In this document: in pieces, positions 1 to 39,327 of the stretch
Layout: each line of letters starts with the position of its first letter
How positions within the stretch are numbered: position 1 is the stretch's first letter
Origin: a virus
Virus record (IMG/VR): IMGVR_UViG_3300045988_101759
Location: 1-39,327 of that record
Reading direction: 5' to 3' (one strand)
DNA length: 39,327 nucleotides
Notes under the pieces: model-generated
What the model was told of the DNA's origin: nothing
Databases searched by the model: none
The model's input: only the letters and a program-made list of their open reading frames with translations
Translations under genes and position numbers: made by a program

Positions 1-119
1 ATATAGTTTATATCAAGGAAAGGAGGTGAACATGACACCATCGGAGATAATCACCAGCATCTCGCTTCTCGTCGCGAGCATCGCGGCCCTCATCAAAGCA
101 GTGACCGGACTCATCAAGG
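1..119. repeat. Terminal direct repeat, copy 1 (identical to 39209-39327); circular-assembly overlap
   Basis: Base-by-base comparison shows the first 119 nt equal the last 119 nt. The repeat cuts through the small CDS 32-151, so the unit genome is 39208 bp. Confidence 0.95.
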
Positions 120-151
120 AGATGAGACGGAAACCGAAGAAGAGGAAGTGA
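32..151 (+). CDS. 39-aa single-pass membrane mini-protein with basic tail
   Basis: ATG follows the strong SD AAGGAAAGGAGGTG. Translation is MTPSEIITSISLLVASIAALIKAVTGLIKEMRRKPKKRK. It falls below the ORF-track size cutoff. Confidence 0.6.
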   Translation: MTPSEIITSISLLVASIAALIKAVTGLIKEMRRKPKKRK

Positions 152-155
152 GCAA

Positions 156-186
156 GGGTTCCGGCCAGACCTAGGGGCCGGAACCC
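156..186 (+). other. Perfect 11-bp GC hairpin between the two mini-genes
   Basis: GGGTTCCGGCC, a 9-nt loop, then GGCCGGAACCC. No U tract follows. Confidence 0.6.
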
Positions 187-199
187 CATATCTCCGATT

Positions 200-355
200 A
201 TGCCATGGGACATCATGAGAACGGAATCGATAGTCAGCGCGGTGTTCGCGCTCGGAACCGCCGCCAGCGCATGGTTCGGCTGGCCGTTCGCGCTCACCGC
301 CGGATGCGCCATCGTCAGCGCCGTCTTCGCGCTCATCGCCGGAAGGAAGGACTGA
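200..355 (+). CDS. 51-aa two-segment hydrophobic mini-protein
   Basis: Translation is MPWDIMRTESIVSAVFALGTAASAWFGWPFALTAGCAIVSAVFALIAGRKD, with IVSAVFAL occurring twice. The stop lies 1 nt before the next ATG. Confidence 0.5.
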   Translation: MPWDIMRTESIVSAVFALGTAASAWFGWPFALTAGCAIVSAVFALIAGRKD

Positions 356-356
356 C

Positions 357-572
357 ATGGCCGTCGAATACCTGAGCGTCACCGACGTGGCCAAGCGCCT
401 CGGCATCAGCACCGCCGCCGTCAGCGCCTACAAGCTCCCCCAGCCGGACGCCACCATCGGACGCACGCGCGGCTGGCTCCCCGAGACCATCGACCAATGG
501 AACGCGCAACGCCCTGGCCGCGGTGTCGGCGGCGGCAGGCCACGGAAGAAGGCGGAAGATGGCGACCATTGA
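357..572 (+). CDS. Excisionase-like / MerR-type HTH DNA-binding protein
   Basis: 71 aa. The motif LSVTDVAKRLGISTAAVSAY...WLPETIDQW resembles HTH_17/Xis proteins. It overlaps the int start by 14 nt. Confidence 0.65.
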   Translation: MAVEYLSVTDVAKRLGISTAAVSAYKLPQPDATIGRTRGWLPETIDQWNAQRPGRGVGGGRPRKKAEDGDH

Positions 573-1689
573 CGCATACGACACCAAGGACGGACGACGA
601 TGGCGCGTCATCTACCGCAAACCGGACGGCACGCAGACTAGCCGGCGCGGCTTCCAACGCAAACGCGACGCTCAGGAATGGCTGGCCGAACACGTCACCG
701 TCGCCAAGGCCAGCGGAACGTACATCGACCCGCAGGCCGGACGCCGGAAGGTCGGCGGGCTCTGGCCGGCATGGATAGCCAAGAAGCGCGTCTCGTCAAA
801 GGCCAGCTACGTCGAATCGCTCGAACGAGCATGGCGGGTCCATGTCGAACCGCAATGGGGCGCGCGCACGCTCGAATCACTGACCCGCGCCGAAATCCAG
901 GAATGGGTCAGCGCCCAAGCCGAAAGCAAGAGCGCCACCGTCGTGCTGCGCAACCTCGGAATCCTGCGCGGCATCTGCGCCGACGCCGTGTCCGACAGAC
1001 TCATCCCGTCCAACCCGTGCGACGGCATCGAGACGCCACGCAAGAAGCGCAAGGAGCACACGTACCTCACCGTCGAACAGCTGTTCCGGCTCGCCGACGA
1101 ATCCGGCGACCGGCGGACGATGGTGCTCGTGCTCGGCCTGTGCGGACTGAGATGGGGAGAGATGGCCGGACTGCACGTCGAGGACGTGGATTTCGCCAGA
1201 CACCGGCTTTCGGTCAGACGGAGCGCCACCACAGTCAGCCACGAGGTGGTGGTCGACCTGCCAAAATCCGGCAGGTCGAGGCAGGTCGTGTTCCCCAGCA
1301 CACTCGACGCCCCGCTGCGCGATCGGTGCGCCGGGAGGGAAGGCCGCGAGCCGCTGTTCCCCGCGCAGGACGGAGGATATCTGGCGCGCACCGCGCCGCC
1401 GAACGACCCGACCAAGTGGTTCTGGCGGGCGAAGAGGCGCGCCGGCGTCCCTCTCGGACTCACCTACCACGACCTGCGCCACACCGCGGCGAGCCTCATG
1501 GTCAGCTCCGGAGCGAACGTCAAGGCCATCCAGAACCAGCTCGGCCACGCGAGCGCGGCGATGACCCTGGATGTGTACGCCGATCTGTTCGACGACGATC
1601 TGGACGCGGTCGGTCTGGCGATGGATTCGTTGCTGCTTCGGGAAAATGTTGCCAAAATGTTGCCAAAAACGACTGCGAGCGCGGCGTGA
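559..1689 (+). CDS. int: Tyrosine integrase
   Basis: Catalytic signature seen by eye: GLRWGE (Arg), HDLRHTAAS (H-x-x-R) and LGHASAAMTLDVYADLF (His...Tyr). I chose the ATG at 559 (MATIDAYD...) over the longer ORF-track start. Confidence 0.93.
   Translation: MATIDAYDTKDGRRWRVIYRKPDGTQTSRRGFQRKRDAQEWLAEHVTVAKASGTYIDPQAGRRKVGGLWPAWIAKKRVSSKASYVESLERAWRVHVEPQWGARTLESLTRAEIQEWVSAQAESKSATVVLRNLGILRGICADAVSDRLIPSNPCDGIETPRKKRKEHTYLTVEQLFRLADESGDRRTMVLVLGLCGLRWGEMAGLHVEDVDFARHRLSVRRSATTVSHEVVVDLPKSGRSRQVVFPSTLDAPLRDRCAGREGREPLFPAQDGGYLARTAPPNDPTKWFWRAKRRAGVPLGLTYHDLRHTAASLMVSSGANVKAIQNQLGHASAAMTLDVYADLFDDDLDAVGLAMDSLLLRENVAKMLPKTTASAA
1643..1664 (+). repeat. Arm-type repeat pair AAAATGTTGCC x2 (candidate Int arm sites, P side)
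   Basis: Exact tandem 11-mers inside the 3' end of int. Related copies occur at 1852-1873. Confidence 0.6.
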
Positions 1690-1723
1690 TTCAAGCGGGA
1701 GTAAGGCTTTCGGGCTTGATGTA

Positions 1724-1750
1724 GCGGGATTCGATTCCCCGCATCTCCAC
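1724..1750 (+). other. Candidate attP core: tRNA 3'-end-like segment (T-arm plus acceptor strand)
   Basis: GCGGGATTCGATTCCCCGC followed by ATCTCCA resembles a T arm (TTCGATT loop) plus a 3' acceptor strand. The G53 equivalent is A and no 5' half exists, so it is a fragment and not a gene. Confidence 0.5.
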
Positions 1751-1756
1751 TGATGA

Positions 1757-1790
1757 AAAGCCGCCAGAAATGGCGGCTTTTCCTTTATTT
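1757..1790 (+). terminator. Rho-independent terminator after int and the tRNA-like core
   Basis: AAAGCCGCC, AGAAAT loop, GGCGGCTTT, then TCCTTTATTT. Confidence 0.75.
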
Positions 1791-1851
1791 CCAACGGTTT
1801 GTGACTGTTGTCGATGTTTATCGAGATTACGAAAATCACGTCGTTTTCTAA

Positions 1852-1873
1852 AAAATGTTGCCAAAATGTTGTC
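1852..1873 (+). repeat. Arm-type repeat pair AAAATGTTGCC / AAAATGTTGTC (P' side)
   Basis: 20 of 22 nt identical to 1643-1664. It flanks the candidate core on the other side. Confidence 0.6.
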
Positions 1874-1890
1874 ACGGAACAAGCCCCCGA

Positions 1891-1955
1891 ACAACAAAAA
1901 GCCCCTCCCCCAGCAATGCTGAGAGAGGGGCTACTCGTACTCAATGTACGAGTAG
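1891..1955 (-). terminator. Two consecutive hairpins ending the late operon
   Basis: On the minus strand: CTACTCGTAC, 5-nt loop, GTACGAGTAG. Then AGCCCCTC, loop, GAGGGGCT followed by TTTTGTTGTT. Confidence 0.7.
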
Positions 1956-1956
1956 G

Positions 1957-2184
1957 TCATAGTTTGGTCTTCAACTCGCTGACGCCGATCAGGGCGCCGA
2001 CGAACACGCCGACGGCGTTGATGGTAGTGACGAGCTCGCCGCAGTGCGGCAACCCCCACTGTGGGCCGACCACGCCGACCAGCCAAGCGACGGCCGGCAG
2101 GGCGATCAGCGCGATCCATTTGAGCACCTGATACACCTTGCCTGGCAGCAGGTAGTCGGGCTCTGTCTTGGTGTCCTTGTCCAT
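1957..2184 (-). CDS. Holin (75 aa, two TM segments)
   Basis: ATG after TAAGGAGGTG. Translation begins MDKDTKTEPDYLLPGKVYQVLKWIALIALPAVAWLVGVVG and continues to VGVFVGALIGV. It lies next to the endolysin. Confidence 0.7.
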   Translation of the reverse strand: MDKDTKTEPDYLLPGKVYQVLKWIALIALPAVAWLVGVVGPQWGLPHCGELVTTINAVGVFVGALIGVSELKTKL

Positions 2185-2212
2185 TACACACCTCCTTAAG
2201 TGTTGCATGAAA

Positions 2213-2245
2213 CCGGCTCCACAACTTTTAGAATCGTGGAGCCGG
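2213..2245 (-). terminator. Hairpin between endolysin and holin (possible attenuating terminator)
   Basis: CCGGCTCCAC, 13-nt loop, GTGGAGCCGG, followed by TTTCAT on the minus strand. Confidence 0.35.
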
Positions 2246-2252
2246 GATCCGG

Positions 2253-3545
2253 TCAGCGGAGCCGCTGGCCGGGATAGATAGTGTACGGCGGGCGGATGCC
2301 GTTGCGCTGAGCCGCGGCGGACCAGCCGGTGCCGTAGATCTTCCACAGGCTCTCGCCAGCAGTCACCACGTGGGACGTGCCGACCACACGAGCGCCGACA
2401 CTGGCGGCGGTCGTACCGCCGTAGCAGACGCGGTTGCCGGGATAGATGCGGTTGATGTTTCCGCTGGGCACGCTCCACGCGCTTGCCGGCGTCCGTCCAG
2501 TGCGGTTGGCGATCGCGCTCATGGTGTCGCCGGAGCCGACCACGACGCAATACGCGCCGCCACTATTGCCAGCCACGGTGCCGCCACTGCCAGTCAGTCG
2601 GCGGTTGACGATGGCCATGACCTCGCTGTAGCGGCTGCCGAGCAGCTGACGGCGTTGCGGGTCGTTGCCGTACTCGCCACGGATCACGGCCGAGGCGAGC
2701 GTGTCAGCGTCGGCCACCGGCGCGCCGTTGGTCTTGTTGTTCTTCGGCGGCGTGGTCGTGTTGGACGTGACGGAGGATGCCGGAGCGCCGGCGTACTTCG
2801 CCCAGGTCACGGCGTCGCCGTAGAACCAGTTGACGTCCACCGCGCCGCCGATTCCGCCGACCGACCCGGAACTGGAGTACTGCCATGCGGCCGCGAACGG
2901 CCACGGGCTCACGAAGTACGGGACGGCTCCCGGATTGCGGAGCCGGTCGCCGGTATAACCGCGCGGATAGCCCGCGACCCACAGGCCGGCGTTCGTGGCC
3001 ACGACAGCCGACCAATCACCGGTCGGAATCATGGCCGCGCTCATGTAAATCAGCGGGTTGACACCCCACGCGGCTTTCACGCGGTTGACCCACCTGAGCG
3101 CCCACCAGGTCTGCTTGCCCCAATATCCGCCAGGAGCGCTCGGCTCCCAGTCGAGCACCGGGATGGCCCTGCCGATCATGCCGCGCGCGCGGGCCTCGGA
3201 CACGAACTTGTCGGCCTCGGCCTCCGGCGTGCTGGTCTGCGGGCTGGCGAAGTCGTAGGCTCCCTCGCGGATGCCGGCCGAGCGGGCCGCGTCAAGCTGG
3301 CAATTGGCGTAAGGATTGACATATCCAGTGCCCTGATTGAGCTTGATGAACGCGAAATTGACGCCCGCGGCCTTGGCCTGCGCGCCGTTCCAGCAGCCTT
3401 GATAGCTTGCGGTGTCCACGCCGGTGTCGGCCGACGCGACAGGTGCCGCGATCATGCAGATGGCGATCATGGCGGCGGCGAATGGCTTGCGCCAGTCACG
3501 CGGCAGTCGCTTGTGTTTCGGATGGCTTTTGTTGAGAATCTTCAC
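2253..3545 (-). CDS. Endolysin: signal peptide + GH25 muramidase + 2 LysM
   Basis: GTG start after GGGAGGGAGGATT. N-terminus KPFAAAMIAICMIAAPVASA/D. GH25-like DTASYQG...GVNFAFIKLNQGTGYVNPY...YDFASP. Two LysM-like repeats near the C-terminus. Confidence 0.88.
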   Translation of the reverse strand: MKILNKSHPKHKRLPRDWRKPFAAAMIAICMIAAPVASADTGVDTASYQGCWNGAQAKAAGVNFAFIKLNQGTGYVNPYANCQLDAARSAGIREGAYDFASPQTSTPEAEADKFVSEARARGMIGRAIPVLDWEPSAPGGYWGKQTWWALRWVNRVKAAWGVNPLIYMSAAMIPTGDWSAVVATNAGLWVAGYPRGYTGDRLRNPGAVPYFVSPWPFAAAWQYSSSGSVGGIGGAVDVNWFYGDAVTWAKYAGAPASSVTSNTTTPPKNNKTNGAPVADADTLASAVIRGEYGNDPQRRQLLGSRYSEVMAIVNRRLTGSGGTVAGNSGGAYCVVVGSGDTMSAIANRTGRTPASAWSVPSGNINRIYPGNRVCYGGTTAASVGARVVGTSHVVTAGESLWKIYGTGWSAAAQRNGIRPPYTIYPGQRLR

Positions 3546-3571
3546 AATCCTCCCTCCCGCCCCTTGCGGGG

Positions 3572-3604
3572 CAAAACAAAAGGCCGCCCACACCGGGCGG
3601 CCTT
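3572..3604 (-). terminator. Rho-independent terminator upstream of the lysis cassette
   Basis: On the minus strand: AGGCCGCCC, GGTGT loop, GGGCGGCCT, then TTTTGTTTTG. Confidence 0.8.
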
Positions 3605-3617
3605 GGAAAAATCGATG

Positions 3618-3704
3618 TCAGCGCATGTGCGCACCGTGATTGAAAATGATGATGAGCGCGAGGAGAAGCAGGTAGGCTCCTCCAGCGATGGCGAGGTGTG
3701 TCAT
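3618..3704 (-). CDS. 28-aa hydrophobic peptide, ATGA-coupled to the upstream gene
   Basis: Translation MTHLAIAGGAYLLLLALIIIFNHGAHMR. A GGAGG SD lies upstream. Its ATG overlaps the TGA of 3701-4090. Confidence 0.45.
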   Translation of the reverse strand: MTHLAIAGGAYLLLLALIIIFNHGAHMR

Positions 3705-4090
3705 TGCCGTTCCTCCAAGTATTTTTCGGCGGCTGAGATGATCCAGCATTGCGCGTCGAGTTTTTCGAGCTTAGCCAGCTCGTATCGGACGGCCTCACTG
3801 TGGTCGTGTGACTGGTCGCCGTAAATCAGGCTGATGAGCGTGTTTTTGATGGTGTCCCTGCACAATTCGTCCAGCCGCCCGTCAAACCGTTCGGAACGTT
3901 CGCCGAGCTGCCTCGTCTTGGCGAAATGCTGGGAAAGCACCGAATTATAAGGCAATCGCTCGGGGTTCACGTGGCTGTAAAGCCCGGTCGCGAGCGATTC
4001 GAGCGCCCCCGGCCAGATTTTGAGACATAGTGTGATTACCGCGCACGCGCCACCCACACCCCCGAAACCAGCTAGAAAATTTTGCAGCAC
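3701..4090 (-). CDS. 129-aa protein with N-terminal TM segment, unknown function (moron)
   Basis: GTG start after TAAGGAG. Translation begins VLQNFLAGFGGVGGACAVITLCLKIW. Lower GC than neighbours and bracketed by terminators. Confidence 0.6.
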   Translation of the reverse strand: MLQNFLAGFGGVGGACAVITLCLKIWPGALESLATGLYSHVNPERLPYNSVLSQHFAKTRQLGERSERFDGRLDELCRDTIKNTLISLIYGDQSHDHSEAVRYELAKLEKLDAQCWIISAAEKYLEERQ

Positions 4091-4104
4091 ATTACATCTC
4101 CTTA

Positions 4105-4131
4105 TGGAAAAGCCCCGCACGCGGCGGGGCT
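4105..4131 (-). terminator. Rho-independent terminator after the tail-associated cassette genes
   Basis: On the minus strand: GCCCCGC, CGCGT loop, GCGGGGC, then TTTTCC. Confidence 0.7.
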
Positions 4132-4144
4132 GGATTGATTGAGA

Positions 4145-4504
4145 TTAGTAGGGGTGGTCGGCGGCGGCGAACACCAATGGCAGGTTGGCAGTTTTGAGCA
4201 TGGTCACCAAGCTGGCGTCCTCGTAGCCGCACAGGCGGGCGAGCACGGTAACACCGGGGAAGATCGCTACGGTGTTGTTGTCATTGATGCCGATCATGGT
4301 GCCGCCGTCTGCCCTCTCCCACACGACCTTCGCCAAACCGTCCTGCTCGGGCGGGTACAGCCAGCTGACACCGCTGCCGGTGACGGTGATCTCACACCCC
4401 TCGCCAGTGGTCTTCGCCTCGGCCGTCATGCCGGACGGCGTCCACGGTTTCACCGGGGCGCGATCCTTCATGGTCGGCGGATTGTAGAGATTCCGTATCC
4501 TCAC
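4145..4504 (-). CDS. Small tail-region cassette protein 1 (119 aa), unknown
   Basis: GTG start. N-terminus MRIRN, C-terminus AADHPY. Beta-rich composition. It lies downstream of the fibre genes. Confidence 0.6.
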   Translation of the reverse strand: MRIRNLYNPPTMKDRAPVKPWTPSGMTAEAKTTGEGCEITVTGSGVSWLYPPEQDGLAKVVWERADGGTMIGINDNNTVAIFPGVTVLARLCGYEDASLVTMLKTANLPLVFAAADHPY

Positions 4505-4543
4505 TCAGACCACCCCCATTCGAGGGCGGCTAGTATGCGGCGG
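4490..4543. repeat. Cassette-junction repeat, copy A
   Basis: Contains the exact blocks ATTCCGTAT, GACCACCC and GGCTAGTATG, shared with 4908-4960. It spans the upstream stop, the spacer, the RBS and the first 5 codons of the downstream gene. Confidence 0.8.
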
Positions 4544-4922
4544 TGTCCTTGTCGAAGCAGCTGACACCAAGCGATTGCATGACCTGCCAATCCGAATCGG
4601 CGAAGTATCCGCGGCATTGGAGCGTGACCTTCGCGCCCGAATTCATGACCAGGCCCGTGTACCAGTTTGCCGTCCGGCAAATCGCGACGCCATTCTCGAG
4701 GGTCACACCATTGGCGGTCGCCCTGATGCTCCCCTGCATGTCCTTGAGGATTGCCGTGCAGGTGCCGCCGGATGACGGCATGGGAAGTATGATGTTGCCC
4801 CACAATCGCAGCAGCTGGCTGTCCGCTGTGGCCGTGTACGTCTGACCATCCACAGTGCCAGAGAAGAAGTTGCCGTTCGAGATGATGGTCTTGGTGGCCT
4901 GCGCCGTATTCCGTATAATCAT
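4530..4922 (-). CDS. Small tail-region cassette protein 2 (130 aa), unknown
   Basis: ATG start. N-terminus MIIRN, C-terminus KDTAAY. GC3-rich reading frame. Confidence 0.65.
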   Translation of the reverse strand: MIIRNTAQATKTIISNGNFFSGTVDGQTYTATADSQLLRLWGNIILPMPSSGGTCTAILKDMQGSIRATANGVTLENGVAICRTANWYTGLVMNSGAKVTLQCRGYFADSDWQVMQSLGVSCFDKDTAAY

Positions 4923-4960
4923 CGCCGACCACCCGCCTTGACGGGGCTAGTATGGCGCGG
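4908..4960. repeat. Cassette-junction repeat, copy B
   Basis: Imperfect direct repeat of 4490-4543, seen by manual alignment. Confidence 0.8.
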
Positions 4961-5273
4961 TCTGCGCGGTGAAGAAGCTCGGAAGCCCCCCCCCCGAAAC
5001 AAAAGCGTCGTATGCGGGTTTCGATTCGATGGCGATATCACGGCAGGTGGTCCCATCCTGTGCCTGCATCAGCATGTCCGTGGTCTTGTTCAGATGGAAT
5101 TCCGCTTCATTCATGGCCTCGCCCAGTTTGGCGTAACGTTTCCAGTTGGTGTCGCCCACGAAGAGGATGCCGCCCGTCTTGCTGACATGCCAGTCGCCCT
5201 GCGGGAGACTGCCGATATCGATGCGCTTGTTAGGCACCGTCGTATGGCTCGAATAGGCAAGTTTCCGTCTCAT
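4947..5273 (-). CDS. Small tail-region cassette protein 3 (108 aa), unknown
   Basis: ATG after GGAAAGGAATTGTG. Its start overlaps the upstream stop by 1 nt. C-terminus AQTAPY. It contains the G10 tract. Confidence 0.6.
   Translation of the reverse strand: MRRKLAYSSHTTVPNKRIDIGSLPQGDWHVSKTGGILFVGDTNWKRYAKLGEAMNEAEFHLNKTTDMLMQAQDGTTCRDIAIESKPAYDAFVSGGGLPSFFTAQTAPY
4986..4995 (-). repeat. Homopolymer G10 (C10 on the plus strand) inside a CDS
   Basis: Counted directly: ggaag + 10 c + gaaac. On the coding strand it encodes S-G-G-G. Confidence 0.95.
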
Positions 5274-6181
5274 CACAATTCCTTTCCGGTCAAAAGCTTC
5301 CAATCATCCCATTCCTTGCGCCACACCTCGCGGATACGGTCGATGAGGAAGCACATCACGTTCGAATCGTCACCCACCGACCCCGTGTAATACTTCAGGC
5401 CGTTGTGCAATTTTTCCGTGCGGCACCAGAGACTGCCCACGGGCGCGGTCGTGGGCCGGTCGGATTGGACGAGGATCTGTTTCGACGCGGAAGGCGGATA
5501 CGACACAGCCGTGTCGGCGACATAAACGAGACGGTGTTTCGTCGCATCCTGCTTCGCTGGATTAGACCACGCCTTGTCATTGCCGTCACGTTGGAAAGCG
5601 ATACTGAAGCCCGACTCGCCGCCATAGTCGAAGACACTCTTGAAAAGACCATTGCCCAGGCTTGTCATCGTCACACTGCCGTGAGGCTGACTATCCGAGG
5701 CGGCATCGGTCAGCAGACGCCAATACATTGTCACGGTCTTCGTGGTATTGGACGGCGAATGGTAGATCACGGTCATCTTCGAGTCCGAATCCGGCGCGTT
5801 TATCCCGACCACGGCTGGCTGGTAGGCGTCGTTTTTCAGGGCGGCGAGCATGGTGGTCGGATTCGACGCGAAGGACAGGAGATTCGAATCCGTCATGGTC
5901 GCCACCGTCGTGTCATTGACGGTGAGTGCCGGAGCATCGACCTGCACTGTGTGCCCGTCCGCGTACACCGCGACGGCCCCCAAGCGGAGTTCGGGATGGT
6001 CGCTGTAGAGCGCCTGCGAAGTGAAGTCCACCGGTTCGAGCCACACATCCGTGAGGGTTTCTGCGGCGGGCGGCCACACCTGCGCGCCATCGTAGAGCGC
6101 GTTCCAATACACCGGCCGACCGGTCTCGTCCACGCCGAAGACCGGTTCGCCCACTCTCACGCCGTTCAACAGCACGCCCAT
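5273..6181 (-). CDS. Tail fibre / putative carbohydrate-binding structural protein (302 aa)
   Basis: I chose the start MGVLLNGVRVG, 1 nt after the upstream stop. The Arg-rich upstream extension in the ORF track is off-frame sequence from the neighbouring gene. The segment TVTMYWRL...GFSIAFQRDG...W looks like a beta-sandwich. Confidence 0.6.
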   Translation of the reverse strand: MGVLLNGVRVGEPVFGVDETGRPVYWNALYDGAQVWPPAAETLTDVWLEPVDFTSQALYSDHPELRLGAVAVYADGHTVQVDAPALTVNDTTVATMTDSNLLSFASNPTTMLAALKNDAYQPAVVGINAPDSDSKMTVIYHSPSNTTKTVTMYWRLLTDAASDSQPHGSVTMTSLGNGLFKSVFDYGGESGFSIAFQRDGNDKAWSNPAKQDATKHRLVYVADTAVSYPPSASKQILVQSDRPTTAPVGSLWCRTEKLHNGLKYYTGSVGDDSNVMCFLIDRIREVWRKEWDDWKLLTGKEL

Positions 6182-6182
6182 G

Positions 6183-7073
6183 TCACGCCTCCTGCGAGGT
6201 GTCGGCGGTGGCGTCCTTGGATTCCGCCGTATCGGCCTTCTCCGCCGTATCGGTCGTGGATTCCGTCGGAGTACCGGCCTTATCCTCGGTCTTATCCTCG
6301 GTCTTGTCATCGCCGGTCGCATCCGACACCTTGTCCTGCACCTGCTTGACCGCCTCATCGATGGCCGTCAACGCATCCGAAGCCTTCGACTCCACAGTAG
6401 CCTTCGACTCGCTGATACTATCGGCCACAGACTGCACCGCAACGGCATTCGCGGACACCTGCTGCACCGTATCAGCCACCTGCTGCGCCGACTGAGACGC
6501 CTGCACGCTCGACGCAGTGGAAGCATCAGACGCAGCCCGAGCCGCATTCGCGGCCTGAGCCGCCACAGCCGACTGATCCTCAACCACCGCGCGGGCGTTG
6601 GTCAGATCCTCAAGAATCTGCGACGCTACCGTCTTCGACGCGCTCTCCGAGTAAAACACCATCTGCCCCGGATTAGCAGCCGAAAGCATCTGAGCCTCCT
6701 CCAGACTGGAAGCCAACAAATAGGTCAACGCCGCACCGGAATTAAGCGCCGGAGCCAAAGTACTAGCGTCCACATCCACCAGGTCCGCGAATTCCACGGC
6801 CGTCTCACTGTCAGGCACGTCCACATAGCGTCGGAACTTCCACAAGTCCGTGTCTAATCCGATGGTGACCTCGTAACAAAAAGTGTTGTCGGTCGGTGGA
6901 ACCGTCACGGTCGCCTTGCCTTTCGTGCCAAGTGTGACTTCGAAGCCTTCCCGCACGACGATGCGTGAGTCGTTGCGGAAGCGTTCGGTTGGAATCACTC
7001 TCACGATGGCGTTGGACAGGTCGGCGATGCCGCCGATACTGAGTTTGCCGAAGTCGAAATTGATCTTGGTCAT
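6183..7073 (-). CDS. Tail fibre protein with Ala/Ser/Gln-rich coiled-coil and acidic KTEDK repeat tail
   Basis: ATG after TAAAGGAGG. 296 aa. The C-terminal half is low-complexity and helical. Confidence 0.65.
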   Translation of the reverse strand: MTKINFDFGKLSIGGIADLSNAIVRVIPTERFRNDSRIVVREGFEVTLGTKGKATVTVPPTDNTFCYEVTIGLDTDLWKFRRYVDVPDSETAVEFADLVDVDASTLAPALNSGAALTYLLASSLEEAQMLSAANPGQMVFYSESASKTVASQILEDLTNARAVVEDQSAVAAQAANAARAASDASTASSVQASQSAQQVADTVQQVSANAVAVQSVADSISESKATVESKASDALTAIDEAVKQVQDKVSDATGDDKTEDKTEDKAGTPTESTTDTAEKADTAESKDATADTSQEA

Positions 7074-7100
7074 CCGTGTCCTCCTTTAGAACAGTGGTTT

Positions 7101-7165
7101 GAAAAACGGGTGGAAAACCCACAGGTCGGAACGTTTCGCCGGAACAATGCCGACTGTGGGTTTTC
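7101..7165 (-). terminator. Long hairpin terminator in a 236-bp non-coding gap
   Basis: GAAAACCCACAGTCGG, about 18-nt loop, CCGACCTGTGGGTTTTC on the minus strand, with GTTTTTC just downstream. Confidence 0.6.
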
Positions 7166-7309
7166 ACAAGGTGAAAGGTAAGAAGAATGCTGTTGGAAAC
7201 GTTCGTGGATGATGTCTGGTGGCCGTCCTGCGCGAGGCTCCGCGAAAACGCTGTGCGATAATCCACTTTCCAATCGGCATTCACTTCGGTGAGGGGTACG
7301 GAATGCTAT

Positions 7310-8104
7310 TCAGGCGAGAATGTAGGTCATCGTCCCGGAGAACGTGCCGCTGTTCTGCGCCGCGCCACAATTGGCATAACGGAAATTGCCATTCGTTTCC
7401 AGAATGAAATCACGCTGGCTGCCACCATCACGCCCCGACCACGTGCCATGCGTGACGACCGCAGGCCTCCAACCCTCCGGAATTGTACCGAACTGTCCAC
7501 TGCCCCACGAGTCAGGGCTCGCGTTTTTCCAGTTGATGCTGATCTGCGCGATCTTGCCAGACTTCACGCCGGTCACGGTGCCATACTGCGATTTAATCAA
7601 AGTCTGGGTTACGGAATCCCACAAAGCCCCCCTCGGCGTGAACAGGCGTACCGGCGTTCCCACCGTGATGCCATCCAACGGGATACGCCAAAGCTTCTGA
7701 TAGGCGTTGGTCGCGCCGGACAATATCTTGCCGGACGGAACCGTAGGGTCGGCCGCGGCGGTCTCGTCCGGTGTGCCCTTCAACACGGTCAATTCCACCG
7801 TTTCGATGCCACTCGTGGAATCTCGATGGTAATGCGCGGCGATGATGTCGTTCCGCTTCATGCCCTGGGAGCCGTTCGCGATAGTCACGGTCTCCGCCGC
7901 CGTGATATGCCAGTCCAATCCTTGGATGGACGCGCAACCCGTGCCGATGGTCGCCTTGTTCGCACTGCCCATCGTGCATTTCAGCACGTCACCCCAATCG
8001 AACACCATATCAGACTTGCCGAATTTGGCCTGGTGGATGATCGCCTTGTCCTCGCTTGAGATGTGCGCGACTCCGGCTTTTCCGTCGACGAGTTCGATGG
8101 TCAA
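7310..8104 (-). CDS. Putative receptor-binding / baseplate protein (264 aa)
   Basis: It lies directly after the Gp37-like protein. Beta-rich, Gly/Thr/Ser-rich C-terminal part. The functional call rests on position. Confidence 0.5.
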   Translation of the reverse strand: MTIELVDGKAGVAHISSEDKAIIHQAKFGKSDMVFDWGDVLKCTMGSANKATIGTGCASIQGLDWHITAAETVTIANGSQGMKRNDIIAAHYHRDSTSGIETVELTVLKGTPDETAAADPTVPSGKILSGATNAYQKLWRIPLDGITVGTPVRLFTPRGALWDSVTQTLIKSQYGTVTGVKSGKIAQISINWKNASPDSWGSGQFGTIPEGWRPAVVTHGTWSGRDGGSQRDFILETNGNFRYANCGAAQNSGTFSGTMTYILA

Positions 8105-8111
8105 TTTTCCA

Positions 8112-9113
8112 TCACCTTCCTGATATTGTCTCCTTGACGACGCTCTGGCCCACCTCGCATGAGGCGGTCATGATGCCGTCTAAAATCTTGATGATGCGTT
8201 TGGTGACCTTCGCGGTCACGGTCAATCCGGTGTTGTGGTCGGAGGCGGTCACGATGTCGTCAACCTTGAGTCTTTCCCCGATGGATTCGGAGAGCGTCAC
8301 GTCCACCGTGCCGCCGGTCTGCAGTTCCTGCAGGTGTTTCATGGTGTTGTCGTCCAATGTCTTCTGTTCGGCGCAGCTGTAATCGTAGATTTCACAGACC
8401 TCGTCCACGCCGGTGAGCGTCTGCTTTCGCGAGACGTTGCCCCGCGCGTCCGCGTACCATTCGCTGACATACCGGTTTTTGAGGTCCTGCTCGCCGAGGC
8501 CGATGAGATGGTTGACGGTCCGGTGCTTGGTCTCGGCCCTGAAGTCCACGAGGTCGGAGTCGACGGTGTTGCCGATGGTCTCCACCGGTGCGATGCCGAG
8601 CAGGATCCGGTTGTCCCTGGCGTTGATGTCGAGGCGTCTGCCGCATGATGCGAGCAGATTCCGCAGTCCGGTGTAGGCGTCCACGTAGCGCGGATCCTTG
8701 AAGACCCAATTGGTGACGGTGCTTTGGTCGTCGGAATCGACTGTGAGCACGGAATCCAGGCCGATGCGCCGCACGAGGTTCCTGACGACTTCCGGCAGTT
8801 TGCCGGACATGGTGAGGTAGTCCTGCCCGCTGTCCGGTCTGATGATCTTCGAGACGAGCAGTCCGGTCCATGTGCGTCCGAGCCATGTCACCTCGGACGC
8901 GCCTGACGTGACGGTGGTGCGCATGTCGTCGATGCGGCCGCCTATCTCGGTGCCGTCGACCCACCACCACCAGCCGCGTGCCGGCGTCGGCGCCGGATCG
9001 GCGATGGCCAGCTCGAAATCGTTTTCGTCGGTGCCGGACGCCCAATCGAGCGTCACGTCGGAGACGCTGCCGCGCGGAATCAGCTTGGTGTCGGCTAGGA
9101 TAATGTCGACCAT
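8112..9113 (-). CDS. Siphovirus Gp37-like tail/baseplate protein (333 aa)
   Basis: ATG MVDIILADTK after a GGAGG SD. The motif DWASGTDENDFEL...WWWWVDGTEIGGRIDD is typical of prophage-tail Gp37-like N-terminal regions (recognised by eye). Confidence 0.65.
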   Translation of the reverse strand: MVDIILADTKLIPRGSVSDVTLDWASGTDENDFELAIADPAPTPARGWWWWVDGTEIGGRIDDMRTTVTSGASEVTWLGRTWTGLLVSKIIRPDSGQDYLTMSGKLPEVVRNLVRRIGLDSVLTVDSDDQSTVTNWVFKDPRYVDAYTGLRNLLASCGRRLDINARDNRILLGIAPVETIGNTVDSDLVDFRAETKHRTVNHLIGLGEQDLKNRYVSEWYADARGNVSRKQTLTGVDEVCEIYDYSCAEQKTLDDNTMKHLQELQTGGTVDVTLSESIGERLKVDDIVTASDHNTGLTVTAKVTKRIIKILDGIMTASCEVGQSVVKETISGR

Positions 9114-9937
9114 GGCACGCCTCCGGACTGCTGGTAGAGGGTCAAATCGATGCCGAAGTTGGCGGAGATCTCCAAAAGCCTGGATCCCGCCGGTATCGGT
9201 TCGAAAATGTATTTTCCGCCGCCGGCCCCATTGCCGCGCTGGCCGTGGGCGAAGATGTCGGTGATGTCGCCGTTGGTCGCGACGAGCTTGATGCTCTTGT
9301 CCAATCCGGTGGCCGACAGTGCGATGTATCCGCCTGATGGGATGGTCACGTCCGAGATCTCGTACCGGTTGCTCCCGATGGTGAAGGACGGATTGGAGCA
9401 CGGTCCGAAGATCGTCGCAGCGAATTCCGCGGGCTGGACTCCTGGATTGGAGACGAGCATCGCGATCTTGGACGTGCCGAGGTCGGTGGGCAGGTCGGTG
9501 GGCAGGTCGAGCTGACCTCCGGTGCCGGCCGCCATGGGGAAGAAATGCTGTGTCGGCAATGCCTTGCGCCACACGCCGTCACACAGGACCACGGTGCAGT
9601 CGAGCTGCGCGTAGTCCGGCATCGGCAGCATGCCGAGGCTGGATGCGACAACGTAGGCGCGCTGCGTCCATTCGCCGTTGACGGTGATCCTTCCTGGCCG
9701 CTGCGCCTGCATGTCCATGTCGAACAGGGCGCACGCGTCGTCCAGGAGCGTCGGCTGTTTGGTGCGGATGGTCATCTTGGAGGTGATGGCCGACCGGCTC
9801 ACGCCCTTGATTCCACGGGCGGCCAGAGTGTAGGTCCACGCGTTCGCGCGCATGTCCTGCAAGTCGGCCACCCACAATCCGTCCCCGTCGAGGTCGATGG
9901 TCCGGCCGTCGTGGGCGCGGTAGCTAAGCTCTCGCAT
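9095..9937 (-). CDS. Distal tail protein (Dit)
   Basis: 280 aa, immediately after the tape measure gene, with an overlapping start. The call rests on size and position. Confidence 0.7.
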   Translation of the reverse strand: MRELSYRAHDGRTIDLDGDGLWVADLQDMRANAWTYTLAARGIKGVSRSAITSKMTIRTKQPTLLDDACALFDMDMQAQRPGRITVNGEWTQRAYVVASSLGMLPMPDYAQLDCTVVLCDGVWRKALPTQHFFPMAAGTGGQLDLPTDLPTDLGTSKIAMLVSNPGVQPAEFAATIFGPCSNPSFTIGSNRYEISDVTIPSGGYIALSATGLDKSIKLVATNGDITDIFAHGQRGNGAGGGKYIFEPIPAGSRLLEISANFGIDLTLYQQSGGVPWSTLS

Positions 9938-12900
9938 ATTTTCGGATCATCCTCCCCAGGTCTCGGTCGCTGATGGCCGACACGTCGGACGCGGCGCTGA
10001 TGATCGCGCCGAGGTCGTTGTGCAGGCTGGTGATCGCGGAGACGACGGCGCCCGTGTCCACCATCACGTTGACGTCCGGCAGGTTCCGGCTTGTCGAGAA
10101 CGCTTCGCGGGGGATTTTCCGTTCGTTGAGCAGGCGCATGTTCTCCACGCCGTAATAGGTCGTGGCAGCGGCGTTTTGGACGTATTCGCCGCTAGCGAGA
10201 CGTGCGTTGAGCAATTGCACGCTATCGCTAAGCGAATTGCCGGCCGCCCATGCTGGGTCGACGTAGCCGGTGAACATGCCACCTCCGGCGAAATGCTGGA
10301 AGGTGCCGTCGGTGAACATGCCACCTGTGTAGCCACCCTCCTTCTTCGTCTTCTCCGTGACGGTGAAGGTTTTGTCCGCGATTTTGAAGTTGTTGATGGA
10401 CTGGAGCACCGGAGTCGCCTGGTCGTTGACCGAGGCGGTGCTCTTCTTGTCGGTCAGCCTCTTGCGGTTGACCGCATCCACCTTCGATGACGCCTTGTCG
10501 GTCGAATCAAGCGTGTTGCGCTTGTTCGCCAGCTTACGCGAATTCGCGCGGGCGACTATCTGCGACGCGAGATCGTTTGATGTCAGGGTGTTGCGCTTGT
10601 TGGTCAGCTTCTTCGCGTTGGCCGCGTTGACCTTCGGCGACGCGTTGTCTTTGGCGTCGAGCTTGGCCGTGGCCTTCTTGCCGTTGAGCTTGCCAACGTT
10701 TGATGAGGCGGTCTTGGCCTTCTTCGATGCCTTGTCGGTCGCATCGATGGTGCCTTTGACGTGCTTCTTGCCGAAGTCGTCCATCATCTTCTGCGCCTTC
10801 TTGGCGCTGGCCGTGGCCTTCTTATCGTCGGCCTCGAGCTTGGCTTTCGCGATCTTCTTGTTGAATTTGTCGAGGTTGGTCTCGGCGCTCTTGGTCTTTT
10901 TCTTGGCCTTGGAGTCGTCCACGTCGAGTTTCGGATGGTTGCCTTCCGAGGTCTTCTTGATGTTGTCGATCGCGGCCTTGATGCTCTCGGAGCTCAGACC
11001 CCAACGGTCGGCGAGGTCGTTGGCTGCCTGCTCCCCCATTCCCGACGCTTCGGCCTGTTTGATGAGGGCTTCGCGGGCGTCGGCGAGCACGCCTTTCGCG
11101 CGGTCGATCTCGCCATTCGTAAAGTTGGTGTTCTCGCCTTGCTTGAGGATTTTCTCGGCGGCGTTCTGCGCGCTGCTGGCGATGTCCTCGAGAGCCTGCT
11201 TGGTCTTGGTGCCCTTCTCCGAAAAGCGATCCAAAAGGTCGCCGTTCTGATTGAAGACGACGCCATTGTCCTTGCAGGTGTCCGACAGCTGGCCGATTTT
11301 TTGATTGAGCTGATCCACGGCCTCGTCGGCGGTGAGGTTATTGGATTCCAGGCCGAAGAGCGATTTGACGAGTCCGTCGATTTCCTCGGCCGCGTCCTTG
11401 GCGCTGCTTCCGAGGTCCTTGTTCGCGTTGGCGGCATCCTTCGCGGCGGCGGCAGACTTGCCGTCAGCATCTACCGCGTTCTTGGCTGCCTTGCTTTTCT
11501 CATTGGCCTTCTTGGAAGCATCATCGTAGGCCTTTGATTCCTCTTTCAGGGCTTTCTTGATGGCGGATGCCGCAGTTGCGCCAGGGCCGGGCTTGTCGAT
11601 TTCCTTGATCTGCTTGTTGACGCGCTTCAAGGCGGCTTCGTTGCCCATGGCGGCGCTGGTCATGTCGGTCAGGCTGATACCCGCCTTGTCAAGCCATGTG
11701 GTCAACTTGACGCCGCCACTGCTCATATCCTGATAGGCTCCGGCGATTTCGGACGCGACATCCGAACCGGACTCCAGGGCGCTTTCCAGCTGCTCGGATG
11801 CCGCCTTAGCCTTCTGCTGCTGAGAAACAAAAGCCGATAACGCCACGCCGGCCACCGTCAGCGCGATGCCCCACGGTCCACCGAGCAAACTCATCACACT
11901 GCTGCCGACAGCCTTGAAACCAGCGGTCTTCAGTTCGGCTCTGCTGGCGCTCGTGCCGAAAGCCTCCATCTGCTCGGAAGCGCTCATGGAAGACGCCTTG
12001 AACATTTGGAAAGCGGTCTGCGCGGAAGCCAATGCGGTCTTGACCCTCTGGATCGGGTCGACGGCCAATCCGATATTGTTGGCCATCGTGCTGGTGCTGC
12101 CGTTGAGATTGCCTGCGGCCTTGTGGACGCCGCCGAGCACACCGCTGAGAGCGGCCATGACGATGATGGTCTGCTGCGCGCCGGCCGGAAGGCTGGCGAA
12201 GGAGTCCACGAGGGTGTCAAGCCCCTGGACGAGTTTGCGCAGTGGCCCTTGCGCGCCTTCGCCGATGGAGATCATGAGCGATTCCATGCTGCCGGAGAGG
12301 TTTTCGAGGTCGCCTTTGAGGTTGTTGTTCTTTGCCGCTGCCTGTTCGGCTGCGTATCCGCTTTCGGATACCGCCTTGGTCCAGTTCCTGACGCCTTTCT
12401 CTCCGGCGTCGTAGAGGTAGTTGGCGGCCTTGATGGCGTAGCTGCCGAAAATTGTCGCATTCGCCTGGTTGCGCTGTTCCTGCGTGAGGTTTTTCTCGGC
12501 TTTTTGCAGCTGTCCGGCGAAGTTGGCCATACCGACGAAGTTGCCGGAAGCGTCGTATGCGCTGATGCCGAGCTCCTTCATGGTGGCTGCCGCGTCGTTG
12601 GATGGCGCGGCGAGCTTCATGAGCATGCTGTTCAATTGTGTGCCGGCTTCGGCGCCGATGGTGCCGTTCTGGGCGAAGAGGCTGAGGACGCCGGTGGTCT
12701 CCTGGATGCTCATGCCGAAGCTATTGGCCTGCGCGCCGCAGTTGTTGAGCGCTTCTCCAAAGTCGCTGACGTTGCCGACTGCCTTGCCAGCGCCAGCGGC
12801 GAGCGTGTCGGCGACCTGCGAAGCCTGGCTGCCGGACAAGTGGAACATCGACAATGCGTTAGCCATGTATTCCGCGGCGTCGCCCACGGCCATGCCGTCC

Positions 12901-13343
12901 GAGGCGGCGAGGTTGAGGGCCCCTGTCAGGCCGCCGGAGAGTATGTCGGTGACGCTCATGCCGGCCTTGCCGAGGTCGTTGATCGCGTCGGCTGATTCGC
13001 TGGCGGAGTAGACGGTGCTTGCGCCTGCTTCGATGGCGGCTTGGCGGAGTTGGTCGAGTTCAGCTCCGGTGGCTCCGGTGTTGGCCTGCACGGTGCTCAT
13101 CTGCTGGTCGAAGTCGGCTGCCATCTTGATGGATGCGACGCCGAAAGCGGCGGCGGCGAGTCCGGCGGCGGTGAGGCCGCTGGTGATGAGCGCGCTCTTG
13201 CGGCCGGTGTTCTCCATGCCGGACGCGACGCTTCGCGCGGTCGATCCGGCACGGGTCATAGCCGCCTCATAGGAGGCGGTGTCGGCCATCAGCCGGATGA
13301 CGATGTTCTTGTTCTCAGCCAAAGCATCCTCCAAAAATGTCAA
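9924..13343 (-). CDS. Tail tape measure protein
   Basis: 1139 aa. It has Ala/Gly-rich TM-like segments, a long Lys/Ala-rich repeat region, and follows the G/GT genes. The start is uncertain: TTG at 13343, or TTG 24 nt downstream after GGAGGA. Confidence 0.92.
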   Translation of the reverse strand: MTFLEDALAENKNIVIRLMADTASYEAAMTRAGSTARSVASGMENTGRKSALITSGLTAAGLAAAAFGVASIKMAADFDQQMSTVQANTGATGAELDQLRQAAIEAGASTVYSASESADAINDLGKAGMSVTDILSGGLTGALNLAASDGMAVGDAAEYMANALSMFHLSGSQASQVADTLAAGAGKAVGNVSDFGEALNNCGAQANSFGMSIQETTGVLSLFAQNGTIGAEAGTQLNSMLMKLAAPSNDAAATMKELGISAYDASGNFVGMANFAGQLQKAEKNLTQEQRNQANATIFGSYAIKAANYLYDAGEKGVRNWTKAVSESGYAAEQAAAKNNNLKGDLENLSGSMESLMISIGEGAQGPLRKLVQGLDTLVDSFASLPAGAQQTIIVMAALSGVLGGVHKAAGNLNGSTSTMANNIGLAVDPIQRVKTALASAQTAFQMFKASSMSASEQMEAFGTSASRAELKTAGFKAVGSSVMSLLGGPWGIALTVAGVALSAFVSQQQKAKAASEQLESALESGSDVASEIAGAYQDMSSGGVKLTTWLDKAGISLTDMTSAAMGNEAALKRVNKQIKEIDKPGPGATAASAIKKALKEESKAYDDASKKANEKSKAAKNAVDADGKSAAAAKDAANANKDLGSSAKDAAEEIDGLVKSLFGLESNNLTADEAVDQLNQKIGQLSDTCKDNGVVFNQNGDLLDRFSEKGTKTKQALEDIASSAQNAAEKILKQGENTNFTNGEIDRAKGVLADAREALIKQAEASGMGEQAANDLADRWGLSSESIKAAIDNIKKTSEGNHPKLDVDDSKAKKKTKSAETNLDKFNKKIAKAKLEADDKKATASAKKAQKMMDDFGKKHVKGTIDATDKASKKAKTASSNVGKLNGKKATAKLDAKDNASPKVNAANAKKLTNKRNTLTSNDLASQIVARANSRKLANKRNTLDSTDKASSKVDAVNRKRLTDKKSTASVNDQATPVLQSINNFKIADKTFTVTEKTKKEGGYTGGMFTDGTFQHFAGGGMFTGYVDPAWAAGNSLSDSVQLLNARLASGEYVQNAAATTYYGVENMRLLNERKIPREAFSTSRNLPDVNVMVDTGAVVSAITSLHNDLGAIISAASDVSAISDRDLGRMIRKYARA

Positions 13344-14175
13344 CAGGTCAGGTGCGCGGTCAACGCGTTCGCGGCCGGATTGTCCCTGCCATTCGCATCA
13401 GTCCACCGTTTCATGGCCTGCTGCATGTGCGCGGTGGCCCAGCAGACGCTGGTTTCGGCATGCAATGTAAGTTCGGCCTTCGGGTCTTGGCAGATCGAGC
13501 GCGGCAAGCCACACAATGGGCACAACGAACGTTCGTATTCCGCCAACGAGCGCATCCAATTACGCTCCGTCTCATCCCATTCGACCTCATCACCCCTGCT
13601 CGGCCGCCAGCCCATGAAACGTTTGTAGCTGATGCCGAGCTGGCGGCAGATCTTAAGATCCTCAACTAGCTGCGGAGAACCTGCGAGGCGAGGTCGAATG
13701 CCGCTTTTGGGTCCGCTGCGGTGCCGTTCAGTTCGGCGATGGCCTGCCAGAGCGGCGTGAACTGGCCATCGGTGAGTTCGTCGAACAATGCGCGGAACGC
13801 CTGTTCGGTCTTGTCCTCGTCGGCCACCGGCTTGCCGCCGATGGTCGCGGAATCAAGCATGAGCGGCAATGCCGCGGCTGCGGTGCCGAACATGTCGTTC
13901 GTGCCGTTCTCATTGCGGTGCGCGGCCAACACCTGCGCCCACTTGCTCACCGGCAATGCCCGCAACGTGAGCTTCAATGTCTCCGCATCCGCCTGTTCGC
14001 GTAGCTCTTCGATGCGCCGCGCGGTGGCCTTCGCCTGCCGGTTCGTGCCAGCCTCCGTAATCTGTTCGCGCGTGGCCTCCTCGGCCAGCGCATCACCCAA
14101 TCTGGCGATGTCCTCAGCGATCTGCTGGTTGAGGATGATGTCGACCTCACGCGTGCGCCTGGTGACTTTAAGCAT
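13340..14175 (-). CDS. Tail assembly chaperone GT (-1 frameshift fusion product)
   Basis: The -1 frame is open from before the slip site to the stop at 13340. The predicted fusion is about 278 aa. Confidence 0.65.
13666..14175 (-). CDS. Tail assembly chaperone G
   Basis: 169 aa, acidic and helical, located between the major tail gene and the tape measure gene. Confidence 0.8.
   Translation of the reverse strand: MLKVTRRTREVDIILNQQIAEDIARLGDALAEEATREQITEAGTNRQAKATARRIEELREQADAETLKLTLRALPVSKWAQVLAAHRNENGTNDMFGTAAAALPLMLDSATIGGKPVADEDKTEQAFRALFDELTDGQFTPLWQAIAELNGTAADPKAAFDLASQVLRS
13705..13711 (-). other. Slippery heptamer C CCA AAA for the -1 frameshift
   Basis: The zero-frame codons are gac cca aaa gcg, 12 codons before the G stop. 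This is the canonical X XXY YYZ pattern. Confidence 0.65.
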
Positions 14176-14276
14176 ATGTGTTCCTTCGCTTCAAGATTCA
14201 TGTTCCTTTACTGGGAAAGAGAAAAAAGAGTGTCCCGCACCGGCGAAAGGAACAAAGTCCGACGCGGGAAGAATTG

Positions 14277-14795
14277 TCAGGAGACCTTCACGTTCTCCGC
14301 CCAGCCGGGCGCCTTGATGGTGAAGTTGACCTTGGAGCGCAGCACCGTGTTGGCGGCGATCGCGTCCTTGGCACTCATGCCGATGCGGACGGCGTAGATG
14401 TTGACCACGTCGCCGGCCACGAAAGTGGAATCGGTGTCCTTGCCATATCGACGGACAAAATAGCCTTCCGCGCCTTCCTTGAGCGTTTCCATTGCGGTGT
14501 TCTGGTTGGCGTGCTCAGTGTTGGTGTTGTCGATGACCTCGACGGACGGGCCGGAGATCTTCTTGCGCCCCGGGTTTTCGTAGTCCATGGACGAGTTCTC
14601 GCGCTGGTCACTGATCGTGTCCTGGCTTGGAGAGCAGGACCAGCCGCCCAGTGTCACATAATTCGACAGGTCGGTGCCGGCGCCGATCTCGGCGGCGGTC
14701 GGCTTGTTGATGTTCTTGATGGACGGCACCCAGATTGTGTTGACCTTGCCGTCGGCGGGGGTGGATGGAATCTCCACGCCTAGATTGAGGACCAT
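14277..14795 (-). CDS. Major tail protein
   Basis: 172 aa, located upstream of the chaperone genes. ATG after TTAAGGAGCGAAT. Confidence 0.75.
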   Translation of the reverse strand: MVLNLGVEIPSTPADGKVNTIWVPSIKNINKPTAAEIGAGTDLSNYVTLGGWSCSPSQDTISDQRENSSMDYENPGRKKISGPSVEVIDNTNTEHANQNTAMETLKEGAEGYFVRRYGKDTDSTFVAGDVVNIYAVRIGMSAKDAIAANTVLRSKVNFTIKAPGWAENVKVS

Positions 14796-14863
14796 ATTCG
14801 CTCCTTAAGACGAAACCCCTCGCGGCTAATGCCGCAAGAGGTTGGAAACATTGGTTTTAGCGG

Positions 14864-15280
14864 TCACATGCGTGACCAGTTGAATTTGAAAGTGAGCAAC
14901 CTGCATTGGTAGAGCAGTGACGTGTCTTCGGCGGTGAGTCCGGCGGCGTAGGCGCCGGAGTCGGAGAAGAGGGTGAGACAGCCGGTGTCGAAGCCTTGCG
15001 CCACGAAACGCTTTCCGGTCAGACCGGGGACCATGAGATCGTCGGCGATGACGTTGACGGAATCCGCGGTGGTGCTGACGATACGCACCTGCAGTGTTCC
15101 AATGCCGCAATGAGGGCGTTGCGTCTCTCCGACGATGTGACCGTTGGTGGTCACCGTCTCGATCACCCACGGTGGCTTGTCGGTCGGCTTCGGCGCAGTC
15201 TGCCGGTACACGGCCCAACCTTTTGCTGGCTGTGGGACATGGTCGAGGATCGTGTTCGATAAGGTCATTATCGACTGCAT
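14864..15280 (-). CDS. Tail terminator / tail completion protein (by position)
   Basis: 138 aa. Its start overlaps the stop of the upstream gene (TGATG). Confidence 0.5.
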   Translation of the reverse strand: MQSIMTLSNTILDHVPQPAKGWAVYRQTAPKPTDKPPWVIETVTTNGHIVGETQRPHCGIGTLQVRIVSTTADSVNVIADDLMVPGLTGKRFVAQGFDTGCLTLFSDSGAYAAGLTAEDTSLLYQCRLLTFKFNWSRM

Positions 15281-15657
15281 CAGAATCCCTCCACGGCCGC
15301 ACGCGCCACGTACTCCGCGAGCTTCGGAAGCTCTTCCTCGCCATGCTCGTAGAACCGGTGCGTGCCGCCGCCACGCGCGGTGCCGAAGAAGGCGATGTTG
15401 GCGAGGCTGCCGGCGCCACCCTTCGACGGGCCGATCTCGGCTGTGATGCGTCCCGGCGCTTCCTTCACCTCGTAGGTGATAGGGATGCGTCGGAATGCCT
15501 TGTTGCCGGAGCTGGCGAGGTCTTCGCGGATGTCGTTCTTGACGTTCTGCGCGCCTTTCTTCACGGCCATGGTGATGGCCGCGCGGCGGGCGACGCCTTT
15601 GGCGAGCAGCTTGTCGGCGAAGGCCGTCAACTGCGAAGCGTCGAACAGTCCACTCAT
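15280..15657 (-). CDS. HK97 gp10-like head-tail joining protein
   Basis: ATG MSGLFDASQL after GAAGGAGGA. 125 aa. The call rests on a family-like pattern and on position. Confidence 0.55.
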   Translation of the reverse strand: MSGLFDASQLTAFADKLLAKGVARRAAITMAVKKGAQNVKNDIREDLASSGNKAFRRIPITYEVKEAPGRITAEIGPSKGGAGSLANIAFFGTARGGGTHRFYEHGEEELPKLAEYVARAAVEGF

Positions 15658-16067
15658 GCGTCCTCCTTCACATTCCAACGGCAGGCGGTGGCGTGCGTCT
15701 TCTCGCTTTGAGGCGAGACGAGCCTGAGCCGCCTGCCGACGAGCAGCGGATTCGCGGAGTCCGTGACTTCCACCACGTCACCGGCGCGAATGCCTGGAGT
15801 GCCGTATGGAAAATGCACGTACAAAGACCAGACCAACGAGACGGCGCCCATGGCCTGCGCCGCACTACCCTCCGTCTGCTCGCTGGCGAGACCGCCCGAG
15901 GTCTGCACCTTGCACTTGCCCTGGTACACCTGCTCCGTGCCGGTTTTCGGCAGTCCCGTGTCCGGATCCGTGGTGGACTCGTCTGGGCGGGTTACCGTGC
16001 ATTGGTCGGTCATGAGGCCTTCCGCGTCACGGCGGGCCTTGGAGAGGAATGATGCGCTGATTCTCAT
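15654..16067 (-). CDS. Head closure / head-tail adaptor protein
   Basis: 137 aa, ATGA-coupled to the upstream gene. The long Arg-rich extension in the ORF track is rejected. Confidence 0.5.
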   Translation of the reverse strand: MRISASFLSKARRDAEGLMTDQCTVTRPDESTTDPDTGLPKTGTEQVYQGKCKVQTSGGLASEQTEGSAAQAMGAVSLVWSLYVHFPYGTPGIRAGDVVEVTDSANPLLVGRRLRLVSPQSEKTHATACRWNVKEDA

Positions 16068-16648
16068 CGGAACACCCCTATCGAAGAGACGTTCGCGCCG
16101 AAGCGGTTGCGCAGGCTGCGCTTGGTCGCTTCCGGCAGTTTGGTCACGTCGATTTGGGCGGCATCGCCTTGCGCGTATCCGACCTGTGCGTCGTCGACAC
16201 GTTCGTAGCTGACGCCGACGTGGGCGCCGGGGCCTCCGTCCTCGAGCTGGTGGAGTCCGGCTGCGACGTACGAGCAGACCAGTCTGACAATATCGGCGGG
16301 TATCGGATTCCAGCCACCCGTGAAGGTGACGGTCACGACCGACGGGATGCGCCCGAAGGGGCTCCACGGCTCTTCGCGGTAGAGTGCGGATCCGAGGAGC
16401 CGCCAGTCGTCGACGGTCTTGCCGTCGATGAGCACCTTGGAGACGCTTCTGACGGCCTTGCATGGCAGGTCGAGTTTCCTGGACTGTTCTCCGGGGATGT
16501 CGACGGTCCATTCGCCGAGGGTGATCGGACAGCCGGCGGCCGAGCGGACGGCTTCGGAGACCGAGTCGAGCAGACTGGTTGCCGTCTGCTCATCGGTCAC
16601 TTCGATGCCGTTATGTTTCAGGTCGTCCAAGGTGGCCAGTGCGGTCAT
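16064..16648 (-). CDS. Head-tail connector (gp6-like)
   Basis: 194 aa, directly after the capsid gene. Confidence 0.55.
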   Translation of the reverse strand: MTALATLDDLKHNGIEVTDEQTATSLLDSVSEAVRSAAGCPITLGEWTVDIPGEQSRKLDLPCKAVRSVSKVLIDGKTVDDWRLLGSALYREEPWSPFGRIPSVVTVTFTGGWNPIPADIVRLVCSYVAAGLHQLEDGGPGAHVGVSYERVDDAQVGYAQGDAAQIDVTKLPEATKRSLRNRFGANVSSIGVFR

Positions 16649-16673
16649 TTCAGCCTCCGATCATCGGACTCGA

Positions 16674-17618
16674 CTACTTGCCGCTCTTCTTGCCTGCAGC
16701 AGCATCCTCTTCACCGTCGCTGTCTGCGGTGGTACCGCTCACGACAGGGGTCTGCGCATCCTGCAGGGAACGACCGGTGGTGGTGGAGAGGTTCAGGGTA
16801 ATCTTGGTCAGGCACTCGGGGCGGATGACCTTGGCGCCGTACAGGTCGAGGCCGCGCACCATATCGGCGAAGTCGGTCTGCATGCGCATAGCCTCGACGT
16901 TGCTGACCTGCTGTGCGAAGGTCACGGCGGCGTTGGTGCCGGCGAGAATGGACTGCGTGTCCGGGCTGGCGGACTTGTGCGGCACATTGTTGGACTTCAC
17001 GACGGTGAAGCCGCGCACCTGGCCGACCACGCCGTTGAGCAGCGTATTATGGCCCGCTTCTGTGCCTTCGATGAAGCGGGAGTCCTGCAGCAGGAGCGCG
17101 TAGAAGTCTGGGCTGACGACGAGCCAGCGTCCCTCGTCAGGCACGTTCTGCACATCAAGCTTCCGTCCGGCTTCCACGACGGCGAGATACGCGTCGGCGG
17201 GGGTGCCGACGTCCACGGTCTTCGCCGGCGTGCTGACGGCAGTGTCCATGAGATTAGAGATGTAGTTCTCCACGTTCTTCATCATGTTGTAGGCGGCGGA
17301 ATTGGTGAACTTTCCAGTCATGTCCGCCTTGGCCTGAGCCTTGTCGAGGTCGTTGACCTTGAAGGCGAAATAGTCGGACTGATTGATTTCAAGAACGGCT
17401 GCTTCCTTGTCATTGACATCGTCGACGGTGATCGCCTGGCCGCGGACGTACTTGCGCACAGTCACGTCGTCGTATCCGGTGATGTGCACGGTATCGCCGG
17501 CCTCACGGATGTCGCCCTCGTAATCGCGGTTGCACAGGCTCGGGAAGACGAGCTTCGCGCGCAGGGCTTCGAGGATGGCGGCGGACCATACCTCGGGGAT
17601 GAAATTGGTGATTGCCAT
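16674..17618 (-). CDS. Major capsid protein (HK97-fold type)
   Basis: 314 aa. N-terminus MAITNFIPEVWSAAILEAL. It follows the scaffold gene. Confidence 0.88.
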   Translation of the reverse strand: MAITNFIPEVWSAAILEALRAKLVFPSLCNRDYEGDIREAGDTVHITGYDDVTVRKYVRGQAITVDDVNDKEAAVLEINQSDYFAFKVNDLDKAQAKADMTGKFTNSAAYNMMKNVENYISNLMDTAVSTPAKTVDVGTPADAYLAVVEAGRKLDVQNVPDEGRWLVVSPDFYALLLQDSRFIEGTEAGHNTLLNGVVGQVRGFTVVKSNNVPHKSASPDTQSILAGTNAAVTFAQQVSNVEAMRMQTDFADMVRGLDLYGAKVIRPECLTKITLNLSTTTGRSLQDAQTPVVSGTTADSDGEEDAAAGKKSGK

Positions 17619-17632
17619 TGCTGGTGGCCTCC

Positions 17633-18223
17633 TTACTTGCTGCGGCCTGCGAGCAGATCATCCAGACGGCCCTTGCGGCGCGCCTCCTCGATCTGCTTCG
17701 GGGTCATGTTCTTCAGATCGTCCCTGGTAAGCTGTCCCGCCTGATGATCGCCATCGCGGACGCCCGACGGTGGGATGATTCCCGCCAGGCCAGCATTGTT
17801 CCCGCCTTGCGCGAGATACGGGTGTGCCGTGACCAGGGCGTCGATCTTCTCGCCGATCGCCTGCTGGTCGTATCCTCCCTGATCGTCCGCGGTCAGGTCG
17901 GAGAAGTCGATGAGCTTCAATGCGTCGCTTGGATTGATGAGCTTGCCGGTCGCCGCGGCGGTGACGTTCGCCTGGAGCACCTGCTTCTGCAGGCCGGCGA
18001 TGGTAGCCTGCGCGGAGTCGAATTCCTTGCCACGCTGCTCCCAGTCGGCCACCTGCTTCTCAAGGTCGTCCACTCGGTCGGCCTTCTCATAGGCGGCCTT
18101 GAGCTTCGCTTCGAGGTCGGTGTTGACCTTCTTCTGGCCGAGGAACTTGTCGTGCCAGTCGATTGGCGGCTCCTGTGCGCCCGGAGCATTGGTGTTCGGA
18201 TCCTGCTGCTGTCCATCTGACAT
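17633..18223 (-). CDS. Capsid scaffolding protein
   Basis: 196 aa from the ATG MSDGQQQD. Charged coiled-coil composition, located upstream of the capsid gene. Confidence 0.75.
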   Translation of the reverse strand: MSDGQQQDPNTNAPGAQEPPIDWHDKFLGQKKVNTDLEAKLKAAYEKADRVDDLEKQVADWEQRGKEFDSAQATIAGLQKQVLQANVTAAATGKLINPSDALKLIDFSDLTADDQGGYDQQAIGEKIDALVTAHPYLAQGGNNAGLAGIIPPSGVRDGDHQAGQLTRDDLKNMTPKQIEEARRKGRLDDLLAGRSK

Positions 18224-18234
18224 GATGTTTCCTT

Positions 18235-19449
18235 TCATTCGGTGTATATCTCGCCGTTGCTGGCAAGCCAGCGGCGATACGAGTTCTCGGCCTTCGCCAG
18301 CACGTCAGGCGTGACCGGTTTGCCGGGCTGGTAGGGATTGTGGCCGTCCAATGCGGCCTCGTAGCGGAGCCGCGCATTGAGCAGACGCTTCTGCGCCGCG
18401 GTCAGCTCCTCATGCCGTCCCTGGCGGTAGCTGTTGTTGTGGAGCCATTGCCGGCGCCGGAGTTCCGGCACTTGCTCGCGCCATTTGTCGGGCAGGATGT
18501 ATCCCTCGCGCTTCAGAAGTTCGATGGTCTGCTCGCGCGGGAGGTTGAAGCTGTAGATGCCTTCCGGCGTGAGCCTGCGCCGCTGGTGTTGGCCATATTC
18601 GTATTTGCGGATCATGCGGCTCCACCCGTAACGGCTGGTGCCTTCGGACGTGGCCATGCCGATGTTGCCGCGTCCGACCGGCCGCATGCCTCGATGCGCG
18701 TTGACGACCTGGTAGATGTCGGCGCCGTCTCTGATTGCCTGCGCGTCGGCATGTCCGAAGACCTTGTCCTGCTCCTCTTCGCTCATGTTGTTGAAGCGGT
18801 CCATCGGTGATGTGATCCAGCCTTGTTTCTCGGCCTTGTCCTTGCCTTTGCAGGGGATGGTGCGACCGTGGCATTTCGGATGACGAAGGAAGTCGTTGTT
18901 GTGCCGGAAGTATTTTCCGGCGAGGATGGCGCATCGTGGGCAACAGTCGGGTGATTCGACGCGCACGTAGCCGACGCCGGAACGCTGGGTGATGCTGACG
19001 CCCATCGCGCTGATTGACGTGTCCTCGATGGCCTGCATGGCCATCTGGCGAAGCGTAGCACGACCTGCCATCATGGCATCGGATTCACCCATGCCTGACT
19101 TGATGGCCGACAAAGTGCGCGTCACCGGGATATCGAAATATGATTCGAGGTCGATGCCGCTCGGTGCGAAACCCGTCCCGAAGGCGAGGGGATTCGCAAT
19201 ACCGTCAGGGCGCACGTAGTCGCCCTGTTCGGCGAGCATCAACGTGGACGAGTCCATCGCGTCGCTCGCGGCGCGGGTCTGCAGTGTGGCGAAGAGCGTT
19301 AGGAAATCGGCGTTTGTCCGATTCCAGCTGTCACGCACCCGTCGCGGATCCACGCCCTTCCATGTTTTGTCCGCCGCCTTCACGGCCAGCAGGCAGAGTC
19401 GGGCCAGTGTGTTGCGGCTGTCCGACAGGCTCTCCAGCGTCACCGTCAT
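18235..19449 (-). CDS. MuF-like minor capsid / head morphogenesis protein
   Basis: PDCCPRCAILAGKYF...HPKCHGRTIP resembles the Phage_Mu_F motif. ATG at 19449 lies 8 nt after GGAGG. Confidence 0.8.
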   Translation of the reverse strand: MTVTLESLSDSRNTLARLCLLAVKAADKTWKGVDPRRVRDSWNRTNADFLTLFATLQTRAASDAMDSSTLMLAEQGDYVRPDGIANPLAFGTGFAPSGIDLESYFDIPVTRTLSAIKSGMGESDAMMAGRATLRQMAMQAIEDTSISAMGVSITQRSGVGYVRVESPDCCPRCAILAGKYFRHNNDFLRHPKCHGRTIPCKGKDKAEKQGWITSPMDRFNNMSEEEQDKVFGHADAQAIRDGADIYQVVNAHRGMRPVGRGNIGMATSEGTSRYGWSRMIRKYEYGQHQRRRLTPEGIYSFNLPREQTIELLKREGYILPDKWREQVPELRRRQWLHNNSYRQGRHEELTAAQKRLLNARLRYEAALDGHNPYQPGKPVTPDVLAKAENSYRRWLASNGEIYTE

Positions 19450-20851
19450 CAGATGCACCTCCGACCTGCAGGCTGCGGGCTATCTCCGCCATCTCCGGAT
19501 CGTGATTCTCGTCGTCCACCATGCGCATGATGCGCTTGATGTCCTCCGGACTCTGACCCATCTGCTCGGCGATCCACTGCAATGGATAGCCGAGCTTCTT
19601 GTATTTGAGCATCGCGTCGGCCATCAAGGCCTCGGACCGGTATTGCGGTGTGGCGAACACGACTTTTGAATCCTCGAGGATGCGGGCGGATTCCTCGTCG
19701 TCCTCGAGCGTCATGGCCATCTCGCACAATTCGCGCACCGGCTGACGCATGAAGCTGATACGCTCCAAGGTCTTCGACACGAGTCCGGCTTCCGCGACCT
19801 CGTAGCCGGTGGCCGGCACCTCGGCGTTCGTCAGCAGATAATGGCCAGGAGTGCGGGTCTCTGCCGCGATGTGCTCGACGGCTTTTTGGATGATCGGCAG
19901 GAACGCCTGCAGGTTGCTGGCGGTCCATTCGCCGATCGACACGTTGTCGCCGGTGATCTGCATGATGCGCTCCATGACCTGCTTGTCGAGATTCACGGGA
20001 CGCTCTCCGACCTGCTCGCCGGTTGCCTTGTCGAACACCGGCTCGGACAGCGAATCGCCGCCGAGAATGACCCTGGCGGGCATGGACGCGAAATCCAAAG
20101 CATTCAAGGTGTATGCCCAGCAGACGTTGACGGCGTCCTGCATCGATTCGACCTGCTCCACATCGCTGATAGGCAGGTCATCCAGGAGCATCTGATTGCG
20201 GAATTCGACCAATGGCACGCGTCCGAGCGGGTTCGCGCGCGCCGAATCCGGAACGAACCGCCAACCCTCAACGCCCGGTGGAAGACGATTCCTCTCATCG
20301 TCGCCGCCTGCACGCACACGAACCACGTCGAACACCATGTCCGGCAGCAGCAAAGTGCCGAATTCATGCTCCTCGTCGTATCTGACCAGGAGTCCTGCGT
20401 CGACCTCTCCGGTGAGCGGGTCGTAGTGTACGGCCGCGCTGTCCGGGTGTTCGAAGCTGATGCGCGCTCTGCCGTCCGGCATCGACGTGACCAAGCCGAA
20501 AGCGCGTCCGGTCGTGGTCATCATCAGCGCGCTCTCCTGCAGCTTGCGGTCGCAGTCGTTCCGTTCCCACACGCGCATCACATGCGAGTCCAATTCGTGA
20601 TCGTCATATGGGATGAAGCCCTTGAAGTGGATGCGTTCGACAGGCGCCTGCGCCACAGGCAGACACCAGTTGTCGGCGAAGCCGGAAAACCTATCCGCCA
20701 TGTAGCGTTTGAATTCGTCGGATGCGAATTTCAGGGTGCCGCGCTTGCCGCGCACGTAATCCGTGTGCTTCCTGATGTCCGGCCGACGGTTCTCGATCTT
20801 CAGGGCGAGCAGGTTCGCCATGCAATTCACGTCATCGGCGGTACGAATCAT
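19331..20851 (-). CDS. Portal protein
   Basis: 506 aa, immediately after the terminase gene. The last 119 nt overlap the MuF gene out of frame. Confidence 0.88.
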   Translation of the reverse strand: MIRTADDVNCMANLLALKIENRRPDIRKHTDYVRGKRGTLKFASDEFKRYMADRFSGFADNWCLPVAQAPVERIHFKGFIPYDDHELDSHVMRVWERNDCDRKLQESALMMTTTGRAFGLVTSMPDGRARISFEHPDSAAVHYDPLTGEVDAGLLVRYDEEHEFGTLLLPDMVFDVVRVRAGGDDERNRLPPGVEGWRFVPDSARANPLGRVPLVEFRNQMLLDDLPISDVEQVESMQDAVNVCWAYTLNALDFASMPARVILGGDSLSEPVFDKATGEQVGERPVNLDKQVMERIMQITGDNVSIGEWTASNLQAFLPIIQKAVEHIAAETRTPGHYLLTNAEVPATGYEVAEAGLVSKTLERISFMRQPVRELCEMAMTLEDDEESARILEDSKVVFATPQYRSEALMADAMLKYKKLGYPLQWIAEQMGQSPEDIKRIMRMVDDENHDPEMAEIARSLQVGGASDDGDAGEPVGQPQHTGPTLPAGREGGGQNMEGRGSATGA

Positions 20852-21504
20852 TAGAACCCCCTAGTGGTAGAACCAGTCAGCAGGTACGCCTTGCGTTTCC
20901 TGCCCCAACCGGCGGCGCGTGCATCACATGCCGCCTCATGCGCCAGCACGCACGTCACCGCCGCATCGATTTTCCGCGTCTGCTTCGGCTTGCCCAACCC
21001 GTAGCGTTCGCCGGATTTGGCGAAGCGTCTTGCGTTGCGCATGTGCGTGATGGTGATCGGACACCCGTCCTGTGTGATCGCGTGATGCTGCAGGTCGGAT
21101 TCGAAGCGTTTCAATGCCTCCCATACGGCGGTGATGCGGCTCGAACCGCTCATCGCCCAGGGAATGAACTTCTTCGGGCCGTATCTCGTGTCCCACGCCT
21201 CGATCTGCGATTCCCACGACACCTCGTCGCGGAAACCCGGATCGCAATAGGCGCGGATTATCCGGTATCGGTCGTTGAGCTCGTCCATGGCGGCATTGAC
21301 CTCGCTGCGCGGGATGCGTCCGCCCCACGTCTTCGGATTCCAGATCGTCGGACGACGATCCGCGCCATAGCGCGGAGTGAAGATGAAGCCCTCACGGGTT
21401 TCCGCCTTGATGCATGTCCAGTCGTCGTTCTCGGAGCCGTCGAAGCCGAGGCACACCTCTGTGCCTTTCGGCGGGTTCTCAAGCCAAAGCTCATGCTCGG
21501 ACAT
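20851..21504 (-). CDS. terL: Terminase large subunit, C-terminal nuclease piece
   Basis: 217 aa. Acidic motifs of the RNaseH-like nuclease fold: CLGFDGSENDDW, AYCDPGF, KIDAAVTCVLAHEAA. It has its own ATG 1 nt after the upstream stop. Confidence 0.85.
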   Translation of the reverse strand: MSEHELWLENPPKGTEVCLGFDGSENDDWTCIKAETREGFIFTPRYGADRRPTIWNPKTWGGRIPRSEVNAAMDELNDRYRIIRAYCDPGFRDEVSWESQIEAWDTRYGPKKFIPWAMSGSSRITAVWEALKRFESDLQHHAITQDGCPITITHMRNARRFAKSGERYGLGKPKQTRKIDAAVTCVLAHEAACDARAAGWGRKRKAYLLTGSTTRGF

Positions 21505-21505
21505 G

Positions 21506-21961
21506 CTAGTATCCCATGTTCCTCAAGACCGATTTCGACAAACTCTTCTGCGAGCGCTGGTAGTTCTGGTTTGTGATCTCCCTTGTCGTCGCTTCGCCGA
21601 AGGAATTGACGAATGCGCGGCTTGTGCCGCTTGATTTTGGTTGGCGTCGGATCTGTTCGTCGGAGATTCTGTCGCGCTGTGCTCTGGCGGTGTGGAATGC
21701 CTTGGAAGCCGCTTGGTATTTGTCGTAGTTCGCCTTGGTTGCCTCCGGGAACACGCTTTCCGGCATGCGCTGGTTGTATTGCGTGGCTCCGTGCGCGGTT
21801 CTCTGCATGATTTCCGATGCGGCGTCCATGCGGCTTCCCGCATCGCGCATCATCTTGGTGAGATCCGAGTCGCTTACGGATGAGAGGTCGGTGGCAGAGC
21901 CTCCCCCTCCGCCGCCATGTCCGCCACGGCCTGCGCCCGAGCTTGATCCTCTTCCGCCCAT
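21506..21961 (-). CDS. 151-aa protein with Gly-rich N-terminus, unknown (inside the terL insertion)
   Basis: ATG after GAAAGGA. N-terminus MGGRGSSSGAGRGGHGGGGGGS. It overlaps the 3' end of the upstream gene by 88 nt. Confidence 0.55.
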   Translation of the reverse strand: MGGRGSSSGAGRGGHGGGGGGSATDLSSVSDSDLTKMMRDAGSRMDAASEIMQRTAHGATQYNQRMPESVFPEATKANYDKYQAASKAFHTARAQRDRISDEQIRRQPKSSGTSRAFVNSFGEATTREITNQNYQRSQKSLSKSVLRNMGY

Positions 21962-22575
21962 TTTTTCATCCTTTCCACATTGCTGTTTTCGTATGCGACG
22001 ACTTCGGCGCCACCGAAGTCGAAAAACGGAATGGCATCTCCGTAGAGGAGAATCTTTTCCGGTTCAAGCCTGTCGATCGCGTACCGCATGCCGAGCCGCC
22101 AATAGAGCTCTGCCGTCGGATTGTCATTCGCTCCGACAGTGCTTACCGCGACGGTGGAGTTGTTTGGAATGCCTGAAAAGCAGTAAGAGAACGATTCTGG
22201 GCCAGCCCATTGAAGCGTTGGGATGACTTTCAGCCCGCAGGACTGCCAGTATGCTCCGATCAGACGGCTTCGGAAGACGTTATAGATCTTCATCGCTTCC
22301 GGCATGTCCATGTATGTGCTGAAATCAGGCGTCAGCACACACTGGAAGCGTTTGAGCGGTGCGATGTATCTGTCCGGCTGGTTCCAGACTCTCTGGAACT
22401 GGTAGTCATCGATGAAGAAATGGATTCCGCAATGCTTGACTGTCTTTTTGCCGGTCGCGTAATTGAAGCCCATCAACGTGTCAGGGGTGGTGACGTCCTG
22501 TTTTGCAAGCATTGGCATGTCGTATCTGCCAACCGTCCGCACCTTTTGCAGCAGCGGAAGATTGTATTGCCTCAT
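21874..22575 (-). CDS. DUF4417-like protein (inside the terL insertion)
   Basis: IHFFIDDYQFQRVWNQPDRY...LTPDFSTYMDMP...AYWQSCGLKVIPT...AVSTVG matches the DUF4417 pattern as I remember it. The start could instead be at 22584 or 22617. Confidence 0.65.
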   Translation of the reverse strand: MRQYNLPLLQKVRTVGRYDMPMLAKQDVTTPDTLMGFNYATGKKTVKHCGIHFFIDDYQFQRVWNQPDRYIAPLKRFQCVLTPDFSTYMDMPEAMKIYNVFRSRLIGAYWQSCGLKVIPTLQWAGPESFSYCFSGIPNNSTVAVSTVGANDNPTAELYWRLGMRYAIDRLEPEKILLYGDAIPFFDFGGAEVVAYENSNVERMKKWAEEDQARAQAVADMAAEGEALPPTSHP

Positions 22576-22603
22576 CGTCCGCATCCTTGATTTGTTGAGT
22601 GGT

Positions 22604-23722
22604 CTATTGTCCCGCATAGCAGCTCTCCCATAGTCCGTCCTCGAGCCATGCGCCGCCGCCCTGCACCATTCGGTTGCCGAAGAAGCGTTCGGCCTGAGCG
22701 GGGTCCTTATCCATGAGCGCCTCGGCCTCCGCCTCGACGGAGTCCAAAGGCACCCACGGGCTGCCGGCGTAGACCCATTCGAGGATCCTGCGGCGTTCGC
22801 GCCGGTTGTTGAAGCTGTATGGCGTGCCGTCCTTGTGCCGCAGGTCCGGGTTAAGGTCCGGGTTGCGGTAGAAGATCCACACGTCCGATGCCGATGTCTC
22901 GAATTGCTGCTGTGCATAGGAATTTTCGCCGGGGTCGTAGGCGTTGGTCCAGAAGTGCGTTCTGCCGCCCATGCCTGCGGCGCCACGACGCTGCGTATCC
23001 GCCACGTCGAGCATCCCATTGGATTTCGTGTATAAACCGGCCTCGTCCTGTTCGGCGTCCGAGATCGGGTTGCCCAGACGGCTGGTGGCCGAGGCGGTCA
23101 CCACGTCGATGCGGTCGAGGTCGAGATCGTCATCATCCAGATTGATTCCGGGGCGCAGGATTCGGATGAAGCCCTCGCGCACCTTGAGCAGCTGCTTCAA
23201 GGGGCCGAGCCGGATCATCGCGACCAGTGGACGGTAGGCGTTGCGCACCTGGTCCTCGGAATTCGCGGTCAGCTGGATGAGCGGCGACGGGTGACGCATG
23301 CCCTTCGGCTCGCCCGGATTGTAGTGGTAGACCCATCCGCAGGGGCAGCCGTTGTCGGAGCAGCGGTACACGTCACCGGGCTTCGCCCATCCGGCGAACA
23401 CGACTGGGCCGCATGCCTCGAGTATGGCGCATGACGCCTCGGTCGGCCCCTTGCCTGTCTTCTGCGGGGCGATGCAGCCCGTCAGACGATATTGGAAAGC
23501 CTGGTTGAGGACCAGCGGATTATCGACCGTGACCTCCTCGGGCGGGACGAACTCCGCGTCCTCGCGCACACGCCACCTGTGCGCCGCATACCAGAACTGC
23601 CAGTCCGACCAGCAGAAGGGCTTGCCGCGAAGGATGCCGTCGGGCTGGCGCACATGCCGCCGCACCCAGGCGTCCTGCAGGTCGGCGAGGGTCGGGAAGT
23701 CGATGATCCAATCGTCGGCCAT
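22604..23722 (-). CDS. terL: Terminase large subunit, N-terminal ATPase piece
   Basis: 372 aa. Walker-A-like APQKTGKG and a Walker-B-like acidic DEAG motif. It ends in AWLEDGLWESCYAGQ-stop, exactly at the usual ATPase/nuclease linker. Confidence 0.85.
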   Translation of the reverse strand: MADDWIIDFPTLADLQDAWVRRHVRQPDGILRGKPFCWSDWQFWYAAHRWRVREDAEFVPPEEVTVDNPLVLNQAFQYRLTGCIAPQKTGKGPTEASCAILEACGPVVFAGWAKPGDVYRCSDNGCPCGWVYHYNPGEPKGMRHPSPLIQLTANSEDQVRNAYRPLVAMIRLGPLKQLLKVREGFIRILRPGINLDDDDLDLDRIDVVTASATSRLGNPISDAEQDEAGLYTKSNGMLDVADTQRRGAAGMGGRTHFWTNAYDPGENSYAQQQFETSASDVWIFYRNPDLNPDLRHKDGTPYSFNNRRERRRILEWVYAGSPWVPLDSVEAEAEALMDKDPAQAERFFGNRMVQGGGAWLEDGLWESCYAGQ

Positions 23723-23723
23723 G

Positions 23724-24275
23724 TCACGCCCTCAACCGGCGTGGGAACTGGACGATCTTGGTGTCCATGCCGCTCTCCGCGGCCTCCGCGTCCGTGGCGG
23801 GCACCTCGTGGGCGGCCATGTCGACGTTGTCCTCGGAGATCTTCCAGCCGAGCGCCTGTAATCCAGCCTCGGACAGGCCTATCCGGTCCTCGAGCCTGAT
23901 CTTCACGGCCACGTCGGCCGCCTTGGCCGACGGGCTCTCGCACACCACGCATTCGCGGACATACGAGGCGATCTGGTAATGCAGATACTTCAGCTGTGGC
24001 TGTTTCCACGCGCGCGCCTGCGGCAGACGCCACAACTGCCTCCACAGTTCGGCCTCCCGGGCATTCCAGGATTCCGACCCGGCCCTGTCCTCGATCCATT
24101 CCTGCGATTCCTTGTCGAAATCGCGGATCACGTAAGGCGGCAGCGGAAACTTCGGCGGCCGGCCCTTGTATTCCGTGTTCGGCAGACTGCGCAAAGTGTA
24201 TCCCCTGCGTTCGCTCGCACCGCTCGACGGATCCGGCATCGGACCGGATCTGACGCGTTTTCCTCCTCTTGGCAT
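23724..24275 (-). CDS. terS: Terminase small subunit
   Basis: 183 aa from the ATG MPRGGKRVRSGP after GGAGGAGAC. It lies directly upstream of terL. Confidence 0.65.
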   Translation of the reverse strand: MPRGGKRVRSGPMPDPSSGASERRGYTLRSLPNTEYKGRPPKFPLPPYVIRDFDKESQEWIEDRAGSESWNAREAELWRQLWRLPQARAWKQPQLKYLHYQIASYVRECVVCESPSAKAADVAVKIRLEDRIGLSEAGLQALGWKISEDNVDMAAHEVPATDAEAAESGMDTKIVQFPRRLRA

Positions 24276-24619
24276 GTCTCCTCCATCGTCGGACGGCCTC
24301 GCGCCGTTCCTTCGCTGTCGGCGGCCGGGCCTTTCGCCCGCCCCCCTCTGAAACTTTTGAACCCTCCGCACCTCGGAGACAGCTCTCCGGCGGTTCCGCT
24401 ACCCAAACTGTTAGGGGGTATCCCCGTGGGTGTTTTGACGGTTTGCTTCCGTTTGTTTTGCAACGGTTTTTGTTTGACTCGCTTGTTGCTGCGATGAGTC
24501 GCGAATCGAATCGAGAAGACTTGGTCGTTTTCGTCTTTCGTGTCGTTCGACGTGAGCGGCTGGCGTCGTCGGCTTGGCTTCGATGAAATGTTTTGTTTTG
24601 GTGCCGAAGCCTGTGTGTG
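24276..24619 (-). other. Non-coding gap between HNH and terS: candidate cos/packaging site
   Basis: 344 bp with no plausible ORF. It contains repeated ACGGTTT(G/T) motifs and GC-rich blocks. HNH-cos-terS is a typical arrangement. Confidence 0.45.
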
Positions 24620-25015
24620 TCAGCTGAGGTTTTGCCTGTTGTTGAAGCCTGAAGGTTTCGTCCTTGCGGTCTTGCTGTCGTGGCAGCGCTTGCACAGGCC
24701 GCGCATGCGTTGCGGGTCGTTGGGGTCCAAGCCTGCTTCGACGAGCTCGATGCGTTCGATCGGCCAATGGTCGGCTATGGTGCTGGGGGCACCGCATAGG
24801 CCATGGTGCCTTCCGCATCCGTCCGGCCCGTCGCCGGGACAGACGCACCGCGGGTCCCTTGCCAGCACGCGGGCGCGTGCGAGGCGATGCGCTTTCGACG
24901 TGTATGGATTGCGGCCTCGTGTCCGGCGCTTGTCTTTGGCTTTCCTACATTCGTCGCACAGTGAGCCGGAGGAGACCAGGTGTGGGCAACCGGAGGTGGA
25001 GCATACCTTGTACAT
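24620..25015 (-). CDS. HNH endonuclease (terminase-associated)
   Basis: Cys clusters CSTSGCPH...CDEC and DHWPIERIE...LCKRCHDSKT. Confidence 0.85.
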   Translation of the reverse strand: MYKVCSTSGCPHLVSSGSLCDECRKAKDKRRTRGRNPYTSKAHRLARARVLARDPRCVCPGDGPDGCGRHHGLCGAPSTIADHWPIERIELVEAGLDPNDPQRMRGLCKRCHDSKTARTKPSGFNNRQNLS

Positions 25016-25170
25016 CAATCCCCCATCATCACGTAAGCGCGGGATTGGCTTGCCTGCCGCTGTTGGTGTATGCCCACTCTGACGTGGAGTGGGCGGAGCG
25101 TGTCCGATATGCCGTTCGGACAGGACGGGATATAACCCAAGGAGTTAGGAGAATCCATCGGTGGATATGA

Positions 25171-25205
25171 AAAGGGTTCAAACCGTTTTCCGGTTTGAAC
25201 CCTTT
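25171..25205 (-). terminator. Perfect 15-bp stem hairpin at the early/late boundary
   Basis: AAAGGGTTCAAACCG, TTTTC loop, CGGTTTGAACCCTTT. A and U tracts on both sides make it bidirectional in type. Confidence 0.65.
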
Positions 25206-25242
25206 AATCCACTGACAATTCTGCCTTGCACTTCGAAAAATG

Positions 25243-26103
25243 TCAAATCACGTCATGCCGGGCGAGGCGCGCGTGTACGTCGGACAGGCGGTACAGCGGC
25301 TGTCCCTTCTCGTTTCTGCCGGACGGCTGGAGCCTGCCACGCTTGCGCCACGAGTAGATCGTGTTAACGCTGCACTGAAAGCCGCACTCGCGCAACAGCT
25401 CCGCACACGCTTGCGCCGTGAACGCCCTGCCTGATTCGATGCACTCCCGCAGGAATCCCAATCGCACATCTACCACGCGATAAGTGTTGCCGCACACCGG
25501 ACAGTCAACGCTTACCGCGCCGACCTCCGCACTCAGCTCCACGCCGCACAACGGGTTCAGGCACCTGCCGATGCTGTGCCTGGATGGCGGCACGTCGATG
25601 ATGCCCAGCGTCTTGCGCGCCAACCGCTGCCAGTCATGCCAGATCAACCCGATGTCCGGCAATCGTGAAAGACAATTGCAATCCGCGCAGATACTCAGGC
25701 ATTTCAACACGGACGGATGAATCCTGCTATCGGCCCATGGCATGGCCGGCGGAGCATACAACCGCCGCCAAAGAGCGACAGCCAGATCATCGATCTCCTG
25801 CAGATGGTCAATCACAGACAACCTGACCGGCGTCGGAGCCGAAGCCAAATTGGTACGGCCGGGCTGATGGCCACCGTAATGTGCGGTGCTGTCCAGAAAC
25901 TCGCGCAGGACCTGGATCCATGACGGATAGTCGCGGAGCCATCCCCTCATTACGGCATCGCACTTGTCACACAGCGTATTGCGCAGATTGCACTCCCCGC
26001 CGCACACTTGGCACATGCCGGCGAGCGCTGGCTTGTGTTGGTTGGTTTGTGCTGGTTGTGTCTGGTTTGGTGTTGGTTGGGATTCGTTGGTTGGTTCGTT
26101 CAT
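25243..26103 (-). CDS. Zn-ribbon + C-terminal HTH DNA-binding protein (candidate late regulator)
   Basis: 286 aa. CQVCGGEC...CDKC and CPVCG motifs. The C-terminal segment FTAQACAELLRECGFQCSVNTIYSWRKRG is HTH-like. It is the last early gene before the late operon. Confidence 0.5.
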   Translation of the reverse strand: MNEPTNESQPTPNQTQPAQTNQHKPALAGMCQVCGGECNLRNTLCDKCDAVMRGWLRDYPSWIQVLREFLDSTAHYGGHQPGRTNLASAPTPVRLSVIDHLQEIDDLAVALWRRLYAPPAMPWADSRIHPSVLKCLSICADCNCLSRLPDIGLIWHDWQRLARKTLGIIDVPPSRHSIGRCLNPLCGVELSAEVGAVSVDCPVCGNTYRVVDVRLGFLRECIESGRAFTAQACAELLRECGFQCSVNTIYSWRKRGRLQPSGRNEKGQPLYRLSDVHARLARHDVI

Positions 26104-26179
26104 TTGTTCGATTCCCTCCGGCGGGTGTAGTCTGGTTTGTGGTGATGCCAGGAGCCCGGCCGGAAGGTCGGGTTTCTTG

Positions 26180-26317
26180 TTATTCGCGGGCGTGTTGGAT
26201 GATTGCTTTGATTTCCTCTTTGGGGACTTGTGGCATCAGTGGCGCGATCTCATCGAGGCTGTATCCGGCCTGATGCCATTTGATGATCATGTCCATGAGG
26301 GTTTTCTTGACTTTCAT
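26180..26317 (-). CDS. 45-aa HTH-like mini-protein
   Basis: Translation MKVKKTLMDMIIKWHQAGYSLDEIAPLMPQVPKEEIKAIIQHARE. ATGA-coupled to the upstream gene. Confidence 0.5.
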   Translation of the reverse strand: MKVKKTLMDMIIKWHQAGYSLDEIAPLMPQVPKEEIKAIIQHARE

Positions 26318-26550
26318 TTCGTTTCCCTTCGTATTTGCTGGATGATCGTCTCGTATGGTTTGCGGTGGAAGATGCGTATCCACCATTCGGGGCGGCGGCC
26401 CCATATGGTTTTGACTTCGGTGAGGGGAAACCATGATACGTACCATTTTTGGCAATTTCCGCAGTACAGCACCTCGCCTTCCTCCTTCGGTCTGGGATGC
26501 TCATGGTCGAACGCTGGCGGCCTTGGCACCAAATAACTTCGATTGCTCAT
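26314..26550 (-). CDS. 78-aa Trp-rich protein, unknown
   Basis: ORF-track frame with a plausible start and lower GC. Confidence 0.55.
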   Translation of the reverse strand: MSNRSYLVPRPPAFDHEHPRPKEEGEVLYCGNCQKWYVSWFPLTEVKTIWGRRPEWWIRIFHRKPYETIIQQIRRETK

Positions 26551-26575
26551 TTTGTGTCCTTGAGTGTGATGCGTT

Positions 26576-26734
26576 TCATTCCTTCGCCGCCTTCATTCCT
26601 TGGACTTCACCGTCGAAAAAATCGATGATGAGATTGCAGATGGCGGCCGCCGACGTTTTGAGCTGGGCTTTTTCCTCTTCGTTTTCGGCTTTGATGGCGA
26701 AAACGGCATCCTTGCTGTTGAAATTGATTCTCAT
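26576..26734 (-). CDS. 52-aa acidic protein, unknown
   Basis: Translation begins MRINFNSKDAVFAIKAENEEEKAQLK. ATGA overlap with the upstream stop. Confidence 0.5.
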   Translation of the reverse strand: MRINFNSKDAVFAIKAENEEEKAQLKTSAAAICNLIIDFFDGEVQGMKAAKE

Positions 26735-26904
26735 TTCGTGTCCTTCGTGGTTGGGCGGACGGTGAATGCGACGAGTCCGGTCTCGGCATGGAATACCTTG
26801 GCCGGCTCGCCAGTCCTCAGGGACATGGCATGCGCGTAGTCGCCGGCATCGTCGATGTTCTCGAACGTTCTGATGCCTTCCGTGGTGACGACGTTGTAGC
26901 TCAT
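26731..26904 (-). CDS. 57-aa protein, unknown
   Basis: ATG MSYNVVTTEG after CAAGGAG. ATGA overlap with the upstream stop. Confidence 0.55.
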   Translation of the reverse strand: MSYNVVTTEGIRTFENIDDAGDYAHAMSLRTGEPAKVFHAETGLVAFTVRPTTKDTK

Positions 26905-27182
26905 CTTGCCGGCTCCTTGTCTGCACCGCTCACATGGCTCCAGTCGCAGGACAGGCCGGCCTGCTTGCCGTTCGTCGAGTAGACGATGCAGTCCACTTGC
27001 CTCGTGTCGGTCAGGGTGATGACGCATTCCGTGAATACGTCGGCCCCGGCGGAGCACTGCGAGTCGACGGACCTGACCTCATGCGCTGGCGTGGAAGGCT
27101 CCGACGCGCTGCCGCATCCTGCGAGCGCGGTGCAGAGGGTGAGGGTGATGGCGGTAAGTGTGGCGCAGATGGTGTTTCTCAT
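26901..27182 (-). CDS. Lipoprotein (93 aa)
   Basis: The signal peptide MRNTICATLTAITLTLCTALAGC carries a canonical L-A-G-C lipobox. Confidence 0.75.
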   Translation of the reverse strand: MRNTICATLTAITLTLCTALAGCGSASEPSTPAHEVRSVDSQCSAGADVFTECVITLTDTRQVDCIVYSTNGKQAGLSCDWSHVSGADKEPAR

Positions 27183-27451
27183 TGTTCGTTCCTTTGATGG
27201 TGGCTGGCGTGGTGGTTCCAGAGGCGGATGGCTTTTTTGAGGTTTTTGCCGTCGACGTGGAGGATGCATTTGTGCCGGCAGTTGGGGCAGATGCAGCCGT
27301 AGATGGTGTTGACCGGTTTGCGGGTTCGGAGGTTGTAGATGGTGCCGAGGGTCAGGATGAGCGGCCGGGACTTGCGGCATGCCGGGCAGGGTGCAGGTCT
27401 GCGCCATTTGCGTGGGTTGGTGGCGATTCTGACGGTGTCTGTGTGGTGCAT
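27179..27451 (-). CDS. Lar-like Zn-ribbon protein (possible restriction alleviation)
   Basis: CPAC...CPNC plus the C-terminal KKAIRLWNHH resembles the Lar family pattern C-x2-C...C-x2-C...A-I-x-x-W-N. Confidence 0.45.
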   Translation of the reverse strand: MHHTDTVRIATNPRKWRRPAPCPACRKSRPLILTLGTIYNLRTRKPVNTIYGCICPNCRHKCILHVDGKNLKKAIRLWNHHASHHQRNEQ

Positions 27452-27452
27452 T

Positions 27453-27704
27453 TCATTCCTTTCCGTAGATGGCGAGGCTTCGTATGCCGGCGCTCATGTT
27501 GTTGGAAAATGTGTTCGGATCGTGGGCGATGATGTCGTTTCCGATGCCCTGGAAGCGGAGGCTGGCGGTGCCGTCGGGATGTCGGATGAGTTCGAGCCGG
27601 CCGTCGATGATGACGTCCTGGTCGGTTTGGGCGATGCACCGGCGGCCGATCAGGATGACCGGATCGGCCGACAGCCATTTATGCAGCGGGACGTTGACAC
27701 TCAC
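27453..27704 (-). CDS. 83-aa protein, unknown
   Basis: GTG start after GAGGAG. GTGA overlap with the upstream stop. Confidence 0.5.
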   Translation of the reverse strand: MSVNVPLHKWLSADPVILIGRRCIAQTDQDVIIDGRLELIRHPDGTASLRFQGIGNDIIAHDPNTFSNNMSAGIRSLAIYGKE

Positions 27705-27982
27705 CGCGGCTCCTCGCCTTCGTTTCCGCCTTGGGCGTCCTTTCCGGCCGCGTCGTAGCCTTCGTCGTACACGTCGTCGAGCAGCGTCTGGAACTCGGGA
27801 GAGGCGAAGAACGTTCTGATGGCGTCCTTGGCCACGCGCCTCCATGGCTCCTTGCCCTCCATGGGCACCTCGTTCCATGGGCGTGGATGGCGGGCCCCGT
27901 TGCTATACCAGCGCAGGTAGATGGCCTCGGCCACCTTGTTCTGCGTCTCCAGACCGATCGGAATGGTCTCCTGGTCTGCCAT
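27701..27982 (-). CDS. 93-aa protein, unknown
   Basis: ATG MADQETIPIG after GAAAGGAG. Confidence 0.6.
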   Translation of the reverse strand: MADQETIPIGLETQNKVAEAIYLRWYSNGARHPRPWNEVPMEGKEPWRRVAKDAIRTFFASPEFQTLLDDVYDEGYDAAGKDAQGGNEGEEPR

Positions 27983-27993
27983 GATGGCTCCTT

Positions 27994-28275
27994 TCAGTAT
28001 GTTTCCGGCGGTTCCGTGGCGGTGCGGTCCGCGATGATGTAGGCGGCGAGCGCGATGCATAGGGTGAGGATGATGAGTATGGCGTGCAGGGCGAGCCATT
28101 GGATGGGGATCCAGTGGTGGAGGCCGATGCCGATGATCGGCCGGATGATGGCGTGCGGCACGAGCAGCAGCGCGGCGATGGTGAACAACGTGGCGAACCA
28201 GTCGCCGACGCGGTTGAAGATGTGGTTGATGGTCTGTTTCATTCCGAGGTTCCTTTCATAGTTGGTACGGTTCAT
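27994..28275 (-). CDS. Small membrane protein (2 TM)
   Basis: Hydrophobic segments FATLFTIAALLLV and LALHAILIILTLCIALAAYII. An alternative ATG lies at 28242. Confidence 0.6.
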   Translation of the reverse strand: MNRTNYERNLGMKQTINHIFNRVGDWFATLFTIAALLLVPHAIIRPIIGIGLHHWIPIQWLALHAILIILTLCIALAAYIIADRTATEPPETY

Positions 28276-28340
28276 GGCCTATTGGCCATCCAGCCGATCA
28301 GGATGGCGGCGCATAGGAGGATCACTGCCGAGATGCTCAT
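28272..28340 (-). CDS. 22-aa hydrophobic peptide (tentative)
   Basis: Translation MSISAVILLCAAILIGWMANRP. Its start overlaps the upstream stop and its stop overlaps the next ATG. Confidence 0.25.
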   Translation of the reverse strand: MSISAVILLCAAILIGWMANRP

Positions 28341-28936
28341 CACCTTGCTGCTTCCGTGGCGACGTATCGGACCGGATGATCAGAGAGGTGGCGGATGATG
28401 CGCGCGTATTGGCGGATGTCGCGGTCGAGGCATGTGCTGGTGCGGTGGGCGCTGGCCGCAGGCGTCTCCTCTTCCGGTCTCACATCCCAGCCGGCGGCTT
28501 CGAGACTGTCGCGGAGGGTGGCCATGTCGATGCGGTGGTAGTGCAGCGGGAGGTTCGGGCAGAGTCGGCCGATGAAGTCGAGGTCGAACTGCGGGTTGCT
28601 GCCGGCCGGATGGAGGGTGAACGATTGCGCGAGGCTGTCGACGTATTCCTCGAGCGCGTTCGCCGTCGCCGCTTCCGTATATCCGGCGTCGAGTGCGCCT
28701 TCGAGCAGTCCGTTGGCGCAGTGCATGCGCCACGCCTTGAGGTTCTCATCCGTAATGGATGCCTTGCGGCCTTTCAGTCCGATGACGCGGCGGAAACCTC
28801 CGACGCACCGCACGCCTCTCATGTCGGTGCAACGCATTTCCACCTCGAGGATCCTGTCATGGTCCGGGTCGAGCCCCGTGGTCTCCACGTCCATCCACAG
28901 CAGCATGTCCTCTTTGGCTTTTTCCTCGCTCATCAT
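28340..28936 (-). CDS. DEDDh 3'-5' exonuclease (oligoribonuclease-like)
   Basis: Motifs WMDVETTGLDP, GSNPQFDLDFI and AHRTSTCLDRDI. Confidence 0.8.
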   Translation of the reverse strand: MMSEEKAKEDMLLWMDVETTGLDPDHDRILEVEMRCTDMRGVRCVGGFRRVIGLKGRKASITDENLKAWRMHCANGLLEGALDAGYTEAATANALEEYVDSLAQSFTLHPAGSNPQFDLDFIGRLCPNLPLHYHRIDMATLRDSLEAAGWDVRPEEETPAASAHRTSTCLDRDIRQYARIIRHLSDHPVRYVATEAAR

Positions 28937-29325
28937 TGGTTTCCTTTCGTTCGGAGGAGAATGATTTCGGTCTGCATGAGCGGTGTCGCGGTACCGTCCA
29001 TGTTCAGCAGCATCCACCGGCCCTCCCAGTCGAGCACCGGCACATCACGCGGATCCGCGCCGAACGGAACAATCAATCCCAGCCGCTCCGCCTCGGCCAC
29101 ATGCTGGTGAACCCACCCATGGCAGCCCGTGGTCCCACTGCCGCACAGTTCGACGATGTTGGCCGGACTGTGCCGCACATCCGGATCCGCCGCCCGCCGA
29201 AGTTGACGGTGATGGCCGGAACGTCCAGGCCAGCATGACGGATCATGGATGTTCGTCCCGCACCGCAGGCAATGCCAACCCTGCCGCTCCAAAGCGGCAC
29301 GCTTCGAATCAGCAAACTCACTCAC
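28933..29325 (-). CDS. HNH-type nuclease
   Basis: Motifs HCLRCG...GHHRQLR...NIVELCGSGTTGCHGWVH. GTG start after AGGAGGGGG. Confidence 0.7.
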   Translation of the reverse strand: MSEFADSKRAALERQGWHCLRCGTNIHDPSCWPGRSGHHRQLRRAADPDVRHSPANIVELCGSGTTGCHGWVHQHVAEAERLGLIVPFGADPRDVPVLDWEGRWMLLNMDGTATPLMQTEIILLRTKGNQ

Positions 29326-29518
29326 AACGCACCCCCTCCTGCATCAGACCGTCAACCAACACCAAACACGAAGTGCAATTGGCTCTCAACCCGGCCGCCA
29401 ACGCCACGATGCCGTCATCCGCCCTGCCACCGGCGAGCGCTCGCAGTTCGATTGTGCTGGCGGTCTGGGCGGTGTCGGTGAGGAGGCGGCTGAGTTTGTC
29501 GAGTTGTTCCCTGGTCAT
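29318..29518 (-). CDS. 66-aa protein, unknown
   Basis: ATG MTREQLDKLS. ATGA overlap with the ParB-like stop. Confidence 0.5.
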   Translation of the reverse strand: MTREQLDKLSRLLTDTAQTASTIELRALAGGRADDGIVALAAGLRANCTSCLVLVDGLMQEGVRCE

Positions 29519-30918
29519 TGGTTGTTCTCCTCGTCTTCTTCGTTTTCGTCGGAGTCGGCTTCGCTGATGGCGGCGATGAGCTGGTCGAGGTGGCTGGTTT
29601 CGTCGTCGGTGGGCGTGTAGCCGAGGTCTTGGAGGATCTGGTAGTAGCCGGGGATGCGTCTGCCGATGTCGTTGACGGTGGTCCAGTCGGTCGGGTCGAT
29701 GAACCATTCGATGCGTGCGGCGAGGATGGTCACGGCTTCCAGTGGCCAGTCGGCGGTCTGCAGGCTGATGCGCGCGGCCGTGGGGGCGTCCTCGGCGGCG
29801 ATGCCGCTGATCTTCTCGTATTCCTTGCGGCTGCCGCTGTGTTCGTTCCAGCTGTTGACGGCGTCGACGAAGCCGCCTGGGAAGGGGTCGATGATCTGCA
29901 GAAGTCCGAGCTTTGCCGCTGTTTCGATGAGCTTGTCGCGTTTGATGCCGTGGAGGTTGGCGTGGAGCCATGCCATGCGCTTGTCTGCGGATGCGGCGGC
30001 GTATTCCTCGAGCGCGTGCCGGCGGGCGTCGCGTTCGGCCTGTTCGGCGGCTCGTCGGGCTTCCTTTTCGGCGATGGCGGTCTTGTCGCGGCGGGTCCAG
30101 AGGTAGACCTGCTGCGACGTTTCGTGGATGGACACGGCGGCCGGGTTCTGTTCGCGGATCCTTTCGATGGCTTCTTCGGGGGTGCCGGTGGACGGGAACA
30201 TGCAGCCGAGGTAGCACCATTCCGGGTCGTTGAACGGCTTCTCGGGGTCGGGGATGAAGTTGATGCCGTTGTCGGGCTCCCCGAGGAGCACGGCGACCGA
30301 TTCGATCCATTGCCGGTCGCGGTCGGCGCGTTCGATGCGGCTGAGGGTGTAGTCGAAGTTCGAGGTGCCCGCCGCCTGCGCGAGGCGCTTCTGCAGATCC
30401 GGACGGCCGTCATATCGCGCTATGGCCACGAGCTGGCCGATGGAGATCTGGCCGAAATCGTCGCGTGTCCGCCTGACCTCGGTCTTGATCCCGGCGACTT
30501 TGGCGCGGTCACGCACATAGTCGGCGCTTCGGCCGAGCCTGTGCGCGACGCCGGCGGTGGTGGCCCCCAGATCAAGCATGCCCTGGATGGCGTCAGCCTC
30601 CTCCAACACGGTGAGCTGTTCGCGCTGGCAGTTCTCGGTGACCATGGCCTCCAACTGCTGCAACGGGTCGAGGTCAAGCACGAAGCATGGGACGGCTCCG
30701 CTCCCCGCCTGCTTGCACGCCGCAAGGCGACGATGACCGGCGATGACCATGTAGCGCTCGCCGTTGGGTACGACGCTGAGGGGCGTGAGGAGGCCGTTGG
30801 TTTTGATGCTGGCGGCGAGGTCGGTCACGTCGCCGATGTTTTTGCGTGGATTGTCTGGGTGGGGGTCGATCAGGCTCGTGTTGATGAGCTTGATTTCGTT
30901 GCTTTGGTAGCTGCTCAT
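29515..30918 (-). CDS. ParB-like nuclease-domain protein (467 aa)
   Basis: Motifs LIDPHPDNPRK and VIAGHRRLAA. ATG after CAAGGAG. Confidence 0.8.
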   Translation of the reverse strand: MSSYQSNEIKLINTSLIDPHPDNPRKNIGDVTDLAASIKTNGLLTPLSVVPNGERYMVIAGHRRLAACKQAGSGAVPCFVLDLDPLQQLEAMVTENCQREQLTVLEEADAIQGMLDLGATTAGVAHRLGRSADYVRDRAKVAGIKTEVRRTRDDFGQISIGQLVAIARYDGRPDLQKRLAQAAGTSNFDYTLSRIERADRDRQWIESVAVLLGEPDNGINFIPDPEKPFNDPEWCYLGCMFPSTGTPEEAIERIREQNPAAVSIHETSQQVYLWTRRDKTAIAEKEARRAAEQAERDARRHALEEYAAASADKRMAWLHANLHGIKRDKLIETAAKLGLLQIIDPFPGGFVDAVNSWNEHSGSRKEYEKISGIAAEDAPTAARISLQTADWPLEAVTILAARIEWFIDPTDWTTVNDIGRRIPGYYQILQDLGYTPTDDETSHLDQLIAAISEADSDENEEDEENNQ

Positions 30919-31895
30919 TGCTTCTCCTTGCTGGTTTCTTGGTTGTTGAGTTCGTCTGCGCACGCCTGGCATGCCTTCCACCATTCGCTTGGATGTCCGT
31001 CGCGGAGGCTTCCGGTGTGGTCGTATTCGTCCTCATGTGGATCCATGAGCTGGTGGACGTGTTCGCAGTTCCAGGTGTGCTTGTGCTGCCGCGTGGGTGT
31101 GATGGGTTCCGGTGCCCATGTCTCCCATTGGTCGCGGAGCCATGTGTTGAGTCGTGGGATGTGGCCGCTGCGGATCTGGCCGTCGTTGACGGCGTGCTTG
31201 TAGCGGCGGAGCGCGGTTTGGAGGCGGGTCAGTTCGACGGGGTTTCCGGCGATGGCCGCGTACAGGGCTCTGGCTTCGACTTCGGTCTTGCGGCCTTTCG
31301 CGCCGACGGATCCGGGATAGGTTTCGGCGAAATGGTCGAAGCCGGATTCCGGCGTGGCGGGTTGCTTCGGTTTGCCGGCGGGAGGGGTCGGAGAGGGTAT
31401 ATCGGTATCGGTATCGGTTTTATGCCATGTTTTTGCTTGGCTGTCCCCTAGCAACTTGCTAGAAGGTTTGCTACCGTTTTGCTCTCCGTTTGCTTGGCTG
31501 TTTTCCGGCAAGTCGCCCGACGTTTGCTTGGCCTTTTGGTTGGCCGCCTTGCGGCGGCCTCCCTTGCTTCCGGCCTTGCGGCGCGCCTCGCGTTGCTCTT
31601 CGGTCAGCACTCGTGGCTCCCTGCAGATGCCTTCCGCGTAGACGGGACGCCATCCGCCGTCGTGCTCCTCCATGAGTCCCGCATCGATGAGCTGCTGGAG
31701 CTGGCGCATGGTGCCTCCGGCGTCCTTGAGGTCGAGCTGGTCGAAGTGGCCGGGATACGCCGACGGGTCCTTCGATTGCATCGAGACGCCTTTGGAGTGG
31801 ATGACGCAGAGTTTGACCCACAGGCCCACGGTGGCGAGCGGCAGGCGGCGGATGCGCCTGTCGTCGGCCATCTGGTCGTCAATGATGAACCACAT
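30915..31895 (-). CDS. Putative replication initiation / replisome organizer protein
   Basis: 326 aa from MWFIIDDQMADD after GGAAGGAG. Winged-helix-like N-terminus and a basic low-complexity linker. The call is supported by its position next to SSB. Confidence 0.45.
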   Translation of the reverse strand: MWFIIDDQMADDRRIRRLPLATVGLWVKLCVIHSKGVSMQSKDPSAYPGHFDQLDLKDAGGTMRQLQQLIDAGLMEEHDGGWRPVYAEGICREPRVLTEEQREARRKAGSKGGRRKAANQKAKQTSGDLPENSQANGEQNGSKPSSKLLGDSQAKTWHKTDTDTDIPSPTPPAGKPKQPATPESGFDHFAETYPGSVGAKGRKTEVEARALYAAIAGNPVELTRLQTALRRYKHAVNDGQIRSGHIPRLNTWLRDQWETWAPEPITPTRQHKHTWNCEHVHQLMDPHEDEYDHTGSLRDGHPSEWWKACQACADELNNQETSKEKQ

Positions 31896-31918
31896 ATCTC
31901 TCTTGCTCCTTCCGTGGT

Positions 31919-32296
31919 TCAGTCGATCTCGCCGGTGTCCGGATCGACGGTCGCCTCCACGTCGCCGTCGTCCATGTCGAGGCTGCGGCGCAGGTCGTCG
32001 ATGAGGATCATCTGCCGTGACGTGGCGGGTTTCGCGCACATGTTCTCCATGGCCAGGCCGGCGTCGAGGATGCGCTGGGCGAGGTCTGCGCAGTCGTACA
32101 CGGCTTCGGTGATGGCGTGGATACCGCCCCACTTGTCGATGTGCTCCTGCTTGTTTTTGGTGTCCATGACGTTGCGGCATGCCTTGAGCACGACGGCCGC
32201 GGCCTTGGTGACCTGCTGGGTCTTGCCGATGAGGTCGATGAGTGTGTCGGGCGTGGCCTCCTGCGGGATGAGCGCCTGTTGTTCGCTGGCTTTCAT
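31919..32296 (-). CDS. 125-aa protein, unknown
   Basis: ATG after TAAAGGAGGAAGCA. Confidence 0.6.
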   Translation of the reverse strand: MKASEQQALIPQEATPDTLIDLIGKTQQVTKAAAVVLKACRNVMDTKNKQEHIDKWGGIHAITEAVYDCADLAQRILDAGLAMENMCAKPATSRQMILIDDLRRSLDMDDGDVEATVDPDTGEID

Positions 32297-32307
32297 TGCT
32301 TCCTCCT

Positions 32308-32880
32308 TTAGAATTCCGGTTCCGGATCCGGTTTGCCGAAGTCTCCGAATGATGACTGGTCGTCCGCCGGCGCGCCCCACGGATCATCGGCCGGAGGCTG
32401 GGCGGGTTGCTGTGTCTGCGCCGACTGTTGCGGCCGTTGGCTCCAGCCACCGACGCCGGTGTTGACGGTCGGCTGCGGCGATGCGGGGTTGCCGTAGACG
32501 GGACCGCCCTGGCGGCTGATGCGGGCGACCTGCGCCGTCGCGTACCGCAGCGATGGCCCGATTTCGTCGACCTGCAGCTCCACGACGGTCCGATTGGTGC
32601 CGTCCTGCGCCTGATACGAGTGCTGCTTGAGCCTGCCTTGGGCGATGACCCGCATACCCTTGGACAAAGATTGGATGCAATGCTGCGCGAGGTCGTTCCA
32701 TGCCGAACAGCGGAGGAAGAGCGCGTCTCCGTCCTCGTACTGTCCGGTCTGCCGGTTGTACTGGCGTGGCGTGTTGGCGATGGTGAAGCTGGCGACCTGC
32801 GCGCCCTGGCCGGTGGTCCTCAGTTCCGGATCCGCGGTGAGGTTGCCGACGATGGTGATGACGGTCTCCCCTATGGCCAT
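32308..32880 (-). CDS. ssb: Single-stranded DNA-binding protein
   Basis: OB-fold N-terminus VITIVGNLTADPELR, a Gly/Pro/Gln-rich linker and an acidic tip PDPEPEF. Confidence 0.92.
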   Translation of the reverse strand: MAIGETVITIVGNLTADPELRTTGQGAQVASFTIANTPRQYNRQTGQYEDGDALFLRCSAWNDLAQHCIQSLSKGMRVIAQGRLKQHSYQAQDGTNRTVVELQVDEIGPSLRYATAQVARISRQGGPVYGNPASPQPTVNTGVGGWSQRPQQSAQTQQPAQPPADDPWGAPADDQSSFGDFGKPDPEPEF

Positions 32881-32881
32881 G

Positions 32882-33169
32882 TCAGGCTCCCTTCACATAT
32901 CCAGCCGGTTCCGGGCCGAGCTGGCTTGGATCCTTGGCCTTCCACGCGCATTTCGCGCGCAAGCAACCGGCCTCGCGGTCGATGACGATCTCGCCGAAGC
33001 GCGCCGGCGCGACCATGGTGAGGTTCCAGCCACGGTCGCGGTTGAGCGCGCTGATGGTCTCGTACAGTTCGCCGATCAGCTCGGCGGACGTCATGCCGAC
33101 GCTGGCGGGCGTGAGCGGCCATTCGAACCACTTCTCGCCTTCCGGCCTGCTTGGTGTTTTGCTTGGCAA
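32882..33169 (-). CDS. 95-aa protein, unknown
   Basis: TTG start 6 nt after AAAGGAGG. An alternative internal ATG exists. Confidence 0.5.
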   Translation of the reverse strand: MPSKTPSRPEGEKWFEWPLTPASVGMTSAELIGELYETISALNRDRGWNLTMVAPARFGEIVIDREAGCLRAKCAWKAKDPSQLGPEPAGYVKGA

Positions 33170-33195
33170 CGTTTGCCTCCTTTGGATTGATGTCG

Positions 33196-33287
33196 TGCCG
33201 GGGCGCGGATTCGAACCGCGCATCCATCCGCCGACGTGACCTCAACACGCCGATCCATGGCGCCCGCATCCTGTCGCGGGCCCCGGC
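33196..33287 (-). tRNA. 92-nt tRNA-like element (atypical; class-II-like length, ambiguous anticodon arm)
   Basis: Perfect 7-bp acceptor stem GCCGGGG/CCCCGGC. T arm CGCGG-TTCGAAT-CCGCG. D-like hairpin CCGC-GACAGGAT-GCGG. Discriminator A and no encoded CCA. Two overlapping anticodon-like hairpins are possible (GGA or GAG). Confidence 0.55.
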
Positions 33288-33430
33288 GAAGGCCGGACGG
33301 GAGGAGAAGAGAGAAGATGACCCGTCCGGCTGGTTTTAACGTCTTTTCCTTGACGCGCGGGCGGTTCCGGCATGGCCGCGCATGACGAACCACGTCCATG
33401 CCGCAATGTGTGCGGAACCGTCCAAGTCCT

Positions 33431-33643
33431 TCACTGCCGTTGCTCGTCCAGCCAGCGCGCGAAGCGGGGGTCGGAGCACAGGCGACGCATGATGACGGCC
33501 GTCGGAATGAGCACCGCGAACGGCGCGGCGATGAGATGTTCGATCGGATGCGTGCACGCCGGCGTGCAATACAGCACCCACATGGCCAGCAACCACACCG
33601 CGAACAGCAGCTGGTGCAGGATGACGTGGGCAAGGGCCTTCAT
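33431..33643 (-). CDS. 70-aa membrane protein
   Basis: Translation begins MKALAHVILHQLLFAVWLLAMWVLY. ATG after CAAGGAG. Confidence 0.6.
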   Translation of the reverse strand: MKALAHVILHQLLFAVWLLAMWVLYCTPACTHPIEHLIAAPFAVLIPTAVIMRRLCSDPRFARWLDEQRQ

Positions 33644-33846
33644 CACATCAGCTCCTTGTTGATGGTGTCGATAACGATGTCCACGAGGTCGGCCACGTCG
33701 AGGTCGACGTAGCCGACGATGTGACCGAGCGAACGCCTTGCTTCGATTTCGTCCCATAAGTCGCCACAGGCCGGACTGATGGCGTCGCCATGGTCGTCGA
33801 ATTCGTCAAACACGGCCCTCACGCACGCTTTGCGAATGTCGTTCAT
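33643..33846 (-). CDS. 67-aa highly acidic protein, unknown
   Basis: ATG MNDIRKAC after CAAGGAG. Rich in Asp and Glu. Confidence 0.55.
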   Translation of the reverse strand: MNDIRKACVRAVFDEFDDHGDAISPACGDLWDEIEARRSLGHIVGYVDLDVADLVDIVIDTINKELM

Positions 33847-34064
33847 GCAATGCTCCTTGTGCAATTCGTCTCGCCTTCCTCAAGCCATTCGGCCACGGCC
33901 GTTTCCGGATAAAGGATCATCCGCCCGTGCTTCACGAACCGAGGACCCTGTCCACGGAAACGCAACTGGGCCAGATACCCCTGCCGCGTCCGAATCTCCT
34001 CCGGCGTCTCGGCCCCGAAAAGCCTCGCCACCTGCGTGGTGGTCATCATCTGCTGCAAGACCAT
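33843..34064 (-). CDS. HTH_17 / excisionase-family DNA-binding protein
   Basis: MTTTQVARLFG...LRFRGQGPRFVKHGRMILYPETAVAEWLEE. Confidence 0.7.
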   Translation of the reverse strand: MVLQQMMTTTQVARLFGAETPEEIRTRQGYLAQLRFRGQGPRFVKHGRMILYPETAVAEWLEEGETNCTRSIA

Positions 34065-34900
34065 CACGCACCCGCTTCCAACGACGGCTGAGCGCGACCC
34101 CAGTACCGGTCGATGAAATAGCGCTGCCCCTTGCCGGTGACCTTCGGAGTACGGCTGACCGTGGTGTGCCCATCGGCATGGGTGACGGTGGTCTCCTTAA
34201 TGCGGAACAGGCCGAGGTCTATCGCACGCTGTGTCGGCACGTTGCGATTCGAACCGGACTTGCCGAGATACCCGTCGGCCTGCAGGAGACGGAACAGCCG
34301 GTTCTGGCCGATGTCCATCCCGTTCTGCCGGAGCATCTTCGCCAACTCGCCGACCAGGCACGTGCCATCGGACGCGGCGACAGCATCGGCAAACCGGGCT
34401 TTCGGCTCCAATACCTTGATTTGCGCGTCCTTGGCTTGAAGCTGTTGGTTCTTGCGCTCGATGGTCTTCTGCGCGACAAGCACGGCCCTGGCCATGATGT
34501 CCTCGTCCGAATCCGACTCGGACGTGGGGATGTAGCCGCCGGTCCTGCGAATCTGGGGAAGCACCTCATGCGTGACCCAACGTTGGAAACGTTTCACGAA
34601 CGCCTTCGCTTCCGGATTTTTGACATAGGCGGCTTCGCGATTGAGAATTGCACGATAAAGACCAGACTCAGTAAGAACCGTCATTTTCTGCAATCCGCCA
34701 AGGGTAGGCACTTGGTGCATACCCTTCTCGTCACTGTCGAGATTTCGCGCCATGTCTTTCGCATTTCCATAACCCAGCAGCTTGGCAATGTCCGATGCAA
34801 CGAACATCACTTCGTCGCCATCGGCGAGCGTCCTGAAACTGTTGCCTTCGAATTCGAAAGTCTGGATTTCGTTGTCCACTGGATTCTCCTTCCTGTTCAT
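34064..34900 (-). CDS. Antirepressor (Bro-N + KilAC/ANT domains)
   Basis: Bro-N-like segment FEFEGNSFRTLADGDEVMFVASDIAKLLGY. ANT-like C-terminal half LVGELAKMLRQNGMDIGQNRLF. Confidence 0.85.
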   Translation of the reverse strand: MNRKENPVDNEIQTFEFEGNSFRTLADGDEVMFVASDIAKLLGYGNAKDMARNLDSDEKGMHQVPTLGGLQKMTVLTESGLYRAILNREAAYVKNPEAKAFVKRFQRWVTHEVLPQIRRTGGYIPTSESDSDEDIMARAVLVAQKTIERKNQQLQAKDAQIKVLEPKARFADAVAASDGTCLVGELAKMLRQNGMDIGQNRLFRLLQADGYLGKSGSNRNVPTQRAIDLGLFRIKETTVTHADGHTTVSRTPKVTGKGQRYFIDRYWGRAQPSLEAGA

Positions 34901-35151
34901 GCTTTTATGAATGTTGCCTCTGAATCTTTTTCTTCGGAATTTGCTGCGATAAAAATGTCAAGACCATCCCTCCATCTCAGTGCTGGAGCAATCTTGTCGA
35001 GGACTCGAATCGGCCATTCACGCTGATTGCGCATATACCGATTCATGACAACGCGATTGATTCCAACTGCATCAGCGACGTCGGATTGGGTGATTCCAAG
35101 TCGAGCCATCCTGACCTTGATTGCCTGCGTCACATATTCATTGCTGGTCAC
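34897..35151 (-). CDS. Cro-like XRE-family HTH regulator
   Basis: HTH segment RMARLGITQSDVADAVGINRVVMNRYM. GTG start 4 nt after GGAGG. The alternative ATG at 35214 would make the operators coding sequence. Confidence 0.75.
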   Translation of the reverse strand: MTSNEYVTQAIKVRMARLGITQSDVADAVGINRVVMNRYMRNQREWPIRVLDKIAPALRWRDGLDIFIAANSEEKDSEATFIKA

Positions 35152-35164
35152 ATCACCTCCATTC

Positions 35165-35296
35165 CCCGAATATTCGGGATTCCTTTCGATGTTTACCGGA
35201 TATTCGGTGAACATGCTTACAATGTACTCCCGAATATTCGGTATGGCAACTTCAACACGCCGAACGGTGAAAAGATGTAACTTCCCGAAAATTCGA
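35165..35296. promoter_or_regulatory. Genetic-switch operator cluster: 4 copies of the palindrome CCGAATATTCGG
   Basis: O1 35165-35178 is a perfect 14-bp palindrome. O2 35196-35207 has 1 mismatch. O3 35230-35241 is perfect. O4 35285-35296 has 2 mismatches. The cluster lies between divergent XRE genes. On the minus strand, -35 TTGCCA (35244-35249) and -10 TACATT (35221-35226) with a 17-bp spacer enclose O3. Confidence 0.75.
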
Positions 35297-35310
35297 ATAC
35301 AGTCATCAGT

Positions 35311-35691
35311 ATGGATAGCAGCACTACACGCACCGACATAGTGATTTGCAAATACATCAGCCAGGCAATGGAAGCCAAAGGAATAACCCAAGCCGACCTC
35401 TCCAAGGCACTTGAGGGACGTTCCAAAGGATATGTCAGCGACCGAGTACTCGGTAAGCGTAGCTGGGCAATCAGTGAGCTTGACCGCCTCGCACCACTGT
35501 TCGGCCTTCCCGATGCGCTTTCGTTGGTAGCTGCAGCATGCGGATCGATTTCATCTCAAGCCGTCAGCGAGCGCGAATCTCGAATCTCGGATGACCTGGT
35601 TGATCGTATCGCCGCGCACCCCGAAGACTATGACGTGGCCGCCAACATAGATGAGAATCGTGACGCGGAAAGCGAGACGCCGGATGACTGA
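35311..35691 (+). CDS. CI-like XRE-family repressor without a peptidase domain (ImmR-like)
   Basis: HTH segment MEAKGITQADLSKALEGRSKGYVSDRV. No SD upstream. A TACAGT -10-like hexamer ends 7 nt before the ATG, suggesting a leaderless transcript. The protein ends in AESETPDD. Confidence 0.8.
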   Translation: MDSSTTRTDIVICKYISQAMEAKGITQADLSKALEGRSKGYVSDRVLGKRSWAISELDRLAPLFGLPDALSLVAAACGSISSQAVSERESRISDDLVDRIAAHPEDYDVAANIDENRDAESETPDD

Positions 35692-35692
35692 C
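35667..35692 (+). repeat. 26-nt gene-end repeat, copy 1 (encodes ESETPDD-stop)
   Basis: GGAAAGCGAGACGCCGGATGACTGAC. Confidence 0.9.
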
Positions 35693-35762
35693 ATTGTCGA
35701 AAACACAGAAATAGACATTTCCTTTGATACGGAAACACTCGTGAGCGAAAAGTGAGATCGTG

Positions 35763-36641
35763 ATGGCATGGATAATACTCATCATCATCCTCGGAACCGC
35801 AGTCGCAATTGCGTTATCCGACGGAAAACAAACAAACGCGGACAACGGCAATGAGACAGAAAGGACGACGGAATACGATCGTCGTTTGGTGCGGGATGGC
35901 GACACCTTTAGGGAAGTAGTAACCGAAAAAGACGCGCGTAAGACGAACGCCACCTCGAAGGATACCCCGACGCTCTCCGTTTATACGGAGACCCCATACC
36001 GCCGAAAGCCAGATCCGCGATGCTTGCGTCCGGTCAGGGGACTGAAGGAGTATGTCCCAATCTACAGTTCCGCTTTTCTCCCACCGGAACACCAGCTTGA
36101 CCTAGTCACCATATTCGGCGATGGAAACACAAATCTGAAGCTTGCTTTGTTCAACGGTCAACTTGTATTGGAAGCGCCCAATGGGATACTGCCGAACAAA
36201 GCTTCAGGGCAAATATACAAGCTCGGCGTTTTCACCTGTTCCCTTCGTGGCGGCTCCCACTACGAGAAAGCCCTACGGGCCGCCGACACACGTCCTTTGA
36301 GACCAGCAATGCTTGTCAGGGAACCGGGCAACCAGTATGATCGCAACGCCGTGGCGATTCACGCGCCCAACGCCGGTCTTATCGGATATGTCAACAAGCA
36401 GAACGCTGCACGTTTGGCAAAACACATGGATTCCGGCGAAGAGTATTCAGCGATGTTCACCTGTGGCAACGCTCCGGGAGCGGGAAACGGAAACCCAGTG
36501 GCGCTGCTTATAGCTCCGACAAACGTGATGACGACCATCATGCGCAACAGTGGGCTGATGGACAATCAGCAGATAGAAAGGACGGAAACCGTCAGTATGG
36601 ATACCAACTGTGATTTGGAAAGCGAGACGCCGGACGACTGA
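35763..36641 (+). CDS. N-terminal TM anchor + HIRAN-domain protein
   Basis: TM segment MAWIILIIILGTAVAIAL. HIRAN-like segment LVREPGNQYDRNAVAIH...GLIGYVNKQNAARLAKHMDSG. About 50 percent GC. Ends in LESETPDD. Confidence 0.65.
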   Translation: MAWIILIIILGTAVAIALSDGKQTNADNGNETERTTEYDRRLVRDGDTFREVVTEKDARKTNATSKDTPTLSVYTETPYRRKPDPRCLRPVRGLKEYVPIYSSAFLPPEHQLDLVTIFGDGNTNLKLALFNGQLVLEAPNGILPNKASGQIYKLGVFTCSLRGGSHYEKALRAADTRPLRPAMLVREPGNQYDRNAVAIHAPNAGLIGYVNKQNAARLAKHMDSGEEYSAMFTCGNAPGAGNGNPVALLIAPTNVMTTIMRNSGLMDNQQIERTETVSMDTNCDLESETPDD

Positions 36642-36642
36642 C
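36617..36642 (+). repeat. 26-nt gene-end repeat, copy 2
   Basis: GGAAAGCGAGACGCCGGACGACTGAC, with 1 difference from copy 1. Confidence 0.9.
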
Positions 36643-36683
36643 GGCGGGAACCGTTGGAAACACTGGGATTAGACCATTTTGCC

Positions 36684-36743
36684 GAGGTCAGGAAATCATA
36701 TGGTTGGGATGATTTCCTGAGGTCAGGAAATCATCCCAACCAT
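36684..36743 (+). promoter_or_regulatory. 44-bp perfect palindrome plus an extra half-site copy, abutting the dinD-like RBS
   Basis: 36700-36720 is the exact reverse complement of 36723-36743. TCAGGAAATCAT also occurs at 36688-36699. A 16-bp direct repeat GAGGTCAGGAAATCAT lies at 36684 and 36719. Confidence 0.85.
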
Positions 36744-36757
36744 CAAGGAGGAGACAC

Positions 36758-37615
36758 ATGGACAAAAACGAGATAGCACGTCACGCGAACGAGCTCGACG
36801 CGCTTTCCCACGAAGAAGATGGCGTTGAATACTGGCTCGCCCGCGACATCATGGAACACATGGGATATTCCAAGTGGGAGAATTTCGCGAAGGCGGTGCA
36901 GCGCGCCAAGGACGCATGCGCAAATTCCGGCCAGCAGGTCGAAGCCCATTTCCGAGACACCACCAGGAACGCGGCAACCGTCAACGGAGGAACCCGCGTC
37001 ATCGGGGACGTGAAACTGACCCGGTACGCGTGCTATCTGGTGGCGCAGAACGGCGACCCGCGTAAGGAGGAGGTCGCGCTGCTGCAAAGCTACTTCGCCG
37101 TGCAGACCCGCACCGCCGAACTGCTCGAGCAGCGCATGGGCGAGATCAGCCGGCTCGCCGGACGCGAGGCGCTGGCCGTCGAGGAGAAGCAACTGTCCAA
37201 GCTCAGCTACGAACGCGGCGTGGACGAACGCGGGTTCGGCATCATCCGCAGCCACGGCGACCAGGCGTTGTTCGGACGCAGCACGCAGGCGATGAAGGAC
37301 AGGCTCGGCGTGCCGAAAAACCGTCCGCTGGCCGACAGACTACATCCCATCAACGTGACGGCCAAGCAGCTCGCCACGCAGATGACCAACCTCAACATCG
37401 AGCAGAAGGATCTGCATGGAACCTCGCAGATTGGCAACGAGCACGTCGGCAACAACCGCTCCGTGCGTAACGCGCTGGTCGAACAGGGCATCGTCCCCGA
37501 GGATCTTCCCGCGCAGGAGGACATCCGCAAGATCGAACGTCGCGTGAGGAAGGACGAGAGGCGCGTCGAGGGCACCGGGTTCAAAGCCGTGGAAAGCGAG
37601 ATGCCAGACGACTGA
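36758..37615 (+). CDS. dinD: DinD-like (DNA-damage-inducible protein D family)
   Basis: Matches E. coli DinD as I remember it: WLARDIMEHMGYSKWENFAKAVQRAKDACANSG, LTRYACYLVAQNGDP and YFAVQTR. Ends in VESEMPDD. Confidence 0.7.
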   Translation: MDKNEIARHANELDALSHEEDGVEYWLARDIMEHMGYSKWENFAKAVQRAKDACANSGQQVEAHFRDTTRNAATVNGGTRVIGDVKLTRYACYLVAQNGDPRKEEVALLQSYFAVQTRTAELLEQRMGEISRLAGREALAVEEKQLSKLSYERGVDERGFGIIRSHGDQALFGRSTQAMKDRLGVPKNRPLADRLHPINVTAKQLATQMTNLNIEQKDLHGTSQIGNEHVGNNRSVRNALVEQGIVPEDLPAQEDIRKIERRVRKDERRVEGTGFKAVESEMPDD

Positions 37616-37616
37616 C
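37591..37616 (+). repeat. 26-nt gene-end repeat, copy 3
   Basis: GGAAAGCGAGATGCCAGACGACTGAC, with 3 differences from copy 1. Confidence 0.9.
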
Positions 37617-37625
37617 ATTGACACG

Positions 37626-38009
37626 TTGTACGCGCGGGCCGGGGACATGGGCCTGCGCGTCGAGGAGGACTGTCTGCCCCGTGAGATGAACGGCTACTAT
37701 TGCGACGCGCTAGGCCTCATCGTCCTGCACGACAAGCTCAACGCGAGGCAACGCCGCTGCACATTGTGCCACGAGCTCATCCACGCCAGACACCATGACC
37801 CCGGCTGCGGTACACGATACGGGGCCAAATGCGAGCGTCGGTGTCGCAGGGAGACGGCGTTGGCGTTGATCTCGCCGGTGGATTACGGCATGGCCGAGAC
37901 GGTGTATGAGGGCAATACGTGGATGATGGCAGTGGAATTGGGCGTCACCATCCAGGTATTGAACGACTACCGGCAGCTATTGTACGATTCCGGCGTGTGC
38001 GTGCAATAA
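37626..38009 (+). CDS. ImmA/IrrE-family Zn-metallopeptidase (COG2856-like), short form
   Basis: HEXXH motif CHELIHARHH preceded by RQRRCTL. The start is uncertain: TTG at 37626 or ATG at 37647. Confidence 0.65.
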   Translation: MYARAGDMGLRVEEDCLPREMNGYYCDALGLIVLHDKLNARQRRCTLCHELIHARHHDPGCGTRYGAKCERRCRRETALALISPVDYGMAETVYEGNTWMMAVELGVTIQVLNDYRQLLYDSGVCVQ

Positions 38010-38063
38010 TTTATACGCCTTTATACGTGCTGATAGAGCCTTATACCCCTTCGGATTCCTTAT

Positions 38064-38112
38064 AAAAAAAGACCCCGGCCACCCGCATACCGCGAGCGCC
38101 GGGGTTTGTTTA
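38064..38112. terminator. Bidirectional terminator between convergent operons
   Basis: AAAAAAAG, ACCCCGGC, 18-nt loop, GCCGGGGT, then TTGTTTAT. Confidence 0.65.
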
Positions 38113-38529
38113 TGCGAAAAGTGCTTTCCATGCAGTGACGGCGACGAATGCTAGGACTCCCAATACACATAGCCACTGGACTATTTGATCGCTTATCCAT
38201 GAGTACCAGAACATGCGTCTGTGCTTTGATGCGAGGATGTTGGGGCGTTGCCATTCTCGATAATTTCCGTATAGCATGTTCGAGATTCTGACGAATAGGT
38301 GGAGGAACGGATGCCACCCAGCAGCTTTGAGCAGCATGCTCATGCTTGCGTCTTCGGAGACTGGTTGGGAGGAATGTTCCATACCTAGATCATCCGGCAG
38401 TTTGTCGATCTGTGAATCGTCATCCCTTGGAGGCATGTCATCGATCTGCGCGAAATCGTCATCGATGGATGGGATGCCGTCGTCATCCGACGCGTCGGCC
38501 CATCCGAAGTAATCCTCTTCCTTCGTCAC
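38110..38529 (-). CDS. 139-aa protein: highly acidic N-terminal half + C-terminal TM segment
   Basis: Acidic segment DASDDDGIPSIDDDFAQIDDMPPRDDDSQIDKLPDD. TM segment WLCVLGVLAFVAVTAW. ATGA-coupled to the upstream ImmA-like gene. Confidence 0.65.
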   Translation of the reverse strand: MTKEEDYFGWADASDDDGIPSIDDDFAQIDDMPPRDDDSQIDKLPDDLGMEHSSQPVSEDASMSMLLKAAGWHPFLHLFVRISNMLYGNYREWQRPNILASKHRRMFWYSWISDQIVQWLCVLGVLAFVAVTAWKALFA

Positions 38530-39053
38530 AGCGCGAGGATCTTTCGTCTGTATGCGACGGCATCCACGGATACACGGAAGGCTCTCGCTATGGATATGTT
38601 GCTGTCGTCGGCTTTCGCCATTCTCCGCAGTTCCTGCTCCGGCATGAGAAGTGCCCCGGCATATTCGTTCGCGATCACCTCGAAGAGGTTCCCGCGTCCG
38701 GCGTCGCTACGTTTGTCCACGTATCCCTTGCCGGCTGGTATCACCTTGACATAATCCGCGAGCCGTTCATCAGATGCGGTGTGCGTCATATAATGGCCAA
38801 GCTCATGCGCAGCGCTGAAGCGCATTCTGTTCAACGGCTGGTCCTTGTCAAGGTACATGGTGACACTGTTGTCGCCGCCGACAAGCATGCCCCATGTATC
38901 CACCCCAAGCTGTGAGCTGTAAACCTCTATCCCGGCGCTCCGTGCTATCGCTACCGGATCCACCGGGTATGAGCCGGACCAGTAGTTCTCCAATGTATCC
39001 TTCGCGAGATCGCGTGCAATCTGTCTCGCCTCTCCATATGTCATCGACTTCAT
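38526..39053 (-). CDS. ImmA/IrrE-family Zn-metallopeptidase
   Basis: Motif FSAAHELGHYMTH...EYAGALLMP. I chose the ATG MKSMTYGE. Confidence 0.8.
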   Translation of the reverse strand: MKSMTYGEARQIARDLAKDTLENYWSGSYPVDPVAIARSAGIEVYSSQLGVDTWGMLVGGDNSVTMYLDKDQPLNRMRFSAAHELGHYMTHTASDERLADYVKVIPAGKGYVDKRSDAGRGNLFEVIANEYAGALLMPEQELRRMAKADDSNISIARAFRVSVDAVAYRRKILAL

Positions 39054-39208
39054 CGCACGCCCTTCCCTTGCCTTGTCTTTCAAACTACATGCGAGCGCGC
39101 GGCGTCGTCTACATCTCTTCACAATCTGGATAATCCTGACACATTTCGGTGATTTTGGTAAGTGTGGTTCTTCGTGTTCTGACTTGCATTACTTTATTTA
39201 CTGTGCTG

Positions 39209-39327
39209 ATATAGTTTATATCAAGGAAAGGAGGTGAACATGACACCATCGGAGATAATCACCAGCATCTCGCTTCTCGTCGCGAGCATCGCGGCCCTCA
39301 TCAAAGCAGTGACCGGACTCATCAAGG
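39209..39327. repeat. Terminal direct repeat, copy 2 (identical to 1-119)
   Basis: Exact identity checked manually. It carries the truncated 5' part of the 39-aa gene. Confidence 0.95.

Follow-up and report, generated by a model that had tools for sequence, protein, structure and literature searches.

In the 39,327-nt stretch of viral DNA analysed here (the window; IMG/VR record IMGVR_UViG_3300045988_101759), which represents a temperate Bifidobacterium siphophage or prophage, the large terminase subunit (TerL) is encoded by two open reading frames (ORFs) with two unrelated genes between them. The question was whether the intervening DNA had cut an intact terL gene in two or had entered a terminase that was already split.

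The ATPase piece (22604..23722, minus strand) encodes 372 aa with the C-terminus ...GGGAWLEDGLWESCYAGQ*, and the nuclease piece (20851..21504, minus strand) encodes 217 aa with the N-terminus MSEHELWLENPPKGTEVCLGFDGSENDDW. Both were assigned by PHROGs and by alignment to intact TerLs. The ATPase ORF matched phrog_19179 (terminase large subunit) at 3e-172 and the nuclease ORF phrog_21277 (terminase large subunit) at 2.5e-101; on the full-length TerL family phrog_9, the former covered positions 76-469 and the latter the adjoining positions 476-678. Together, the two ORFs spanned the full length of intact TerLs (536-577 aa) in the alignment, the ATPase piece to residues 1 to ~340 and the nuclease piece to the C-terminal ~200 residues. 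The Walker A motif (PQKTGKG) was aligned with GQKLGKS and PQKSGKG in intact TerLs, the Walker B motif (QDEAG) with GDESG and QDETG, and the nuclease aspartates (GFDGS, YCDP, KIDAA) were also aligned with those of intact TerLs. The RNase H-like assignment of the nuclease piece is a prediction from sequence; no solved-structure relative of the piece was found by sequence search. The reading of the two ORFs as ATPase-only and nuclease-only parts, made earlier from the DNA alone, was thus borne out by the PHROG matches and the alignment, and the objection that they might not be halves of one TerL family falls away, as both match one family in adjoining parts.

The TerL domains are not on one polypeptide: a stop codon follows ...CYAGQ, and the nuclease ORF lies in another frame, 1.1 kb downstream. 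In the cassette-bearing genomes, dN/dS was 0.030 for the ATPase piece and 0.040 for the nuclease piece, and the values for the terL pieces were the same in filled alleles (with the cassette) as in empty ones (without it). Strong purifying selection is maintained on both TerL halves, which are not decaying, in line with the genes-in-pieces terminase favoured by the earlier note. The neighbouring HNH endonuclease, small terminase subunit (TerS), and portal genes are intact as well. The HNH gene (24620..25018, minus strand; phrog_589 and phrog_144, E ~1e-11) heads the packaging operon and is syntenic in relatives, and the portal gene (19331..20851, minus strand; PF05133, 2e-11; phrog_104, 1.8e-85) lies directly downstream of the nuclease piece. 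The TerS gene (23724..24371, minus strand) was recognised by its 35-41% identity to the TerS proteins annotated at the equivalent position in Gordonia phage Nyceirae and Arthrobacter phage BillyTP; its PHROG label, 'minor tail protein' (phrog_226), looks like a mislabel.

Relatives without the cassette were already split at the same residue, which contradicts the earlier view that the 1.1-kb insertion had split TerL. They comprised 38 near-identical relatives (ATPase protein 97-100% identical to that of the window) and 9 more distant ones, and within the split clade all cassette-free relatives were pre-split, down to 59% ATPase identity. In each of the 47 empty alleles, the second terL ORF directly follows and overlaps the first; the window and the other 34 filled alleles instead have 1113 nt between the two. 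In all 46 empty Bifidobacterium-phage alleles, the overlap runs from ATG to TGA and is 14 nt long (ATGCAGGAGCATGA); the equivalent overlap in the plaque-forming Gordonia phage Nyceirae, in which the same split is annotated, is 20 nt (GTG/ATG). Bifidobacterium, Actinomyces (prophages), Gordonia, and Arthrobacter phages and a gut phage all have TerL split at this conserved position (...AYAG*, restart M..WL[EP]NPP), and the window follows the same pattern, with the ATPase ending after the ...W..AYAG linker motif and the nuclease beginning M..WL[EP]NPP..GFDGS. Intact TerLs were found in relatives from Microbacterium and Rathayibacter and in phages phiSASD1 and AGM16. The alignment with related TerLs therefore confirmed that intact versions exist, but the breakpoint is conserved also without the insert, which speaks against insertion as the cause. 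A two-gene TerL has been described as characteristic of Arthrobacter cluster AY phages (PMC11920828, PMC12820723); it is an old arrangement, already known from related phages. As the split exists at the same position, with the 14-nt overlap, in cassette-free alleles, the insertion did not create it. In these alleles, fused TerL might conceivably be produced at a low level through frameshifting. The 12-nt blocks encoding WLED and WLEN on the two sides of the insert (22637-22648 and 21475-21486) do share 10 of 12 nt, as described previously. Both are, however, present in every insert-free allele, and the motifs they encode are conserved throughout the split clade, so the blocks predate the insertion and are not a footprint of it, and the suggested linker duplication has to be abandoned.

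The cassette boundaries were set by comparing 35 filled alleles, which have one junction pattern, with the 47 empty alleles. The cassette (21497..22609, minus strand; 1113 nt, CAATAG...TAGCATGTCCGA) lies within the former 14-nt overlap of the terL ORFs; the cassette-free junction reads ...GCTGCTATGCAGGAGCATGAGCTTTGG.... The junction pattern was identical in 35/35 filled alleles, the sole difference being whether the nuclease ORF starts with ATG or GTG, and both terL ORFs were open in all 35. The cassette provides a new stop (CAA TAG) to the ATPase ORF, which ends ...WESCYAGQ-TAG with the final codon and stop contributed by the cassette, and a new start (ATG TCC GA) to the nuclease ORF, whose start codon and first 2.5 codons (ATGTCCGA) derive from it. 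Comparison of filled and empty junctions also located a GGGAG Shine-Dalgarno-like sequence, a match spotted by eye, followed by an ATG (22615..22629, minus strand). This ATG is the nuclease start in cassette-free alleles and lies upstream of the cassette in the window. The insert is lower in GC (0.550) than both flanks (0.647 in the ATPase ORF, 0.615 in the nuclease ORF), as had been noticed, and the stop-start arrangement TAG-C-ATG immediately before the nuclease ORF agrees with the proposed placement of this piece for translational coupling.

The two intervening genes, described in the earlier note as DUF4417-like and Gly-rich, were confirmed as such. The DUF4417 gene (21874..22575, minus strand; 233 aa) matched PF14386 at 1.5e-64, phrog_8680, and the C-terminal part of phrog_940. 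It starts with the ATG at 22575, preceded by AAGGA; the ATG of the cassette-free nuclease start is an alternative in-frame start (22617) that gives a 247-aa reading. The 2263 homologues either stand alone or carry a ParB N-terminal domain as a fusion, and the protein cluster has 817 members. The PHROG label 'nuclease' attaches to the ParB-like N-terminal part, which is missing from the protein of the window. The invariant residues (His, Asp, Asn, Arg) look typical of an enzyme, and dN/dS was 0.24. The AF2 model (pLDDT 92.6) bore a weak resemblance to DpdA-like barrels of phage queuine tRNA-ribosyltransferase (E 3e-3, TM 0.43-0.47); TGT was not among the PDB top matches for the model, and Foldseek against PDB gave no match with E < 0.001. 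Pfam, PHROGs, and NCBIfam yielded nothing beyond DUF4417, and no function has been assigned to it in the literature. The small Gly-rich ORF (21506..21961, minus strand; 151 aa) shares 88 nt with the 3' end of the DUF4417 gene, and a single C separates its stop from the nuclease ATG. It belongs to a conserved small-protein family in which the N-terminus (MGGRGSxS) and the C-terminus (FVNSFGEATTREIT...VLRNMGY) are nearly invariant, and it is found directly 3' of DUF4417 in distant phages too. Its dN/dS was 0.13, and the searches returned no known family or fold for it.

The cassette was present or absent among otherwise similar genomes, with 35 of 73 close relatives, from many samples, being filled. 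Roughly half of the near-identical genomes have no cassette within 5 kb, and the cassette is thus dispensable, as well as mobile on an evolutionary timescale. In the same genomes, dS was 0.09-0.10 for the cassette vs 0.34-0.41 for the flanking terL pieces, an approximately 4-fold lower synonymous diversity, and nucleotide diversity was 3.0% vs 6.6% and 7.3%. By these measures, the cassette is recently acquired and far younger than its flanks. The association of flank SNPs with the cassette was strong within 25 nt of the left junction (r2 ~0.9), weaker on the right side (~0.3), and dropped to r2 0.2-0.35 beyond ~50 nt. About one-sixth of the cassette copies are broken, with frameshifts in 6/36 at this site, in one further copy (L104), and in 5/16 at a second site. 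There, in another Bifidobacterium phage lineage, the cassette separates TerS from an intact TerL of 539 aa. Its proteins are 79% (DUF4417) and 77% (small ORF) identical to those of the window, although the TerS and TerL of that lineage are only 41-45% identical. The second site is also polymorphic (16 filled, ~60 empty), the exchanged segment takes in the diverged ends of TerS and TerL, and both lineages were found on one contig. The 9-mer ATGCAGGAG, spotted post hoc, is shared by the two empty target sites. In Bifidobacterium, Streptococcus, and other phages, the DUF4417 pair is placed directly upstream of or within the terminase genes, in three positions (HNH/TerS, TerS/TerL, and between the two TerL pieces). 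The intervening 1.1 kb is a foreign, horizontally moving cassette, the part of the earlier selfish-cassette reading that stands; its creation of the split does not, the split being older.

Searches for the class of the element gave mostly negative results. No terminal inverted repeats were found at the insert ends, no target-site duplication at the junction when filled and empty junctions were compared directly, and no transposase-like protein in the cassette with Pfam and PHROGs. The cassette proteins matched none of the homing endonuclease families (LAGLIDADG, GIY-YIG, HNH, His-Cys box, PD-(D/E)XK, EDxHD), NCBIfam and PADLOC gave no match, and PDB sequence and fold searches yielded nothing significant. 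The earlier remark that the insert has no obvious endonuclease thus holds, with only PF14386 (DUF4417) found. As with homing genes, however, the cassette is precisely present or absent at a conserved site in close relatives, with evidence of spread.

Several other explanations were weighed. That the cassette itself cut an intact terL in two is suggested by its location exactly at the ATPase/nuclease linker and by the related phages with intact TerLs. This is very improbable given the cassette-free clade members split at the same residue, the split shared by Gordonia and Arthrobacter phages and never seen there with the cassette, the youth of the cassette, and the WLE blocks in empty alleles. 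It is barely conceivable that a group I or II intron, a split intein, or ribosomal bypass removes the interruption at the RNA or protein level to give a single full-length TerL. Rfam 15 produced 0 matches at E up to 1 over 20500-24000, so that the intron search proposed in the earlier note found none; Pfam detected no intein/Hint domain in either TerL piece, and in the alignment with intact TerLs the pieces meet at the homologous linker, leaving no spare residues that could serve as intein halves. The insert also encodes two conserved proteins under purifying selection, and we know of no precedent for ribosomal bypass of 1.1 kb. Precedents for such removal are the intron in the terminase gene that Lactobacillus phage LL-H reportedly has, according to the earlier note, and the inteins mentioned for mycobacteriophage TerL genes (PMC5050341). 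Decay of a dead prophage in a defective phage might be considered, as metagenomes and prophages, rather than plaques, are the source of the sequences, and some DUF4417 copies are broken. This is highly unlikely in view of the open terL ORFs in every filled allele, dN/dS of 0.03-0.04 at dS 0.34-0.41, the intact packaging neighbours, and the inducibility of related Bifidobacterium prophages, in which coverage marks virion-DNA genome ends (PMC6109161; split and cassette status are unstated there).

The role of the cassette proteins allows two further readings. The cassette could be a homing-type selfish element, in which DUF4417, perhaps with the small protein, is a new kind of site-specific endonuclease; cassette-free terminase junctions would be cut during co-infection and the cassette copied in by repair. 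The precise polymorphism at two sites in two lineages, the youth of the cassette, the loss of linkage within ~50 nt (as short co-conversion tracts predict), the frameshifted copies (resembling the invasion-decay cycle of homing genes), the enzyme-like invariant residues, and the post hoc 9-mer all suit this reading, which is nevertheless rather unlikely. In the family (Pfam, PHROGs, NCBIfam) and Foldseek-PDB searches, DUF4417 resembled no known homing endonuclease family or nuclease fold, and the 'nuclease' label belongs to a part that is missing here. The pair is an old, widely conserved module heading packaging operons in distant phages, which suggests a functioning accessory role; selection on both proteins is evident from their dN/dS of 0.13-0.24; and the exchange at the second site, including diverged TerS/TerL ends, is like ordinary homologous exchange. 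Active homing and recombination would account equally well for the low diversity of the cassette and the short linkage. It is also doubtful that the DUF4417 pair assists packaging, or a DNA modification tied to it, and is kept in the terminase operon for co-expression. The conserved position could mean that the pair takes part in packaging and is not a neutral passenger, and the tight coupling to the terL ORFs, the weak DpdA-like similarity of the predicted structure, and the frequent ParB-like domain fusions are in agreement; against it are the dispensability of the cassette, the weakness of that structural similarity with TGT missing from the PDB top matches, and the lack of an assigned function in the literature.

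The locus is, with good confidence, best explained by an old split TerL and a later mobile two-gene cassette that exploits an existing gene boundary. TerL would be an old two-gene enzyme with an ATPase and a nuclease subunit, probably translated separately and assembling non-covalently. In the presumed ancestral arrangement, the nuclease ORF began in the +1 frame, at an ATG that lay 14 nt ahead of the ATPase stop and was preceded by GGGAG encoded by Trp-Glu codons. The 1113-nt accessory cassette, with its putative DUF4417 enzyme and small MGGRG...VLRNMGY protein, would have entered this overlap carrying a Gln-stop that ends the ATPase ORF and an ATG-Ser that begins the nuclease ORF, so that both terL ORFs remained intact. 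The resulting four genes are close-packed (overlaps, TAG-C-ATG), presumably enough for co-transcription and translational coupling. Transfer may have occurred by recombination between prophages resident in the same cell, with selection for seamless junctions acting as a filter; this is more likely than DUF4417-catalysed homing. The abundance, intact ORFs, and purifying selection suggest that cassette-bearing phages are viable.

Among known systems, free-standing homing endonuclease insertions share the presence/absence polymorphism in close relatives. In Aeromonas phage Aeh1, a homing endonuclease insertion reportedly left nrdA split; there too, mobile DNA lies between the halves of an essential enzyme that must be reassembled from separate polypeptides, but that insertion made the split and encodes a recognisable endonuclease, whereas in the window the split is older and no known endonuclease fold is present. 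Intein- and intron-interrupted terminase genes likewise have a mobile element inside the terminase coding region, but are spliced to one polypeptide; the window has stop and start codons and no intein domains or intron match. Morons and other accessory cassettes are similar in being foreign genes of lower GC that sit at a gene boundary, can be dispensed with, and pass between phage lineages. A classical moron has a promoter and a terminator of its own, whereas the genes of the window cassette are overlap-coupled and no consensus promoter or terminator was found on the minus (coding) strand of 21497-22609, in a sigma-70 consensus scan that may not suit Bifidobacterium and is weak evidence there. 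The closest likeness in the terminase itself is to Arthrobacter cluster AY phages and Gordonia phage Nyceirae, which have the same TerL family (48-55% identity in both halves), the same break after ...AYAG with a +1-frame restart at M..WL[EP]NPP, and the same gene order (TerS, ATPase, nuclease, portal), the two genes being annotated as 'terminase large subunit, ATPase domain' and 'nuclease domain'. Their ORFs adjoin and overlap, whereas those of the window are 1.1 kb apart with two genes between, which rules out joining by ribosomal frameshifting for the window allele. The split TerL itself has thus already been described, and the cassette between its pieces is an uncharacterised mobile element.

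The packaging genes of the window form one minus-strand operon, which runs from an HNH endonuclease (24620-25018) through the small terminase (TerS, 23724-24371), a 372-aa TerL ATPase piece (22604-23722), a DUF4417 gene (21874-22575, alternative start 22617), a 151-aa Gly-rich small ORF (21506-21961), and a 217-aa TerL nuclease piece (20851-21504) to the portal (19331-20851). The DUF4417 gene was assigned by PF14386 (1.5e-64) and the small ORF by its protein family, which has an MGGRGSxS start. The two TerL pieces matched phrog_19179 (3e-172) and phrog_21277 (2.5e-101), respectively, both annotated as terminase large subunit. On the full-length TerL family phrog_9, they covered the adjacent positions 76-469 (ATPase) and 476-678 (nuclease). 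When aligned with intact TerLs (536-577 aa), the ATPase piece had Walker A (PQKTGKG) and Walker B (QDEAG), the nuclease piece had GFDGS, YCDP, and KIDAA, and the break between the two was in the linker. No Pfam family was matched by either piece, and the identification thus rests on PHROGs and alignment to annotated TerLs, which agree that the two ORFs are the ATPase and nuclease parts of TerL, as proposed in the earlier note. PDB sequence searches gave no match for the ATPase piece and only spurious designed proteins for the nuclease piece; NCBIfam and PADLOC matched none of the cassette and terminase proteins. TerS matched phrog_226, labelled 'minor tail protein'; this label looks wrong, since its position and homology to annotated TerS proteins point to a small terminase. 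The initial description of the divided terminase was right in all details open to checking, including the lower GC of the insert (0.550 vs 0.647 in the ATPase ORF and 0.615 in the nuclease ORF).

IMG/VR was scanned with the ATPase piece, which yielded 80 loci. The ATPase protein was 97-100% identical in 73 of these: 35, the window included, carried the two-gene cassette (filled allele), and in the remaining 38 (empty allele) the terL ORFs were directly adjacent. The empty allele reads ...TGC TAT GCA GGA GCA TGA; the ATPase ORF ends there in ...CYAGA*, and an ATG embedded in it (MQEHELWLENPPKG, +1 frame) starts the nuclease ORF, with an overlap of 14 nt. Comparison of filled and empty alleles placed the insert at 21497-22609 (1113 nt, reading CAATAG...TAGCATGTCCGA), inside this old overlap, between ATGC(A/G)GGA and GCATGA. 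The 5' end of the cassette brings CAA TAG, and the ATPase protein ends in ...YAGQ, not ...YAGA; the 3' end brings ATG TCC GA, and the nuclease protein begins with MSE..., not MQE.... The junction pattern was identical in 35/35 filled alleles, with an ATG or GTG nuclease start codon as the sole variation. The former nuclease start (GGGAG, seven nucleotides, and ATG at 22617) is now in frame with the DUF4417 ORF; gene callers use a second DUF4417 start, at 22575 and downstream of AAGGA. The Gly-rich ORF begins 88 nt ahead of the DUF4417 stop and ends as TAG-C-ATG at the nuclease start. A scan for promoters and terminators on the coding strand within the cassette, with a sigma-70 consensus that may not suit Bifidobacterium, returned no match.

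Direct tests contradicted several kinds of insertion. Introns in the insert, suggested as a check in the earlier note, were searched for together with other RNAs by an Rfam scan over 20500-24000 with a permissive E, and nothing matched, which spoke against splicing. Inteins were rejected on Pfam and the alignment with intact TerLs, and transposition on the ends of the insert, where neither terminal inverted repeats nor a target duplication was found.

Two details of reading frames within the cassette were recorded separately. The 88 nt at 21874-21961 (minus) are dual-coding, the 3' end of DUF4417 being read in one frame and the Gly-rich 5' part of the small ORF in another. At two other loci, L084 and L087, where the cassette is 79% identical, both overlap frames are open and indels are multiples of 3; the MGGRG start is nearly invariant across the family, and the overlap is thus real. 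An alternative frame at 21874-23019 (minus) holds a 381-aa ORF running from inside the ATPase gene into the DUF4417 gene. Some public gene calls (327-356 aa; P0002, P0004, and P0009) appear to use it. It is a probable artefact of high GC, which makes DUF4417 look longer than it is.

The terminase was already divided before the cassette arrived. The empty relatives are split, and the insertion therefore did not cut terL; adjacent terL ORFs with no insert were also present in 9 further relatives, including Gordonia phage Nyceirae. Plaque-forming phages share this architecture, their two genes being labelled 'terminase large subunit, ATPase domain' and 'nuclease domain': in Nyceirae, as well as in Arthrobacter phage BillyTP and its relatives, the first protein ends after AYAG and the second restarts with M..WL[EP]NPP. 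Split TerL has been described as characteristic of most cluster AY phages in two genome papers (PMC11920828, PMC12820723), and it was also found in Bifidobacterium, Actinomyces, and gut-phage sequences. On these comparisons, the two-gene TerL is shown to be older than the cassette. The earlier proposal that the insertion may have caused the split is thus contradicted by empty close relatives and distant split phages alike. The WLED/WLEN blocks, read there as a hint of partial linker duplication during insertion, are ruled out as its footprint, since every empty allele has them and they are conserved throughout the split clade, deep relatives included. The suggested alignment of related TerLs did reveal intact versions, with the linker as the breakpoint. 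Single-ORF TerLs were found in Microbacterium and Rathayibacter prophages (ATPase part 63-65% identical), Streptomyces phage phiSASD1, Brevibacterium phage AGM16, and a second Bifidobacterium phage lineage. A whole-library search with the nuclease piece (E up to 0.001) gave a small family of 593 representatives, in which free-standing proteins of ~200-215 aa, intact ones of ~540-575 aa, and many fragments were mixed, so that independent splits are not countable from this family. A literature search on split terminases retrieved only genome announcements that mention the feature, and no experimental study was found in the paper library searched. The split terminase itself is not new, being already annotated and mentioned in print.

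The closest genomic match of the window was an uncultured Bifidobacterium MAG (99%), and relatives at 71-74% were prophages of named Bifidobacterium species. Related inducible Bifidobacterium prophages have been reported, with phiSASD1 as the closest known relative; sequencing coverage marks the genome ends of their virion DNA, and the paper is silent on a terminase split (PMC6109161).

Selection was compared between the alleles. Filled genomes gave dN/dS values of 0.030 for the ATPase piece and 0.040 for the nuclease piece, and empty genomes gave 0.039 and 0.034, respectively; the cassette genes had values of 0.24 (DUF4417) and 0.13 (small ORF). Judged by these ratios, purifying selection on both TerL halves is shown to be undiminished in filled genomes, and decay of the terminase was contradicted by the same test. 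The genes-in-pieces terminase favoured in the earlier note thus stands insofar as the pieces are kept under purifying selection, but its origin from a selfish cassette does not, because the cassette did not create the split. The halves also exchange partners. Locus L070 (IMGVR_UViG_3300045988_098967; 2700-2790) is a natural recombinant that switches parent within ~70 nt of the split: its TerS and ATPase piece share ~90% nucleotide identity with the window lineage, but at a point within ~70 nt of the overlap of ATPase stop and nuclease start it changes over to another lineage, L083, with which it then shares 98-100% identity. An ATPase of one lineage is paired here with a nuclease of another, which shows that the TerL halves reassort as modules.

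The cassette is polymorphic at two sites. At site 1, the overlap of the two terL ORFs (empty junction GCTGCTATGCAGGAGCATGAGCTTTGG), its presence was associated with flanking SNPs only very near the junction: up to 25 nt away, r2 was ~0.9 on the left side and ~0.3 on the right, and beyond ~50 nt it was 0.2-0.35. In filled genomes, the cassette had a dS of 0.09-0.10 and a nucleotide diversity of 3.0%, lower than the adjoining terL pieces (dS 0.34-0.41, diversity 6.6% and 7.3%), and is thus much younger than the haplotypes that carry it. Site 2 lies between TerS and the intact 539-aa TerL of the second Bifidobacterium phage lineage (empty junction GAGATGCAGGAGGACAAATGATGGCC), whose TerS and TerL share only 41-45% identity with those of the window; its DUF4417 and small ORF are 79% and 77% identical, respectively. 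Of 80 related loci there, 16 had the cassette and ~60 lacked it (filled: L113-L118, L143, L145-L148, L150, and L165, with junctions at ~L113:2885 and 4001; empty: L112, L120-L142, and others), and the exchanged segment takes in the diverged ends of TerS and TerL. DUF4417 was frame-disrupted in 6/36 copies at site 1 and in several at site 2, several of the latter being N-terminally broken. Prophages of B. parmae and B. pluvialisilvae have more distant DUF4417 genes, placed between HNH and TerS, and unrelated phages carry the DUF4417 and small-protein pair just upstream of their terminase genes. By comparison of alleles, the insert is shown to be a young cassette of two genes that sits seamlessly within an ORF overlap and is exchanged laterally.

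Some single loci and short sequences were noted alongside. An 83.7-kb contig (IMGVR_UViG_2877182016_000001) has a window-type prophage region (L073) and a second-lineage region (L139), both empty, and the two lineages can thus share a host genome. A prophage on a 213-kb contig (L087:4001-6233) has the cassette followed by a 42-aa remnant of an intact-type TerL N-terminus, after which come an HNH gene and a different type of terminase; in this third kind of phage, a terL fragment seems to have arrived along with the cassette. At both empty sites (L006:6100-6120, L131:3960-3990), the 9-mer ATGCAGGAG lies shortly before the stop of the upstream gene, and GGATGCGGA is common to the start region of the cassette DUF4417 (window 22570-22590) and the TerS 3' end in some site-2 empty alleles. 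Both were noticed post hoc and could be recombination microhomology, a recognition motif, or chance.

In the most likely mechanism, ATPase and nuclease of the filled genomes would be translated separately and assemble non-covalently into a working terminase, joined by TerS and, probably, by the HNH protein; the two terL pieces and the cassette pair would be co-transcribed and coupled. The cassette probably spreads mainly through recombination of phages that are co-resident or co-infecting, with only those junctions surviving that restore a stop and a start. Active homing by DUF4417 is a live alternative, albeit an unlikely one: polymorphism at two sites, short linkage, and decayed copies speak for it, and the lack of any nuclease signature and the old, conserved pairing and position of the two genes speak against it. 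It is similarly doubtful that the DUF4417 and MGGRG pair is a new class of self-propagating cassette aimed at gene boundaries of packaging operons, in which DUF4417 would be an unrecognised DNA-acting enzyme, either a homing nuclease or a DpdA-like TIM-barrel base-exchange enzyme or glycosylase. If that reading were true, the landing inside a split terminase would demonstrate naturally that a TerL ATPase and nuclease expressed from loci >1 kb apart can still form a working packaging motor.

In packaging models, TerL is one chain whose ATPase and nuclease communicate via the linker. In the split clade, viable phages encode the two domains as separate polypeptides, a situation familiar to annotators. 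The filled allele excludes rejoining of the halves by frameshifting, which adjacent-ORF phages cannot show, and despite the 1.1-kb separation the halves are conserved as strongly as in empty genomes. What is new is that an abundant allele under selection shows TerL halves to be separable by foreign genes spanning 1.1 kb, that the halves reassort modularly, and that the DUF4417 and MGGRG-protein pair is defined as a mobile unit with two polymorphic sites in gut Bifidobacterium phages. Being abundant, evolutionarily young, and polymorphic at two sites in human-gut phages, the cassette offers a tractable system for the function of DUF4417, a phage-enriched family often fused to a ParB-like domain.

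The small protein has a nearly invariant MGGRGSxS start and, across the family, a FVNSFGEATTREIT...VLRNMGY end. Its model has a disordered Gly-rich head, a long helical hairpin, and a short beta-hairpin (predicted), a generic helical hairpin with no informative structural match. No Pfam, NCBIfam, or PADLOC family was matched, and the window protein had no PHROG match; among 41 homologues, 4 single-member PHROG matches (E 6e-4 to 8e-3) gave no consistent family. For DUF4417, 2263 homologues were detectable, either free-standing (~220 aa) or fused to a ParB N-terminal domain (~345 aa); the fusion is listed as phage-enriched and of unknown function in a 2025 preprint. The AlphaFold model of DUF4417 is of high confidence (pLDDT 92.6) and has a barrel-like alpha/beta fold. 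A PDB search with the DUF4417 profile gave no match, and Foldseek of the model against PDB gave no significant neighbour (best an EAL-type barrel, E 7.6e-3, TM 0.34); the weak TIM-barrel-like matches (EAL, UVDE, and PdxJ; TM 0.3-0.4) were not usable. Against BFVD, its own family came first, followed by phage queuine tRNA-ribosyltransferases (E 3e-3 to 1e-2, TM 0.43-0.47), a weak likeness between models that is a lead only. The 7-deazaguanine DNA modification system has a pair of DpdA and the ParB-like DpdB. Through a weak, model-based link, the putative barrel of DUF4417 and its frequent fusion to a ParB-like domain recall this pairing of DpdA with DpdB.

What the first reader, a model, noticed from the sequence alone, without database searches (positions are those of the whole stretch)
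33196..33330. A 92-nt tRNA-like element with perfect acceptor and T arms but an ambiguous, non-canonical middle, inside the early operon
The minus strand at 33287-33196 reads GCCGGGG CC CGCGACAGGATGCGG GCGCCATGGATCGGCGTGTTGAGGTCACGTCGGCGGATGGATG CGCGGTTCGAATCCGCG CCCCGGC A. It forms a perfect 7-bp acceptor stem and a canonical T arm (CGCGG-TTCGAAT-CCGCG). A D-like hairpin contains GG. The discriminator is A and no CCA is encoded. The central part can fold in two mutually exclusive ways. One is GCGCC-AUGGAUC-GGCGU, with anticodon GGA and a pyrimidine at position 37. The other is a better 6-bp stem GGCGUG-UUGAGGU-CACGUC, whose loop is ideal for tRNA-Leu(GAG) with U33 and G37. In the second fold an extra 12 nt lies between the D arm and the anticodon arm, and the variable region is short. 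A 9-bp hairpin with a pyrimidine-rich 19-nt loop (33293-33329) lies directly 5' of the element. The element could be a diverged class II phage tRNA, a tRNA-derived decoy, or a processing or regulatory element. Phage tRNAs with altered anticodon regions have been linked to evasion of host anticodon nucleases.
Basis: partly seen in the sequence, partly recalled or inferred. Interest (0 to 1): 0.7.

Follow-up and report, generated by a model that had tools for sequence, protein, structure and literature searches.

The report
Conserved non-canonical tRNA-like RNA in Bifidobacterium phages
The flagged 92-nt element is a real, strongly conserved tRNA-shaped RNA in the early operon of a widespread group of human-gut Bifidobacterium phages, but it fails the standard tRNA model, annotation software calls it Leu or Ser at random, and it probably does not work as an ordinary decoding tRNA.

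Summary
Window 33287-33196 (minus strand) has a perfect 7-bp acceptor stem, a 5-bp T stem with loop UUCGAAU, a D hairpin with GG, discriminator A and no CCA. A 10-bp hairpin with a 19-nt pyrimidine loop lies 4 nt upstream.

The element is not chance and not a host fragment. I found 58 distinct versions in about 230 loci from Bifidobacterium phages and prophages. Compensatory changes support two acceptor pairs and one T-stem pair.

It is not a standard tRNA:
- Rfam gives no tRNA hit even at E<=10.
- ARAGORN copies Leu (in a wrong 83-nt register) and 52 copies Ser(GGA/AGA).
- The Leu-like loop sits on the hypervariable tip of a conserved hairpin. Other lineages carry CUCCGAUAA, AUAGGA or UCCGGGA there.
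- The segment GCGGGCGCCAUGGAUCGGCG, which holds the GGA loop, is nearly invariant.
- Folding favours the long central hairpin over a Ser-type cloverleaf by 4-12 kcal/mol.
- C8, U37 and A73 are also atypical for a tRNA-Ser.

The whole 260-nt intergenic region is structured and more conserved than the flanking genes.

Best reading (confidence about 0.45): a tRNA-derived, non-decoding RNA cut out of the early transcript by RNase P and RNase Z, with its function in the invariant central arm. A genuine aberrant tRNA remains possible (about 0.27).

The parts
33196..33287 (-). tRNA-like element, 92 nt. Position p corresponds to coordinate 33288-p. G1 is at 33287 and discriminator A92 at 33196.
   Evidence: The family alignment A1 holds 58 distinct sequences.
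33281..33287 (-). Acceptor stem, 5' strand GCCGGGG. It pairs with 33197-33203.
   Evidence: Pair 6:86 is GC 48, AU 6, GU 2. Pair 7:85 is GC 43, GU 9, AU 5.
33263..33280 (-). D arm, positions 8-25. The stem is CCCGC/GCGGG (3-5 bp) and the loop is G-A-N-N-G-G-A-K. There is no single-stranded 8-9 linker if all 5 pairs form; C8 replaces the usual U8.
   Evidence: A14, G18, G19 and A21 equivalents are conserved, while positions 15 and 16 vary.
33248..33267 (-). Nearly invariant core GCGGGCGCCAUGGAUCGGCG, positions 21-40. It includes the candidate anticodon arm GCGCC-AUGGAUC-GGCG, with GGA at 33254-33256.
   Evidence: Mean column identity is 0.995 across 20 diverse loci. Only G32A, C36U, C26U and G27A variants were seen.
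33231..33253 (-). Central hairpin, positions 35-57. The base UCGGCG/CGYCGG is conserved. The tip, positions 41-51 (33237-33247), is hypervariable; in this window it is UG-UUGAGGU-CA, a Leu GAG-like loop.
   Evidence: Tip variants are listed. Pair 38:54 is GC 35, GU 23. RNAfold and RNAalifold both choose this hairpin.
33221..33230 (-). 3' linker CGGAUGGAUG, positions 58-67. It varies at positions 60-62 (GAU, GUU, AAC, or a 1-nt deletion).
   Evidence: The proposed pairing 28-31:61-64 is contradicted by 19 unpaired cells.
33204..33220 (-). T arm CGCGG-UUCGAAU-CCGCG.
   Evidence: Pair 70:82 is CG 44, UA 8, UG 1, other 5. The loop varies mainly at positions 59 and 60. Type F has UCCGAAA.
33292..33330 (-). 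Module II: a 10-bp hairpin with the 19-nt pyrimidine loop UCAUCUUCUCUCUUCUCCU, 4 nt upstream of G1. On the + strand it is followed by GGTTTTAACGTCTTTTCC.
   Evidence: Column identity is 0.96-0.98. One stem pair is A-U, G.U, G-C or A.C, and L343 shows an A-U to U-A swap.
33339..33356 (-). Small hairpin GCGUC-AAGGAAAA-GACGU in the A-rich stretch upstream of module II.
   Evidence: Predicted by RNAfold; the pairs are kept in 106 intergenic variants.
33360..33423 (-). Module I: a long branched hairpin. The outer stem is GGACGGUUCC/GGAACCGCC and the inner stem is GGCAUGG/CCAUGCC.
   Evidence: Compensatory pairs are C-G 95 / U-A 9, and U-A 57 / C-G 12 (with C.A 36).
33167..33183 (-). Ribosome-binding site AAAGGAGG (33183-33176) and start codon TTG (33169-33167) of the downstream 95-aa gene. 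The start codon lies 26 nt (33170-33195) after the discriminator.
   Evidence: TTG is replaced by ATG at the same position in variant lineages.

Best explanation
The element is a tRNA-derived, tRNA-shaped RNA that is no longer an ordinary decoding tRNA. It is the 3' module of a conserved structured RNA region of about 240 nt in the early operon of a lineage of temperate Bifidobacterium siphoviruses.

Shown here:
- An acceptor/T-arm minihelix supported by covariation.
- A D loop and T loop with the conservation pattern of a tRNA elbow.
- A central arm that consists of an invariant 20-nt segment displaying AUGGAUC, followed by a hairpin with a conserved base and a hypervariable tip.
- Co-orientation with the flanking early genes, with no predicted sigma-70-type promoter nearby and no terminator-like site between the element and the downstream gene.

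Inferred:
- The early polycistronic transcript is cut by host RNase P at G1, 4 nt after the upstream 10-bp hairpin. That hairpin would then cap the 3' end of the upstream mRNA.
- RNase Z or an equivalent cuts after A73, and CCA is added.
- This separates the small early genes from the ssb/replication genes and releases a stable RNA of about 90 nt.
- That RNA acts through its invariant central arm on a trans factor. Candidates are a tRNA-binding or tRNA-cleaving protein or a synthetase, for which it would be a mimic or decoy. It does not act by reading codons.
For: - Structure and conservation. 58 distinct variants from about 230 loci keep the acceptor and T stems through compensatory changes. 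19 cells show changes on both sides against 4.6 expected, and 0 of 500 shuffles reach that value.
- tRNA-like loop patterns. The D loop varies only at the 15/16-type positions and the T loop mainly at 59/60.
- Minus-strand RNA. G.U pairs outnumber A.C pairs 31 to 5 in the acceptor stem and 165 to 1 in the central hairpin.
- Constraint is strongest in the core. Positions 21-40 have identity 0.995 and the tip about 0.80, while the flanking coding sequences are at 0.78-0.86. The downstream protein falls to 47-76% identity while the intergenic RNA stays nearly unchanged.
- Non-canonical for decoding. There is no Rfam tRNA, tRNA-Sec or tmRNA match even at E<=10. C8 is invariant. Position 37 of the GGA loop is U.
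- Identity mismatch. The discriminator is A, whereas SerRS uses a long variable arm plus G73 (PMC7609411).
- Folding. The Ser-type cloverleaf is 4-12 kcal/mol worse than the long-hairpin fold in all six types, and its variable region has no common hairpin. RNAalifold also picks the long hairpin.
- The Leu-like loop is dispensable. It is replaced by CUCCGAUAA, CUCCGACAG, AUAGGA or UCCGGGA in other lineages.
- Relaxed tRNA features. Type F has T loop UCCGAAA, some variants have UUCGUUC, and 9 of 58 variants carry an acceptor mismatch.
- Not coding. Length differences of 1, 2 and 5 nt inside the element rule out the spurious ORFs that span it.
- Co-transcription. No sigma-70-like promoter is predicted nearby, and no terminator follows before the ribosome-binding site 12 nt downstream.
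Against: - There are no expression, processing or aminoacylation data. RNase P/Z cleavage and any trans target are inferred only.
- The invariant segment is exactly what a real anticodon arm would look like. It starts 1 nt after the D stem and has a 5-bp stem, a 7-nt loop and U33. The most variable region would then be a class II variable arm, and ARAGORN does copies tRNA-Ser.
- The only substitution recurring in the GGA loop (5 of 58 variants) is at the wobble position (GGA to AGA, still Ser).
- A pure processing signal would not need an invariant central arm, so the trans function is a postulate.
- No complementary target was found in the phage genome.
- Thermodynamic predictions ignore tertiary contacts and modifications.
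Confidence: 0.45

Rival explanations
1. It is a genuine but aberrant class II-like phage tRNA that decodes through the invariant loop AUGGAUC. The anticodon would be GGA, reading Ser codons UCC and UCU. The variable hairpin would serve as a long variable arm. The unusual positions 32, 37 and 38 would protect it from host anticodon nucleases.
For: - ARAGORN draws this cloverleaf with the true 7-bp acceptor stem in 52 copies.
- The stem GCGCC/GGCGU starts 1 nt after the D stem, and U33 is present.
- This arm is the most conserved part, and the putative variable region (21-26 nt) is the most variable in sequence and length, as in class II tRNAs.
- The only recurrent loop change is G34A, which still gives Ser.
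- Actinobacterial VapC toxins cleave tRNA-Ser(GGA/UGA/CGA/AGA) in the anticodon, and phage tRNAs are reported to escape such nucleases through loop mutations (PMC10264068).
- RloC, PARIS, CapRel and MazEF are present in some bifidobacteria.
Against: - No Rfam tRNA hit at E<=10.
- A73 rather than the G73 that SerRS uses.
- U37 and C8.
- This fold is 4-12 kcal/mol less stable than the alternative, and the variable region has no hairpin shared by the six types.
- T-loop U55C and A58U variants exist.
- With a class II shape and A73, identity would point to Leu or Tyr rather than Ser (established identity rules, from memory).
Confidence: 0.27
2. It acts mainly in cis as an RNA element with no trans-acting product. 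The three modules together would control processing, stability or translation of the early operon. The tRNA shape would serve only as an RNase P/Z cleavage site (tRNA punctuation). Alternatively, the pyrimidine loop, which contains CCUCC, would mask the downstream ribosome-binding site until cleavage.
For: - The whole 260-nt gap is structured and conserved together, with covariation in modules I and II.
- The hairpin ends 4 nt before G1, and the ribosome-binding site starts 12 nt after A73.
- No separate promoter or terminator is predicted.
- All relatives of the downstream gene keep the gap of about 265 nt.
Against: - A cleavage signal needs only the acceptor/T minihelix and elbow. Those are the parts that vary, while the central arm is invariant.
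- Loop-to-RBS complementarity is only GGAGG:CCUCC, which any ribosome-binding site would show (my inspection).
Confidence: 0.15
3. It is tRNA-Leu(GAG), as ARAGORN and the public record OY725605.1 annotate it and.
For: - The loop UUGAGGU (or UUCAGGU, CUGAGGU) matches bacterial tRNA-Leu anticodon loops, with U33 and G37. The match to tRNA-Leu loops is from memory.
- A73 fits Leu identity (from memory).
- 43 of 58 variants keep a Leu-type loop and vary only at positions 32, 34 and 37.
- ARAGORN copies Leu.
Against: - ARAGORN's Leu model uses a false acceptor stem with 2 mismatches and a 4-bp T stem.
- With the true acceptor stem, the loop sits on an arm of about 15 layers instead of 5 bp.
- Lineages D, E and F have no Leu loop, yet keep everything else.
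- No Rfam hit.
Confidence: 0.06
4. It is a decaying pseudo-tRNA, a captured host tRNA fragment, or a DNA-level site with no RNA function.
For: - The same 22-nt T-arm/acceptor 3' half occurs in ordinary tRNA-Phe and tRNA-Thr genes of unrelated phyla.
- Several variants carry stem mismatches.
- The core contains overlapping palindromes GGCGCC and CCATGG.
Against: - It is conserved above the level of the flanking genes, with compensatory changes and strand-specific G.U pairs.
- No Bifidobacterium tRNA with this 3' half appears in the species-representative genomes.
- No iterons were found.
Confidence: 0.05

Closest known systems
Phage-encoded tRNAs, including actinobacteriophage tRNAs with altered anticodon loops that escape host tRNA nucleases (PMC10264068)
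   Same: It is encoded inside a phage operon. It has a 7/5 acceptor/T architecture, G18-G19 and T-loop elbow signatures, no encoded CCA, and an anticodon-like loop (U-GGA-U) with unusual flanking positions.
   Different: It fails the tRNA covariance model. It has C8, U37 and an A73/Ser mismatch. It has a competing and much more stable central hairpin, and no well-formed variable arm.
Non-translating pseudo-tRNAs such as Bacillus cereus tRNA-Other (PMC3399842, abstract seen)
   Same: It is a tRNA-shaped RNA predicted as a tRNA by software, it departs from canonical features, and it is proposed to act outside decoding.
   Different: There is no sequence relationship. The phage early-operon context differs. 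Here the central arm carries an extra hairpin with a hypervariable tip.
tRNA-like RNase P substrates embedded in longer transcripts: the phage P1/P7 C4 antisense RNA precursor, P4 CI RNA, the stable T4 species 1 and 2 RNAs, and mitochondrial tRNA punctuation (from memory, not checked here)
   Same: An acceptor/T-like minihelix sits inside a polycistronic transcript and could direct endonucleolytic maturation.
   Different: This element keeps a full elbow and an invariant central arm. That is more than a cleavage signal needs. No processing data exist for it.
Class II tRNAs (Ser, Leu, Tyr) and the allo-tRNA / tRNA-Sec-like group (PMC5389517, PMC7609411)
   Same: Length of 87-92 nt, extra nucleotides between the anticodon-like arm and the T arm, and disagreement between apparent identity elements and anticodon.
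   Different: The 7/5 architecture is supported by covariation at pair 7:66, so it is not 8/4 or 9/3. The D stem and loop differ. The variable region has no conserved helix of its own.

Membership tests
Canonical bacterial tRNA (Rfam RF00005) | Covariance-model score at or above the gathering threshold | tested here: not met
   No tRNA hit in the window at gathering score, and none in 33000-33500 at E<=10.
Canonical bacterial tRNA (Rfam RF00005) | 7-bp acceptor stem plus discriminator, and a 5-bp T stem with a UUCRANY loop and G53-C61 | tested here: met
   Covariation at pairs 6:86, 7:85 and 70:82. Minor lineages carry UCCGAAA or UUCGUUC loops.
Canonical bacterial tRNA (Rfam RF00005) | D arm with U8, A14, G18-G19 and A21, and a 2-nt linker at positions 8-9 | tested here: inconclusive
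   A14, GG and A21 equivalents are conserved. C8 and C9 are invariant and can extend the D stem to 5 bp, which leaves no linker.
Canonical bacterial tRNA (Rfam RF00005) | 5-bp anticodon stem one nucleotide after the D stem, with a 7-nt loop, U33 and a purine at position 37 | tested here: inconclusive
   GCGCC-AUGGAUC-GGCGU fits in position, stem length and U33. Position 37 is U. The stem competes with a hairpin that is 4-12 kcal/mol more stable. There is no covariation either way.
Canonical bacterial tRNA (Rfam RF00005) | Aminoacylation and use on the ribosome | not testable with these tools
   Needs acid-gel Northern blots or in vitro charging.
Class II tRNA-Ser | Long variable arm forming a defined stem-loop, plus discriminator G73 | tested here: not met
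   The discriminator is A in all 58 variants. The variable region folds weakly (-3 to -7 kcal/mol) and differently in each type. The SerRS rule is taken from PMC7609411.
Class II tRNA-Leu | Leu anticodon loop on a 5-bp stem at the canonical distance from the elbow, with A73 | tested here: not met
   A73 is present. The GAG/CAG loop caps an irregular arm of about 15 layers and is absent in lineages D, E and F. ARAGORN's Leu model needs a false acceptor stem.
tmRNA / tRNA-Sec / allo-tRNA | For tmRNA, a tRNA-like domain with G3.U70 and a tag reading frame. For the others, an 8/5, 8/4 or 9/3 acceptor/T architecture. | tested here: not met
   ARAGORN -m finds nothing. Rfam gives no hit. Pair 3:70 is C-G. 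The 7/5 architecture is supported by covariation of pair 7:85.
tRNA-like RNase P/RNase Z processing signals in mRNAs | Acceptor/T minihelix with elbow, embedded in a longer transcript | tested here: met
   The structure is present. It has the same orientation as both flanking genes, with no predicted promoter or terminator between them.
tRNA-like RNase P/RNase Z processing signals in mRNAs | Demonstrated cleavage at the 5' and 3' ends | not testable with these tools
   Needs RACE, small-RNA-seq or in vitro cleavage.

The most novel reading that the evidence does not exclude
The RNA is a tRNA-scaffolded bait. A processed tRNA-shaped carrier displays an invariant U-GGA-U loop and, on a hairpin whose tip is under diversifying selection, look-alikes of anticodon stem-loops. 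These are Leu GAG and CAG in most lineages and a Pro-CGG-like UCCGGGA in another. The upstream anti-SD-like pyrimidine loop would be part of the same bait. Together they would soak up or mislead host tRNA- or rRNA-cleaving toxins (VapC-, MazF-, RloC- or PARIS-type) early in infection or induction.
Probability: 0.12. Interest if true: 0.8.

Novelty: new variant of a known kind. Interest (0 to 1): 0.55.

Why it matters
- Prevalence. These phages are common in human gut metagenomes. The protein clusters of the adjacent gene hold thousands of member sequences.
- Annotation. The element is currently labelled tRNA-Leu or tRNA-Ser depending on small sequence differences, so tRNA counts and codon-compensation analyses of bifidophages inherit an artefact.
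- Biology. It is one of the most conserved stretches of the early region, more conserved than the genes around it. It therefore marks an unstudied RNA function in temperate phages of an important infant and adult gut genus.
- Significance by outcome. A decoy or mimic role would add an RNA-based counter-defence built on a tRNA scaffold. A charged tRNA would be an unusual case of a tRNA with a non-standard core and conflicting identity elements.

Tried and rejected
- Rfam at gathering score and at E<=10 gave only insignificant + strand hits: Atu_C6, Ms1 and mir-132.
- ARAGORN tmRNA and intron modes gave nothing new.
- Insertion or intron idea. Removing hairpin 37-55 gives a 73-nt RNA whose GCGCC could pair with the second GGCG. 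ARAGORN does not accept this as a tRNA. No hairpin-less copy exists in IMG/VR; the one hit was a chance match in a coding region.
- Search for new tip types with a non-A at the 6th tip position. IMG/VR returned only type F.
- Host-fragment idea. The genome scan of the 3' half found tRNA-Phe and tRNA-Thr genes of Aminicenantes, WOR-3, Cloacimonadota and Clostridia. In Bifidobacterium it found only prophage copies.
- Antisense seed idea. The phage genome shows no excess of sites complementary to the invariant core (6 matches with <=3 mismatches against 11.7 expected).
- Origin or iteron idea. There are no direct-repeat arrays.
- Helix 28-31:61-64 from the minimum-free-energy fold is contradicted by 19 unpaired cells.
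- The neighbouring proteins gave no PHROG hit apart from SSB.
- The literature searches I ran (2 of 10 used) found no description of this element in bifidophage papers.
- A + strand small RNA ending at module II is left open. The hairpin plus T-run and the excess of A.C over G.U in that stem hint at it, but no promoter was found.
Full report
**1. The observation**

It has these features:
- A perfect 7-bp acceptor stem (GCCGGGG/CCCCGGC).
- A T arm CGCGG-UUCGAAU-CCGCG.
- A D hairpin with loop GACAGGAU.
- Discriminator A followed by CGA, so no CCA is encoded.
- Two mutually exclusive central hairpins: GCGCC-AUGGAUC-GGCGU and GGCGUG-UUGAGGU-CACGUC.

The upstream hairpin is 10 bp (33330-33321 with 33301-33292). 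It has a 19-nt pyrimidine loop and ends 4 nt before G1. The 92-mer folds at -53.5 kcal/mol, z = -2.9 against dinucleotide shuffles.

The standard tools disagree:
- ARAGORN calls tRNA-Leu(gag) at 33279..33197. It does so only by using a shifted acceptor stem with two mismatches and a 4-bp T stem.
- Rfam finds no tRNA, tRNA-Sec or tmRNA at gathering score in the whole window, and none at E<=10 in the 500 bases around the element.

**2. Context**

The window is 97.9% identical over the tested stretch to OY725605.1, Siphoviridae sp. ctl617. This is a temperate siphovirus of about 40 kb in which the element is annotated tRNA-Leu by ARAGORN.

The element lies in a 260-nt gap. Upstream is a small early ORF with stop codon TGA at 33433-33431. 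Downstream is a 95-aa ORF with ribosome-binding site AAAGGAGG and start TTG at 33169; the start is ATG at the same position in variant lineages. After that ORF come ssb, a replication initiator and a ParB-like gene.

No sigma-70-like promoter or terminator is predicted next to the element, so it is probably co-transcribed with the early operon.

The hosts are bifidobacteria. Prophage copies occur in a B. angulatum MAG and in B. boum LMG 10736.

**3. The family**

Exact-pattern scans of IMG/VR were anchored on four different parts of the element: the 3' half, the centre, the D arm and the invariant core. These scans, together with relatives of the downstream protein looked up in public assemblies, gave about 230 loci and 58 distinct sequences of 87-92 nt. 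The downstream protein's clusters hold thousands of member sequences, so the phage group is common.

Pair counts on alignment A1:

| Pair | Counts |
|---|---|
| Acceptor 6:86 | GC 48, AU 6, GU 2 |
| Acceptor 7:85 | GC 43, GU 9, AU 5 |
| T stem 70:82 | CG 44, UA 8, UG 1, other 5 |

In total 19 cells have changes on both sides against 4.6 expected, and 0 of 500 shuffles reach that value. By the stricter count of pairs there are only three such pairs, which is not beyond the shuffles.

The loop patterns match a tRNA elbow:
- The D loop keeps G-A-N-N-G-G-A-K. The A14, G18, G19 and A21 equivalents are fixed, and the 15/16-type positions are free.
- The T loop varies mainly at positions 59 and 60.

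G.U pairs outnumber A.C pairs 31 to 5 in the acceptor stem and 165 to 1 in the central hairpin. The selected structure is therefore an RNA of the minus strand.

Length differences of 1, 2 and 5 nt inside the element exclude the long spurious ORFs that span it on either strand.

**4. Not a host fragment**

A scan of one genome per bacterial species for the T-arm/acceptor 3' half, allowing variation at two positions, found ordinary tRNA-Phe(GAA) and tRNA-Thr(CGT) genes. These were in Aminicenantes, WOR-3, Cloacimonadota, Clostridia and other groups. In Bifidobacterium it found only the prophage copies. The minihelix is a common GC-rich tRNA design and not a recent capture from the host.

**5. 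Which loop is the anticodon?**

Three lines of evidence bear on this.

Conservation:
- Positions 21-40 (GCGGGCGCCAUGGAUCGGCG) are the most conserved 20 nt of the whole region, with mean column identity 0.995 in 20 diverse loci. This segment covers the 3' D-stem strand, G26, and the GCGCC-AUGGAUC-GGCG arm.
- The tip of the second hairpin is the least conserved part, at about 0.80.
- In the scans that left these positions free, the only changes seen were G32A (GGA to AGA), C36U, C26U and G27A.

Tip variants. The Leu-like loop is one of several tips on a conserved base UCGGCG/CGYCGG:

| Type | Tip sequence |
|---|---|
| A, B and variants | UG-UUGAGGU-CA, UUCAGGU, CUGAGGU, UUCAGAU |
| F | UG-UCCGGGA-CA |
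| D | CUCCGAUAA or CUCCGACAG |
| E | AUAGGA |

A loop that whole lineages can replace with non-anticodon sequences cannot be the conserved functional anticodon.

Geometry:
- With the true acceptor stem, the GAG loop caps an irregular arm of about 15 layers instead of a 5-bp stem.
- The GGA loop sits at the canonical place, one nucleotide after the D stem. ARAGORN draws this cloverleaf as tRNA-Ser(gga/aga), 91-93 nt, with the true acceptor stem, in 52 copies. It copies Leu.

**6. Why it is probably not a normal tRNA-Ser either**

- C8 and C9 are invariant and can extend the D stem to the acceptor stem.
- Position 37 is U.
- The discriminator is A in all variants, whereas SerRS relies on a long variable arm plus G73 (PMC7609411).
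- In all six sequence types the Ser-type cloverleaf is 4-12 kcal/mol less stable than the fold in which GGCG (37-40) pairs with CGYC (52-55).
- The 21-26 nt that would be the variable arm fold weakly (-3 to -7 kcal/mol) and differently in each type. RNAalifold also chooses the long hairpin.
- Neither central fold has compensatory changes. The long hairpin shows 38:54 as GC 35 / GU 23. The extra helix 28-31:61-64 of the minimum-free-energy fold is contradicted by 19 unpaired cells.
- The sequence contains GGCG twice and CGCC/CGYC twice. A third arrangement is therefore possible: 26-29 paired with 56-59, with AUGGAUC as a 7-nt bulge and hairpin 37-55 as an insert. Deleting the hairpin does not give something ARAGORN accepts, and no hairpin-less copy exists in IMG/VR.
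- Minor lineages have T loops UCCGAAA or UUCGUUC, and 9 of 58 variants carry an acceptor mismatch. This suggests looser tRNA constraints than on a decoder.

**7. The surroundings**

The whole gap is a conserved structured RNA region:
- Module I (33423-33360) is a branched hairpin with compensatory pairs (C-G 95 / U-A 9, and U-A 57 / C-G 12).
- A small hairpin GCGUC-AAGGAAAA-GACGU follows.
- Module II is the pyrimidine-loop hairpin, with column identity 0.96-0.98. One of its pairs is A-U, G.U, G-C or A.C, and it shows an A-U to U-A swap in L343.

The downstream protein diverges to 47-76% identity, and its N-terminus is replaced in some lineages. The gap of about 265 nt stays nearly unchanged.

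On the + strand, module II is followed by GGTTTTAACGTCTTTTCC. It also shows more A.C than G.U cells (36 against 15). An antisense terminator role cannot be excluded, but no promoter for such a transcript was found.

**8. Mechanism**

I commit to the following reading: a tRNA-derived, non-decoding RNA.

Shown:
- The tRNA-like minihelix and elbow.
- The invariant central segment.
- The hypervariable tip.
- Minus-strand RNA selection.
- Embedding in the early operon.

Inferred:
- RNase P cuts at G1 and leaves the upstream mRNA ending in the 10-bp hairpin.
- RNase Z cuts after A73, and CCA is added.
- The released RNA of about 90 nt acts through its invariant central arm on a trans factor, as a mimic or decoy of a tRNA.

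I give this 0.45. The main rival, at 0.27, is a real but aberrant tRNA that reads Ser codons through GGA, with loop changes that evade anticodon nucleases. Two facts make that rival plausible. VapC toxins of Mycobacterium cleave tRNA-Ser(GGA and others) within the anticodon (PMC10264068). tRNA-targeting systems such as RloC, PARIS, CapRel and MazEF occur in some bifidobacteria. The remaining rivals are a purely cis-acting processing or translation-control role (0.15), tRNA-Leu (0.06), and a functionless or DNA-level remnant (0.05).

**9. Comparison with known systems and novelty**

The element works like a phage tRNA or tRNA-like RNA but fails membership tests:
- Canonical tRNA: the covariance model gives no hit.
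- tRNA-Ser: it has A73 and no defined variable arm.
- tRNA-Leu: the loop is at the wrong distance from the elbow and is dispensable.
- tmRNA, tRNA-Sec and allo-tRNA: the 7/5 architecture is supported by covariation and there is no G3.U70.

The closest analogues are non-translating pseudo-tRNAs such as B. cereus tRNA-Other (PMC3399842) and tRNA-like RNase P substrates in phage transcripts (from memory). I found no description of this element in the bifidophage papers I searched. I rate it a new variant of a known kind, with interest 0.55. It is a clearly functional, very common and mis-annotated RNA with an unusual architecture, but no mechanism is yet demonstrated.

Noticed in passing
window 33360-33423 (- strand): Module I is a conserved branched hairpin upstream of the finding, with compensatory pairs (C-G 95 / U-A 9, and U-A 57 / C-G 12 / C.A 36). 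It contains GCGGCAUGGA and AUGCGCGG, which echo motifs of the tRNA-like element.
   Followed up: partly
window 33292-33352, both strands: On the + strand the pyrimidine-loop hairpin reads as a purine-loop hairpin followed by GGTTTTAACGTCTTTTCC, which resembles an intrinsic terminator for antisense transcription. Its stem has more A.C cells (equal to G.U on the + strand) than G.U cells, 36 against 15. No + strand promoter was found.
   Followed up: partly
window 33302-33320 (- strand): The 19-nt loop UCAUCUUCUCUCUUCUCCU, followed by CCC, contains CCUCC, the anti-Shine-Dalgarno core. It is almost invariant across lineages. It could mask ribosome-binding sites or mimic the 16S rRNA 3' end. Not tested.
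   Followed up: no
about 125 family loci (for example L001, L162, L181): ARAGORN labels the same element tRNA-Leu(gag/cag) in 70 loci and tRNA-Ser(gga/aga) in 52, depending on a few substitutions. Public annotations such as OY725605.1 inherit the Leu label.
   Followed up: yes
window 33196-33287; L329-L333: GGAU occurs four times in the 92 nt: once in the D loop, once in the GGA loop and twice in the 3' linker. The type F tip loop UCCGGGA differs from a tRNA-Pro(CGG)-type loop UUCGGGA (from memory) only at U33.
   Followed up: no
L001 1320-1395 and 25 other loci; L058, L074, L079, L240: A tRNA-Pro(tgg) lies next to the integrase in 26 loci and is the likely attachment site. Four related contigs instead carry a tRNA-Lys(ttt) whose T loop is UCCGAGU or UUCGAGU.
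   Followed up: no
L143 (CAVAWX010000044.1): A family copy lies on a 15-kb contig binned as an Acidaminococcaceae MAG. It is probably a mis-binned Bifidobacterium phage contig.
   Followed up: no
L005 7618-7703; L059 3607-3677; L110 5679-5749: ARAGORN also reports an 86-nt tRNA-Ser(gct) with an odd T loop in one related contig, and a 71-nt tRNA-Met(cat) of doubtful quality in two others. These may be further degenerate tRNA-like sequences or false positives.
   Followed up: no
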